From Sedimenticolaceae bacterium (GTDB taxonomy: Bacteria > Pseudomonadota > Gammaproteobacteria > Chromatiales > Chromatiaceae): a DNA stretch of 64,000 nt. The DNA lies in NCBI GenBank assembly GCA_050294655.1, contig JBNKOL010000077.1, positions 22,428-86,427 of the forward strand. The letters run 5' to 3'. The notes under the pieces are model-generated. The model was not told the DNA's origin. It ran no database searches and was given only the letters and a program-made list of their open reading frames with translations. Numbering within the stretch: position 1 is the first letter of the stretch; each line of letters opens with the position of its first letter. A program made the position numbers and the translations under genes. This document shows positions 1 to 64,000 of this stretch, piece after piece.

Positions 1-1
1 C

Positions 2-850
2 GGTATCATCAATGGCACCGGCAATTTCATCCTCACTGAGATGCGTGATAAAGGCCGTGACTTTGCCGACGTATTGAAAGAGGCTCAGGCCTTAGGCTAT
101 GCCGAAGCCGATCCTACTTTCGATGTGGAGGGCATCGACGCCGCCCATAAACTGACCATCCTGGCTTCAATTGCCTTTGGTATCCCGCTACAGTTCGACA
201 AGACTTACACGGAGGGCATCACCCGGATCGAGCCCCAGGATGTAGAGTATGCCGCTCAGTTCGGTTACCGCATCAAGCATCTCGGTATCACGCGGATGAC
301 CGATAGAGGCATCGAACTGCGAGTGCACCCCACCATGATTCCCCATCGCCGACTGATCGCCAATGTGGATGGGGTGATGAATGCTGTGTTGATCAAGGGG
401 GATGCAGTCGGTCCCACTCTCTATTATGGGGCGGGCGCTGGATCCGAGCCGACCGCTTCCGCCGTTTTGGCGGATGTGGTGGATGTGGTGCGGGCGCTTA
501 CCGCTGATCCGGAGAATCGGGTGCCCCATTTGGCTTTCCAACCAGGCGAGCTGGTGGATCTGCCTATCCTCCCCATCGACGAGGTCGAAACGGCTTTCTA
601 TCTGCGAATGCAGGTAGAGGATCGGCCTGGTGTGGCAGCGAAAATCGCCGGTATTCTGGCCGAATCAGGCATCAGCATCGAGGCGATTCAACAGAAGGAG
701 CCGGCAGAAAACGACACTACCGTACCCTTCGTGATGCTCACCCAGCGTGTACTGGAGAAGCAGTTGAATCAGGCTGTCGCAGCCATTGAGCAGCTCGATA
801 GCATTACCGGCAAGGTGATGCGTATCCGGGTCGAGCGCCTGGATGGTTGA
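2..850 (+). CDS. hom: Homoserine dehydrogenase, 5'-truncated by the window edge
   Basis: Frame is open from base 2 (GIINGTGNFILTEM...). Motifs GYAEADPTFDVEGIDAAHKL and YGAGAG, C-terminal ACT domain; upstream of thrC. Confidence 0.97.
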   Translation, partial: GIINGTGNFILTEMRDKGRDFADVLKEAQALGYAEADPTFDVEGIDAAHKLTILASIAFGIPLQFDKTYTEGITRIEPQDVEYAAQFGYRIKHLGITRMTDRGIELRVHPTMIPHRRLIANVDGVMNAVLIKGDAVGPTLYYGAGAGSEPTASAVLADVVDVVRALTADPENRVPHLAFQPGELVDLPILPIDEVETAFYLRMQVEDRPGVAAKIAGILAESGISIEAIQQKEPAENDTTVPFVMLTQRVLEKQLNQAVAAIEQLDSITGKVMRIRVERLDG

Positions 851-931
851 CAGCAAAAAATTTTATAACTATTTCAGAAGCCGCCAACCACTGACACAGA
901 TTTCATTGGTTGGTGTGTAGAGGTTAGCATT

Positions 932-2080
932 ATGACGTTCCGCCCCCGTTACACTGGATTGATCGACAAATACCGCGACCGGCTGCCGGTGCATGATGAC
1001 ACGCGCATCATCAGCCTCGGCGAGGGGAATACACCCTTGATCCGACTGCAGAATATCCCGCGGGATTTGGGCAAAGACGTGGATATCTATGTCAAATACG
1101 AGGGATTGAATCCCACTGGTTCTTTCAAAGACCGCGGCATGACAATGGCTGTGACCAAAGCGCTGGAGGAAGGCAGCAAGGCAATCATCTGCGCTTCGAC
1201 TGGGAATACTTCCGCTGCGGCCGCTGCCTATGCTGCTCGTGCCGGGATCACTGCATTCGTATTGATTCCCGACGGCAAGATCGCCATGGGTAAGTTGGCG
1301 CAGGCGATGATGTACGGCGCCATCACCATCCAGATCAAGGGTAACTTCGACGACGGAATGCAGCTGGTTAAAGATGTGGCTGAGCAAGCCCCGGTGACTA
1401 TCGTCAACTCCATCAATCCATACCGTCTGCAGGGCCAAAAAACCGCTGCCTTCGAGATCATCGAAGAATTGGGGCATGCCCCAGATTACCACTGCCTGCC
1501 AGTTGGTAATGCAGGCAACATTACCGCTCACTGGATCGGTTACAGTGAGTATTCCTGTTCGCATAGCGATCATGTCACAGAGGCCTGTGCCTACTGCGGT
1601 GGAAAATGCAAGTTTGCCGGTGGAGCGATTACCGGTAAACGACCAAAAATGATCGGTTACCAAGCGGCCGGCTCAGCACCGTTTATGCGGGGTGGCCCGA
1701 TTAAGGATCCCGAGACTGTAGCAACCGCTATTCGCATCGGTAACCCGCAATCCTGGAACCAGGCATGGAAGGTTCAGGAAGAGTCTGGCGGCTGGTTCGA
1801 TGAATGCACCGATGAGGTGCTCTTGAGTGCCCAGAAATTGCTCGCAGAGCGAGAGGGCATATTCTGCGAGCCTGCATCTGCTACTTCTCTTGCAGGTGCG
1901 ATGCGGGATATAGAATCCGGAAAGATTGCTGAGGGATCAAGCGTAGTCTGTACATTGACTGGTAACGGCTTGAAAGATCCCGATACGGCCATTAAACAGT
2001 CAAGCGCACCGGTTCATACAATTGATGCGGAACTCGATGCTGTGAAAAGGTCTATTTTTGAGAATATGAATATTGAATAA
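932..2080 (+). CDS. thrC: Threonine synthase (short PLP fold-II type) with a Cys/His-rich insertion
   Basis: [13 protein letters not shown]-lysine motif, [37 protein letters not shown]. Confidence 0.97.
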
Positions 2081-2460
2081 ATAAGCGATAAGCATATTTA
2101 CAATCTGCTCATACAGTAGGGAGGATGTATATTGTTTTCACTTTTCAGTAATGAGCGAGATTCTTCAGTAGAACCATATTCCCAGCATCAGTTGGCATTC
2201 TGAGATGCTGCTGAATACCCGTTATGTGGATCAGAAGTGATCTGATAGCAGTGACAGTGCTTTCGAGTGTTATTTATGCCACTGGCTAGCAATTCATTTG
2301 TAGGCCAGCAATCACATTGGTAAGCCGAAATATGGAATTCATGCCACGGAATAGTTTTGAGTAAAGATGGGGCACTGTTAGTTCTCGATGAGAATGCAGT
2401 GAAATATCTACCGAGCAAATAGTTTAGCAAGCGCTACGTTTATATAAGTAAAAAATTAAT

Positions 2461-3903
2461 ATGATTCGTTTAGCTCTGCTCTCGATATTCGTAAGCTTTC
2501 TTTCAATATATGCTTGGAAAGATTGGTTTAAATCACTTTGTGGTTTGATTGTATTGATGGCGGTGATTGAGCATCCCGACATGCCTAAGACATTACTTGG
2601 TATTCAAGGGATGAATCCATGGAATATTCTCTTTGCAAACGTCTTTTTATCATGGTTTTTCAGTAGAAAAAGAGAAGGTAATACTTGGGATTTACCAAAA
2701 AATATTCAATTGCTTTTGACGCTATATATAACTGTGATGATTGTTGGCACTGTCCGACTGTTTTTAAATGTCGATGAATTTGTGTATTCGCATCTAGATT
2801 TTGGACGAACACCTCCTTCGATAGCGAATATGGTCAGTGAGAATCTTGTAAACACGTTCAAGTGGTTGATTCCTGGCTTATTACTGTTTGATGGAAGCAG
2901 GACAAAATCACGAATTAATCTAGCGCTTGGATCAATTTTATTAGTTTATTTTATACTTGCAGTGCAAGTGGTTAAGTGGATGCCTTTAGAGGTTCTTACT
3001 TCTGGCGGAGATTTGACGGAAAGAAGTGGAAAAATTCTCTCTAATGAAGTTGGCTACCACAGAGTTAACTTGTCGATGATGCTTGCAGGCGCTAGTTGGG
3101 CCTTTTTTACACTATATAGTGTGGAAAAAATCAAGCGGAATAAATTTATATTCCTATTCGCGTCTTTATTCGTTTTCTTTGCACAGGCACTAACTGGAGG
3201 TAGGACTGGCTATGCGACCTGGGCCGTGATTGGAGCCATACTCAGTTCATTGAAATGGAGGAGATACCTGGTTCTGGCGCCAATATTTGCCGTGGTAATA
3301 CTGCTCACGATTCCTGCTGTAAAAGAGCGATTACTGATGGGATTTTCACCCGATAGCGCTGATGAGAACAGGCTTACCGAAGAAGTTCAAACCTCAGCAG
3401 ATAAGGGATACGACTTATATACAATTACATCAGGTAGGAATTTTGCTTGGCCATTTGTAATTGAGAAAATCGCAGAGCGACCTATGGTGGGATTTGGCAG
3501 AGAAGCGATGATGACGCAAGGCATAAGTTCATTCTTATGGACTGAATACAGAGAGTCGTTTCCGCATCCGCATAATATGTACCTTCAATGGGTTTTGGAT
3601 AATGGAATACTTGGTCTTATTCCTATCCTGATACTATTTGGCACGGTGCTCAAATATAGCGTGAAGATGTTCTTATCCAAAGAATCCGATATCAATGTTG
3701 CTGTTGGAGGTATTACGATTTCGCTAGTATCTGCGTTAATGATAGCGGGTATGGGGAGTCAAACAATATATCCAAGGGAAGGATCGGTTGGTATGTGGTG
3801 TGCAATTGGATTGCTATTACGCCTATACGTCGATAGCAAAAATAAAAACAAGATAGAAATAGTTGAGCCTGTGATCAAAGAGAGACCGAAACATTATGGC
3901 TGA
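2461..3903 (+). CDS. O-antigen ligase/Wzy polymerase family membrane protein
   Basis: Many hydrophobic segments; LTGGRTG, TSGR and HPHNMYLQ..LDNGILG motifs typical of Wzy_C. Confidence 0.85.
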   Translation: MIRLALLSIFVSFLSIYAWKDWFKSLCGLIVLMAVIEHPDMPKTLLGIQGMNPWNILFANVFLSWFFSRKREGNTWDLPKNIQLLLTLYITVMIVGTVRLFLNVDEFVYSHLDFGRTPPSIANMVSENLVNTFKWLIPGLLLFDGSRTKSRINLALGSILLVYFILAVQVVKWMPLEVLTSGGDLTERSGKILSNEVGYHRVNLSMMLAGASWAFFTLYSVEKIKRNKFIFLFASLFVFFAQALTGGRTGYATWAVIGAILSSLKWRRYLVLAPIFAVVILLTIPAVKERLLMGFSPDSADENRLTEEVQTSADKGYDLYTITSGRNFAWPFVIEKIAERPMVGFGREAMMTQGISSFLWTEYRESFPHPHNMYLQWVLDNGILGLIPILILFGTVLKYSVKMFLSKESDINVAVGGITISLVSALMIAGMGSQTIYPREGSVGMWCAIGLLLRLYVDSKNKNKIEIVEPVIKERPKHYG

Positions 3904-5437
3904 CGTCACCTCAACAAAAAGGATGATTTCCGGCTCAGTACTACGAGTTTTGACACTGCTGTTAAATATCGTAATTGTCTTCTTAATGATGCCATTCATT
4001 ATTCATAGTATAGGTGATAAATGGTATGGGCTTTGGGCAATAATAATAAATCTTGTTGGTTATTACAGCGTTTTGGATTTCGGACTTTCTTCGGCAACCC
4101 AACGATTTGTTTCAAGAGCAATTGCTACAGATGATCAAAAGGAGATAAACAGCTATATAAATACATCATTCATACTGTTTGGCGTTATTTCTATTGTATG
4201 CATATTGGCGACAGTGGTTGCATACATATCCGGAAGATATTTTTTTACTGAAGAGCTGGAACTAAATACATACGAGTGGACAGTGCTGATATTAGGTGCT
4301 TCAACCGCATTATCATTTCCATTCTTTGTGTTTGTGGGTCTGATAAAAGCACATATAAGATATGACTTGCTTAGCTATATTGAAATATTAAAAACAATAC
4401 TGAGGGCGCTTGGTATATATATAGTTTTAAGTGCGGGAAGTTCAATCGTCGCTATGGCGGCAGTAACTATGGCGTCTGAAATGATGTCATGGATTGCATA
4501 TTTACTGGTAGCAAAAAGAATATCGAGTGACCTGCGAATAAGTCGGAAATATATCGACTTTGAGAAAATGCGTACTTTATTTCATTATGGTAAGTACATT
4601 TTTATATCAGGCATTGGTGATAAGTTACGTTTTTCTGCTGATAATTTTGTAATTGCTGCATTTAGAACATTGAGCGATGTAACTCATTATGCCATCGCAG
4701 CAAGGCTAATATCATATTATAACGAGTTAATGATGAATGTTCTAAGTACAGCGATGCCTGTATTTACAATGAAGCATGCAAAGGGAGATTTGGAACGATT
4801 AAAGGAAAATTATTTAAAAGTCACTGAGGTTTCAATCTTTTTAAGTATGATGCTCGGTGGATGCATGATTGTGTTTGGCTACGATTTTATTGTTTTATGG
4901 ATGGGTGATGATTATGGAGATGCATATCTCATACTCCTTATCATAGGCCTAGCAATAACAATATCCTCCTCACAAATCCCAACGGTAACATTGCTCAATG
5001 CAATGGCTAAGCATAAGTATTACTCCTTAATGAATTTAGTCGAAGCGGGATTCAATATAACGCTGAGTATAATTTTGGTAATTCCCTATGGTATCGTAGG
5101 TGTAGCGGCTGGGACTGCAATACCCCTGGCTATAAGTAAGTTGATTATTCAACCTATGTATATGTGCAAGCAGGTTGATATGAGAAAGTCATCATACTAT
5201 CGAATGTTAACAGCTAAATATTTCATGGGAATAATGCTTCATGCAATAATGTCTCCAGTTGTAATTGGTTATTTAAATATTGAAAGTATGTCACAATTAG
5301 TATTATGTGGAATCGTGTATTTTGTAGTTTATCTGCTCATAGGGGTGAGGTTTATGTTAGAGCCAGGCACAAGAAGACAGATCATAGACAATGTGCCTCC
5401 CCGAATGCTGGGCGTTGTCAGATTATTGATCAGCTAG
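3896..5437 (+). CDS. Wzx-type oligosaccharide flippase
   Basis: 513-aa polytopic protein with YGLWAII...LDFGLSSATQRFVS and YGIVGVAAGT; overlaps the wzy-like gene. Confidence 0.88.
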   Translation: MADVTSTKRMISGSVLRVLTLLLNIVIVFLMMPFIIHSIGDKWYGLWAIIINLVGYYSVLDFGLSSATQRFVSRAIATDDQKEINSYINTSFILFGVISIVCILATVVAYISGRYFFTEELELNTYEWTVLILGASTALSFPFFVFVGLIKAHIRYDLLSYIEILKTILRALGIYIVLSAGSSIVAMAAVTMASEMMSWIAYLLVAKRISSDLRISRKYIDFEKMRTLFHYGKYIFISGIGDKLRFSADNFVIAAFRTLSDVTHYAIAARLISYYNELMMNVLSTAMPVFTMKHAKGDLERLKENYLKVTEVSIFLSMMLGGCMIVFGYDFIVLWMGDDYGDAYLILLIIGLAITISSSQIPTVTLLNAMAKHKYYSLMNLVEAGFNITLSIILVIPYGIVGVAAGTAIPLAISKLIIQPMYMCKQVDMRKSSYYRMLTAKYFMGIMLHAIMSPVVIGYLNIESMSQLVLCGIVYFVVYLLIGVRFMLEPGTRRQIIDNVPPRMLGVVRLLIS

Positions 5438-5474
5438 CTGAAACTACAAAATATATTAAAAAGTACTAAGGTAT

Positions 5475-6437
5475 GTGACTGTGCAGACAAATCAAAATAA
5501 TATAGACGTAACTGTTGTTATTCCTGCATATAACTCCGAAAAAGTTATCGCAAGGGCGTTAGATAGTGTTTTTGCGCAAACTGTACAACCCCAGAAAATA
5601 ATTGTTATAGACGATGGATCAACAGATAACACTGGCGATGTTGTAAGAAAATACTCCAACATTCTATATGTAGTCCAGAAAAACGCTGGACCTGCAGCGG
5701 CAAGAAATCATGGCATTAAGCTGGCGAATACAGAATGGATCGCGTTTCTCGATAGTGATGACTACTGGTATCCTGAGAGGTTGCAGTGTCAATGGGAAAT
5801 AATTAGTAAAAACCCTAAATTGATGTGGTGCTCGGGTTTATTGGCAGTTAATAAGGCAGGCAAAGAGATGGAACTGCCGATAGTGCAAAGTGTGGTTAAG
5901 AAAGTAAAACAATCTGGTTTTATCAATGTTTATGATTTAACTATGTCTGGCTATCACCTACATTTGAACAATCTTCTAATTAATAGATCCGTATTCGATA
6001 AAGTTGGTGTGTTTGACGAATCAGTTACCCTTGGTGAGGATCGAGATCTTTGGTGGAGAATATCGCTGCAGTATCCCGACATAGGATTTTGTCTCAAAAA
6101 GTGCAGTGAGTATTGCATTGACACTCCCAATAGCGCACTTAAACAGACAGTGGATAGAACGCCCAGTTTATCCGTTATCGTAAAAAATTATTTAAGATAT
6201 ACAGGATCATCGGAAACAATAGATCCTCGTTTTGTTTCATATTTAAGAAAGCTTGGAATCAGTTACATATTAAGAGAAGCGTCTGGTAAAATTAACATTG
6301 AGAAGCATTTAATAAAGGAATCTAAAGGGGTTATAAAACTTGGTCCATACTATAGTTCTATACTTTTGCTTGCAAAAATATTACCTAGAAGAGTTTCATA
6401 TAAAATTATATCAAGGTTAGAACCTCGAGTTGGATAG
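5475..6437 (+). CDS. Glycosyltransferase family 2
   Basis: VTVVIPAYN, VIDDGSTD, NAGPAAARN, FLDSDD and GED motifs. Confidence 0.93.
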   Translation: MTVQTNQNNIDVTVVIPAYNSEKVIARALDSVFAQTVQPQKIIVIDDGSTDNTGDVVRKYSNILYVVQKNAGPAAARNHGIKLANTEWIAFLDSDDYWYPERLQCQWEIISKNPKLMWCSGLLAVNKAGKEMELPIVQSVVKKVKQSGFINVYDLTMSGYHLHLNNLLINRSVFDKVGVFDESVTLGEDRDLWWRISLQYPDIGFCLKKCSEYCIDTPNSALKQTVDRTPSLSVIVKNYLRYTGSSETIDPRFVSYLRKLGISYILREASGKINIEKHLIKESKGVIKLGPYYSSILLLAKILPRRVSYKIISRLEPRVG

Positions 6438-6465
6438 CCTTAAATAATTTGATGCGAAAAATAAT

Positions 6466-7344
6466 ATGAAACTACACTACTATAAAGACAAAGTAGGAAA
6501 TTTCGGTGATGATTTAAACAGGTGGCTATGGTCAAAAGTTATTCCAATAGAATTTGACAATAATGATGAGCAAATTGTCATAGGAATAGGCACCCTATTA
6601 AACAGTAAGTTAAACACCAGACTGCCAACGGATTCTATTAAGATTATTATGGGTTCGGGGGCGGGATATGGAGAAAATCTAACTCTGGATGATAATTGGA
6701 AAATATATTTTGTACGAGGGCCGCTTACCGCGGAATTGTTAGGTATTGATGAAAGCATGGCCATAACAGATCCTGCTGTGCTAGTAAAAAATATTGATTT
6801 CTATTCTTATGGTAGGCAGTACGAAGTCGCGATAATGCCGCATCATGTTTCATGTAAAGGCATAGACTGGGTGGAAGTCTGTGCTAACCTCAATATAAAG
6901 TACATCAATCCATCTTATTCAGTAGAAAAAGTACTCGATATAATCAGCAGAACAAATCTGCTGATCACGGAAGCTATGCATGGTGCTATTGTTGCAGATG
7001 CATTACGAGTGCCATGGGTACCAATTAAAATGTTCGATCATATCTTTGATTTTAAATGGCATGACTGGACAAAAACGATAGGCGTTCAATACACTCCGCA
7101 ATATATATTTGATGAGCTGTTTACAGTAAAAGAGAAAAGTAGATGGGATGTTCTTTCAAGATTGAATGCTCTCAAAAAGAGAAAACAGGGTGAAGAAATT
7201 GAGGGAATTTCAAAGTCATTACAAAAAGTAATAGATACTGAAAACTACATACTGAGTAATGAATCAAAACTAAATGAGGTGCACGAGCGCTGTATGGAAA
7301 GTGTAAATGAATTTATCAAAGACACAAAAAGAGTCATTACATAA
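6466..7344 (+). CDS. Polysaccharide pyruvyl transferase (ExoV-like)
   Basis: GNFGDDLN, GIGTLL, VRGPLTA, DPA and EAMHGAIVADALRVPW, as in the ExoV/PssM pyruvyltransferases. Confidence 0.9.
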   Translation: MKLHYYKDKVGNFGDDLNRWLWSKVIPIEFDNNDEQIVIGIGTLLNSKLNTRLPTDSIKIIMGSGAGYGENLTLDDNWKIYFVRGPLTAELLGIDESMAITDPAVLVKNIDFYSYGRQYEVAIMPHHVSCKGIDWVEVCANLNIKYINPSYSVEKVLDIISRTNLLITEAMHGAIVADALRVPWVPIKMFDHIFDFKWHDWTKTIGVQYTPQYIFDELFTVKEKSRWDVLSRLNALKKRKQGEEIEGISKSLQKVIDTENYILSNESKLNEVHERCMESVNEFIKDTKRVIT

Positions 7345-7442
7345 AGAAGAAAGATAAACTATTGATTACAGCATTCTTCAGGAAACCCTGTGTTCCCTGG
7401 TAGGCGGAGGCGGGTGGATACTTCCTGATGAAAGTGAATTAG

Positions 7443-7510
7443 ATAGATTGTACCCGCTCTGACAGTGGTGCTTCGGTAAGCACCATCTGCCAGATTGGGT
7501 ATTCAAGTCT
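7443..7510. terminator. Extended hairpin between convergent genes, probable bidirectional terminator
   Basis: TGGTGCTT-cggt-AAGCACCA core, extended by CTGACAG/CTGCCAG and TACCC/GGGTA. Confidence 0.45.
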
Positions 7511-7522
7511 GTTGATTAGACT

Positions 7523-9154
7523 TTATGGGGAACTCAAGACAGGTGGGCTCGGCGGAGCGTTATATGTCCCTGATATTTCATGTGCTCCAATATCCCAATA
7601 CCCGTCCATTGGACGCGGATTACCATTAATATCATACTTGATACTGATTCCCGTCAGATTTTTGTAAGTATCGTATATTGGTAGATCAGCACCTTTCGAC
7701 TCGGCTGCTGAGGTGCTTAAAATTATGAAGTCGGAATTACTTGCTTGTCTAAAGTATGGGTTGCCAACAACACAATTTTGACAACTGGAATGGCTAGCCT
7801 GAAAGTCGCTGAGATTAAGAGACGTAGTAGAGTTCCAGTTGATTCGAACGTCTCCGGAAGAATGATAAAACAAGTTATTATCAAACGTCGTGCCGCTCGT
7901 TAGCGTTGAGTTGTAGAGCTTGATGTCATTACCGGAGGGATTGGTACGCTCTGCAAAAATATTATTGAAGACTGTGTATGGGGGTGTACCTGTGGATATC
8001 TGAATACCATCCCCATACTTATACAGCGTATTATTAATGACACCGCCTTTTACGCCTGACCTGAAGTGTATCGCAACATCAGTGTTACTGATTTCATTAC
8101 CAATGAAGTATGTATCAATGCTTCCAGTACTGATTAGACCATAGACTGCATCACTGACCTTGTTGTTAATCACCCAGACGGTATTTGGATTGTTATGTGC
8201 TACGAGTGCACCACCTTCGGATGAAGATGTCGACTCATATCCATACATTGTATTTTCGGAAACAAAAATATAATTTGCTTCCTTTATATCAATTGCGTTT
8301 TCTCTATCATCATGAAAGGTGTTTTTACCGATATATATATAGTTGAGCCTATTCTGATCTGCAGTCGATGCCGTGCCAACCTGTATGGAATCACCGCCAT
8401 TGTGGTGCACATGGTTTTCGAGCACCCAGACTTGGTCAGTGAAAGAACCAACAGCTATTCCGTGGTAGTCATTTTCTCCTGCGGAAGGCTCACTGACTCC
8501 AAAGTGATGGATATCATTATTGTAAATCACGATGTTATTGAATCGATTCGATAACGACTCTCCATACACACCTATAACAGCGGAAAAGCCTGCAAGTGTT
8601 CCAGGACCTGCGAACTCGCAGTTTCTAACAACAACATGATCAAGCGAACTCGAATTGTGAGGTCTCAAGCCGATTGTTTTGTTGCTGGTATCATACTTAA
8701 GGTTCTCGATAAAAATGTAACTTCCCTTGGGTACCGTCTCGCCCCTTATGATTGGCTTATTTGACGCATCGCCCCCTCTGAACCAGACCGGAGCGCTTGC
8801 AGTGCCGTTAGCTGTAAATATCAATTGGCCTCCAGCTGTATAGGGACCCCCGTGGATTTCAACATAAGAGCCGGCGGCATAGGTTGTTTCTGGTATAGTC
8901 TGGCGTGGTTTGTCCGGGTAACCATATTGGTTACCTGAGTCAGTAGCGTTGGGATCTGTATTGTCGATGTAATAGTAGTCAGTCACGGCTTGACTAGGCC
9001 AGTTTGAGGGCCATGAAGGTGCAACGCTATCAATCGGATGCGTAGCGCCCCATGTTGGATCTGGTATTCCGACAGGTGGTTGATAAGCGAAGATCGGAAA
9101 ACTGATTATGGATAAAGTTACCCATAAAATAATTTTATAGTAAGAAGGTAACAT
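7523..9154 (-). CDS. Secreted right-handed beta-helix (pectin-lyase-like) protein
   Basis: Signal peptide; repeated N.IHH / NHVHHNGGDSIQ / NTFHDDRENAIDIKE / NNT / NNIF coils; C-terminal DINGNPRP...WDIGAHE motif. Confidence 0.8.
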   Translation of the reverse strand: MLPSYYKIILWVTLSIISFPIFAYQPPVGIPDPTWGATHPIDSVAPSWPSNWPSQAVTDYYYIDNTDPNATDSGNQYGYPDKPRQTIPETTYAAGSYVEIHGGPYTAGGQLIFTANGTASAPVWFRGGDASNKPIIRGETVPKGSYIFIENLKYDTSNKTIGLRPHNSSSLDHVVVRNCEFAGPGTLAGFSAVIGVYGESLSNRFNNIVIYNNDIHHFGVSEPSAGENDYHGIAVGSFTDQVWVLENHVHHNGGDSIQVGTASTADQNRLNYIYIGKNTFHDDRENAIDIKEANYIFVSENTMYGYESTSSSEGGALVAHNNPNTVWVINNKVSDAVYGLISTGSIDTYFIGNEISNTDVAIHFRSGVKGGVINNTLYKYGDGIQISTGTPPYTVFNNIFAERTNPSGNDIKLYNSTLTSGTTFDNNLFYHSSGDVRINWNSTTSLNLSDFQASHSSCQNCVVGNPYFRQASNSDFIILSTSAAESKGADLPIYDTYKNLTGISIKYDINGNPRPMDGYWDIGAHEISGTYNAPPSPPVLSSP

Positions 9155-9610
9155 TTTAAAGCCCTCTGAGAAAAACCCTTAAACCAACGGCTAACAGTAA
9201 TTATAGTAACTAAGCATTGATGTGTATGTAGATAATTTGGTCACATGTTGCGGCATAGTCAGTCTGCAAATGTAGATTTTGATGACAGGTAGACAGGTAT
9301 TTGTGAATTAAATGCCTTTTGGATGAAGTACTGGTCATTTTCAATAGTAGATTCAAATTCAGAGGATATCTGGATATGTCATAGCAAAGACACCATAAAA
9401 TCAACTGATGGCCTGCCGGCATCAGGGGCTGATCCTGCGCTAAAAAAAAGGTAAGCGAGTCCGATGACGATATGAGGATTTAGATTCTGGCTGGAGATGT
9501 AAATTCAGCATCGGTAGAGCTTGGGTGAGATGATTCGGTAAATAATACGATAGTCGCAGAACAATTCGATCCAACAAGTCGAAACTAGTAGAGATTCAAA
9601 GAAATCATAT

Positions 9611-10831
9611 ATGAACGCTGAGTTAAGAAAATATCCCTACCCATACAAAGCCATGCTTGCGATATGTAGTGACTTGGATGAGACTCCTGATAAGCGAGTC
9701 TATTTTGAAATGTGCAAATATCTGAACTCGACTGAAGAAACCGACTATGGACCTGGTTTGGGAATGGAGGTGGGAAACAGTATCTATTTTGATATGCCGC
9801 AAGGCCAATTTTCATACTGGAATACAGATGATTCCGGAAGGAATATGATCCATAAGTTGATTGAGTCTGGACATATAGATTGTCTTCACTCTTTTGGAGA
9901 TCTGACAAAAACACGAGAGAGGGTGATCGAAAACTGGAGCGTCTTACGAGAACAAGGATTTGATTTGAAGGTTTGGATTGATCACGCCCAAGCTCCAACG
10001 AATCTCGATCCGGACATCATGCAGGGAAAAGGTGCGCTTATTGACTCCAATACCTACCATACAGACGTCACTATTTCGGAGGAAGGAATAAAGTATGTTT
10101 GGAAGGGGCGCGTTACTAGCATTATAGCGCAAAATGTTAAACGGACATATCGAGGGTTGTTTACTATTGCGCACCCACTAAGGTCTTCTAAAACGATTTT
10201 GATCGAGTTTGCAAAAGGTGTGCTCGGTTTTATTGGTAATAAAAAATACGCTATGCATGCGGCTAACAGTATTATGCGTGATACAACGTTAGAAGATGGT
10301 AAAAAAGTCATTGAATTTATGCGAACCAATCCAAGCTGGGCGGGGGTATCTGTTTTCGAAAAAGGAAAGGATATTGGTGAGGTTCTCACTGAGAAATTTC
10401 TCAATGTTCTAATTGAGGAAGAAGGGTGCAGTATCCTTTATACTCATTTGGGAAAGATCGATAATAGTACGGATCCATTCGGATATTCTGGAAGGCAGGC
10501 ATTTCAAATGCTTAAGGAGAATTATGAAAGTGGTGAGATTCTCGTGCTAACAACTCGTAGACTGCTTGATTACAACTTTGCACAACGTTCTATCGTATTT
10601 ACAACAGAAAATAGTGGTGATGACTATATCATTCATATTGCATCTGATGGTGTCGGTGCGGATGAGCTTGGAGGGTTGACGTGGTATGTGGAGAATCCTG
10701 ATAAGGCAAAAATATATCTAAGGGGCAGACAAATTGATAATCTTCAGATAAACAAAGAGGATAGTAGTGGTCGGAAAAGTATAACGATTCCATTTCAAAG
10801 ATTAAAACTACCTCAATATATAAATATGTGA
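9611..10831 (+). CDS. Hypothetical protein, divergent polysaccharide-deacetylase-like fold
   Basis: Long ORF with AICSDLD, LHSFG and WIDH motifs, located among glycosyltransferase genes. Confidence 0.55.
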   Translation: MNAELRKYPYPYKAMLAICSDLDETPDKRVYFEMCKYLNSTEETDYGPGLGMEVGNSIYFDMPQGQFSYWNTDDSGRNMIHKLIESGHIDCLHSFGDLTKTRERVIENWSVLREQGFDLKVWIDHAQAPTNLDPDIMQGKGALIDSNTYHTDVTISEEGIKYVWKGRVTSIIAQNVKRTYRGLFTIAHPLRSSKTILIEFAKGVLGFIGNKKYAMHAANSIMRDTTLEDGKKVIEFMRTNPSWAGVSVFEKGKDIGEVLTEKFLNVLIEEEGCSILYTHLGKIDNSTDPFGYSGRQAFQMLKENYESGEILVLTTRRLLDYNFAQRSIVFTTENSGDDYIIHIASDGVGADELGGLTWYVENPDKAKIYLRGRQIDNLQINKEDSSGRKSITIPFQRLKLPQYINM

Positions 10832-10842
10832 ATTAAAAATAG

Positions 10843-12033
10843 ATGTTCTACCAATACATATTGCGATTTGTAGTGTTCCTGTATGGTGGGTTCTTAGGGA
10901 TTATCTCGCACTTTCCTCGTAGAAAAATCAGATCAGAAGGTAAGGCGGAGGTACTTGCTACAGGGACTTTTTATTCCGACAACTGGCTTGTAACGCATCT
11001 TAAACCCTTAGCGATGAGCAAAGAAGTATCGGTGGTTAAAATGGTTTCAATAACGCCAGTTCCAGATATTGAAAACGTAGTCGGTGTCTATCCACCAGAT
11101 GGTTTGCGGAGGATATTTGGCAATGTTCCTGCGCGCCTTCTCTATTATTTTTGGCTTGCGATCAAATCAAGACCAGATTACTTGTTGGGTTTTCACCTCT
11201 TGATAAACGGCATGGCAACAATCCTAATTGCAAGGCTTGTTGGTGCACGATCCATATATATTTGTGGTGGAGGGCCTAGGGAAGTGCAAGGTGGGGGTAT
11301 TGATACAGAAAGCAAAATATTTAATAGACTTGCTAAGCCGGATTTATTTATCGAGAAGAGACTTATTAAGGCATTGGATATCTGTGATCTGGTTGTGACT
11401 ATGGGGACAGGAGCCAAGGAATATTTTCAGTCAAAGAGCGTGAAATCACGAATCGAAATAATACCAGGCGGGTTTGATTCAGATAAGTTTTCTCCTTCAA
11501 ACAACGAGAAGGAATATGACTTGATTCTGATTGGGCGGTTATCGAAAGTAAAGCGAGTGGATATCTTTCTTTCAGCGATTGAGATTGCGAAAAAAACAAA
11601 AAAAGATATCAAGGCTGTAGTTGTTGGTGATGGTCCTGATTCTCAGCTTTTGAAGTCACAATGTAAGAAAATTGGTTTAGAGGACAATGTAGTATTTGCT
11701 GGTTGGCAAAATAATGTGGAAGAGTGGCTGCGGAACTCAAGAGTTTTTGTTTTAACTTCGGAGTCTGAGGGGCTTTCGCAAGCATTAATACAAGGCATGT
11801 TGGCTGGCTTGCCTGCGGTGGTATCGGATATCGGTGATCTCTCAGATCTCGTGGTCAACGGAAAAAATGGATACCTCATAAATAAACTGGAGCCGGAGCT
11901 GTTCGCTGATGCCTTTATTTCTGTTTTGCAGAATGATAAACATTATGCAGAACTATCTGAATGTGCGTTTCGGGACACAAGAAAGTTTAGCTATGAGCAA
12001 GTATCTAAAAAGTGGAATGACTTACTTGGGTAA
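10843..12033 (+). CDS. Glycosyltransferase family 4
   Basis: IGRLSKVKR, VGDGP, FVLTSESEGLSQALIQGMLAGLPAVVSDIG. Confidence 0.92.
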   Translation: MFYQYILRFVVFLYGGFLGIISHFPRRKIRSEGKAEVLATGTFYSDNWLVTHLKPLAMSKEVSVVKMVSITPVPDIENVVGVYPPDGLRRIFGNVPARLLYYFWLAIKSRPDYLLGFHLLINGMATILIARLVGARSIYICGGGPREVQGGGIDTESKIFNRLAKPDLFIEKRLIKALDICDLVVTMGTGAKEYFQSKSVKSRIEIIPGGFDSDKFSPSNNEKEYDLILIGRLSKVKRVDIFLSAIEIAKKTKKDIKAVVVGDGPDSQLLKSQCKKIGLEDNVVFAGWQNNVEEWLRNSRVFVLTSESEGLSQALIQGMLAGLPAVVSDIGDLSDLVVNGKNGYLINKLEPELFADAFISVLQNDKHYAELSECAFRDTRKFSYEQVSKKWNDLLG

Positions 12034-12090
12034 GTATGTGGAATGAGGTTGTTGCGGTGTATTCGAAAATCAAGGTAAGTGCATGAAGTG

Positions 12091-13218
12091 TCAGCTGTCC
12101 AGAATGTCTTTGTATACGTTGTATGTCTTTTTGGCGACCACGTCAAGATGAAATCTTTCCTGTGCGATTTGCTTTGAGCAGTGCTGCATGCGTACTTTTA
12201 GTTCCTCATCACATAAAATTTGTCTAATACGTTTTGCAATGTCATTGACATTGCTTGGATTGACGAGAAAACCGCTCTCGCCATCTTTTACCATATAGGG
12301 CATTCCGCACATATTTGAAGTGACAACTGGCACGCCGGCGGCCATTGCTTCTTCGATTCCCATGGGGGAATTCTCTTCGTATGAGACAAGCGCGAAGATG
12401 GATGCTTGAGTCAAGTGTTTTTGAATTTCGCTGCTATTGATACGGCCAAGAAGCTTGATATTGTTCTCCAGTTTATGATCAGTAATTGTTTTAGTAACTT
12501 TATCCCCATATTCAGTGTTTGCAACAGAACCGGCTAAGCGAAGTTCAACATCGAGCCCTTGCTGTAATAGGGTTTCGACGGCGTAAATTAAATTAAGTGT
12601 GTTCTTGCGTGGTGAAATGACTGCCGCGCTGAAGACCACGGGCTTCGACTCTTTTCGGGGAAGATCAAAAAAATCAAAAGAAATTGGGTTGTCTATATCA
12701 TGAATGATAGATTGACTGTACCTCGATACCCGTTCACGGACATATGGACTTATTGATATGATATGAGGTTGATCTGCCCAGCTCTTTGTTTCTACATATT
12801 TCCATAAAAGGGATCGCAGCCAAGGTAGTTTTTTTCTGGAAAGCAAGGTGTCGCCATAGATAAAGCCATGTACCGTAAACACCCTTGGTAGAGTAATGCC
12901 CTGTATCATGATTCCATATGTGTCATGTGCATGAATAATATCGGGGGCAAGCTTGTAAATATATTGTCTTATTGTTTTTGCACCAGAAAAAAGCGCATTT
13001 AAAATCTCATTGCTGTGTGTTCTTGGTAGGCGATGGATGGTTGCTCCCTGTGATTCATACACCTCAGGTTGAGTTATATCCTTATCCAAGGTAATTACAT
13101 CAATATTTAATTCGCTGAATTTGCTCAATCCTCTTACAAGGTTGACGCTTACAGCTTCAACACCACCGTAAGGATAGGACGGATCACGAGGAAACTGAGT
13201 GATGATTGCTAATTTCAT
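12091..13218 (-). CDS. Glycosyltransferase family 4
   Basis: YGGVE, DIIHAH, SYEENSPMGIEEAMAAGVPVV (EX7E). Confidence 0.93.
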   Translation of the reverse strand: MKLAIITQFPRDPSYPYGGVEAVSVNLVRGLSKFSELNIDVITLDKDITQPEVYESQGATIHRLPRTHSNEILNALFSGAKTIRQYIYKLAPDIIHAHDTYGIMIQGITLPRVFTVHGFIYGDTLLSRKKLPWLRSLLWKYVETKSWADQPHIISISPYVRERVSRYSQSIIHDIDNPISFDFFDLPRKESKPVVFSAAVISPRKNTLNLIYAVETLLQQGLDVELRLAGSVANTEYGDKVTKTITDHKLENNIKLLGRINSSEIQKHLTQASIFALVSYEENSPMGIEEAMAAGVPVVTSNMCGMPYMVKDGESGFLVNPSNVNDIAKRIRQILCDEELKVRMQHCSKQIAQERFHLDVVAKKTYNVYKDILDS

Positions 13219-13238
13219 GTTTAAATTTACTTGCGTAA

Positions 13239-14360
13239 TTAGATAGTTGACTCGAAGATTTGTAGAAACCTTCGCATGGCTATATCAATAGAGTGATTTT
13301 CCAAATAATAACGTTTGGCGTTACTGGAGAGCTTATTCCAAAGATCCTTGTCAGTTTTTAGTTTGGCTAACACTCGAACAAATTCAGTGGTTGAGTTTGC
13401 AATTATGCCAAGTTCTTGCGTGGATATCAGGTTATCCGGATTAATGGTGGAAACAACAGGTATGCCGTGACTCCATGCTTCAATGAAGGTGTTTGGGAAA
13501 CCTTCATGGATAGATGTGTTGCACAAAACTGATGCATGCTGATATCTTTTGTTGAGTCGATCCCTATCTAATTTACCATGCAATACTACGTTCTTTAGCT
13601 GTTTTGCTTGAGATAGAAAATTTTGGTAGTAGTCGTGTTCCTGGTCTTCACCGCCGGCAATTTCGAATATGATGTCTGGAGCCGATGCGGCTATTTCAAG
13701 TAAAACCTCTGCTCTCTTGACGCTTGCTATACGACCAACCCATATAACACGAAACTCACCATCATGCATGTGGCCAGAGTGACTGAGGCTGGTCGGGGGA
13801 GGCGAGATTGGCATAGGTAAAACATGGGAGTTTAGACTAAAACCAGTTCTTAGCATCGACTGTTGAATAGATGTTTGGGTAATAATTGCGTCGGAATGAG
13901 TTAGCCCATACTTATATAGCAATCTCTCTCGGTAGGTGTGTAATGTAGGTAAGTTGGGGTCGCAGTCGGGATCGCTTGCTACTGAGTAAATAAATTTTCT
14001 TCTGTTTATTCTACACCATAGTGCCACTTGCCCAGTCACATACTCTGCACAATTTTGGTAATATACATCAGCATCAGCGCGTTTGAGCGCCTTAATAAGT
14101 GAAGTCCATCGAGGATGGAAAAACTTGATAAGGGGAATGCCATCCGATCTCTTGCATAATTTTATTACCCTTACGCCGTTAATGTATTCGTCATCAGACG
14201 AGCTTTCATTCCACGTAACAATCGATATATTGTGATCGGTATTTTCAGCCAGCCATTTCGCGAGTAATGCGGTTTGTGTTTCAACACCGCCAATATGACC
14301 GGATGTGTTGCCTACCATCGCACTGTAGGCAAAAGGTGAAATGATACAGATGTTAGGCAT
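13239..14360 (-). CDS. Glycosyltransferase family 4
   Basis: GGVETQ, WVGRIASVKR, TSIHEGFPNTFIEAWSHGIPVV. Confidence 0.93.
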   Translation of the reverse strand: MPNICIISPFAYSAMVGNTSGHIGGVETQTALLAKWLAENTDHNISIVTWNESSSDDEYINGVRVIKLCKRSDGIPLIKFFHPRWTSLIKALKRADADVYYQNCAEYVTGQVALWCRINRRKFIYSVASDPDCDPNLPTLHTYRERLLYKYGLTHSDAIITQTSIQQSMLRTGFSLNSHVLPMPISPPPTSLSHSGHMHDGEFRVIWVGRIASVKRAEVLLEIAASAPDIIFEIAGGEDQEHDYYQNFLSQAKQLKNVVLHGKLDRDRLNKRYQHASVLCNTSIHEGFPNTFIEAWSHGIPVVSTINPDNLISTQELGIIANSTTEFVRVLAKLKTDKDLWNKLSSNAKRYYLENHSIDIAMRRFLQIFESTI

Positions 14361-14469
14361 GGCGAGTATTATGTTAAGTCACTAGTGTCGGGGTGAATGC
14401 TCAAATCGAGTCAATCGGGTAAAGATTATGTCATCTCGATTGGCATGATCTCATTCTCTAAGTACTAGA

Positions 14470-15510
14470 GATAATGGCGTTTCTGCGAAAAAATCGGCTA
14501 GACTTCAAATTCTGTAAAATAGAATTGAGGATGGTATTGAAATTGTGTGATTTCATGAAACTGGTGATCAAGACTCGAATTTTCAATGCATTCCCCAAAA
14601 TACCGAAATTTGATTTGCTATGCAGGTACTGATTGATCAGTTTGAAGAGCAATTCCATCAGCTGAAATAACGCAAGAGTTCCATGATCTACAGAACTTGA
14701 AGGAAGAACTTTGTGATTCCAAAGGCAAACAGCTTGTTGGCGGCGGCCTTGTGGTGTTTGGTCAGGCAAAGCTTCGCGGGATAGTAGAGAGACATTGATG
14801 TGCTGGCGAACACCCGGGTTTGGCCATGGCACTGTCCAATCTACTTGTCTGCGGGGTGAAGGTGGATTGTGCGGAACAGCAGATTTGCTTTGGCTTGCGC
14901 GGTATATAGCCGCTGCAGCGGATACAGGAGATTGAAGTCTGAGTAACCTCGATCCATGATGAGTTGGGTGCCAGGCGCTTGTAACAGCAGATCGAGTACC
15001 TTGACGTCGTTGTGTCGCAAGCGTCGTCGAAGGATATGCAAAGACAGATACCCCATAGCCAGTGGAAAAACTGCTATTCCTATGTATATTCAATGATCGC
15101 TCCAACCCTGAGTGACGGGTTAAAGCGTGCTTCCGACTGGGTCGCAGATTCAAGCCGGAGACAGGCAGAGATGGCATATTATTTCATTAAGAACAGTATG
15201 TTAGGTTGATTGAAGCCATATACTTCGGAAACTATTACATTATATAGTAAATCACTGCTGTTCCGTACAATTTCCTGTGGTCAGCGGTTATGTTTGACAT
15301 GGATGGCTGTTAGGATTTGATGGATCGTCGAATTGCTGAACATGCAGCCCCACCCTCAAGCATCGATTGAGCTGAAGCGGTCGTGGTATCAGCTTTGCGC
15401 TCCGGACCATCTGACTTGATAAGCTTGAAGTAAGGCGTCAAAAAAAGATAGAGGCAACATAGAGTCCAAACTCTGAATCGCGTTTGTATCATGTGTAGCT
15501 ATCGGACAGC
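14470..15510 (-). pseudogene. Heavily decayed IS4-family transposase
   Basis: Fragments in different frames: HNDVKVLDLLL..PG...IMDRGYSDF...AKANLLFRTI..HPADK and MELLFKLINQYL..KSNFG...NALK.RVLI. They match IS4 DDE blocks (DRGY; W.VELFFKWIKQHL.IK.F.G.SENAVK.QIW). Boundaries approximate. Confidence 0.75.
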
Positions 15511-15898
15511 TTTTGCTTTTCAGGGAATGTTACACTAAGGCCTCATATAAATTAGGATATTTAGAAACGAGGGGCCAGAGGGGTGGAGCCGGTTCTCGTG
15601 GTGTTGAGCAATAAAGCTTGATATTCAAAGGGTTAAAGGAATAGTATATGTCTGGTATTAGTGGGTTTTATAAGTAAGAATCTACACTCGATATTTTTAA
15701 ATGGAGCGGTTTTGCCAGGAGTAACAGCTATATAACACTCCTGGAGTTGCTGCCGAAGATGATATAACAGCCTTAAAGGGATGCATGGAGATTGTTACCA
15801 CCAGGTCGCGCCACTATGGTGGTTTCCATATTTCGCAGAAAACGAAGTGATTTCACCGAGCTGATAGAATTGAAGATGTACTCATCGGATAGATAATA

Positions 15899-16939
15899 AT
15901 GAAGAATCTGTTTCTGAGATTTCTTTACCATATAGGATTTGTGAGGCTATGGTGCGTTATCAGAAGGAATAAAATTACCATCCTGACACTCCATGGGGTA
16001 ATGGATACAGGAGTTGCGGCCGAATGGGAGCCGCTTCGCCCTAGAACCTCCAGAGAGCTATTTGATGATACGCTGAATTTGGCTGTGAGGTATTTTAACT
16101 TCATTTCCATCGATGAGGCGGTCGACATGCTGAAGGGCACGAGTCCCGTCAAAAGTAACAGCTGTGTAGTAACCATCGATGATGGACAGTTGAATAATCT
16201 ACAACTCGCGTTACCGATCCTCAGAAAATACAACATTCCCGTGGTGTTCTATCCAACTACTGGAGCGTTGGAACAGACCACTCCTTACTGGTTTGACCGC
16301 TTAGACTATGCAATTCAACAGGCAGGTCTTGATGGTCTAAAGATTAATGTGGGAGGAATAGAGGTCGGGATTGATCAATCATCGCGAAAAAGCATGGCCC
16401 TATCCCTGTCTAAACTGATCAAGAGTTTGAAGTCCAAAGATCAGACAGAGGAGAGTTTTCAGAGTCAAATAAACCAGATCAGCTCTTACCTGGAAAACGT
16501 GAGCGGCAAGAGCATTGATGACATTGGGAGTGGAGATCTCTGGTCTTCCACGATGTCCAAGCAGGAAATCGTAGCTTGTGCCGAGATGGATGACGTGACT
16601 CTTGGCAGTCATACTGTCAATCATGTTCGGCTACCATTCGTTGATGAGGATGGAATGAAGAGAGAGCTGAAAGATTCCAAGCTGACATTGGAGGGGCTGA
16701 TGAAGCGGTCTTGTCTCCACTTCTGCTATCCAAATGGTGACTGGGACGCGCGCTCCGCGCATGCAGTTCAGGATGCAGGGTATGTTTCAGCCGTCACCAC
16801 GGATGTAGGATGTAATGCGGTGGGGGACAATCTCTATCAACTGAAGAGATATTCTTTTCCTGTAAAAGGGACACCAATCAAGGCGCTTTTTTCAATAGCC
16901 GGGATCATGCATTTCTTTAGTAAGGCACTGCAGGTCTGA
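15899..16939 (+). CDS. Polysaccharide deacetylase (CE4/NodB)
   Basis: TIDDG, GSHTVNH, FCYPNG, AGY.SAVTT motifs. Confidence 0.93.
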   Translation: MKNLFLRFLYHIGFVRLWCVIRRNKITILTLHGVMDTGVAAEWEPLRPRTSRELFDDTLNLAVRYFNFISIDEAVDMLKGTSPVKSNSCVVTIDDGQLNNLQLALPILRKYNIPVVFYPTTGALEQTTPYWFDRLDYAIQQAGLDGLKINVGGIEVGIDQSSRKSMALSLSKLIKSLKSKDQTEESFQSQINQISSYLENVSGKSIDDIGSGDLWSSTMSKQEIVACAEMDDVTLGSHTVNHVRLPFVDEDGMKRELKDSKLTLEGLMKRSCLHFCYPNGDWDARSAHAVQDAGYVSAVTTDVGCNAVGDNLYQLKRYSFPVKGTPIKALFSIAGIMHFFSKALQV

Positions 16940-16981
16940 ATGTTAATTTCGCATCGTTGACCGCGCATTTGGCTGCAGGGC

Positions 16982-17614
16982 TCAGGGTACTAGTAGTTGC
17001 GCATGTCGCGCGCAAAGCCGGGCAGGGATCGTTTGGATATTGAGTAGCCTGGCTGTGGCAAAGCGGTGCCAGCCGTCATTGAGTATGATACTGCCATCTC
17101 GCGCAAGATTGACCGTCACCTCATCCATTAACTCCAGGATGCTTTCCAGCTTTCCCTCCTCATAAAGCTGATGGTTGCTTTTGTAACCCCCTTTCTGAAT
17201 GAGATTATACAGGCGATCACATTTTTCGAATCGTTGCTGGAGAGCCTCCGGTGAATGATATTCGCCTCGAAACGGCTCTCCCTGCTCGATTTTCTTCAAT
17301 GCAAACTCGAAAAAAGGCGTGTTCTCCCAGGGTTCTCCTTCAGCAAAATGCTGAACGTACGACCGATACAACAGGTGAGATTCGACCGGAATGAGGTGTT
17401 GGTCCCAATCACCGTCCTGGTAACCCCCCAGGAATCGCTTGGGGGGGAACTGGCTTTCCGGCGTTTGTCCGAATTTGATGGCACCAGGCTCGATGAGCAT
17501 CATATCGTTGATATGTCCCCGGGATACCAGGTTCAGGTAGAGCCATCTGCCTTTTCGGTATAGCGTTTTGGATATTGTCAGCAGTGAGTGTGACTGTCGG
17601 CGAGGTGAGTTCAT
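16982..17614 (-). CDS. Hypothetical protein with C-terminal ParB/Srx-like motif
   Basis: IQKGGY...VTVNLARDG.IILNDGWHRFATARLLNIQTIPA; ATG at 17614 chosen as start. Confidence 0.6.
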   Translation of the reverse strand: MNSPRRQSHSLLTISKTLYRKGRWLYLNLVSRGHINDMMLIEPGAIKFGQTPESQFPPKRFLGGYQDGDWDQHLIPVESHLLYRSYVQHFAEGEPWENTPFFEFALKKIEQGEPFRGEYHSPEALQQRFEKCDRLYNLIQKGGYKSNHQLYEEGKLESILELMDEVTVNLARDGSIILNDGWHRFATARLLNIQTIPARLCARHAQLLVP

Positions 17615-17902
17615 GCGGGAGTCAGTTCTGATCTGAGTGCTTAAGTGCGTTTCGCTGGGAAATGGCAAGTACGCATTTGAAGTTAAGGATGCGCCCCAGT
17701 TCCACATTTGGGCTGTCGATCGGTAATGGTTGCAATTGCTCGCAGTATAAATAATGCAGCGGGTTTCAGGATCGGCCCTAAGGGTATCAGACCTTGCTAT
17801 GCGGAGAGAATAGCTATTGGGTACCAGGCATCGCGCCTTGCGCTACAGGAAATTCCAGATGACTGAATCGGTGTGGCGGCGCCTGTTAAAGCCACCAGTC
17901 CC

Positions 17903-18286
17903 TTAACTTATTTCGATCAGGATGATCTGGGAGTAGCTGCTTTCGAGGCCGTCCGTGTCAAAGGCTGAGACGGCAAAATAGTAGCTGCCGGAGGACAGAC
18001 CGGTGACGGTGTATTCAGTGTTGGAGTTGCCTTCCAGATCGACCAGCGGGGCCATGTTGCCAATAGTGGTTCCCCTGTAGATGCGGTAGCTGGCGAGTTG
18101 GTTCACTGGCAGGTATGATCCGTCCGCGCGTGTGCTGGGTGCAGTCCAGGAAAGGTTGACCGTCTCCCCTGTGCGGATGGTTTGCGAGGCGGTTGGGGTT
18201 TCGCTGGAAGTCGACCCAGTAGTGCCACAGCCGCTCAGTAGGGATACGGTCGCTGTGAGTGCCAGAATCTGAATAAATCTGCGCAT
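17903..18286 (-). CDS. Fibronectin type III domain lipoprotein
   Basis: Lipobox LSGC, Ser/Thr linker, LSWTAPS...YRIY.G...YTVTGL..G.YYFAVSAFD. Confidence 0.85.
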   Translation of the reverse strand: MRRFIQILALTATVSLLSGCGTTGSTSSETPTASQTIRTGETVNLSWTAPSTRADGSYLPVNQLASYRIYRGTTIGNMAPLVDLEGNSNTEYTVTGLSSGSYYFAVSAFDTDGLESSYSQIILIEIS

Positions 18287-18465
18287 AGTGCTCGACGAAA
18301 CTCTTGAATCTGGTTGAAGAAACACGATGTTAAGCCAAAGGTGACGGTGTATGGAGTCAGCCAATTCGCTTTTTTTTGCATTTTATAGATATATGCGAAA
18401 TAAGTGTGCCTGAATTGCCAAAACTGTGATTCCGGTCAAACGAAAACCGATCAAACCCTACTGAA

Positions 18466-21102
18466 TTACTCGGGCATACGGGCTGTCACGGCTTGTTTTA
18501 GGCATTCGAGCTGGTCTTCATCGAGGATCGGATCGTTTTTACGGTCGGTGATGAAGAAGATATCCTCGACTTCGGCGCCGAGGGTGGTGATCTTCGCATG
18601 CTGCAGACGGATCTTACAGCTTGCGAACGCCTGGCCCACGTCAGAGAGCAGGCCGGGACGATCGAGGGTGATCAGACGCATGGCGGTACGGTGCAGGTTC
18701 GGCTCCTGGGTGAAATAGACCTGGGTCGAGGTGTCGAAATGCTTGTGTCGCCGCGGGATACTGCGTGAGACCGTGAGTGGTTGGTCACCCTCCTGAGTCA
18801 GTCCTTCACGCAGGGTTCCAATGATCTCTTGCATGCGCTGACCGGGCTCCACCGGGCTGCCGTCCTGCTCCAGTACCAGGAAGGAGTTGAGTGAAAAGCC
18901 TGCTGTGGTACTCATGACCCGGGCATTGACAATGGAGAGTGCGAGCTGGTCGAGCAGGGTGGTGATGACAGCGAAGAGGTTATCCCGGTCGATGCCGTAG
19001 AAGAGCACCTCGGTGCCGCCCCGTTTGGCGGTCTGGCGCATCTTAATCAACGGCAGTTCATGCGCCGGTGTGGCAAGAATCGCCTGTGTGTGGCGCTGGA
19101 TCGCATTCGGGGAATGGGTCAGAAAATACTCGTTATTGAAGGTCTTCCAAAGCTTGCGGATAGCTGTTTCATCCAGCCCGGCCGACTGTAGCAACTGAAA
19201 TAACGCCGCCTCCTGTTTCTCTCTGACCAGCTCCTCCTGTGCCAGCGGGTTCTCCAACCCCCTGAGCAGTGCCCGCCGGGTGGCGTTGAAGAGGTCGCGT
19301 AACAGGGAATCCTTCCAGGAGTTCCAGGCGGCCGGATTGGTAGCGCGGCTGTCGGCGAAGGTCAGCAGATAGAGATAGGTCAGGCGGTTGATGTCGCCTA
19401 CCAGGGCGGCGAACTCCTGCACCACGTCCGGGTCAGTGATGTCTTTGCGCTGCGCCGTCATGGACATCACCAGGTGGTTGCGCACCAGCCAACTCACCAA
19501 GTGGCTGTCGTACTCGCTCAGGTGGTGCAGACGGCAGAACTCCAGCGCGTCAAGAGCGCCCAGCTCAGAGTGATTACCCCCGCGTCCCTTGGCGATGTCA
19601 TGGAACAAGGCTGCCATATAGATCAGCTCTTCCTTCGGCAGGGTGCGCATCAGCTGGGTGCAGAAGGGGTACTCATCGGCGTATTTATTCACTGTCAAGC
19701 GACGTAGATTGCGCACCACCATCAGCGTGTGTTCGTCCACGGTGTAAACGTGGAAGAGGTCATACTGCATGCGCCCGACGATGTTCTCGAAGATCGGGAT
19801 ATAGGCGGCCAGCACACCGTAGATGTTCATTCGGCGCATGGCGCGAGTGATGCCTCGGGGGCGGCGCAGGATTTCCATGAAGAGGCTTTGAGCGCGGATG
19901 TCCTGGCGGAATTGTTCGTCGATCAGGTAGGTGTGGTTGCGCACCAGACGGATGGTGCTGGCCCTGACGCCCTTGAGAGCGGGAGTCTCCTGTAGGATCA
20001 AAAAGAGCTCAAGCAAGGCAGTGGGGGTGCGCTCGAAAACCCGGTCATGGGTGACCTCAAGGAAATCACTGCGACTCTGGAAGCGGCGGTTGATTTCAAC
20101 CGGTTCACCCAGTTCGTTGCGCAGCAGGATGGCCTCCTGGAAATGCTGCAGCAGCATTTCGTTGAGTCGGCTCAGCTCCATCACCGTACGGTAGTAGTCG
20201 CGCATGAAGCACTCGACGGCCAGATTGGCGTAGTCATCGTCGTAGCCCAGTTGCGCGGCCAGGGTACGCTGATGGTCGAACAGTAGCCGGTCGTCGTGCC
20301 GTCCAGTCAGCAGGTGCAGGGCGAAGCGAACCCGCCATAGATGATTCTGGCCATCGATGAGGGTCTTGTATTCGGCCTCGGTGAGAAAATCGTGTCGCAC
20401 CAGATCGTGCAGGTCCTTGATCTGGAAGTGGCGCTTGGCCACCCAGCCGATGGTCTGGATGTCGCGCAGTCCTCCCGGGCTGTCTTTGACGTTGGGCTCC
20501 AGATTACTGATGCTGTCGTCCTGTTTCGCGTGGCGCTGGATCTGTTCCTTCCACTTGGCTTCGAAAAAAGTGTGGCTGCTCCACATCCGGTCCGGTCCGG
20601 TCGCCTCCAACATGGCCTGGAACAGGGGTTGGGAGCCGGCCAGTTGGCGCGCCTCGATGAGATTGGTGATGACGGTGATGTCCTGGGCTGCCTCCCTGAC
20701 ACAGTCGTCGATGGTGCGAACGCTGTGTCCGACCTCGAGGCCGATATCCCACAGCAGGGTGAGGAATTGCTCCAGGTTGGGTTTGAAGGACTCGAAATTC
20801 TTCTCGTTGTCGAGCAGGATCAGCAGATCGATGTCCGAACTCGGGTGAAGTTCTCCGCGCCCATAGCCACCGACCGCCACCAGCGAGGCCTCTGTGGCAT
20901 CTGAGAAATGAAGCTGCCACGCCCGCCGGAGAACCTCGTCCACCAGCCGGGCCCGCTCGCCCACCAGCTCGCTGGTGGGTGTGTTGCCGGCGGCAAAGCG
21001 CTCCTTGAGGTTCTCCGCATAGTGCTTGAGATAGGTTTTGCAGGGCTGTATGGGGGAGGTATTCGGCGCAAATGCCTCATTCAGGGCGGTGAAATCGATC
21101 AT
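18466..21102 (-). CDS. glnD: [Protein-PII] uridylyltransferase
   Basis: AVGGYGRGELHPSSDIDL, EPNVKDSPGGLRD, HD motif FHDIAKGRGG, two ACT domains; downstream of map. Confidence 0.98.
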   Translation of the reverse strand: MIDFTALNEAFAPNTSPIQPCKTYLKHYAENLKERFAAGNTPTSELVGERARLVDEVLRRAWQLHFSDATEASLVAVGGYGRGELHPSSDIDLLILLDNEKNFESFKPNLEQFLTLLWDIGLEVGHSVRTIDDCVREAAQDITVITNLIEARQLAGSQPLFQAMLEATGPDRMWSSHTFFEAKWKEQIQRHAKQDDSISNLEPNVKDSPGGLRDIQTIGWVAKRHFQIKDLHDLVRHDFLTEAEYKTLIDGQNHLWRVRFALHLLTGRHDDRLLFDHQRTLAAQLGYDDDYANLAVECFMRDYYRTVMELSRLNEMLLQHFQEAILLRNELGEPVEINRRFQSRSDFLEVTHDRVFERTPTALLELFLILQETPALKGVRASTIRLVRNHTYLIDEQFRQDIRAQSLFMEILRRPRGITRAMRRMNIYGVLAAYIPIFENIVGRMQYDLFHVYTVDEHTLMVVRNLRRLTVNKYADEYPFCTQLMRTLPKEELIYMAALFHDIAKGRGGNHSELGALDALEFCRLHHLSEYDSHLVSWLVRNHLVMSMTAQRKDITDPDVVQEFAALVGDINRLTYLYLLTFADSRATNPAAWNSWKDSLLRDLFNATRRALLRGLENPLAQEELVREKQEAALFQLLQSAGLDETAIRKLWKTFNNEYFLTHSPNAIQRHTQAILATPAHELPLIKMRQTAKRGGTEVLFYGIDRDNLFAVITTLLDQLALSIVNARVMSTTAGFSLNSFLVLEQDGSPVEPGQRMQEIIGTLREGLTQEGDQPLTVSRSIPRRHKHFDTSTQVYFTQEPNLHRTAMRLITLDRPGLLSDVGQAFASCKIRLQHAKITTLGAEVEDIFFITDRKNDPILDEDQLECLKQAVTARMPE

Positions 21103-21127
21103 CTGAATCCCCCCGCACTCTTTATGG

Positions 21128-21904
21128 TTACTGGAACAGGCCAGCCTCTTCATCGCGTAGGGTCAGGACCTCGCAGCCGCTTTCGGTGATCAACAGGGTG
21201 TGCTCATACTGAGCGGAGAGGCTACGGTCACGTGTGACCACGGTCCAGCCGTCCGGCTTGAGTTTGACCTGCTGCTTGCCGGCATTGACCATCGGCTCGA
21301 TAGTGAAGCACATGCCGGGGCGCAATTCCAGGCCGGTTCCCGGCTTGCCGTAGTGAAGCACCTGCGGGTCTTCGTGAAACTCCCTGCCGATGCCGTGTCC
21401 GCAATACTCACGTACCACCGAGTAGTTGTGCGACTCAACGAAGGACTGGATGGCGTGCCCGATGTCACCCAGTTGCTTGCCTGGCTTGGCCTGCTCTATA
21501 CCTGTCCAGAGGGCCTGCTGGGTGACTCCCATCAGGCGGTTGGCCAGCACAGAGGCCTGCCCCACGGCAAACATCTTGCTGGTATCCCCGTGGTAGCCGT
21601 CTTTAATTACGGTGATGTCGATATTGATGATGTCACCCTTCTTGAGCAGCTTCTCCCCCGGAATTCCGTGGCAGACTACCTGATTGACCGAGGTGCAGAT
21701 CGATTTCGGGAAGCCGCGGTAGTTGAGGGGGGCGGGGATCGCCTTCTGGCGGTTGACGATGTGGTCATGGCAGATGCGATCCAGCTCCAAAGTGGTGACA
21801 CCTGGCTGTACATAGGGCTCGATGATGGTGAGAACTTCTGCTGCCAAGCGCCCGGCAAGGCGCATTTTTTCGATCTCAGCCGCTGTTTTTATCGTGACAC
21901 CCAT
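21128..21904 (-). CDS. map: Type I methionine aminopeptidase
   Basis: KSICTSVN.VVCHGIP, GYHGDTS, YCGHGIG, FTIEPM, SAQYEHT; ATG at 21904. Confidence 0.98.
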   Translation of the reverse strand: MGVTIKTAAEIEKMRLAGRLAAEVLTIIEPYVQPGVTTLELDRICHDHIVNRQKAIPAPLNYRGFPKSICTSVNQVVCHGIPGEKLLKKGDIINIDITVIKDGYHGDTSKMFAVGQASVLANRLMGVTQQALWTGIEQAKPGKQLGDIGHAIQSFVESHNYSVVREYCGHGIGREFHEDPQVLHYGKPGTGLELRPGMCFTIEPMVNAGKQQVKLKPDGWTVVTRDRSLSAQYEHTLLITESGCEVLTLRDEEAGLFQ

Positions 21905-21977
21905 GTGAAATCGCTTGAAAATCCGGGGGGTTGAAGGGATTGGGGAGTGATAAGCGTTTGTCGCATCAAGCCGCATA

Positions 21978-21996
21978 TGGTATAAAACGCCCCGCC
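21978..21996 (+). promoter_or_regulatory. rpsB extended -10 promoter with GC-rich discriminator
   Basis: TGG-TATAAA followed by ACGCCCCGCC, like the conserved gammaproteobacterial rpsB promoter. Confidence 0.7.
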
Positions 21997-22057
21997 GAAT
22001 CGCAATCGCTTCGGCAAAGCATAACCGCCAGGTGAACAAGGTTTGCCGGCGGCCAAT

Positions 22058-22293
22058 ACACACGCATATCGGCACATAGGCCCGGGTGCCTTCGCAAGAA
22101 GGTCGGACTATGGGATATGTGGAGGCGCTAACCTGGGCGTGGGTCAGGAGACATTCAGGGCTCCAGAGGTATTTCGGATCGAGACGTGACTCGCAGGTGG
22201 TGACATGCCCCTGCCATGAGTCGCAACAAAGAGCCGAAGTGTTGCTGGTGGTCTGAGTGTTTTCTGACCTGCGTTCGGGTTAGTTAAAACCCG
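22058..22293 (+). ncRNA. t44/tff (S2 autoregulatory rpsB leader) interrupted by a 158-nt hairpin
   Basis: ACACACGCATATCGGCACATAGGCCCGGGTGCC...GGTCGGACTATGGGATATGTGGAGGC matches t44; the terminal AAACCC is displaced to 22287-22292. Confidence 0.85.
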
Positions 22294-22312
22294 ATACAAT
22301 CAGGAGTCACTC

Positions 22313-23062
22313 ATGAGTGAAGTATCTATGCGCCAGATGCTTGAGGCTGGCGTGCATTTCGGCCATCAGACCCGTTATTGGAACCCCAAGATGGGTGCCT
22401 ACATCTTCGGCCATCGTAACAAGATCCATATCGTCAATTTGGAGAAGACCCTTCCGCTGTTCAAGGATGCGATGAATTTCATCGGTTCCCTCTCAGCCAA
22501 CGGCGGCAAGGTGCTGTTTGTCGGCACCAAGCGAGCCGCTCAGTCTGCATTGCGCGAAGAGGCCGAGCGCTGTGGCATGCCCTTCATCAACCATCGCTGG
22601 TTGGGTGGCATGCTGACCAATTTCAAGACCATCAAACAGTCGATCAAACGCCTGAAAGAGCTTGAGTCGATGTTCGAGGACGGCAGTGTCGAGCAGCGCT
22701 TCAATAAGAAGGAAGCCCTCGGCCTGCGTCGCGAGCTGGACAAGCTGGAGCGTAGCCTGGGCGGCATCAAAAACATGAACGGTCTGCCCGATGCCCTGTT
22801 CATCATCGATGTGGGGCATGAGAAGAATGCGGTGGCTGAGGCCCGTAAATTGGGCATTCCGGTGATCGGTGTGGTCGATACCAACAACGATCCCGATGAG
22901 ATCGACTATGTAATCCCCGGAAACGATGATGCCATCCGTGCGATCCAGCTCTATGTGCAAGGAGCCTCGGCCGCGATTCTCGAAGGCCGTGCCAGCGCCG
23001 CGAACATGGTCGGCGGCAGCAGTGGTGAGGAGTTCGTTGAGGTCGCGGAAGACGCTTCCTGA
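22313..23062 (+). CDS. rpsB: 30S ribosomal protein S2
   Basis: [38 protein letters not shown]. Confidence 0.99.
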
Positions 23063-23087
23063 TCGGACCCACACCCGATGATAGCTT

Positions 23088-23129
23088 GGGCCGGATTCGG
23101 TCGATGACGGGATCCGGCCCTATCGTTTT
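23088..23129 (+). terminator. rpsB-tsf intergenic hairpin/attenuator
   Basis: GGGCCGGATTC...GGATCCGGCCC stem followed by TATCGTTTT. Confidence 0.5.
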
Positions 23130-23160
23130 GCAAATCAGATAGTAGAGAAGGTAATTAATC

Positions 23161-24045
23161 ATGGCGATTACAGCCGCTCTGGTGAAGGAACTGCGCGAAC
23201 GTACCGGCGCAGGCATGATGGAGTGCAAGAAGGCACTGGTTGAAACCGATGGCGATATCGAAGCCGCCATCGAGAATATGCGCAAGTCGGGTCAGGCCAA
23301 GGCCGCCAAAAAGGCGGGCCGGATTGCCGCCGAAGGCGTGATTGTGCTGAGTTTCAGCGACGACAGCAGCAAGGCTGCGATGGTCGAGGTCAACTGTGAA
23401 ACCGACTTCGTGGGCAAAGACGACAATTTCACCTCCTTTGCCGATGCCGTTGCCAACCGGGTACTGGCCGGTGGCGCCGACGATGTCGCCACGCTGATGG
23501 AGCAGCCGCTGCACGAGGGTGAGGAGACCACGGTCAACCAGGCCCGCGAGGCACTGGTCTCCAAGCTGGGCGAGAATATGAATGTGCGCCGTTTCTCCCG
23601 TTTCGAGGCCACCAGCGGCAAACTGGTCAGCTATCGTCACGGTGTGCGTATCGGCGTGGTGCTGGAACTCGCGGGTGGAGACGAGGAGCTGGGGAAGGAT
23701 TTGGCAATGCATATCGCGGCCACCAATCCGGTCTGTCTCTCCGAGGATCAGATGCCGCAGGAGCTGCTCGACAAGGAGCGCGAAATCGCCGCCGCCCAGG
23801 CCAAGGAGAGCGGAAAGCCCGACAACATTATCGAAAAGATGGTCGATGGGCGCATGCGCAAGTTCCTGGCCGAGAACACCCTGTTGGGTCAGGCCTTCGT
23901 CAAGGATCCGGACACCACCGTGGCCAAATTGCTGAAGAGCCATGACGCCAATCTGGTTCAGTTCCAGCGCTTCGAAGTCGGTGAAGGCATCGAGAAGAAG
24001 CAGGAAAACTTCGCTGAAGAGGTGATGGCTCAGGTCAAGCATTAA
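23161..24045 (+). CDS. tsf: Elongation factor Ts
   Basis: [28 protein letters not shown]. Confidence 0.99.
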
Positions 24046-24162
24046 CCTGAATCCATGGGGCGGGCCGACAGGCCCGCTCATCCCTCGCTGGACACGAGAA
24101 GACCTTCTAATCACAAGCGTTTATAATCACCCAATCGCCCATAACCGGACCCCCGCAAAGCC

Positions 24163-24885
24163 ATGACACAACTCATTTGCCAGCGCATTCTGCTCAAGCT
24201 CAGCGGTGAAGCGTTAATGGGTGAGAACGATTTTGGTATCAATCCGGAGATCCTGCATCGTGTCGCCGGCGAAATCGGTGAGCTGGCGGCGGCTGGGCTA
24301 CAGATCGGACTGGTTATCGGCGGCGGCAATATCTTCCGCGGCGCTGGATTGGCTCAGGGGGGATTCGATCGGGTGCGTGGCGACCACATGGGCATGCTGG
24401 CCACCGTGATGAATTCACTGGCGATGCAGGACGCGCTGCATCGCGCCGGGGTCCCGGCGCGGGTGATGTCGGCCCTGGCGATGCCGGATGTGTGTGAAAG
24501 CTTCACCGCCCGGGAAGCCCGTCGACTGCTGGCTTCAGGCGAGGTCGTGATTCTTGCGGCCGGTACCGGCAACCCCTATTTTACAACCGATTCAGCGGCC
24601 AGCCTGAGAGCCGTCGAGATCGACGCGGACCTGATGATCAAGGCGACCAAGGTCAATGGTGTCTATTCCGCCGATCCCATGAAAGACCCCGAAGCGACGT
24701 TTTATCCAAGCCTGACTTACGACCGGGCGCTGGCGGAAAACCTGCAGGTGATGGATGCAACGGCCATCGTACTCTGCCGGGACAATGGTATGCCGTTGCG
24801 TATCATGAATATCAATGACCCGGGTGCCCTCATGCGTCTTATGCGCGGTGAGGCCATCGGTTCTCTGGTGGAAAAGGGCGACTGA
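24163..24885 (+). CDS. pyrH: UMP kinase
   Basis: [30 protein letters not shown]. Confidence 0.99.
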
Positions 24886-24886
24886 G

Positions 24887-25444
24887 ATGATCGATGATAT
24901 TAAGACTGACGCAGCAACACGGATGGGCAAGAGTGTGGAATCGCTCGTGCATGAATTGGCCAAGGTGCGCACCGGCCGGGCTCATCCCAGCTTACTGGAC
25001 CATATCCGTGTCGACTACTACGGCTCCGAGGTACCGCTCAGCCAGGTGGCCAACATCAACGCGGAAGATGCGCGTACCCTGACGGTTGCTCCGTGGGAAA
25101 AGGGCATGGTGGCGGTGGTGGAGAAGGCCATTATGACCTCCGATCTGGGGCTCAATCCCATGAGTGCCGGCACCGTCATCCGTGTGCCGATGCCGCCTTT
25201 GACCGAAGAGCGCCGCAAGGACTTGATCCGTGTGGTGCGTCACGAAGCCGAGGGAGCCAAGGTGGCGATTCGCAACATCCGCCGCGACGCCAATCATGAG
25301 CTCAAGGAACTGGTGAAAGAGAAGGTGATTTCGGAGGATGACGAACGCCGCGGCCAAGAGATCATTCAGAATTTGACCGATCAGCACACCAAGAAGGTCG
25401 AGGAAGTGCTGGATGAAAAAGAGAAGGATCTGATGGAGATCTGA
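24887..25444 (+). CDS. frr: Ribosome recycling factor
   Basis: [31 protein letters not shown]; ATG at 24887. Confidence 0.99.
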
Positions 25445-25485
25445 GGCTCGGTTCGCCCTATCCCATCGCCTGCTCAATCTAACCC

Positions 25486-26256
25486 ATGACCCAGGGGACA
25501 ACCCAGGAAGCCGAATCGGACGATAGAGGGTTACCGCGCCATATCGCAGTGATCATGGATGGTAATGGGCGTTGGGCCCAGCGACGCGGACTGCCCCGCT
25601 ATGCCGGTCATCCGGTCGGTGTCGAGGCGGTACGGCGGATCGTCGAGGCCTGCGTCGAGCGCGGTATCGCCGTGCTGACCCTGTTCGCATTCAGCAGCGA
25701 GAATTGGCAACGGCCTCAGAAGGAGGTCGGCCTGATCATGGATCTGTTCATTCGTTCGCTCAAGAAGGAGGCCCGAAGGCTTCATCGCAATGGGGTGCAA
25801 CTGCGGGTGATCGGCGATCACTCCGCCTTCTCCGCCAAACTCCAGCAACACATTGCCGATGTGGAATCCTTGACCGCGGATAACAGTGGGATGGTGCTGC
25901 AGGTGGCAGCCAACTACGGTGGTCGCTGGGATATCACCCAGGCCGCCCGGCAGCTGGCCGAGAAGGTCCACAGCGGCCAGCTGACGCCAGATCAGGTAGA
26001 TGCGGCGGCGCTGGCAGGCAAGCTCTCCTTTGCCGAGTTGCCGGAACCCGATCTCTTCATCCGTACCGGTGGCGAGAAACGCCTCAGTAATTTCATCCTT
26101 TGGCAGTGCGCCTACACCGAACTCTACTTCACCGATATCCTTTGGCCCGATTTTGACGCCACCGCATTGGATCAGGCGTTGCGGGACTATGCCAACCGGC
26201 AGCGGCGTTTCGGACGCACCGGCGAGCAGGTCTCGGACCAGGCCGAGGCCTCCTAG
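25486..26256 (+). CDS. uppS: Undecaprenyl diphosphate synthase
   Basis: HIAVIMDGNGRWA, FSSENW, DLFIRTGGEKRLSNF. Confidence 0.98.
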   Translation: MTQGTTQEAESDDRGLPRHIAVIMDGNGRWAQRRGLPRYAGHPVGVEAVRRIVEACVERGIAVLTLFAFSSENWQRPQKEVGLIMDLFIRSLKKEARRLHRNGVQLRVIGDHSAFSAKLQQHIADVESLTADNSGMVLQVAANYGGRWDITQAARQLAEKVHSGQLTPDQVDAAALAGKLSFAELPEPDLFIRTGGEKRLSNFILWQCAYTELYFTDILWPDFDATALDQALRDYANRQRRFGRTGEQVSDQAEAS

Positions 26257-26519
26257 GGCCGGTTATCACGATGCGGATACCCATCGGCGGCCATTTTTTT
26301 GCAGGACAGGACGTACTGAGCGTAGTGTACTCAATGTACATGAAGAATATCGCAACAAGCTCCACCGAAAAAAAGGCCTTGCCCCGGAGGGGTAACGCCC
26401 TGATGAGCCCATGCGGCATCGCGCCTCGACTTTCTGTAATAACCAATGCGTGCTCTATGCGCCTTGCCTGGCCTGATAAAAGCGCCAACATTGGGCATCC
26501 GCGGCGTGAGAACAGGCCC
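26256..26519. mobile_element. MITE-like element (~264 bp) between uppS and cdsA
   Basis: 28-bp imperfect terminal inverted repeats (23/28 identical); internal inverted repeats; no credible CDS. Confidence 0.7.
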
Positions 26520-26527
26520 AATTCCTG

Positions 26528-27352
26528 ATGTTGAAGCAGCGTGTCATCACCGCATTGATTCTTGCGCCCCTGGTGATCGGTGCGGTGTTGCTGCTGCCAA
26601 CTAAATACCTGGCTCTGCTGTTGGCCCTGGTGGTGACCATGGGGGCTCGTGAGTGGGCGGTCTTGAGCGGCATCGTTCCCGTCGCCGGCCAGCTGCTCTA
26701 CAGTCTGTCGCTGCTGCTGACGATGATCGCTATCTTTTTTCTGCTACCGCCGTCCGGGTATCTCTGGGTGGTTGGATTGAGCGTGTTCTGGTGGCTGACG
26801 GCGCTCTATCGTCTGACGAAGTTTCAGGGCGGTGAATCAGCGGCGGCCGGATTCGAGCCATTGCGTGCGCTGGAAGGTGTAGCCGTCCTGGTGCCGGCCT
26901 GGCTGGCACTGGTGATGCTCCATCAGAAACCGGAAGGCGGTCCGGTGTTGCTCGTATTTCTGCTGATGCTGATCTGGGCTGCTGACGTGGGGGCCTATTT
27001 TGCAGGTCATCGCTGGGGGCGCAACAAGCTGGCTCCACGGGTCAGTCCCGGCAAGACCCGCGAGGGTGTCTATGGGGCCATGGTCAGCGCATTGCTCTGC
27101 GGGTTGTTTCTGATCTGGTGGTTGGGGTCGGGATTGGTGCAGGCGCCGTTGCTGCTGCTGCTGTGTTTGGTCACCATGCTGTTTTCAGTGGTGGGTGACC
27201 TGTTCGAGAGTCTGCTGAAGCGACGACGGGGTATGAAGGACAGCGGTATGCTGCTCCCGGGGCATGGCGGAATGCTCGACCGCATCGACAGCCTGACAGC
27301 CGCGGCGCCGTTCTTCACGTTAGGTCTGACTCTGTTTGGAGCCGCGAAGTGA
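26528..27352 (+). CDS. cdsA: Phosphatidate cytidylyltransferase
   Basis: [38 protein letters not shown]. Confidence 0.98.
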
Positions 27353-28527
27353 AGGGTGTGACCGTGCTCGGTTCCACTGGGTCGATCGGCGTCAGCACGC
27401 TGGATGTGATCGCGCGCCATCCTGACCGATTCCGGGTGGTGGCTTTGACCGCTAACCGCAGCGTGGAGCGGATGCTGGCGCAGTGCGAACAGTTTCGCCC
27501 GATGATGGCGGTGATGGCCGATGAAACCTCGAGCCTTCATCTGGCCGAGGCGTTGGCACAGCGGGGAATCGCCACCGAGGTATTGTGTGGACTACGCGGT
27601 CTGGAGGCCGCCGCGGCAAAACCTGACGCCGACTATGTAATGGCCGCGATCGTCGGCGCCACCGGCCTGTTACCGACCCTCGCCGCCGTGCGCGCCGGCA
27701 AACGGGTGCTGCTGGCCAACAAGGAGGCACTGGTCATGGCAGGCCGTCTCTTTATACAGGAGGCGCAGCAGCATGGGGCGGAGATCCTGCCCATCGACAG
27801 CGAACACAATGCAGTGTTCCAATGCCTGCCACCTGATGGCATACGGAATCTGGATGCCAGTGGGGTCAAACGCATTCTGCTCACCGCATCAGGCGGCCCT
27901 TTTCGCACCACCCCACTCGAGGCGCTGGCCAAGGTGACGCCGGCACAGGCCTGTGCCCATCCTAACTGGGAGATGGGGCGCAAGATCTCGGTCGATTCGG
28001 CCACGATGATGAACAAGGGGCTGGAGGTGATCGAGGCCCATTGGTTGTTTCATGCCGAGGCGGAGAGGATTCAGGTGGTGCTGCATCCACAGAGTGTGAT
28101 CCACTCCATGGTGGAGTATACAGACGGCTCGGTGCTTGCTCAGCTGGGCAATCCCGACATGCGCACCCCCATCGCCCATGCCCTGGCCTGGCCAGATCGT
28201 ATCGAATCGGGCGTTGACAGTCTCGACCTGTTTCAGGTGGCCCGGCTCGATTTCGGGGAACCTGATCTCATGCGCTTCCCTTGCCTGCGTCTGGCCTTCG
28301 AGGCGATCGAGACCGGCGGCACCGCGCCGGCAATCATGAATGCCGCCAACGAGGTGGCGGTTGCGGCCTTTCTCGATGAACGGTTGCCGTTTACCGCTAT
28401 CGCCGAAGTGGTCGAAGAGACCCTGCAGCGGTTACCAGTGACACAGCCTGGTACGCTTGAGAGTCTGTTGCAACTCGATGCCGAAGCACGGGGTGTGGCG
28501 GAACAAGTGGCACAAGACAGGGTCTGA
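27349..28527 (+). CDS. dxr: 1-deoxy-D-xylulose 5-phosphate reductoisomerase
   Basis: [30 protein letters not shown]. Confidence 0.99.
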
Positions 28528-28554
28528 AAAAGGGTTGACCGGATAATTGTAACC

Positions 28555-29916
28555 ATGGATTCAATACTCTTTACACTCATCTCCTTCATTGTCGCCCTGG
28601 CCATACTCATCACTGTGCATGAGTTCGGCCACTTCTGGGTGGCGCGCAAACTGGGGGTGAAGGTATTACGCTTCTCGATCGGTTTCGGACGCCCGATCTG
28701 GAAGCGACAGAGCCGGGTGGATAATACGGAATACGTGATCGCCGCAATCCCGCTGGGTGGGTATGTGAAGATGCTCGATGAGCGTGAGGCGCCGGTCGAT
28801 ATCGATGAACAGGCGCGCGCCTTCAATCGCCAGTCCCTGCCGGTACGCAGTGCCATCGTGGTGGCAGGACCCCTGTTCAACTTTATTTTCGCCATCTTCG
28901 CCTTCTGGCTCATCTTCGTGATCGGAGATGTCGGCCTCAAACCCCTGGTTGGAGAGGTCACCGCCGATTCCCGCGCCGAGCAGGCCGGTTTCCAGCCCGG
29001 AGACGAGATCCTGGCCGTGGCAGGCGAAGAGACCCCTTCCTGGGAGAACGTGGTCTATACCCTGCTGGCCCAGTCGTTGGATCAGACGAGTCTCCCGATC
29101 CGGGTGCGTAGCGAGTCGGGGGCGGAGCGGCAGCGCTGGCTCGATACCCGTGAGCTGCAGTCACTGGCGGAAGATGGGGAGCCACTGAAAAACCTCGGGC
29201 TCACGCCCAGTCGGCCGGTGCTGCCGCCGGTGATCGGTGAGATTTTGCCGGATGAACCGGCGCAGCTGGCAGGGTTGCAAGCCGGTGATCGAATTCTCAC
29301 TGTGGATGGCGTTGCGGTGGAGGATTGGGCCCAGTGGGTCGAGTATGTCCATGAACGCCCTCTGCAGACACTGGCGCTGGAGGTCGAGCGTCAGGGGGAA
29401 ACGCGGGCGTTTTCCCTGACTACCGCCGTGATGGGGGAGGGGGAGCGGGCATACGGGCGAATCGGTGCCGCCGTCGAGGTGCCGGAGGGGGTGATGGAGG
29501 GTTATCGCTCACTGGTGCGCTATGGGCCGATCGACGCGGTTGGACATGCGTTGCACAAGACCTGGGATTATTCCACTCTGATGTTACGCATGCTGGGTAA
29601 GATGGTGATCGGTGAGGTTTCGCTGAAAAACCTCGGCGGACCGATCTCGATCGCCGACTCGGCTGGCAAGTCGGCCAGTTCCGGACCTGTCTACTTCATC
29701 AAGTTTCTCGCCTTCATAAGTGTCAGTCTCGGGGTGCTGAATCTGCTGCCGATCCCGGTGCTTGACGGCGGACACCTCTTCTTTTTCCTGATCGAGGCCG
29801 TGAAGGGGGGGCCGTTGTCGGATCGCTTCATGGAGCAGGGACAGAAGATCGGCATGCTGATTTTGCTGGTCATCATGTCGATTGCCTTCTACGTTGATTT
29901 GAATCGGTATTTTTAA
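28555..29916 (+). CDS. rseP: RIP metalloprotease RseP
   Basis: HEFGH, two PDZ domains, NLLPIPVLDGGH. Confidence 0.98.
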   Translation: MDSILFTLISFIVALAILITVHEFGHFWVARKLGVKVLRFSIGFGRPIWKRQSRVDNTEYVIAAIPLGGYVKMLDEREAPVDIDEQARAFNRQSLPVRSAIVVAGPLFNFIFAIFAFWLIFVIGDVGLKPLVGEVTADSRAEQAGFQPGDEILAVAGEETPSWENVVYTLLAQSLDQTSLPIRVRSESGAERQRWLDTRELQSLAEDGEPLKNLGLTPSRPVLPPVIGEILPDEPAQLAGLQAGDRILTVDGVAVEDWAQWVEYVHERPLQTLALEVERQGETRAFSLTTAVMGEGERAYGRIGAAVEVPEGVMEGYRSLVRYGPIDAVGHALHKTWDYSTLMLRMLGKMVIGEVSLKNLGGPISIADSAGKSASSGPVYFIKFLAFISVSLGVLNLLPIPVLDGGHLFFFLIEAVKGGPLSDRFMEQGQKIGMLILLVIMSIAFYVDLNRYF

Positions 29917-30083
29917 GTTAGATTTTGTTTGGTGGGGATTTTATTTCTGCTGCGAAGCCTCTCCCGAGTACCCTGAACGGGCAAGATCACTTATACTGAC
30001 GCGCTGTGTTGTTCCCCGGTATGGCTGGGCATGGCGGGTTTTTGGGCAACGACAAATAACCAGTATCGATAAGTAGCCACTGC

Positions 30084-32375
30084 ATGTCTCTATCAATCCG
30101 CCTTCCTGCCTTCGCCCTGCTGCTGTTTTTCGGGTTGATTGCGTCACAGGCGCGAGCATTCGAAGTAAAGGATATCCGTGTCGAGGGGTTACAGCGTATC
30201 TCGGCCGGCACGGTGTTCAACTATCTGCCTGTGAAGAGCGGTGATGAGGTCAATACCGGCAACAGCGCTCGGATTATTCGCGCCCTGTTCAAGACCGGTT
30301 TCTTCCAGGATGTGCGGCTGGAACAGGAGGGTGATGTCCTCATTGTCTTCGTTCGTGAGCGTCCCGCCATTGCCGAGGTCAATATCTCCGGCAACAAGGA
30401 TCTGGATACCGATCAACTGCTCGCCGGCCTCAAGGATATCGGTCTGGCCGAAGGGCAGGTATTCAAGCGTGCCTTGCTGGAGAAGGTCGAGCAGGAGCTC
30501 AACCGCCAGTACTTTTCCCGCGGCAAGTACGGCGTCAGGATACAATCCACCGTAACACCATTGGAACGCAACCGGGTCGGTATCGATATCGAAATCTCCG
30601 AGGGACTGACCGCCCGCATCAAGAAGATCAACCTGATCGGTAATCACGCCTTCGACGATGATGAGTTGCTGGACCGTTTCCAACTCGGCATTCCGGCCTG
30701 GTATGCCCTCTTTTCCAGCAAGGACAAGTATTCAAAGCAGGCGCTCTCGGGAGATCTGGAGACGCTACGTTCCTACTATCTGGATCGGGGTTACATCGAT
30801 TTCAAGATTCAGTCGACCCAGGTCTCCATCACGCCGGATAAGAAGGATATCTATATTACTGTCGTTGTGGAGGAAGGCGAAGTATTCACCCTCAGCGACA
30901 TCGAACTGGCCGGTGATCTGGCGATCCCACAGGAAGAGCTCTTTCCGTTGATCCACCTGAAGCGGGGTGAGGTCTTTTCGCGCAAGAAGCTGACTGCCAG
31001 TGCCGACCGTCTCAACAGCAAATATTCCGATGCCGGCTATGCTTTCGCCAATGTCAACAGCATTCCCGATATTGACCGGGAGAACCGGACTGTCGGCATC
31101 ACTTTCTTTGTCGATCCGGGCAAACGAGTCTATGTGCGCTACCTCAACTTCAGCGGCAATGCCTCCACCCGCGATGAAGTCATGCGGCGTGAAATGCGGC
31201 AGATGGAATCGGCTTGGTTTTCCGGCGAGAAGACGCGACTCTCCCGCGAGCGCCTGCAGCGTTTGGGCTATTTCAGTGAGGTTAACGTGGAGACCCCGGC
31301 GGTACCTGGAAGCACCGATTTGGTCGACGTCAATGTCAGTGTGACCGAGGCCGCCTCCGGTAGTCTCAGTGCCGGCGTCGGATACGCCCAGAATCAGGGT
31401 TTAATCCTCAATGCCAGTATCACCCAGGACAACTTCCTCGGTAGCGGTAAACGGGTCAGCGCAGGCTTCGATACCAGTGACGCGACTAAAAAATTGAGCA
31501 TCGCGTATACCAACCCCTACTACACTATCGATGGTGTCAGCCGGGGTATCGAGATGAGCTATCGAAAGACCGATTTTGCAGAGCTCAACATTTCAAACTA
31601 CTCCACTGATGTGGGGCGTCTGGGCATGAACTTTGGTATTCCGGTCACGGAGTATGATCGCCTGCTTTTGGGTGTCGCCTTGGAGGATACCTCTTTCTTT
31701 CTGGGATCGTCTCCGTCTCAGGAAGTCGTTGATTTCACGGATGTCAACGGGGACCACTTTGTCGATCTGGAATTGATCGGTAAATGGACACGTGATACGC
31801 GCAACCGCGCTATCTTTCCCTCCAAAGGCGGCCGGCAGGTGCTCACCCTGGCGGTTAATACGCCGGGCAGCGATTTGCAGTACTACCGGATGATCTATCG
31901 CAACACCCATTATTTCCCCCTGACCGGGTCTTTGACCTTGATGTTGAATGGCGAGTTGGCCTACGGCGATGGCTACGGGGATGATGAAGCCCTGCCGTTT
32001 TTCCAAAATTTCTACGCCGGTGGTATCGGTTCCGTGCGGGGCTTCGAGGAGAATACCCTGGGTCCGCAGGATTCCAATGGCGATGCTTTGGGAGCAAATG
32101 CGAAGATTGTGGGTCAAATAGAATTGTTGTTTCCGGCCTTTGGGGAGGACTTCAAAGATACCGTGCGCGCCGGTTGGTTCCTCGACGCCGGCAATGTGTT
32201 CGATGTGGAAGCCGGGCAGAACGTGGAATGGGATCAGATTAGAGTCTCTACCGGTCTGATGTTATCTTGGTACTCGCCGGTGGGCGCGCTCTCCTTCAGT
32301 CTGGGGTATCCCCTGGTTGAGGAGGAGGGTGATTCGGCCGAGAAATTTCAGTTCAGAATTGGTGCAGGTTTCTAG
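30084..32375 (+). CDS. bamA: Outer membrane protein assembly factor BamA
   Basis: POTRA repeats ([10 protein letters not shown]), VRGF motif, C-terminal Phe. Confidence 0.98.
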
Positions 32376-32496
32376 TATGCCCCGTGGAGTAGGATTCGCA
32401 GCAGGATCCTTTGCCCTTTCAGAAGGTTGTCAGGATCCGGGCTGTATCAGTGAAATCTTGATGCTGAACTTGATAAAGAATTAAGGAGTTGATTGA

Positions 32497-33012
32497 GTGA
32501 AATATCTGAAAAGTTATATCTATTTGCTGCCTGTACTGCTGCTGATGAGTGGCTCGTTGTATGCCGAAAACTATCGCATCGCCTTCGTCAACGCCACTAA
32601 GGTGTTCGAGGAGTCGCCGCAGTACCAAGTGGCCAGGGATCGGTTGCAGACGGAATTCTCCCGTCGTGAGAAGGAGCTGCTGTCTGAGCAGAAGCAGCTC
32701 AAACAACTGGAGGAGAAGCTGCAGCGTGATGGTTCTGTAATGAGTGAATCAGAGGTCAAGCGTCTGGAGCGCGATATCCTCAGCCGCAGCCGCAAGCTGA
32801 AAAATTCTCAGACAGAGTTCCGCGAGGACCTCAATCTGCGCCAGAACGAGGAGTTCAAAAAGCTGCGCCAACAGGTTCGCGAGGTGATCCAGGAGGTCGG
32901 CAAGGCTGAGAAAATCGACCTGATCGTATCCGATGGGGTGGTCTACTTCAGCAAGAAAATCGACATCTCTGATCTGGTGTTGGAAAAGCTGAGAAAATTG
33001 AAGACCCAGTAA
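32497..33012 (+). CDS. skp: Skp/OmpH periplasmic chaperone
   Basis: Signal peptide, RIAFVN, coiled coil; located between bamA and lpxD; AAGGAG RBS before GTG. Confidence 0.93.
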   Translation: MKYLKSYIYLLPVLLLMSGSLYAENYRIAFVNATKVFEESPQYQVARDRLQTEFSRREKELLSEQKQLKQLEEKLQRDGSVMSESEVKRLERDILSRSRKLKNSQTEFREDLNLRQNEEFKKLRQQVREVIQEVGKAEKIDLIVSDGVVYFSKKIDISDLVLEKLRKLKTQ

Positions 33013-33030
33013 TTTCAGGGGGCTGAGCGA

Positions 33031-34068
33031 TTGACCAGGCGACTGCAGGAGCTTGCTGAAGCCTTAGATGTTGAGCTGCGTGGCGACCCGGAGACCGTGA
33101 TCTCCGGTGTTGGCACCCTGCAGCATGCCGAAGCCGGCCAGTTGAGTTTTCTCAGCAACCCCAGTTACCGACGCTACCTCAAGTCGACCCGCGCCTCGGC
33201 GGTGGTGATCGGACCGGCTGATGCCGATCACTGTCCCGTCGCGGCGTTAATCAGCGATAATCCCTACCTAAGCTACGCACGCGCGGTGGCGCTGCTGTTT
33301 CCGCAACCCGCCTTTGAACCGGGGGTCCATACCAGCGCGGTGGTGGCGGAGTCCGCCCGGATCGACGCCAGCGCTTATATCGGTGCCTGTGTGGTGGTCG
33401 GAGAGGATGTCACCATCGGTCCCGACGCTTACATCGGACCGGGCTGCGTCATCGAGGCGGGATGTTGTGTCGGTCAGGCCACGCGCCTGGTGGCACGAGT
33501 CACCCTCTGCCGCGACACGCTGGTCGGTTCACGCTGCCTGATCCACCCGGGTGCGGTGCTCGGCGCCGATGGATTCGGTCTGGCCAATGATAATGGTCGC
33601 TGGGAGAAAGTTCCTCAACTGGGACGTGTTCGGGTGGGTGACGAGGTGGAGATTGGCGCCAACACCACCATCGATCGCGGCGCCCTGGAGGACACGGTGC
33701 TGCACGATGGGGTCAAGCTCGATAACCTGATCCAGATCGCGCACAATGTGGAGATCGGTGAACACACCGCCATGGCTGGTTGTTCCGCCGTCGCCGGCTC
33801 GACAAAAATCGGCCGTCATTGTACTGTCGGCGGACTCAGCGGAGTGGTCGGGCACCTGACGATTGGGGATAATGTCCACTTTTCGGCCGCCACCCTGGTG
33901 ACACGCTCATTTGAGTCTCCGGGCTACTACAGTGGCGGCCTGCCGGCGATGGAGAATGGGGAGTGGCGCAAGGCGGTTGCCCGGGTGCGGCGCCTTGAGG
34001 AGATGAGCATGCAATTGAAAGCCCTGAAAAAGAAAGTTCGTAAGCTGTCAGGCGATGCGGACGAATGA
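33031..34068 (+). CDS. lpxD: UDP-3-O-acyl-glucosamine N-acyltransferase
   Basis: Hexapeptide repeats, GADGFG, EIGANTTIDRG, DNLIQIAHN. Confidence 0.98.
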   Translation: MTRRLQELAEALDVELRGDPETVISGVGTLQHAEAGQLSFLSNPSYRRYLKSTRASAVVIGPADADHCPVAALISDNPYLSYARAVALLFPQPAFEPGVHTSAVVAESARIDASAYIGACVVVGEDVTIGPDAYIGPGCVIEAGCCVGQATRLVARVTLCRDTLVGSRCLIHPGAVLGADGFGLANDNGRWEKVPQLGRVRVGDEVEIGANTTIDRGALEDTVLHDGVKLDNLIQIAHNVEIGEHTAMAGCSAVAGSTKIGRHCTVGGLSGVVGHLTIGDNVHFSAATLVTRSFESPGYYSGGLPAMENGEWRKAVARVRRLEEMSMQLKALKKKVRKLSGDADE

Positions 34069-34093
34069 TACTGCATAGCATTGGGAGAGCGAT

Positions 34094-34543
34094 TTGATCG
34101 CGATGGATATCAACAAGGTGCTGCGTCTACTGCCGCACCGCTACCCTTTCCTACTCATCGACCGGGTACTCGAATACGAAAAAGACACTCGTCTGCTGGC
34201 GTTGAAGAACGTGACCTACAATGAGCCCTTCTTCAACGGCCATTTCCCGGTACAACCGGTGATGCCGGGGGTGCTGATCGTCGAAGCGATGGCCCAGGCC
34301 ACCGGACTGCTGGCCATGGAGTCGAATCCGGAGACAGTCAATGAGACCACCATCTACCTCTTCGTCGGCATCGACAAGGCGCGTTTCAAACAGCAGGTTG
34401 AGCCCGGTGATCAGTTGATGATCGAGGTTGAGCAGAGCAAGATGAAACGGGGTATCGGCTTCTTTGACTGCTCGGCAAATGTGGATGGTAAAACGGTCGC
34501 CACTGCCGAGATCATGTGTACCGCGAGGGAGATAGGAAGCTGA
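34094..34543 (+). CDS. fabZ: 3-hydroxyacyl-ACP dehydratase
   Basis: [29 protein letters not shown]; start is TTG 34094 or ATG 34103. Confidence 0.98.
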
Positions 34544-35310
34544 TCGATTCGCGTGCAGTCATCGATCCCACAGCCGAACTGGAGGAGGGCGTAAGCGTCG
34601 GCCCCTTCAGCGTGATCGGCGCCGATGTCCACATCGGTAAGGGCACGACCATCGGTCCGCATGTGGTGATCAAGGGCCCGACTAGCCTCGGTCGGGAGAA
34701 TCATATCTATCAGTTCGCCTCCGTCGGCGAGGATCCCCAGGACAAAAAGTACGCTGGCGAGCCCACACGGCTGGAGATCGGCGATCGCAACGTAATTCGC
34801 GAATGCGCCACCCTGCATCGGGGCACGCTGCAGGATCAGGGCATCACCCGTATCGGCAATGACAATCTCTTCATGGCCTACATCCATGTCGCCCACGACT
34901 GTGTGATCGGCGATAACGTCATCATGGCCAACGGTGCTTCCCTGGGCGGCCATGTACAGATCGGCGATTGGGCCATCCTGGGCGGCTTTACCATGGTGCA
35001 CCAGTTTGGGCGTGTAGGTGCCCACAGCTTTTGTGGCATGGGCTCCGCGGTCAACATGGATCTGCCCCCTTTCGTCACCGTCTCCGGCCAGCCTGCAAAA
35101 CCCCACGGTATCAATAGCGAGGGGTTGAAACGGCGGGATTTCAGTGCTGAGGAGATCAAACAGATCAAGCGGGCCTACAAATTGATCTACAAATCGGGGA
35201 TGCGTCTGGAAGCAGCGCGAGAGGCCATCGGCGCCATGTTGGAGGAAACACCCGCTCTGCAGGTTTTGTACGACTTCCTGGAAGAGAGCGGCCGCGGCAT
35301 TCTCCGCTAA
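34540..35310 (+). CDS. lpxA: UDP-N-acetylglucosamine acyltransferase (probable CTG start; alternative GTG at 34516)
   Basis: [28 protein letters not shown]. Confidence 0.97.
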
Positions 35311-35320
35311 CTGAACCATC

Positions 35321-35375
35321 GGTGGGGCAGGCTTCCACCCTACAATGATCCGGTAGGGCGGGGCCCTGCCCCACC
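35321..35375. repeat. Inverted doublet of 23-nt GTAG-type REP-like sequences
   Basis: GTAGGGCGGGGCCCTGCCCCACC (35353-35375, +) and GTAGGGTGGAAGCCTGCCCCACC (35343-35321, -). Confidence 0.65.
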
Positions 35376-35444
35376 AGGAAACAACAAAGAGCGAGGTGCG
35401 GTTCGCCTCACCGATACCACACAACCCGCAGCGACAACATAAAC

Positions 35445-36617
35445 GTGACGCCGAGCCATTCACCCAACAACCCCCTCCGCATCGGCATTGTGGTTAACGA
35501 AGTCTCAGGCGATCAACTGGCCGCGGCTTTGATCGAAGCGCTCAGGCAACGACATCCACAGATCGAATTCGAAGGTATGACCGGCCCGTTGATGGAGGCC
35601 GCGGGCTGTCGATCCCTCGCCCGCATGGACCCGGTGATGGGTCTGACCGAGATTCTCAAGCACCTGCCTGGTCTGCTGAAGCTGCGCCGTCGGCTATTCG
35701 ACCATTTCAATCTGAAGCGACCGGACCTGGTGGTCGGTGTCGATGCCCCCGATTTCAATCTGGCCTTGGAGCGGAGACTCAAGACAGCCGGCATCAAGAC
35801 CGCTCACTTCGTCTGCCCCAGCGTCTGGGCCTGGCGCCAGGGCAGGGCACGCAAATTTCGCGATACAGTCGACCTGATGCTCTGTATCTTCGACTTCGAG
35901 GTCGACTTCCTGCGCAACTACCGGGTCAATGCCGCCTATGTGGGGCACCCACTGGCGGACCAGATTCCGCTGCAGGCACCCGATGCAGCCGTAGTGCGGA
36001 CTTGCATTGGCCTCGATCCGCTGCAACCCGTGGTGGCCCTGCTCCCCGGCAGTCGCATGAGCGAGGTGGGCCGGCTGGCTGACGATTTCCTGCACACTGC
36101 TGTGTGGTGCCTGGAGCGCCGTCCCGGCCTGCAGTTTGTCGCACCGATGGTTAATGATCGGGTGCGACAGGCGTTTCAGGCCCGTATTTCAGCCCTTGCG
36201 CCACGACTGCCGATCACGCTACTCAATGGCCGTCCCAGGGACGCTATCGGTGCGGCGGACGTGGTGCTTACCGCCTCGGGTACGGCAACCCTGGAGACGC
36301 TGCTGCTGAAACGGCCGATGGTGGTGGCTTACCGCCTGTCGCCCTTTAGCCATTGGCTGATCCGTACCTTCAAACTGCTCAAAATCCCCCATGTGGCGAT
36401 TGCCAATCTGCTGGCCGATCGGCCGCTGGCGCCGGAGTTTTTGCAGCATGAGTGCAGGCCAGAGAACCTGGGCGGTGCGCTGTTGGCGTTGTTGGATGAT
36501 GGGGAAAAGCGGCAGCAGATTGCCGACCACTATTTGCAAATCCATCAGCGTTTACGCTGCAATGCGGCTGAACGGGCGGCGGAAGCCGTATTGAAATTGA
36601 TCGGGAATCCAGCATGA
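35445..36617 (+). CDS. lpxB: Lipid-A-disaccharide synthase
   Basis: [39 protein letters not shown]. Confidence 0.98.
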
Positions 36618-37201
36618 CAATAGATATGTTTGCGCCTTCCTTTGTACACGTTGCCGGCGTCGACGAGGTGGGCCGAGGCCCCCTGGCCGGTCCGGTGGTG
36701 GCGGCGGCGGTGATCCTCGATCCGGAACACCCCATCGAGGGACTGGCCGATTCCAAGAAGCTCAGTGAAAAGCGGCGTGAGACGCTCGATTTGGAAATCC
36801 GCGAGCGGGCCTTCTGCTGGGCTCTGGGCCGGGCCGAAGCGGAGGAGATCGACCGCATCAATATTCTGCAGGCGAGCCTGTTGGCGATGCAGCGGGCGGT
36901 GGCGGCACTGAGTACGCAGCCCGGGCTGGCCCTGGTCGATGGCAACCGTGCGCCGCAACTCGCCTGTCGCGTGCGGACCATCGTCGGCGGCGATGCCAGC
37001 GAGCCTGCCATCAGCGCCGCCTCCATCATCGCCAAGGTGGCGCGGGACCGGGAGATGGTGGAACTGGACGCCCGCTATCCCGGCTACGGCCTGGCGAAAC
37101 ACAAGGGCTATCCCACCAAGCAGCATCTCCAGGGCCTTGAACTACTGGGGGTGACCCCCATTCATCGGCGCACATTTGCCCCTGTCAAACGTTTACTTTA
37201 A
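36614..37201 (+). CDS. rnhB: Ribonuclease HII
   Basis: [37 protein letters not shown]. Confidence 0.99.
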
Positions 37202-37418
37202 AGCGACTTTAGTATTTTCTGATTTATCTGAAAGGCCGCCTCCCTCATCTCGGTCTGAGAGTGCACAGGCTTTTTTACCCCACAGCGAATGTTGTGTTCT
37301 AGACTAAAGGAGCTGATAACGACCCGAGAAAGTTAGCTTGGATATAGAAATGGAGAGACAGGCAGCAGAACCTTTCTGCGGATGTCATAGAAAACTTATC
37401 CTAAAGGAGAATGGAAAT

Positions 37419-38009
37419 ATGAATTTTAAGACAAAGATGTGCTTAACCATTTCGGCCCTGGTGTTGACTGCCCACACCTCGGCATTTGCCCAACCGCCAC
37501 ACCTGCCCGATCTCGTGAGTGAAGGTAACCGCTGGTTGATTACGGCCTTTGATGACAGCAGTCCCGTTCATACCCAGTGGGCGACACAGGGTATTTGTTT
37601 TTACCCTGCCGGTACTGTCGGTACACACCAGCGCTACAGATGGGTTTCCGACACCTATCCCGACTGGAACGGACGTGCCAGCCAGGAGGGCGACCAGATT
37701 TTCATGCATGGGGATTTTCAGTGGCCGTATGGTCAGGTCCGAGATGGTGGTCACGATGGCATGGAGTGGGAGATCGTTACTTCGAGCCGCGCTAATGAAG
37801 GGGCAGGTCACTGGAAGGAGTGGGTTGAAAATGGAGCCTTCGGGTTCACTGTCGGCTTTGCCAACGCCAGGCTTCAACGGGTAGGCAAATGCAAGTATGC
37901 GACAGCAGAGGAGGCCCTTCAGGCCGGTATTGAACTTGAGTTACCTAAGGATGAGCAGGGCAATTACCTGTACAACCCCTTTGGTGTATCGAGCGACAAT
38001 CTCAAGTAA
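37419..38009 (+). CDS. Secreted hypothetical protein (Trp/His-rich)
   Basis: AAGGAG RBS, signal peptide ending SAFA-Q, own downstream terminator. Confidence 0.8.
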   Translation: MNFKTKMCLTISALVLTAHTSAFAQPPHLPDLVSEGNRWLITAFDDSSPVHTQWATQGICFYPAGTVGTHQRYRWVSDTYPDWNGRASQEGDQIFMHGDFQWPYGQVRDGGHDGMEWEIVTSSRANEGAGHWKEWVENGAFGFTVGFANARLQRVGKCKYATAEEALQAGIELELPKDEQGNYLYNPFGVSSDNLK

Positions 38010-38086
38010 ATCTGTTGATTTTATGACGATTCGCGGATAAGCGGACTGAAGCTTGTCAGACCCAGGCGTATCGTGGTTATCGGCTT

Positions 38087-38123
38087 AGCCGCCTTGTTTT
38101 GATACAAGGCGGCTTTATTTTTT
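38087..38123 (+). terminator. Intrinsic terminator
   Basis: AGCCGCCTTGT-tttgat-ACAAGGCGGCT followed by TTATTTTTT. Confidence 0.85.
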
Positions 38124-38608
38124 CTGATCCCAGGCCACTTTCTGTTCTCTCTGCATCCTGATGTGATGGCTTGCGTTTAGGGCTACAAAAAACCCTTCAT
38201 CACGCCGAGGCATTGGTCTCGCACTGCGGATCCAAAATGGCATGATTTGTCGATGTGCTGTTGTGGCATATCAATCTAAGGAACCAAAGCCCTGGGAGGT
38301 AAATTCTTCAGAGTGCTGAAACGCGAAAAATCCGTACCTGAAATCGGGTCTTAAAGTAATTGATGATCAATGAGATAGATGTTCCAAGACGAAACTTCTC
38401 GATAGCAGTCACTCTACCGAAGCCCAGAGTTGCTTTTGCATAAAATGCCCTAAAGAGAAAACCAGGTCAGTCGATACCTTAAGTGTGGTAACGGAAACCA
38501 GTTAGGAGAAAAGTTCACATCAGATAGAGCCGTTTTTGCTCGGAAGCAGTGAGGGATGCTTTTTCACTTGCTGATCTACCTACGGGCAGATCATTTGTAC
38601 TGGCTATT

Positions 38609-41404
38609 ATGCAAAAACGACCGACTCCTTTGATGGCGCATGTCCATGCAGACCAGATCTACATGGTATATGGCCATGCGCCTCTCTCGCTTGCTACATC
38701 AATCCTCAACAGCGTCATTTTGGTCTACTTGCTATGGACGGTTCTGGATCATGCTCGTTTGACTGTCTGGCTTATAGCAACCTGCATGATCAGTCTGTTT
38801 CGGTTCGCCCTGTCGATTCGGTTTCACCAAGTACAGCCCAATGAAAAAAGTATCGACAGTTGGTCTGCATGGGCGCTGGCCGGAGCACTGTTGGCCGGTC
38901 TGGGCTGGGGTGCCGCAAGTTACTTCCTGTTCGCTGCAGACAGTTTGCCACATCAGGTCTTTCTGGTGTTTGTCATCGCAGGCACAACAGCGGGTGCAGT
39001 AACCACCTTGTCAGCCAGTCGTTCTGCGATCTTTGGTTTTATTCTTTTGGCGACATTGCCGTTGTCATATCGCATCTTACAGACACCGTATGAATTCAAT
39101 GTGGCGATGTGTTTTATGACCCTTCTGTTCGCTTTGTTGATGATGGTTACAGCACAACGCTTCTACCTGAATTTGACAGAGATGCTCATTGAGCGATATC
39201 TCCGTAAGGAGGCTCAGCGGCGGGATAGTGCGCGAAATCAGGTTCTTGATATGCTCTCAAAGGGAGCGCCGTTGGAGGAGATCCTGGAGATGATCATCCG
39301 GGATGTAGAGCGTGATAATCCACAGATGCTATGTTCCATCCTCCTATTGGACGAGGAAGGGAAGCGTCTGCTGTTTGGTGCGGCACCAAGCTTGCCCGAA
39401 TCCATTAGTGGCTATGCTCATGGTTTGAAGGTTGCCCCGGGAGTGTGTTCTTGCGGTACAGCTGCTTTTACGGAACAGCGGGTCATCGCCGAGGATCTGC
39501 GGACGCATCCTAACTGGGCTGATTGTCGTGATCTTTTCGCAAAAGAAGGCTTGAGATCCTGCTGGTCGCAACCTATCTTCTCCTCTAAAGGAAGGCTTTT
39601 GGGTACCTTCGCTATCTATCGGCGTCATACTCATGTGCCCGACAAGCAGGAAGTGAGGGCTCTCAAGCATGCAGTTAAATTAGCCGGTATCTCTATAGAG
39701 CGGAATCAGACAGGCGAGGCTTTGCGCCTGGCGGCTGCCATCTATCAGAACACCAGTGAGGCGATGATGATCACTGATGAGAAGAATCAAATTGTCGCCA
39801 TCAACCCTGCCTTTACGGAAGTGACGGGGTATGAAGAGGAAGACGTCCTCGGTAGGGATCCGGGGGTACTGGCGTCAGGATCTCACGACATGGAGTTTTT
39901 TAAGAGTCTTTGGAATGCCCTAAACGATGCCGGTCAATGGCGGGGGGAGATCTGGAACCGGCGTAAAAATGGCGAGGAGTTCGTCGGGTGGATGACCATC
40001 AATTCCATCTATGATAGCCAAGGTAAGGTATATCGGCGGGTATCTCTCTTTTCCGACATTACGGAGCGAAAGAAGAGCGATGCCCTGATTTGGAGACAGG
40101 CCAACTACGACACCCTGACCCAGCTGCCGAATCGACGTCTCTTTAATGACCGTCTCAAACAGGGGATCAAAATTGCCCACCGCGAGAAGCTTCACCTGGC
40201 GCTGCTGTTTCTCGATCTGGATCGTTTCAAGGAGGTCAACGATACCCTGGGTCATCAAATGGGCGATGAACTGCTGATTGAAGCGGCCCAGCGTATTAAA
40301 TCCTGTGTACGGGAATCCGATACGGTGGCGCGGTTGGGCGGTGACGAGTTCACGGTCATTTTGAATGAGTTACATGATGTCTCCGCTATAGGGGGTATAG
40401 CACAGAAGATAATCAATTCTTTGTCTGAGTCATTCAAACTACGTGATGAGCATGTATTTGTGTCCGCCAGTATTGGTATTACCGTCTACCCAGAAGACGC
40501 CATGTTGGCCGAGGAGTTATTGAAGCATGCAGATCAAGCGATGTTCGCCGCGAAAAAGAATGGCCGTAATCGAGTGTGTTATTTCATGAAGTCGATGCAG
40601 GATTCAGCACAGCAGCGTATGCATCTGATCCGGGACATCTATCAGGCATTGGTCGAAAATCAGTTCAGTGTCTATTATCAACCCATCGTAGCGCTTGCCA
40701 ATGGGCGTATTCAAAAGGCAGAGGCGTTGCTGCGTTGGAAACATCCTGAGCAGGGTTTTATCAGTCCCGCCGATTTCATTCCGGTTGCTGAAGAGACGGG
40801 CGCTATTCATGCGATTGGTGACCGGGTTTTCAAAGAAGCGGTGCAGCGGGTAAAGGATTGGCGCTCGCTCTACGATAAGGAATTTCAGGTTAGTATCAAT
40901 AAATCTCCTGTACAGTTTTTATCGGAGGCGTCCACGGAGGAAAGTTGGCTGGAGCACTTGCAACAGGTAGATGTTTCGCCACAAGGTGTAGTGATCGAAA
41001 TTACAGAGGGCGTCTTGCTGAAGGCGACAGCCAACAGTCATGAGAAGCTGCATCACCTTAGGGAAGCGGGTATCCAGGTGGCGATTGACGATTTTGGGAC
41101 CGGTTATTCTTCTCTCGCCTATCTTAAACGATTCGATATCGACTATCTGAAGCTGGATAAGTCCTTCGTCAGTAATCTGGAGACCGATGCCAGCGATCGC
41201 GCCTTATCCGAGGCCATTGTCGTGATGGCGCACAAATTGGGCATTCGCGTAATTGCTGAAGGGGTGGAGAGCCAAGCCCAGCTCGCAATCCTGAAAAAGA
41301 TCGGTTGCGACTATGCCCAGGGTTACCTTATCGCAAGACCAATGCCGGCGGATGAGTTCGAGCTACTATTGCAGAACGAGTGCGGTAGGATCAACTATGC
41401 TTGA
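38609..41404 (+). CDS. Membrane-anchored GAF-PAS-GGDEF-EAL diguanylate cyclase/phosphodiesterase
   Basis: N-terminal TM helices, GAF (SCGTAAF, SCWSQPI), PAS (WRGEIWNRRKNG), RLGGDEF with RESD I-site, EAL, DDFGTGYSS, EGVE. Start 38609 or 38549. Confidence 0.95.
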   Translation: MQKRPTPLMAHVHADQIYMVYGHAPLSLATSILNSVILVYLLWTVLDHARLTVWLIATCMISLFRFALSIRFHQVQPNEKSIDSWSAWALAGALLAGLGWGAASYFLFAADSLPHQVFLVFVIAGTTAGAVTTLSASRSAIFGFILLATLPLSYRILQTPYEFNVAMCFMTLLFALLMMVTAQRFYLNLTEMLIERYLRKEAQRRDSARNQVLDMLSKGAPLEEILEMIIRDVERDNPQMLCSILLLDEEGKRLLFGAAPSLPESISGYAHGLKVAPGVCSCGTAAFTEQRVIAEDLRTHPNWADCRDLFAKEGLRSCWSQPIFSSKGRLLGTFAIYRRHTHVPDKQEVRALKHAVKLAGISIERNQTGEALRLAAAIYQNTSEAMMITDEKNQIVAINPAFTEVTGYEEEDVLGRDPGVLASGSHDMEFFKSLWNALNDAGQWRGEIWNRRKNGEEFVGWMTINSIYDSQGKVYRRVSLFSDITERKKSDALIWRQANYDTLTQLPNRRLFNDRLKQGIKIAHREKLHLALLFLDLDRFKEVNDTLGHQMGDELLIEAAQRIKSCVRESDTVARLGGDEFTVILNELHDVSAIGGIAQKIINSLSESFKLRDEHVFVSASIGITVYPEDAMLAEELLKHADQAMFAAKKNGRNRVCYFMKSMQDSAQQRMHLIRDIYQALVENQFSVYYQPIVALANGRIQKAEALLRWKHPEQGFISPADFIPVAEETGAIHAIGDRVFKEAVQRVKDWRSLYDKEFQVSINKSPVQFLSEASTEESWLEHLQQVDVSPQGVVIEITEGVLLKATANSHEKLHHLREAGIQVAIDDFGTGYSSLAYLKRFDIDYLKLDKSFVSNLETDASDRALSEAIVVMAHKLGIRVIAEGVESQAQLAILKKIGCDYAQGYLIARPMPADEFELLLQNECGRINYA

Positions 41405-41613
41405 TTACGTTCTGAGTGCAATATGTGGTCGCGTAGCGATCCTCAGCGGTTATATATGTAGCCTACGAATGTTATGTATTGTGGAAAGCATTGCATGGAT
41501 TTGCCCTCCGCTTTTTCAGATGAGAGTCCACGATATCTCCTCTATGCAGTGCCCTTTCCACAGGAGTGAGGTGTCTGCCCATTTATACCACTACGAGTTA
41601 TGAGGCAGTAATT

Positions 41614-43197
41614 GTGAAAAAAAATTTTCCTGTAACCAAAAACGAGGTCAAGTTTGCAGAGCATGATCGCATCATTTCGACTACCGACCTCAAAGGTGCG
41701 ATCACCTCGGTAAACGATACATTCATACGTATCAGCGGCTTCAGTCGCGAAGAATTGATCGGTTTCAATCACAACATGGTACGCCATCCTGATATGCCAC
41801 CGCTGGCGTTCGAGAATCTATGGCAGACAATCAAGGCAGGCAAGCCCTGGATCGGATTGGTAAAGAATCGCTGCAAGAATGGCGACTACTACTGGGTCCA
41901 TGCATATGTATCGCCTATCTATGAGGGAGATGAAATAGCCGGCTATCAGTCGGTCAGGTACCTGCCCAGTCGTGATCAGATTGAGCGTGCAGAAAAGCTC
42001 TATGCCCAGATCAGTAAGCAGGGCGGGAAACTCGGACTGATCGGTAAACTGCAGTTCCGTTTCAGCTATACCCAGCGGGCTTTCCTTTCTATTCTGCTGC
42101 TGATGCTGCTTGCCGTCAGTGTCGAATTCGCATTCGGGCGTCTCTCTCTGACTTCTGGCGCAATCATAGCGCTTGCAGGCATCCCCCTGGCTGGCCTGGT
42201 CGCCCATTTTCTGGCCAGGCCTCTTGCGCGGTTACGCTCGATAGGTAAAGCCATTGCCGACAACGATCTGCTTGAGTTCGTCTACTCGGGTAACGGGCAA
42301 GAGGCCGCTACGGTCGAGCATGCCCTGTTGATGCTGCAGTCAAAGCTCAACACTGCGGTGGGTCGGCTGCACCATTTTTCCAACTTTCTGTGTAACGCTG
42401 CGGAAAGTTCGGCATCTGCCGCCAAGCGCAGTGATGAAAATGTACAAAAGATCGAATCTGAAGTCGAACAGGTCGCTACTGCGGTCAACGAGATGAGCGC
42501 GACCGTCGAGGAGATCGCGCGTAATGCGAACAGCACCGCTGAGAAGACCCAGTCGACCCGATCACAGGTGGATGACGGTAGCAGTACTTTGAGTGAAGCC
42601 ATGAGCCAGATTAGCGATCTTAGCAAACACGTAGAACAAACCGGCGAGCTGATCAATAAGTTGAACCAGGATTTCAGGAGCGTTGACGCGGTACTGCATT
42701 TTATTGAAGAGATCTCGGAGCAGACCAACCTGTTGGCGTTGAATGCGGCGATTGAAGCGGCGCGCGCTGGTGAGCATGGCAGAGGGTTCGCGGTGGTCGC
42801 TGATCAAGTGCGCACACTGGCAAATCAAACCAAGGAGTCAACCAACAACATTAAGACCCTGCTTGTCGCACTCGATGGAGATATGAACTCAGTGATCAAA
42901 GACATGGACAGAAGTCGCAGCCAGATGCAGCATGTCCTGGCACAGAGCGAGCATCTGCGAGAGGATCTCAATCGAATACAGGAGTCGATCGTCACTGTGA
43001 CGGATATGAATACCAGTATCGCCAGTGCGGTGGACGAACAACACACGGTAGTGGAGGAGATCAATCGTAACATCCACAATATCAGCGAGATCTCGAGTCA
43101 GACCGCTCAGGATGCACGACAATCCACCGAGGCGGCGGCGGAGCTGGGTGATACAGCCCAGTCGCTGGAGGTTCTGATCAAACAGGTAACCAGCTAG
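41614..43197 (+). CDS. aer: Aer-type PAS-domain methyl-accepting chemotaxis protein
   Basis: [37 protein letters not shown]; [27 protein letters not shown]; GTG start. Confidence 0.88.
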
Positions 43198-43522
43198 AGC
43201 GAGTTACCTGTATTCCGGGGTGTGGTGCTACCACAGCCCAGCTTGCTGGCGGTGAAGCCACGGTTGATGGTTTTGTGCGCATATCCGGCTCAGTCCCGCA
43301 CAGTGCCAATCGGCCAGTTGACGAGTGAGTCTGTCCGCCATCTGGTTTTTGCAATCGTCGTTTGCGGAGTGCATTGGGGGATAAACCCGGGAGAAGCGGG
43401 GAGTTGGGGCAAGATCGTCTACAGAAGGATGTACATGGGGCATTGCGGGAGAGGCAGCAGCTACTGCGAGAGTGGAATCCGGGCTCATGTTTTGAGTCCG
43501 ATTCAGGTTAGAATCTCCTCCC

Positions 43523-47044
<3,522 letters not shown>

Positions 47045-47387
47045 GTTATTGGACTCTGAATCCTCGTGCTACTCAATGAGGGGGGGCGTCGCATTGACAG
47101 CAAGATTGCTCGTACGAAGAGTCTTGGAATGAAGCCCAATTGGCAGTCACTCTCGGTTAAGAATATAGTCAACTCAGCCATGAGTTGACTTCGAGCCCAA
47201 AGAAAAAATAGGGGTAGTTCAAGGTTTCTTTTTTTGCTGCGTTAGCGCAAGCCGCGCCCTAAAGCTGCTTCGAGTCGAGAGTGCGGTTTGCGATGCCGTA
47301 TCGGTTGGAATATCCAAAAAAATGATTCCTTAGCATAGCGTCGTTTATTCGAGTGTCTGTTTATCTCAAGTAGAGAATGAATAAATT

Positions 47388-47417
47388 TGCATGGCCGTCA
47401 GTTCCTGACGGCATGCA
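47388..47417 (-). terminator. Hairpin downstream of degV-like gene
   Basis: TGCATG(G)CCGTCAG-ttc-CTGACGGCATGCA, 13 nt past the stop codon. Confidence 0.5.
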
Positions 47418-47430
47418 CATTCCGTCTCAC

Positions 47431-48354
47431 TTAAACCGCATAGGCGAGCGACAGAGCGCCTGGCCCCACATGCACACCTGCAGTCGTGCTCATAACCGAT
47501 GTCATAACCTCGATGCCCTTGCTCTGTGCATAGTCTGAAAATTTGCGAATCTGCATGTGGTTGGACATCTCCTCAGGGTCGCCTGCATAACTTAGGGCAA
47601 TGACTTTTATCTTTAGGCCCTCGTCGATGGCGGCGATGGCGATCTGCAGGAGCTTTTCGATGGCCTTGTCGAATCCCCGAGCAGTCATCACCGTCTCGGT
47701 GTTGCCCTGATGCGCCCGGATGATCGGCTTCATGTTCAGCAGTGTACCGGCTTTATAGCGCAACCAACTGACGCTGTTCTCACCTTTCTGGCTGGCGCGT
47801 TTGCGGACATAGTAGAGATCGCGGGGTATCAAAAAGGCGTGAATGCTGTCGCTCAATATATCTGCCTGTCGGCATAGTTCGTCGAAATCCAGCTTCTCCT
47901 CGCGCAACAACCTGATCATCTCGTGCACCAGTACCGCCTGACCGGTGAATAGTGTCTTGCTATCGTGAACGCGTAAATGAAAAGATCCTTTAACCTGTTC
48001 CAGTTTGCGCTTCTGTCGTACTCTGTTCAGCAATGGAAGCTGAGCATTGGTTACATGATCGAAAATCTTGCTTCGCGTGCTGCTTATGGTGACGATCAAC
48101 AGTCGGTTAAATTCGTTCGCCGCACGCTCGGACAGCGTCGAGATAATCTGCGCGGTAGTGGGAGGGCTGGTCTGCGCGGTCAGACGCTTGCTGGCATAGC
48201 GCGAGTAGAAGTCGATGGTCGCAGTTGGATCACGCACATCCAGCGACACTTCTTCGCCGAGTTGTAGATTGATAGGTAAAACTTCGATATTTTGCTCTTT
48301 CAGGTACACGGCGGGTAGATCACAGGCCGAGTCTATGACGACGCCTACACGCAT
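47431..48354 (-). CDS. DegV family fatty-acid-binding protein
   Basis: IDSACDLP, TSPP, ISS, HDSK, KPII, HVGPGAL. Confidence 0.93.
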   Translation of the reverse strand: MRVGVVIDSACDLPAVYLKEQNIEVLPINLQLGEEVSLDVRDPTATIDFYSRYASKRLTAQTSPPTTAQIISTLSERAANEFNRLLIVTISSTRSKIFDHVTNAQLPLLNRVRQKRKLEQVKGSFHLRVHDSKTLFTGQAVLVHEMIRLLREEKLDFDELCRQADILSDSIHAFLIPRDLYYVRKRASQKGENSVSWLRYKAGTLLNMKPIIRAHQGNTETVMTARGFDKAIEKLLQIAIAAIDEGLKIKVIALSYAGDPEEMSNHMQIRKFSDYAQSKGIEVMTSVMSTTAGVHVGPGALSLAYAV

Positions 48355-48744
48355 TCGTATCCTCCTTACTAACTTGTCTGGTATAAAAAAATTGTGTTTG
48401 GATCAACTCAAAGAAGGAAATGTCACCCAAACGATATTCTGTTTAGTTTTTAAAATGTCTCAAGTTTTGAGGGTTAGCTGGCGTAGGGAAAGAATAGACG
48501 GTCTTTTTACTAAGATCCAGCCTATGTTGCTTGAATACTCAAGGACAGATTGTGAATTTAAATCTCTATGGGCTCGGTCGGTTTGATTGATCCACGGAGA
48601 CAGCGGTCGTTAGACTGAGCGGGTCAGAGAGGATAGACGTTGATGTTGGAATTATTTGCTCTCAGCCCAGGATGGAAAAGATTCTAAGATAGTAAAAAGG
48701 CTAACAGTAACGCGAGAAAGTACCACGGAATTCAGGGGAATTGA

Positions 48745-49518
48745 GGAATTCAGGGGACGGTATACCTATTTAAACGAAATCAGCATAAGATCATGCTCTC
48801 GATAGGGAAGTGAAGAGGAACTGCTTTATAGCCGGGATGGCTCGTTTTGTTATGCTCGGATATCCCCACCATGTCACGCAACGTGGCAATCGTCGACAGA
48901 AAACTTTCTTTCATGCAGATGATCATGCGTACTATCTTGAACTACTAGCTGAATATTCAAAATTCATGATGCAGAGGTTTGGGCCTATTGCTTGATGTCG
49001 AAGCAGGTGAATTTGTTCGTGGTTCCCAGTAAGGAGGATGGGCTACACGCGACACTTGGCGAGGTACACCGCCGCTACATACGGTAGATCAATTTTCGAA
49101 AAATATGCGCGGCCATCTTTGGCAAGAGCGTTTTCATTCAATTGCAATGCATGAATCATATCTCATGGACGAGTGTCCGATATGTCGAACGGAGCCCCGT
49201 TGTTGTGGGATTATGCAGGAGAGCGCAAGACTGGGTGTGGTCGAGCGCGCATGCACATCTTTTAGCTGAGGAGGATCGCCTGGTTCAATTGAAACCGATG
49301 TTGAAGCATATCATTGACTGGGACAAATATTTGCCGGATGTGAAGTGCGTTGGTGACCTGCCGCAACAGATCTCGCTCCATATCCGTACAGGATGACATC
49401 TTGGGAGAGAGCTGTTTGTGGTAATGCAGGAAGACATCTCAGGCAGAGAGTTGCTGCCCAAGCGTCCCGCCAGGCCAGCGTCCGATCAGTGGAAATAGGT
49501 ATATTGTCCCTTGATTCC
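48745..49518 (+). mobile_element. Decayed Y1/HUH (IS200/RAYT-like) transposase flanked by terminal inverted repeats
   Basis: Frameshifted fragments PHHVTQRGNRRQ, AYCLM, HRRY, GHLWQERF, YVERSPV, WSS; ~26-bp IRs at 48745-48771 and 49493-49518. Confidence 0.85.
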
Positions 49519-50069
49519 ATTCTTTCTGATAATTCCCGGACTCTGGGAAGATCATGTAGCCGAGCTCCAGCGGCCAGCCTCAGATTGGGGCGTAAACTGT
49601 GTCTCGACACATGGCGATTTAAAGAATATGCGGGGGACAGATTAACCAAACACCGCTTCCCTGCATGATATTGCTCTACCTGTCTGTCAAATAAATAACA
49701 TTTACCCCGCTTGTTATGAGCTCGGAAGCAAGGGGCAAGTGGGTGGAAATATTTCAAAAACCAAGACAGACCTATCTAGCGACTTCACTTTGATAACTCA
49801 TGAATAAGAAGTGTGAAGTGTAGCAAAGGAGCTGCTATGTCAGCCTATTTCATCAACGTATCTATAGCTATAACCGTATGATAATTAATGGAAATAATCT
49901 AAGTGCGCGGCATTCTGTCCAGCCTCCGAGTTTTGGGTGCACCACAAGGTTGTTTATGGCGAGTTGGCCTGATATTGAGCAGAGTGGTGTGCACTCAAGA
50001 ATCACGAATCATACTTTTTGTCATATTTTTGAAAACGCTACGGCAACTGCACTGAACTCCCTTAAATAT

Positions 50070-50085
50070 TGGCACGCAATTTGTA
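50070..50085 (+). promoter_or_regulatory. Candidate sigma-54 promoter
   Basis: TGGCACGCAATTTGTA: perfect -24 box and correct spacing, but -12 box is TTGT instead of TTGC; 45 nt upstream of the SPOR gene. Confidence 0.5.
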
Positions 50086-50129
50086 TCATATTGGTGTCGC
50101 CGGAAAATTGACATTAATGGGAGAACGGG

Positions 50130-50864
50130 ATGAGCTACTTAGAAATCGATCAAAAGGACTTCAAGATTATATTGAGTGTTGCCAGTATTTTGCCGGTCGT
50201 ATGTTTCGTTGGGGGGGTTTATACGGGATCGGCTAGCCAGGCAGGGAAATCCGCTAATGAGATTGTACCCGGACAGGCAATTGCTGAGCGGGATGCAACT
50301 GTGCAAGGTCGATCTGAGATGGGTGGCCTTTATGCCAATCAAATCGAGATTGCTCCAGCAGAGAGCTTGAATCATCGTATAACAACGTCTGAAAAACATG
50401 TTTCTGCGAAGAGCGATAGCACTGAGTACAGGAATGTGCGCAATGACTCAGCAGGTAACTTGGCGGATGTCATGGTCGCTCAAAGTCATTTGTCAACAGA
50501 GAGTCGACAGGGAGGGGCTAATGATTTAAGTATTGGAGAGAGAGCTAAACCAGAACAGATACTGCGAAATGTCACTTCGCTACAAAGCTTCAATAAGTAT
50601 ATGGTGCAAGCGGGTAGCTTTTCCTCATATGATAATGCGATCAAACTCCAAAACCAGTTAGCGGAAAAGAATATACTGTCGCAAATGGCAAAGGATGACA
50701 GTGCATCACTGCCGACATTTTTGGTCATCGTGACTTCATTTGTGACCAAGGAAGAAGCGAAGCGATATTGTCTTTTTGCGGAAAAGCTCTACAAATTAGA
50801 CTTCTATGTCAAAGCCAACGGGCTTACCATGAAAAAGCCGCGCGAAGCCTTTGTGTCACTTTAA
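50130..50864 (+). CDS. SPOR domain-containing membrane-anchored protein
   Basis: N-terminal TM segment, low-complexity linker, YMVQAGSFSSYDNAIKL; GGGAG RBS. Confidence 0.82.
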   Translation: MSYLEIDQKDFKIILSVASILPVVCFVGGVYTGSASQAGKSANEIVPGQAIAERDATVQGRSEMGGLYANQIEIAPAESLNHRITTSEKHVSAKSDSTEYRNVRNDSAGNLADVMVAQSHLSTESRQGGANDLSIGERAKPEQILRNVTSLQSFNKYMVQAGSFSSYDNAIKLQNQLAEKNILSQMAKDDSASLPTFLVIVTSFVTKEEAKRYCLFAEKLYKLDFYVKANGLTMKKPREAFVSL

Positions 50865-51059
50865 ATGAACTAATATGTCGGTACCTTCTCGGGATGTGTA
50901 AGAATGATAGGAGCTATACCGCGGTTTATACGAGTGCAATTTCCCGCGTACTTATGTGTCTCTACTTGGTGTTATAAGGGGATAGAGTGGAATGGCACCT
51001 ACTTAAGCGAAGCGAGTCCGTTTAATGCGGAAGTAGGTACTGAAGCGCAAAAGGTTATA

Positions 51060-51115
51060 GTGCGGCAATCCGCACCCAATGCTTAGATTGCCGTTTGGAT
51101 GCGGATTGCCGCGCC
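51060..51115. repeat. Degenerate REP-like inverted doublet
   Basis: GCGGCAATCCGCACCCAA / TTGGATGCGGATTGCCGC (17/18 complementary); each arm is itself a TGCGG-N4-CCGC palindrome. Confidence 0.55.
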
Positions 51116-51732
51116 ATGGCCATCCGATTCGGGGTGAATGATGGCGTATATGCGCACATGTTTGATTCGCTTTTCATCAGTAAGTACTATCGGGTTAGTG
51201 TAAATGTCTTTGATCTTGTGCTTCGAAGGCGTAGTGTAAGCTCATGATCTCAATGCGTTATGTTTCAACGGTTCAGAGTAGCTTTATCTGGTCCATTACG
51301 TTGTAATGACTAACATTTTACTTTGATCGGGATTTTTCAGGTTTTTTGTATTGTAGAGATTGATGTGTTGTCATTGGTCATTACTCTTGGGGTCATTTAG
51401 CGCTCTCCAATCGTCAATTGCGAACCGCCCATACAACCAGAAAATGTCTCGCAGTTTTTCAGTCATTGAGTTTATGCTCCAGTATGTAGAAAATAAGCAA
51501 ATAATGGTTCTGTAGATTAATTGGATAAAACAATAGAGTAAAAACGCACAAAGTGAAGTAGAGCTGTTTTAGTGGATAACGCAAACATCTCTCATTTAGT
51601 CGAATCCTGGAAGAATTAAGGGAAGGTAATATCATAAATGTTTAAACAAGATGATTATTATAAATGGTTTTTCTGAGTAAGAATATCACTCCATGAATTG
51701 GCGGTATCAAGTGGCAACGGAAGTAGAGTGTC

Positions 51733-52785
51733 ATGCTTAATGGAATTATAGTCAAAACAATCTTTATCTTAATGCTGATGATTTCTATGTCAGTAGAGGC
51801 AAAACTCTATAAATGGGTCGATGAAAATGGCGAAACACATTTTAGCCAAACACCGCCAAGAGACATCTCCCAGGATTATGAAGCACGGGATATTTCGTCT
51901 TCGCCGAAGATGGATCCGCAGTGCTGTACAGAGGTGCGCAAAATTGTCCAGGAAATGTCGCAGCTTCTAAAGAGTGGCGTGCCGCTAACAGAATTGCACC
52001 TTTTGGTTCGTAGTGAGTACAAGGTCGAACTGACTGAGCTTGCTAACTTTGCATCCGAGCGTACGTTGATGGGGTATACGGCGTCTCAAACGTCTGCTTA
52101 TTCATACAGTGTCTGTATGAATGCACGATTCAGCGCATGCAGGCAAACAAGCAACGTTACGCAAGGTAAGGAGTCATCAGGTAGTGGTTTCTGGATTACA
52201 CAAGATACAGTTTTAACAAATGCGCATGTTGTCGATGGATGTAAGACGATTTCCGTCGGAAGAAAGGGTAAAGGCGACATCAAACATACCGATGCTTTTC
52301 GCGATCTGGCTCTGCTCCATGTTACTGGCGAGAGAGGTGCGCCGGTCAACTTTCGCTCCACTTCGAAAATATTCCAGGGTGAAACTGTTGTCGCAGCGGG
52401 GTTCCCGTTATCAGGTATCCTTGCTGAGGACCTGAATGTAACACAAGGTATTGTAAGTGCGCTCGCTGGAGTAAAGGGAGATAAGCGATATTTTCAGATC
52501 ACCGCTCCTATTCAGCCAGGAAATAGTGGTGGCCCGCTTTATGACAAAAAGGGTTCGGTGATTGGTATCGTTACGGCTAAGCTAAACGCGTTACGTTTGG
52601 CCGAGAGAACAGGCGATATTGCGCAAAATATCAATTTCGCAATAAAAATTGGCGAGATTAAACGATATCTCAATGATAGAGCTATGCCTTTCCATGAGGC
52701 ATCATCGGACACAGCAGTGATATCAACTGAAGAAATTAGTACCTATGCGCGTGCGGAAGTTATTACTATACGCTGTAAAAAGTAA
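51733..52785 (+). CDS. Secreted DUF4124 + trypsin-like (S1C-type) serine protease
   Basis: LYKWVDENGETHFSQTPP; catalytic triad TNAHVV, DLALL, QPGNSGGP. Confidence 0.9.
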   Translation: MLNGIIVKTIFILMLMISMSVEAKLYKWVDENGETHFSQTPPRDISQDYEARDISSSPKMDPQCCTEVRKIVQEMSQLLKSGVPLTELHLLVRSEYKVELTELANFASERTLMGYTASQTSAYSYSVCMNARFSACRQTSNVTQGKESSGSGFWITQDTVLTNAHVVDGCKTISVGRKGKGDIKHTDAFRDLALLHVTGERGAPVNFRSTSKIFQGETVVAAGFPLSGILAEDLNVTQGIVSALAGVKGDKRYFQITAPIQPGNSGGPLYDKKGSVIGIVTAKLNALRLAERTGDIAQNINFAIKIGEIKRYLNDRAMPFHEASSDTAVISTEEISTYARAEVITIRCKK

Positions 52786-52894
52786 CTTTCCAATTGTAGG
52801 GTGTCTGGATGGGGTGTTTGGAAGCTGGCTTCTGTATGGGTAATTATCAGTCAACGGTTTGGCGCTGCGTCTCGGTAAGAGGAGAGGTTAATCT

Positions 52895-53272
52895 ATGAAA
52901 CTCATTCCGGCATTAGTGCCTTTCATATCGATCTGCCTGCTCTATGCGGGGATTGCGCGCGCTGGTAAACCGGATTTACTGGAAGCGAGAGCGGAATGCC
53001 ATACGGGGATTCGTTGTAATTTTACGGTGACGCTGCGTCACGCAGATGAAGGGTGGAGTCACTACGCGGACAAATGGGAGGTGATGGGAATAGACGGTAA
53101 AGTGCTTGCTACCCGTATCCTGCACCATCCTCATGTTCATGAGCAACCCTTCACAAGAACCCTAAGTAACGTTGCTGTTCCAAATGATATCAAACGTGTC
53201 ACTATACGTGCGCACGATTCAGTTCATGGCTATGGCGGAGAGACGGTGGAAGTGTCGTTGCCACTCCGCTGA
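52895..53272 (+). CDS. Small secreted His-rich hypothetical protein
   Basis: GGAGAGG RBS, signal peptide, H.DEGW.HYAD.W, HHPHVHEQPF, AHDSVHG. Confidence 0.8.
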   Translation: MKLIPALVPFISICLLYAGIARAGKPDLLEARAECHTGIRCNFTVTLRHADEGWSHYADKWEVMGIDGKVLATRILHHPHVHEQPFTRTLSNVAVPNDIKRVTIRAHDSVHGYGGETVEVSLPLR

Positions 53273-53356
53273 GGGCTGAGTGGTTGGGAAGGATCGCTGG
53301 AATCGCCCTAGGCATATACTGCTCATGTCCAATTCCTCTTCCTAAAAATAGACCGT

Positions 53357-53893
53357 ATGGACAAGTCCCTGATTAAATCATGTGAATTGCCTGACAAGGC
53401 GCTTCTCTGCCGTTATCTGCGTGAAGGCGCCTATACTGACTGCTACTATACTGAGATAGCAGGCAAGATTTCGCAAGCGGATTACATCGAGGCTTTTTAC
53501 ACTACTACGCTTTTCAAGCTAGAAAGAGTATTGTTAGCTTGGTTTATCAGGCGACCATCGGAAGACACGGAGGTCCACGCACTCGCCACGGGTAAAGTTT
53601 CTGAATTTGCCGCATGGACTGTTGAGGGCAGAGAGGAGGATCAATTGCTCCTTTGTGATATTCACGGTCGCACACGGTCGTGGCTTATGTGTCTGCCCGC
53701 TGAGGATAAACAATCTACACGCTTGTTCTTCGGGTCTGCTGTTGTGCCTATCGTTGCTGGTTTAAATGACGAGCCGAGAATGGGTTTCGCCTTTCGTCTA
53801 TTACTTGGTTTCCATAAACTCTATTCAAGGGCACTTTTGCGAGCGGCTGTTTCTCGGCTTCTGCATGCCAAAAAGTTGAACAAACAGTCTTGA
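53357..53893 (+). CDS. Hypothetical protein (DUF2867-like)
   Basis: YTDCY...AFY...FKLER and LGFHKLYSRALL patterns. Confidence 0.6.
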   Translation: MDKSLIKSCELPDKALLCRYLREGAYTDCYYTEIAGKISQADYIEAFYTTTLFKLERVLLAWFIRRPSEDTEVHALATGKVSEFAAWTVEGREEDQLLLCDIHGRTRSWLMCLPAEDKQSTRLFFGSAVVPIVAGLNDEPRMGFAFRLLLGFHKLYSRALLRAAVSRLLHAKKLNKQS

Positions 53894-54020
53894 TGCAACC
53901 TCATGTTAATAAAAAAGTATGATTGATCGCAGCTGATCACATGTGGCCATGCAAATCCGTGCTGCCGCCAGTATAAAAAGGTCTGACACGGATTAAGCTT
54001 TTTTTAGAGGAATTATTCAT

Positions 54021-54422
54021 ATGATGAATCATGAAGTAAATGAAAGCGTAAAAGGACTCACATATTGGGTTGGCATCTCGCTAGTATGTGCGGGATCAAT
54101 TAGTTTAATCTATCTGGCGATCTCGGTTTTTCAGGTGGTTCAATCGCCAAGTGAATCTGAATTGGTGAGCTGGGTCATTACCAGCGTCAGCAATAGTGAG
54201 CTTTTACTCAATGGTCATATGGGTGACAAGATATTCGAGGTGCACGCCAGTCGACCGCTGCACTATTTGTTTCTGGGGATAATCGGACTACTCGCCATAG
54301 GTATACTGGCAAGAGTGGTGGGTGCGCTGATTACTGGTGGTGTGAGCCTAATAAGATTATCAACCGTGGAAATTAAGGGTGTTTCCGACGCTAAGTCATC
54401 GGCTGGCGGCCGTTTGGGATAA
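54021..54422 (+). CDS. Hypothetical two-TM membrane protein
   Basis: GAGGA RBS and two hydrophobic helices. Confidence 0.65.
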   Translation: MMNHEVNESVKGLTYWVGISLVCAGSISLIYLAISVFQVVQSPSESELVSWVITSVSNSELLLNGHMGDKIFEVHASRPLHYLFLGIIGLLAIGILARVVGALITGGVSLIRLSTVEIKGVSDAKSSAGGRLG

Positions 54423-54518
54423 ATGTTCAAATTTCCGTTTGCTGATTTCTTAAGCGGTCCGGTCTCATGGAAGAGGAGCTAAGCTCGCGTCTTTCAAAGG
54501 CTTCCAACCGACATGCCA

Positions 54519-55601
54519 TCAAGCTTCACGTACGAAGCGCAGCAGGGAGTGGCAAATCCCCAGGCCATCGACAGTTTCAACATGACGTAGCCCGTATGGT
54601 TCTGCGCAGGTAACAATGGTCGAGCTCTCATACATTTTGCTGTTTCCGCTGGCGATGGCGGTGAAATACGGTGAGGTATTGATCAGGCAATAGCTTGCGA
54701 TATCGTACTGCTGGCGGTCCCAAAAGGTGTCCAACACCCACACGGAGCCGCCGGGGGCCAGGCAGTCGGCGGCGCGGCGGAATATGTGGCCAATGGCCTC
54801 AACACTGAAGCAGGTCAGAAACTGGCTCATCCACACGGCATCCATATCGGACGGGAAGGGCATGCTGTAATCGAGAATATCGATAGGATGCAATTGCGCG
54901 CGATCATCCACGCCCGCCTCCGTCAGGGTAGTGCGAGCCCGTTCCAATTGTATGGGTAGATCCAGTAGGGTCAGGCGAACCTCGGCGTCGTGGTGCAGGC
55001 ATTGCAGGCTCCACTTGCCGGTATTGGCGCCGATATCCATGAGGCGACGGGGTTTGTGTTTGAACACATGCTCCAGTGCGGTGCCGAAAGCGGAATCGGA
55101 GTAGTAGTGGTCAAAGCGAAACCAGCTCGTGCGGGCCGGTTCCGGCAGTATCGATAGGCCTTCGTAGATGCTTTCCCAGTTGCCAAGGTATTTGAGGCCC
55201 AGCGGCTTCTCTTCGCGCAGACAGGCTTCGAGCTCGAACAGGCCCTGGTAGCAGACATCGTGCACGTAATCCATGTTGATCTGAGTCAGCTCGTCATGCA
55301 GTACATTGTCGCCCACTCGGGTGAGGCTGTAGCGATCGTTCTGACGACGTACCACTCCAGCAGAGAGGGCGGTTTCCAGTAGCACGCTGATGGCATATTC
55401 GGATAAGCCGGTCCGGTTCGCCAATTCGGCGATATTGATGCCGCTCTTGCCGGCCTTATCCACTTTGTCCAGCAGGCCACTCTTCCAGGCGATACGCACA
55501 CATTGAAATACAACCGGTCCGAAGGCGATTTTCTGAGCTTCGAAGCGAGCCGGTAAACCACGCAAATTGGCCGGAGCGAATTCGCTGAGTTCATTGTCCA
55601 A
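54519..55601 (-). CDS. SAM-dependent O-methyltransferase (aryl-polyene ApeB-like)
   Basis: EAQKIAFGP, DVCYQGL, WF.FDHYYSD, DIGANTGKW, LDLP, WMSQFL.CFS; GGAGG RBS before TTG. Confidence 0.88.
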   Translation of the reverse strand: MDNELSEFAPANLRGLPARFEAQKIAFGPVVFQCVRIAWKSGLLDKVDKAGKSGINIAELANRTGLSEYAISVLLETALSAGVVRRQNDRYSLTRVGDNVLHDELTQINMDYVHDVCYQGLFELEACLREEKPLGLKYLGNWESIYEGLSILPEPARTSWFRFDHYYSDSAFGTALEHVFKHKPRRLMDIGANTGKWSLQCLHHDAEVRLTLLDLPIQLERARTTLTEAGVDDRAQLHPIDILDYSMPFPSDMDAVWMSQFLTCFSVEAIGHIFRRAADCLAPGGSVWVLDTFWDRQQYDIASYCLINTSPYFTAIASGNSKMYESSTIVTCAEPYGLRHVETVDGLGICHSLLRFVREA

Positions 55602-56012
55602 GTGAGTGTCCTCCCGATAGAAACGATCATCGGGACCAGAAGAAATATCTCTGGCGGCCTAGATCTGACAGGCGCCTCAAGCTGGCAAATGCAGTACAGC
55701 GCGGGATATGAAGTTTAACGGATTGTGCCACACAAGAAAAATCTCAGGATTCTGTTTGGGACTGTGGAGTCGGGGTAAGTAATACCAATCCATCAGGCTC
55801 TGCCGCTGGACCCCCGGCTGACTGCCCGCTGTCCATGTCGGGTCATGGTATGGGATCATGCAGCTGTTTCTTTATTCGCCGAGAATGTGCTGTAGGTTTG
55901 GCGGCTTGAGTATGAACTCATTATAATCGGCGTGCTGATTGATAAGCAGTGTATTCATTGAGTCGCTGGCGTCTGCCAGGCTCGATTATATTTCCATAGG
56001 AAGGAGCGATTT

Positions 56013-56411
56013 ATGCGTACCTCTTTATTTTTCTCTGTTTTGTTGGGCGGCCTGCTGCTTGCCGGCTGTTCCACTGCCCCGAAAATTGCCCAGGAGAAGA
56101 CCTACGAGTCTGAAGGTGTCAAACTCATCTTCGGTGGTAAATATGACGTCGACCACAATCAGTTGGAAGTGACCGTCAACGGCGATCCCGTCATGCGGGG
56201 CAGTTTTCCTCCCTACACGCCGACGCAGAATTTAAATGCTGAATACAAAGGCATGCGTATCAGCAGCAGCTGCTATTTCGGTTCTGTGTTGAGCAGTGAG
56301 GGTGGCGTATTTGGGAAGGTGGCCGGCGCCATCCAGGCTGCCAAGTCGAAATCCGGTGACAAATGTGAGATTTTCGTTGACGGCAAGTCTGTCGAGAATC
56401 TCTACTTCTGA
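56013..56411 (+). CDS. Hypothetical lipoprotein
   Basis: AAGGAG RBS, lipobox LAGC, two further Cys. Confidence 0.85.
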   Translation: MRTSLFFSVLLGGLLLAGCSTAPKIAQEKTYESEGVKLIFGGKYDVDHNQLEVTVNGDPVMRGSFPPYTPTQNLNAEYKGMRISSSCYFGSVLSSEGGVFGKVAGAIQAAKSKSGDKCEIFVDGKSVENLYF

Positions 56412-56495
56412 ACTTTTTTAACCCTGCTTATCCGCTGCGGGGGCGCGTCAGTCCCCCGAGACCTTCCCTGTTTTCGGCAATCCTATTGATACAGT

Positions 56496-56775
56496 CTATG
56501 CGCGGTGCTTCTTGAGTTGGGCCGTAAACCCGTGGTTGTCTATGTGCGCCGATTCGACCATTTGTTCAGTCGGGATCGGCCGGCTAATAAGAAAGCCCTG
56601 GCCTTCGTTATAACTCCGTTCGGTCAACCGCTGTAGCTGGGGCGCCTTCGGCGAGCACGGACATAATGAGGCAGTGGCCGAGGGCGATGACGGAGTTGGC
56701 AACGCGCTTATCTTTGGCGTTTTCGTGCAGGTTTTGTATGAATGAGCGGTTTCTGTGCCTCGATAAAAAATCCGT
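56496..56775 (-). pseudogene. EAL-domain C-terminal remnant
   Basis: RSFIQNL....D..VANSVIALGHCL.MSVLAEG, then after a frameshift QGFLISRPIP. Confidence 0.7.
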
Positions 56776-56910
56776 TGTTGTCCTTGTGGTAGTCAATGCC
56801 ATCCGAATCGCTCGGATGCTGCTGTATCCTTTTCGTTCGGTCGTCATTAAATTGGCTCTCCAGCCACTGCTCCTGTTTTCTCTCCTTTGAATTTCATCAT
56901 GTCAGAGGCT

Positions 56911-57120
56911 TCAAGCATGCCCATGCTCTGCGTTGCGGCTCTTGACCGGGTCTTCGGTGTATGCGAAGCCTACGTCAGGGTACTCGGCCAATGCCTGCTG
57001 TACCGCCTTTACCTGCGCCAGACGCCAGTCGTTGCCGAGGGTGTCCTGGGCAGAGCCGATGAAAAAGGGGCGCTGGCCGTGGGCCGGGCAGGATAGGAAC
57101 AGCATTGCCAGGACGAATAG
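56911..57120 (-). pseudogene. Periplasmic sugar-binding-protein N-terminal remnant
   Basis: FFIGSAQDTLGNDWRLAQVKAVQQALAEYPDV, like the start of RbsB-type binding proteins; truncated. Confidence 0.6.
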
Positions 57121-57624
57121 CCGACTCCGCAGGTGTGTGGACAGGGGAGGAATTGCGCTGTGTCACCCGTTTCTGGATCATGCTTTGTTTGCACCCGGAT
57201 CTGGATTAGCCTGAGTTTGTTGTGAGATTTGTCTGCGGGTTCACACATATATTGAGCGCAGCCCCCAGGTTGTACCCTGAGTTGGACGTCCCGGCGCATT
57301 TGCTGGCGGATCCCTCGGTTGAGTCTGGCTCGACATAATGCCCATAAATTAAGTAGGAGAATGACCTGGTGATTTCACAGGCCCCCTGTTGATGGCAGAT
57401 TGTGCGGGTGATTACGGGGCGGTGGGAATGTGAGGCAGGGGAATCGCTGCCCGTCGACCGTGGTGGACAGGCAGCATATCGGGTCACGGGCCGCATCAGG
57501 CCTGCCTCTCATGCGTCTGCGCAAAACTGTGAGCTCTCTCGCACCCAAAGGGAGACCCCAAGCATGCCCATATTCGGTGCAAACCAGACTGTTCTATCGA
57601 ATTTGATTCCGGTATATTCCGTGC

Positions 57625-58584
57625 ATGGATCTGAACTTTCTTGAATTCGAACAACCAATTGCTGAACTCGAGGCGAAGATCGAAGAGCTTCGGCTGGTCG
57701 GCAGTGACAATGAGATCAATATCCAGGACGAGATTGCCCGGCTGGAGAGCAAATGCCAGTCCCTGACCGAGTCGATTTTCTCCAATCTCAAACCCTGGGA
57801 CATCTCCCAGCTCTCGCGCCATCCCCTGCGGCCCTATCTGCTTGACTACATCGACCGTATTTTCGATGAGTTCCACGAATTGCACGGCGACCGGGCCTTT
57901 GCCGACGACCATGCCATCGTGGGTGGAGTGGCTCGGTTGGAGGGGCGTCCGGTGATGGTGATCGGTCACCAGAAGGGGCGCGACACCAAGGACAAACTAT
58001 TCAGAAATTTCGGTATGCCCCGTCCAGAGGGCTACCGCAAGGCGTTGCGTTTGATGGAGATGGCGGAGCGCTTCAAATTGCCGATCCTCACCTTCATCGA
58101 TACCCCGGGCGCCTATCCGGGGGTGGGTGCGGAAGAGCGGGGCCAGAGCGAGGCGATCGCGCGCAATCTCAAGGTGATGTCCGGACTGCGCACTCCCATC
58201 ATCTGCACCGTGATTGGCGAGGGAGGCTCCGGCGGAGCGCTGGCTATCGGCGTTGGCGACCGGGTCATGATGCTGCAATACGGCACCTATTCGGTCATCT
58301 CTCCCGAAGGTTGTGCCTCGATCCTCTGGAAGAGCGCCGAGAAGGCGCCCCTGGCGGCTGAGTCGATGGCGATCACGTCGGATCGGCTGTTGGAGTTTGG
58401 GCTGGTCGACGAGATCATCCCTGAGCCCCTGGGTGGCGCCCATCGCGACATCGAGAGTATGGCCAGCAACCTCAAACACGCTTTACGGGAAGGGCTGGAG
58501 AACATTACCAGCATGGCCATCGACAAGCTGCTTGACGCCCGCTACCAGCGGCTAATGCAGTACGGGCAGTTTACCGGGGACTGA
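57625..58584 (+). CDS. accA: Acetyl-CoA carboxylase carboxyltransferase alpha
   Basis: [41 protein letters not shown]. Confidence 0.99.
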
Positions 58585-58610
58585 GCCGGTTCCCGCCTGC
58601 CTGGCCCGCT

Positions 58611-59945
58611 GTGACCCTCAACGCAAAACGGCTCCTCGCAACCCTTAAGGATCTGCCCGCAGCCGAGCGCGGCCATCTGGCGTTCAGCGGCGGCCTCGAC
58701 TCCTGTGTATTACTGCATCTGCTGGCCTCCCTGCGTGAATCGTTGCCCTGGACCCTGCAGGCGATCCATATCAACCATGGCCTGCAGGTGGTGGCCGATC
58801 TCTGGCAGGCCCATTGTGAAACCCTCTGTGAGCAGTACGAGATTCCCTTGCAGGTGGTCCAGCTTTCGCTCTCGCCAGGACCGGGGGAGAGTGTCGAGGC
58901 GGTAGCCAGGGAGGCCCGCTACCGGGCGCTGGCCGAGCATATCGGCCCCGGGGATCTGGTACTCACGGCGCAACATCAGGATGACCAGGCGGAGACCCTG
59001 TTGTTGCAACTCCTGCGCGGTAGCGGTCCGGCCGGTCTGGCCTCGATGCCGGCGCTGAGCCGATTCTTCGCCGGCTGGCTGACACGGCCCCTGCTCGATA
59101 CTCCACGCGCCGCCATCGAGGCCTATGCCCGCCAGCATGGACTGAGCTGGGAGGAGGACCCCTCCAATCGGGATCTGCGCTTCGATCGCAACTTCATCCG
59201 ACATCGGGTAATGCCCATGCTGACTGGCCGCTGGCCGGCCGCTGCCATCACCCTGTCTCGCGCCGCCCGCTTCAGCGGTGAGTTACTGGTGCTGGTGGAG
59301 GAGGAGGCGCAAGAGGATCTGGCGCGGGCCCGCCTGGCGGAGACAGCGGACCTCTCCGTCAGCACCCTCCAGCGCTTCGATTCCATTCGCCTGCGCAATC
59401 TTCTGAGACACTGGATCACCGGTTTGGGTGCGCCACTGCCCAGCTCAAGGAATTTGGCGCGTATTGAACGAGAGGCGGTGCAGGGGCGGGCCGATGCCAA
59501 TCCACTGATCGTCTGGAGTGGGTGGGAGGTACGACGCTATCGGGATCGCCTCCTGCTTAGAAAGGCGCTGCCGGCACTGGCTCCTGCGGAATCGTTGATC
59601 TGGCAAGATCGGAGCGAGCTGGCGCTGCCCAGTGGCCTGGGCAGGCTGTTTGCCGGATCCGGTGAAGGGGGCATCGACCCGGAGGCCTGGTCGGGTGCGC
59701 AGATCGAAGTGCGTTTCCGGTGTGGCGGGGAGCGTTGCATGCCGGCCGGGCAGGCCCACCACCGCCCCCTGAAGAAGCTGTTTCAAGAGTGGGGCATACC
59801 CACCTGGGAGCGCTCCCGCATCCCACTCATCTACCTGAATGGCGAGTTGGCCGCGATCCCCGGCCGGCTTGTCTGTCATCCTTTTGCCGCGAATGCCGGC
59901 GAGGCGTCGGTCGTGGTCCGCTGGGAATCCTCGAATAGCCGGTAA
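58611..59945 (+). CDS. tilS: tRNA(Ile)-lysidine synthase
   Basis: AFSGGLDS PP-loop, HINHGL, HQDDQAET, RPLL, EDPSN; follows accA. Confidence 0.98.
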   Translation: MTLNAKRLLATLKDLPAAERGHLAFSGGLDSCVLLHLLASLRESLPWTLQAIHINHGLQVVADLWQAHCETLCEQYEIPLQVVQLSLSPGPGESVEAVAREARYRALAEHIGPGDLVLTAQHQDDQAETLLLQLLRGSGPAGLASMPALSRFFAGWLTRPLLDTPRAAIEAYARQHGLSWEEDPSNRDLRFDRNFIRHRVMPMLTGRWPAAAITLSRAARFSGELLVLVEEEAQEDLARARLAETADLSVSTLQRFDSIRLRNLLRHWITGLGAPLPSSRNLARIEREAVQGRADANPLIVWSGWEVRRYRDRLLLRKALPALAPAESLIWQDRSELALPSGLGRLFAGSGEGGIDPEAWSGAQIEVRFRCGGERCMPAGQAHHRPLKKLFQEWGIPTWERSRIPLIYLNGELAAIPGRLVCHPFAANAGEASVVVRWESSNSR

Positions 59946-60083
59946 GGGTCGCTCTTCCGCGCAATTAGCAACCCGGCAACTAGATATGTCGTCTTCAGGG
60001 CGTCAACCTCTTAGTACCCATTCTGTCCTGCTTTCCCTCCACCACATCGACGGATATGCCTCTGAGTCCGGATTAGCGACCCG

Positions 60084-60102
60084 GTCAAGTGAATATGTCA
60101 CA
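60084..60102. promoter_or_regulatory. 19-bp upstream motif, copy 1 (GTCAAGTGAATATGTCACA)
   Basis: Identical to 60967-60985; contains a GTGA-N5-TCAC dyad. Confidence 0.6.
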
Positions 60103-60193
60103 CATCGGGTATGTGTCATGTCCTACAGCAACGAAGCGCGAGATGAAATGCTCTCTTTACAGGGCACTAGCGCCTGCTCACCGGAATAAGACT

Positions 60194-60847
60194 ATGCATA
60201 ACATGCTACATACAACACCGCTGGATGGGGACGATTCCAACCGGCTGGCGAAGATACGGGGAGCATTGTTGCGGCACTTGGCTGCGAGCCAACTTCCGCC
60301 TGAAAATCTGTTGCCGGAGAAGCTCGCATGCAGTGCGGTCACCCATTGGGAGGAACTGATCTGCACGGCGATCAATCCGGAGGCGGGCCGTCTGATGGCC
60401 CTGGTTGGGATACATCGAACAGCCGGGTATAGCGGGCTGCTCCGCCGTCACGGTTCTATCGAATATGTCCGTTTCTTTATCGACTGGGAAGACGGTGCCG
60501 GCTACCGGCCGGTAAGCCTTACCCACTTCAAAGTCTATGATCGGCTGCCTGAGGCAGTCGACATCGAGCGTCCACGCTACCGGCGTGTCTCCACCTCATT
60601 CGATCAGGAGCGCTACTGGGGCAGCCTGCTGAACGGTGTACGGCCCAAGGTCAAGGCGGTGCTTTCATGGCACCGAGTGCCCGATATGGATCATGAGCAC
60701 ACTCCGTTGTTTGGAAATGCCGTCGAGTCGAATCTCTGCATCGATTCCGACAAGCCGCTTGAGGCGCTGATAAGAGATTCCTCGCAGGGCGAGCCGGTGC
60801 CATCCAAACAGTGGCAGGGAGAGCCGCTTCAGGCAAGGTTGCAGTAG
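60194..60847 (+). CDS. Hypothetical protein, paralogue 1
   Basis: Colinear similarity to 61084-61671 (VTHWEEL.C.AIN, RFFIDW, PKV.AVLSW, FGN); start 60194 or 60203. Confidence 0.8.
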   Translation: MHNMLHTTPLDGDDSNRLAKIRGALLRHLAASQLPPENLLPEKLACSAVTHWEELICTAINPEAGRLMALVGIHRTAGYSGLLRRHGSIEYVRFFIDWEDGAGYRPVSLTHFKVYDRLPEAVDIERPRYRRVSTSFDQERYWGSLLNGVRPKVKAVLSWHRVPDMDHEHTPLFGNAVESNLCIDSDKPLEALIRDSSQGEPVPSKQWQGEPLQARLQ

Positions 60848-60966
60848 GTCTCTCGTCCAGGGTTCGGGCTGTGTCCCACGTGATGCCTTCTGTGGTTGGG
60901 TATTAGCCCGATTTGTGGGCGGGTGGCTGTTGGACCGCAGTGATGCATGGCGCCATATTCGGTTGC

Positions 60967-60985
60967 GTCAAGTGAATATGTCACA
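60967..60985. promoter_or_regulatory. 19-bp upstream motif, copy 2
   Basis: Identical to 60084-60102 at a similar distance from the start codon. Confidence 0.6.
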
Positions 60986-61083
60986 ACCGCCGAGGGTCGC
61001 ATTTCATGCCGATTCCGAAAGTGTGATGCCATGCTATTGCCAGGGATCAATTAAATAAGCAAATCAGCAGGTTGATCAAGGCG

Positions 61084-61671
61084 ATGACAACACGTGAAAC
61101 CTCAGACTCACCTCTCTCCGGCGAGCTTCACCTGACCCGGAATCTGCTCCTGGAGCGGATGCAGGGTGCTCGCTGGATGCAGGGTCCGATGCTGCAGTAC
61201 ACCCGTAATTTCAGCTGCGTCACCCATTGGGAGGAGCTCCTCTGTGTAGCGATCAACACCAAGCTGGAGCGGTTGATGGCGGTTGTCTGTATCAGGCAGC
61301 CGGATGGATATAGCAGCATGCTCAACAACCACAATTCGAGAGAGTTCATCCGTTTCTTCATCGACTGGGGACGGGGTGATGACTATGAGCCGGCCGCTCT
61401 GGTCGACTTCGAGGTCAGTGATGTCCCGCTAGATAGGGGGCAAAACTCACTTCCACATTACGAGCTGGTGACAGGCCACCTGGACGCGGACCGCTATTGG
61501 GACGGTGTATTGGACGGCATTCAACCCAAGGTTCGCGCCGTGCTCTCCTGGAACCTGATGCCGCCCGAAGATGTTGAGTTCAAGCCTGCTTTCGGCAATG
61601 TGGTGGATTCGCGTATTCGCACCGAGTCGATCAGAGACATCACCGCGCTCTATGAACAGCATGTGATGTGA
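61084..61671 (+). CDS. Hypothetical protein, paralogue 2
   Basis: Same motifs as paralogue 1; ATG 61084 (or TTG 61072). Confidence 0.8.
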   Translation: MTTRETSDSPLSGELHLTRNLLLERMQGARWMQGPMLQYTRNFSCVTHWEELLCVAINTKLERLMAVVCIRQPDGYSSMLNNHNSREFIRFFIDWGRGDDYEPAALVDFEVSDVPLDRGQNSLPHYELVTGHLDADRYWDGVLDGIQPKVRAVLSWNLMPPEDVEFKPAFGNVVDSRIRTESIRDITALYEQHVM

Positions 61672-61893
61672 ATAAGTCACAAATTAGCTGTGCGCTATTG
61701 AATAGGCTGCCTGAAGGGAAAGTGGAATTCTATAGACAGAGAGACGGAGCAGATATCGAAGGATCGAAGAAGGCGGTCGACCCACATCCCGGTAGGTGAG
61801 GCTCAGGCAATATGGATAACCCCGTCTCCCTGCAGTAGAAACGTCTGAGTTCTGGGTGATGGGTCGACCTGGTGTGGTGATGGAGAGCTTACG

Positions 61894-62613
61894 GTGCATG
61901 CATTCGCTGAACAAAACATAGTTCTGGCGCCAAGTCTGATGGATAGCACGGCATTACTGGGCGTCGTGGAGAGAGAGCAGGCAGTGGCTCTGGAGCAGGG
62001 AGCGAACGGGTATGCCTGGACCACGGAGGGTGCGGTTAAACGGCTCTTCGATCTGCTCTTCAGCCTGATACTACTGATACTGACCGGGCCCATCCTGCTC
62101 ACGGCGATGCTGGCGCTCTGGCTCTCCAGCCTGGGGCGTGATCCCGTCATCTATCGCCAAACGCGTGTCGGGCTGAATGGCAAGCACTTCACCCTGCTGA
62201 AACTACGAACCATGCGAGTTGATGCAGAGAGCGATGGCGCGCGTATGGCCTGCAAAAACGATTCCAGGATTACGCATTTGGGCTGGATTCTGCGCAGAAG
62301 CCGGATCGACGAGCTGCCACAACTGCTGAATGTCCTGCGTGGCGAAATGAGTCTGATCGGCCCCAGGCCGGAGCGACCCGAATTTGTCAGGCAATACGAA
62401 CGCCAGATCGAAGGCTATTCACTGCGCAATCGGGTCAAACCCGGTATAACCGGCTTGGCCCAGGTGAGCTTCGGGTATGCCGAGAACCTGGATGAGGCGG
62501 CGATCAAGCTCTTCTATGACTTGATCTACATCAGGAGCAGAAGTCTGCGCACGGATCTCTATGTTCTGAAGCAAACGCTGCCGGTTATGTTGACGGGGTG
62601 GGGGGCCAGGTAG
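61894..62613 (+). CDS. Bacterial sugar transferase (WcaJ/WbaP C-terminal-type initiating phosphoglycosyl transferase)
   Basis: KRLFDL, KLRTM, D.RIT, IDELPQLLNVLRGEMSLIGPRPERP, KPGITGLAQV. Confidence 0.95.
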   Translation: MHAFAEQNIVLAPSLMDSTALLGVVEREQAVALEQGANGYAWTTEGAVKRLFDLLFSLILLILTGPILLTAMLALWLSSLGRDPVIYRQTRVGLNGKHFTLLKLRTMRVDAESDGARMACKNDSRITHLGWILRRSRIDELPQLLNVLRGEMSLIGPRPERPEFVRQYERQIEGYSLRNRVKPGITGLAQVSFGYAENLDEAAIKLFYDLIYIRSRSLRTDLYVLKQTLPVMLTGWGAR

Positions 62614-63399
62614 TTTGGGGGAAGGGGTGGGTCATGGCTCCAGACAGGTCCAGGTCTGAAATCCATTTCCTTTGTCTGAATGTCGACTTTTTTGCATGAT
62701 GAAATTGCCCGGTCCGTTGGTGACTAACGTGCCGGCTCGTGACCGGCAGTTTCAGTTTGTGGTGGTGTTACTACAAGCAACTGAAAGGCGGATTGGGAGG
62801 GTATATCATTTGCCAGGGGGCGCGTATGTAATAGATAGCGCATATCCCGCAGTAAACTCGACCTTTGGGTTTATCCTCCAGCCAGCAAGGAACGATTAAT
62901 CGTTCCAATCAATCGAATCTTCCGTTGTTTGAATTTCCTCCCGGACTGTATTGCCTTGCTCAAATTTTGCAAAGGGGTTTATTGCCTTCGTAGTGTGCTC
63001 CAATGCTAGAGCTGTGCTTGAGATTAACGAACAAACGACAATGCAGAAATAAATATATGGTTTCGCTGTAATCTCCGTGTGTAAGTTAAAAGTCCTGTAA
63101 TCGCGTTTCAGTGTTGATTCCGTACCATGTTGCAGGTAGATGCTTTTGTGGCCATTACGGAGCAGGGAAAATATAAATCCCTAATGCTGCCTTCAGCAAC
63201 TAAAAAGTGCCAATATGAAAACATGAAGAGGTTGGCTCGCCGGCCAACCGGAATTAAGATCAATTTGTTATGGGCTTCAAGCATTCCCTTGCCCGGCGTT
63301 GTGGCTCTTGCCAATGGAGTCAACCATTGCCCGCGAGCCATGCCTTGATCAAGGGGATGCTTGAAGCCCTGAACACGACATATTGGGTTGCCGGGTTAA

Positions 63400-63624
63400 T
63401 TAACCACAGTACAAAGGCGGTGGTGGGTGTCCTTCCACATAGGGAGGCAGAATGCTGTATAGATAGCATCTCGTGCAGAAGACGCGGTTGCCGGCATTGA
63501 TCCTTTTCCAACAGGGGGGGAAGTAGGCGTCATAAATCCCGGCATTCAGACCCCCTGATGTTGTCCAGGCGCACCCTGATGTGAACAGCAAGAACCACAT
63601 GAAAGACCAACGCTTTTTTCTCAT
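63400..63624 (-). CDS. Small Cys/Pro-rich putative lipoprotein
   Basis: AAGGGG RBS, MRKKR plus hydrophobic stretch and TSGC lipobox-like site; co-oriented downstream of the barrel gene. Confidence 0.5.
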   Translation of the reverse strand: MRKKRWSFMWFLLFTSGCAWTTSGGLNAGIYDAYFPPCWKRINAGNRVFCTRCYLYSILPPYVEGHPPPPLYCG

Positions 63625-63787
63625 TGGTTTGCCCCTTTTTTGTCTCTAAGTGTATGGATGATTATTGATATTGATAATCGGGATCCGGCTGGATCCCGGT
63701 TTGGCTGCGGTCAGCCCCAATGCAGTGTTCTCAAGCCGCAGCGATGGGCTGTTTGGATTGTGGAATATCGGGTCAATCAGCGTGCTC

Positions 63788-64000
63788 CTAGAAGTTCAGC
63801 GTAAAGCGGGCGAAAATCTGACGTCCGGGCTGAAACTGTGGCATGAGGGGTTCCCCGGTATGAAAACTCAGGTCGTAATAGTTGAACTCCTCGTCGAGCA
63901 TGTTTTTGACTATGAGTTCAACCTTGCCGTAACGCTTGGGGAAGCGGTAGCCGAGCACGCCGTCGAGATTCCAGAAAGAGTCCCGATCGGTAACGCCTGA
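63788..64000 (-). CDS. C-terminus of an outer-membrane beta-barrel (TonB-dependent-receptor-like) protein, truncated by window
   Basis: Own translation: SGVTDRDSFWNLDGVLGYRFPKRYGKVELIVKNMLDEEFNYYD...PGRQIFARFTLNF*. It has the N.(L/F)D motif and a terminal Phe beta-signal. Not in the supplied ORF track. Confidence 0.85.
   Translation of the reverse strand, partial: SGVTDRDSFWNLDGVLGYRFPKRYGKVELIVKNMLDEEFNYYDLSFHTGEPLMPQFQPGRQIFARFTLNF

What the first reader, a model, noticed from the sequence alone, without database searches (positions are those of the whole stretch)
22127..22284. 158-nt G.U-rich rod hairpin inserted inside the rpsB (t44) autoregulatory leader
Seen: 22127-22177 pairs gap-free with 22234-22284 over 51 positions, with 34 Watson-Crick pairs, 14 G.U pairs, 3 mismatches and no A.C. 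Further stems (GTGACTC/GAGTCGC, GCAGG/CCTGC) cap it. It sits exactly between the conserved GGAGGC and the AAACCC that directly follows it in ordinary t44 leaders. Knowledge: the S2 operator uses GGGU/ACCC pairing; here CGGGT (22083-87) can pair with ACCCG (22289-93). Inference: the insert, perhaps a domesticated MITE, must fold away on the mRNA strand to keep the operator intact. Its own 3' CGGGTT (22276-81) can alternatively capture AACCCG, giving a competing conformer just upstream of the RBS. This could be a new switch, thermosensor or RNase III-processed layer on S2/EF-Ts synthesis. Caveat: strand-biased C>T/A>G mutation of a decaying inverted repeat can also produce G.U bias.
Basis: partly seen in the sequence, partly recalled or inferred. 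Interest (0 to 1): 0.75.

Follow-up and report, generated by a model that had tools for sequence, protein, structure and literature searches.

The report
Mobile palindrome parked inside S2 operator
A 158-base palindromic repeat, one of about 185 related copies in this genome, sits inside the control RNA in front of the ribosomal protein S2 gene and has mutated only in ways that keep it paired on the mRNA strand, likely because it must fold out of the way; relatives carry shorter versions or none, so it is likely tolerated baggage, not a new switch.

Summary
The hairpin is real: 34 Watson-Crick, 14 G.U, 0 A.C and 3 other mismatches; z -10.2 on the mRNA strand, -3.9 on the other. It is a TA-flanked, MITE-like palindrome (156 nt plus a decayed 2-nt duplication) from a family of about 185 copies here. 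It lies in the linker between helix P1 and the ACCC strand of the predicted rpsB (t44) pseudoknot, which is 4-7 nt in 107 of 110 family genomes parsed. It is old: 4 species of one clade carry it at 158, 160, 49 and 26 nt, and two clade members lack it. The G.U bias is specific to this copy (13:0 against 180:193 in 65 other oriented copies), and two-sided changes occur, so selection on RNA pairing is supported. A new switch or thermosensor is not: length is free, the competing fold costs about 5 kcal/mol at all temperatures and is lost in short alleles, and ribosome-site opening is unchanged. The element's left end supplies a second, in-register ACC(C/U), and here its right arm is a latent antisense to the ribosome site. 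No RNA data cover the long allele.

The parts
21978..21986 (+). Predicted extended -10 promoter (TG-n-TATAAA) of rpsB-tsf, followed by a GC-rich tract; start near 21993 inferred
   Evidence: Same 9-mer upstream of the leader in 19 of 19 genus genomes and upstream of tff in the E. coli K-12 record. The consensus scan needs a -35 and did not list it. Start site not mapped.
22041..22125 (+). t44 / S2 operator body (P1, P3) up to the conserved GGAGG
   Evidence: Rfam RF00127, 63.1 bits, cut-off 44, hit 22041-22132; the last 7 nt of the hit are supplied by the insert
22084..22087 (+). GGGU loop strand of the predicted operator pseudoknot
   Evidence: Sequence; pseudoknot predicted in PMC2704228 section 6; GGU deletion abolishes control per PMC3616713 passage
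22126..22127 (+). Left 2-nt flank, read as a decayed TA duplication (CG here, TA in G243)
   Evidence: TA precedes 119 of 159 family end motifs in this genome
22128..22283 (+). MITE-like palindromic element, 156 nt: left end, one core hairpin module, right end; the parent's second module is deleted
   Evidence: Free 263-nt parent in G016 (L079:1501-1763); same end type in own genome at C18:4318-4627
22127..22177 (+). Left arm of the rod
   Evidence: 51 gap-free positions with the right arm
22131..22134 (+). ACCU in the element's left end: a second possible partner for the operator GGGU, 5 nt after GGAGG (the native spacing of the G007-type empty site)
   Evidence: Sequence; ACCC or a G.U-compatible variant at the same 5-nt spacing in G243, G244, G254, L047; predicted 7-10 kcal/mol less stable than the closed rod
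22177..22234 (+). Family core with internal loops and apical stems
   Evidence: Core pattern has 34 exact matches in this genome, 0 for the reversed control
22234..22284 (+). Right arm of the rod; 22254-22267 is complementary to 22300-22313 (SD to the A of AUG) at 13 of 14 positions, 22276-22281 to 22288-22293
   Evidence: these pairings form only when the left arm is absent; not conserved in other alleles
22284..22285 (+). Right 2-nt flank (TT), matching the empty site of G007
22289..22292 (+). Native ACCC, 3' strand of the predicted pseudoknot
   Evidence: Unchanged in all five filled leaders read; predicted opening cost 0.3-0.4 kcal/mol here
22302..22306 (+). Shine-Dalgarno AGGAG of rpsB
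   Evidence: Sequence, conserved in the genus
22313..23062 (+). rpsB, ribosomal protein S2
   Evidence: TIGR01011, 340 bits
23161..24045 (+). tsf, elongation factor Ts
   Evidence: TIGR00116, 354 bits
21128..21904 (-). map, methionine aminopeptidase, divergent
   Evidence: TIGR00500, 346 bits

Best explanation
A palindromic repeat of a genome-wide, TA-flanked family sits in the short linker of the rpsB operator, and it is likely an old mobile-element insertion that survives because it is predicted to fold into a self-contained rod on the mRNA, which would leave the operator and the ribosome site working as before. Shown: family membership, an empty orthologous site, presence in 4 species of one clade at 26-160 nt, and a mutation pattern that keeps pairing on the mRNA strand only. 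Inferred: the closed rod leaves 5 unpaired linker bases (22126 and 22285-88), the same as the empty site, so GGGU can still reach the native ACCC. Selection likely acts on pairing, not on sequence or length, because an open right arm could capture ACCC and, in this species, the ribosome site. G.U changes pass, A.C changes are mostly removed or compensated, and deletions from the centre shrink the rod to 25-49 nt in several lineages. No new regulatory input is needed.
For: Family of 185 profile hits; free parent with the same ends. Among 44 other genus genomes: 3 filled, 37 read as empty, 1 empty by match coordinates, 1 not read, 2 without a match. All filled genomes lie in one clade, support 1.0. 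G000 against G243, 51 positions: 5 two-sided WC-WC changes, 11 WC/G.U one-sided changes, 4 shared G.U, 1 shared G.G, 0 A.C in either. Against the free copy, 12 of 13 G>A or T>C changes end in a WC pair and none in A.C; the free copy itself has 3 G.U and 3 A.C. Pair 22171/22240 is G-C in G243, G.U in X12 and A-U here. Other oriented copies: 180 G.U to 193 A.C in 65 copies, against 13:0 here, Fisher p 2e-4. Four-fold sites on this branch show C>T 0.119 vs G>A 0.080 and A>G 2/15 vs T>C 14/42, too little bias. Insert identity to G243 is 122/159 (77%) against 847/1410 (60%) at four-fold sites. SD-AUG opening is 5.9 kcal/mol with and without the whole insert.
Against: The X12 allele has 2 adjacent-region A.C mismatches (by hand), so purging is not absolute. 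Two-sided WC changes can also come from arm-to-arm copying at the DNA level; free subfamilies show co-varying arms. The long form, with its core, persists in two distant species while sisters lost it, which a pure burden would not predict. One origin needs two losses (G251, G255) or lateral exchange, and the left flank (TA vs CG) does not follow the tree. The copy was chosen for its G.U bias, so p is post hoc; one other copy of 100 is similarly skewed (C107). All folding is nested-only prediction. No RNA contig covers the long allele.
Confidence: 0.65

Rival explanations
1. Strand swap. The operator GGGU pairs with the ACC(C/U) in the element's own left end, at native spacing, and the right end pairs with the native ACCC. 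The rest of the rod is kept closed to protect the ribosome site.
For: 5-nt spacing in all five filled leaders, and native linkers are 4-5 nt in 105 of 110. This strand is made about 150 nt before the right arm. The Rfam model aligns through it. In G244 and G254 the rod is mismatched at just this place. The free element's end resembles the empty target (19 of 31 matches; 3 of 2000 shuffles; 7 of 3760 sampled intergenic sites).
Against: 7-10 kcal/mol less stable than the closed rod here. The left ACCC has changed in 2 of 5 filled leaders while the native ACCC has changed in none.
Confidence: 0.13
2. Gained regulation. The rod is a switch, a thermosensor or an RNase III target. Cleavage or loss of the left arm would free the right arm to close over ACCC, the SD and the AUG and shut rpsB-tsf off.
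For: RNAs whose 5' end lies at 22150-22260 refold so that ribosome-site opening rises from about 13 to 14-19 kcal/mol. The rod has 33 uninterrupted pairs and the genome encodes RNase III. MITE hairpins are cut by RNase III in Neisseria (PMC10969869 passage). The long form is kept in two species.
Against: The anti-ribosome-site fold costs 21-30 kcal/mol in the full leader. It is not beyond shuffles (28 of 200) and is absent in G243, G244, G254 and L047. It is broken at two pairs in X12 (by hand). The capture fold shows no temperature trend. G243 (160 nt) and G254 (26 nt) are 90% identical at four-fold sites.
Confidence: 0.12
3. Neutral decay. The insertion disabled or does not affect the operator, and the G.U excess comes from deamination-type mutation of the non-template strand in a highly transcribed leader, with arm-to-arm copying giving the two-sided changes.
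For: A>G and C>T outnumber G>A and T>C 33 to 13 against the free copy. C>T exceeds G>A about 1.5-2 fold at four-fold sites of the + strand genes. Length is free.
Against: No bias in 65 other oriented copies. The counter-direction changes land in WC pairs 12 of 13 times. Only 1-3 other mismatches in 51 positions. The operator body still scores 61-64 bits in all filled leaders and native ACCC is unchanged.
Confidence: 0.1

Closest known systems
t44 / rpsB (S2) autoregulatory leader, Rfam RF00127
   Same: Above-cut-off match, GGGU loop, ACCC strand, map-leader-rpsB-tsf synteny as in E. coli.
   Different: A 158-nt rod in the P1-to-ACCC linker, which is 4-7 nt in 107 of 110 family leaders parsed. 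The papers read describe variable P2 and P3, not a variable linker.
Bacterial TA-flanked MITEs (ERIC/IRU, Correia/NEMIS, RUP)
   Same: 100-300 nt, non-coding, terminal inverted repeats, TA at the ends, many intergenic copies, long stem-loop, filled and empty sites.
   Different: GC-rich. At least five end types share one internal core. No cognate transposase found. No Rfam, plasmid or E. coli match. The family profile does not detect the palindrome between E. coli rpsB and tsf, which I recall as an ERIC; only short words are shared.
Rickettsia palindromic elements inside tmRNA and RNase P RNA
   Same: A palindromic mobile repeat tolerated inside a structured RNA, proposed to be neutral (PMC2229807).
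   Different: Here the host is a cis-regulatory protein-binding operator, the site is a nearly length-invariant linker, and an allelic series shows G.U-mediated compensation and collapse.
Correia and ERIC elements that change mRNA stability through RNase III or RNase E
   Same: Co-transcribed MITE hairpin near a gene start.
   Different: No processing data here; the known cases are not inside an autoregulatory operator.

Membership tests
t44 / S2 operator (RF00127) | Covariance-model score above the gathering cut-off | tested here: met
   63.1 vs 44 bits
t44 / S2 operator (RF00127) | Upstream of rpsB-tsf, same strand | tested here: met
t44 / S2 operator (RF00127) | GGGU loop and ACCC 3' strand able to form the pseudoknot | tested here: met
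   22084-87 with 22289-92; ACCC predicted open. Sequence potential only.
t44 / S2 operator (RF00127) | Short single-stranded linker between P1 and ACCC | tested here: not met
   163 nt in sequence, 5 nt if the rod is folded; 4-7 nt in 107 of 110 family leaders
t44 / S2 operator (RF00127) | Repression by S2 (with S1) | not testable with these tools
   Needs reporter assay
MITE | Short, non-coding, terminal inverted repeats | tested here: met
   156 nt here, 263 nt in the free parent
MITE | Many dispersed copies | tested here: met
   185 profile hits
MITE | Filled and empty orthologous sites | tested here: met
MITE | Target-site duplication (TA) | tested here: inconclusive
   Length arithmetic fits 156+2 and TA precedes 119 of 159 family end motifs, but the flanks here are CG and TT; only G243 keeps the left TA. 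No other filled/empty pair was compared.
MITE | Autonomous IS with matching ends | tested here: inconclusive
   No IS630-type DDE_3 match, two Y1 genes not flanked by the family, no long element with a transposase; genome 73% complete
ERIC/IRU | Sequence similarity to the 127-bp enterobacterial repeat | tested here: not met
   No blastn match in 5,426 E. coli genomes at E 1; no profile hit to the E. coli rpsB-tsf palindrome
RNA thermometer / switch | Ribosome site sequestered in a structure that opens or flips with temperature or ligand | tested here: not met
   By prediction only: opening energy within the range of empty leaders at 10-40 C, alternative folds 4.5-30 kcal/mol away
RNase III-processed MITE hairpin | Cleavage ends inside the stem that depend on rnc | not testable with these tools
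   Only contigs were available, which show no RNA ends; rnc present

The most novel reading that the evidence does not exclude
The element rewired the S2 operator into a two-register device. Its left end gives the operator an early, in-register pseudoknot strand during transcription. Its right arm is a sequestered antisense to the native ACCC, the SD and the AUG, so S2 capture of the early fold or RNase III cutting could throw a hard off-switch on S2/EF-Ts synthesis: a MITE turned into an expression platform for a ribosomal-protein leader.
Probability: 0.12. Interest if true: 0.75.

Novelty: new variant of a known kind. Interest (0 to 1): 0.45.

Why it matters
How S2 represses its own mRNA is stated to be unclear, because the ribosome site is not part of the operator (PMC10931766 passage), and the pseudoknot is a comparative prediction. 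This clade provides a natural series of 0, 26, 29, 49, 158 and 160 nt hairpins in the one linker that is otherwise 4-7 nt. That makes the pseudoknot, and the need for closeness to the ribosome site, directly testable. It is also a clean case of a mobile palindrome passing from DNA symmetry to RNA-only pairing, with a G-C / G.U / A-U series at one pair. Eight literature searches returned no report of a MITE inside an rpsB or other ribosomal-protein operator. The library lacks most subscription papers, including the primary rpsB papers.

Tried and rejected
Family-wide G.U bias on the transcribed strand: none (207 vs 229 in 50 co-directional copies; 180 vs 193 in 65 copies, arms only). Gene calls came from my own simple caller (2,659 genes), and 61 of 185 hits were dropped for fewer than 25 aligned pairs, 24 more for short arms. 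Thermosensor or capture switch: no temperature trend. Conserved antisense to the ribosome site: only in this allele, 28 of 200 shuffles as strong; best intermolecular duplex 68 of 1000. Preference of the family for ends of other copies: 2 of 81 vs 1% background, not supported. ERIC membership: not met. Cognate transposase: not found. Rfam match to the free element: only chance-level hits. Plasmid match: none. The same insert elsewhere in the family: none among 200 genomes by DNA (that draw missed G243, G244, G254) and none in 107 of 110 parsed leaders (3 not parsed). Expression: RNA runs X15 and X16 hold a short-hairpin and an empty leader, and no RNA contig covers the long allele. This shows neither expression nor its absence. 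Earlier scan notes: three look-ups, nothing. Two papers were not held (PMC6900531, PMC2525966).

Full report
Observation. The two arms pair without gaps over 51 positions: 34 WC, 14 G.U, 3 other mismatches and no A.C. The + strand folds far better than shuffles (z -10.2) and than its own reverse complement (z -3.9). Rfam t44 covers 22041-22132, and the neighbours are map, rpsB and tsf. The 9-mer TGGTATAAA at 21978-21986 stands upstream in 19 of 19 genus genomes and before tff in E. coli K-12. A reference title seen calls the E. coli rpsB promoter an extended -10. So the hairpin is very likely in the 5' leader; the start is not mapped. Public records sharing the leader's 3' motif are mostly titled Candidatus Thiodiazotropha.

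What it is. An iterated profile finds 185 related places in this 73%-complete genome. They are palindromes of about 165-310 nt with at least five end types around one core. TA precedes 22 of 29, 47 of 78, 42 of 43 and 8 of 9 end motifs. A free 263-nt copy in G016 has the same ends and shows that the rpsB copy is left end + core module + right end, with a second module deleted. Filled minus empty is 158 nt, which fits 156 nt (22128-22283) plus a 2-nt duplication; G243 keeps TA on the left. No cognate transposase was found. It works like a MITE and meets three of five features tested, two being inconclusive. It is not an ERIC by sequence.

Distribution. Of 44 other genus genomes, 3 are filled, 37 were read as empty, 1 is empty by coordinates, 1 was not read and 2 gave no match. 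Insert lengths are 158 (here), 160 (G243), 49 (G244), 26 (G254) and 29 (metagenome locus L047, 1 of 4 loci), minus the 4-nt empty spacer. Run contigs add about 27 nt (X6) and 25 nt (X5, same letters as G254, so not independent), and a full-length allele with 21 substitutions and 2 indels in X12, nearly the same in X9 and X14. A 9-gene tree puts the filled genomes in one clade, support 1.0, with the empty G255 inside (G251 left out). A 2-gene tree adds the empty G251. The two long alleles share the module-deletion junction, four G.U pairs and a G.G mismatch, so one old insertion with later collapse and loss is the simplest reading. It needs two losses or lateral exchange, and the left flank does not follow the tree. 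Outside the genus the GGAGG-to-ACCC linker is 4 nt in 100, 5 in 5, 6 in 1 and 7 in 1 of 110 leaders, 3 not parsed. In 104 of 110 parsed for the pseudoknot all have ACCC, and the fifth pair is possible in 46.

Is the G.U bias selection? Other copies show none: 180 G.U to 193 A.C in the arms of 65 oriented copies, against 13:0 here by the same method (p 2e-4, post hoc; one other copy of 100 is 13:1). Four-fold sites on this branch give C>T 29/243, G>A 15/188, A>G 2/15, T>C 14/42 (confounded by codon bias). G000 against G243 has 5 two-sided WC changes, 11 WC/G.U changes, 1 two-sided WC-to-G.U change, 2 changes involving a mismatch and no A.C. With the free copy as outgroup, G>A and T>C changes do occur (13, against 33 A>G and C>T) but 12 end in WC pairs and none in A.C (shared changes count twice, and the outgroup is not the true ancestor). 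One pair is G-C, G.U and A-U in G243, X12 and here. Against this, X12 has 2 A.C with its 14 G.U (paired by hand), and arm-to-arm DNA copying can make two-sided changes. The insert is 77% identical to G243's against 60% for four-fold sites, 67% in rpsB-tsf.

How it likely works. The papers read give a pseudoknot between the loop and the 3' extension after P1, predicted from alignments (PMC2704228 passages and section 6). They say that deleting the GGU loop abolishes control (PMC3616713 passages) and that the mechanism is unclear (PMC10931766 passages). With the rod closed, 5 linker bases remain unpaired, as in the G007 empty site, and native ACCC opens at 0.3-0.4 kcal/mol. Ribosome-site opening (16.7 to 8.2 kcal/mol, 10-40 C) is within the range of 15 empty leaders (13.2-18.4 to 5.6-9.7). 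SD-AUG opening is 5.9 with and without the insert. It is a by-product of the element's ends, which resemble the target (19 of 31 matches, 3 of 2000 shuffles, post hoc). The left end offers ACC(C/U) 5 nt after GGAGG in all five filled leaders (7-10 kcal/mol less stable here). The right arm, if freed, closes over ACCC, SD and AUG in this allele, but this costs 21-30 kcal/mol in the full leader, is within shuffle range and is not conserved. These hazards are a likely reason for selection to keep the rod shut. All of this is nested-structure prediction; no experiment or RNA end data exist for the long allele.

Comparison and novelty. MITEs co-transcribed with genes and cut by RNase III or E, and Rickettsia palindromes inside tmRNA and RNase P RNA, are known (PMC2229807 parts 1-2 of 3; PMC10969869 and PMC3184786 passages). 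Eight searches (listings and abstract starts) showed no MITE inside a ribosomal-protein operator. Two primary papers were not held, and no supplements were read. Verdict: a real, old, RNA-constrained MITE insertion in the S2 operator, most likely tolerated (0.65); strand swap 0.13, gained regulation 0.12, neutral decay 0.10. New variant of a known kind, interest 0.45.

Noticed in passing
G000 genome-wide; G315, G323, G329, G412, G416, G438, G458: A palindromic repeat superfamily with one conserved internal core but at least five unrelated end sequences. The core pattern hits 13 of 300 other genomes of the class, 7 of them with 2-27 copies, reversed control 0. No Rfam family and no transposase found. 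Conservation of the core, not the ends, is unusual for DDE-type MITEs.
   Followed up: partly
G000:C107:25283-25483: A second family copy with a strong skew, 13 G.U to 1 A.C on the predicted mRNA strand; possibly another copy under RNA-level selection.
   Followed up: no
window 22088-22107 (P3 of t44) and L003-L025: Most congeners carry a P3 stem about 40 nt longer than this genome's clade and G007's clade: a second length-variable site in the same operator.
   Followed up: no
window 22025-22052: A GC-closed hairpin between the promoter and t44, kept in shape with changed sequence across the genus.
   Followed up: no
L178 (G095) and L250 (G153): Two family genomes have about 60-70 extra bases between ACCC and the SD of rpsB, downstream of the pseudoknot and unlike this insert.
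   Followed up: no
L254:1200-1458 (E. coli K-12 rpsB-tsf spacer): A long palindrome in the same operon in E. coli, sharing only short words with this family's core; recalled as an ERIC, not annotated in the record.
   Followed up: partly
L117 (G251) leader: Its empty linker is one change from the element's left end, as a deletion between the two AACCC repeats would leave; cannot be told from a never-filled site.
   Followed up: partly
G000:C40:532-885 and C69:20475-20804: Two Y1 (PF01797) transposase genes, one flanked by its own short inverted repeats, neither next to this family.
   Followed up: partly
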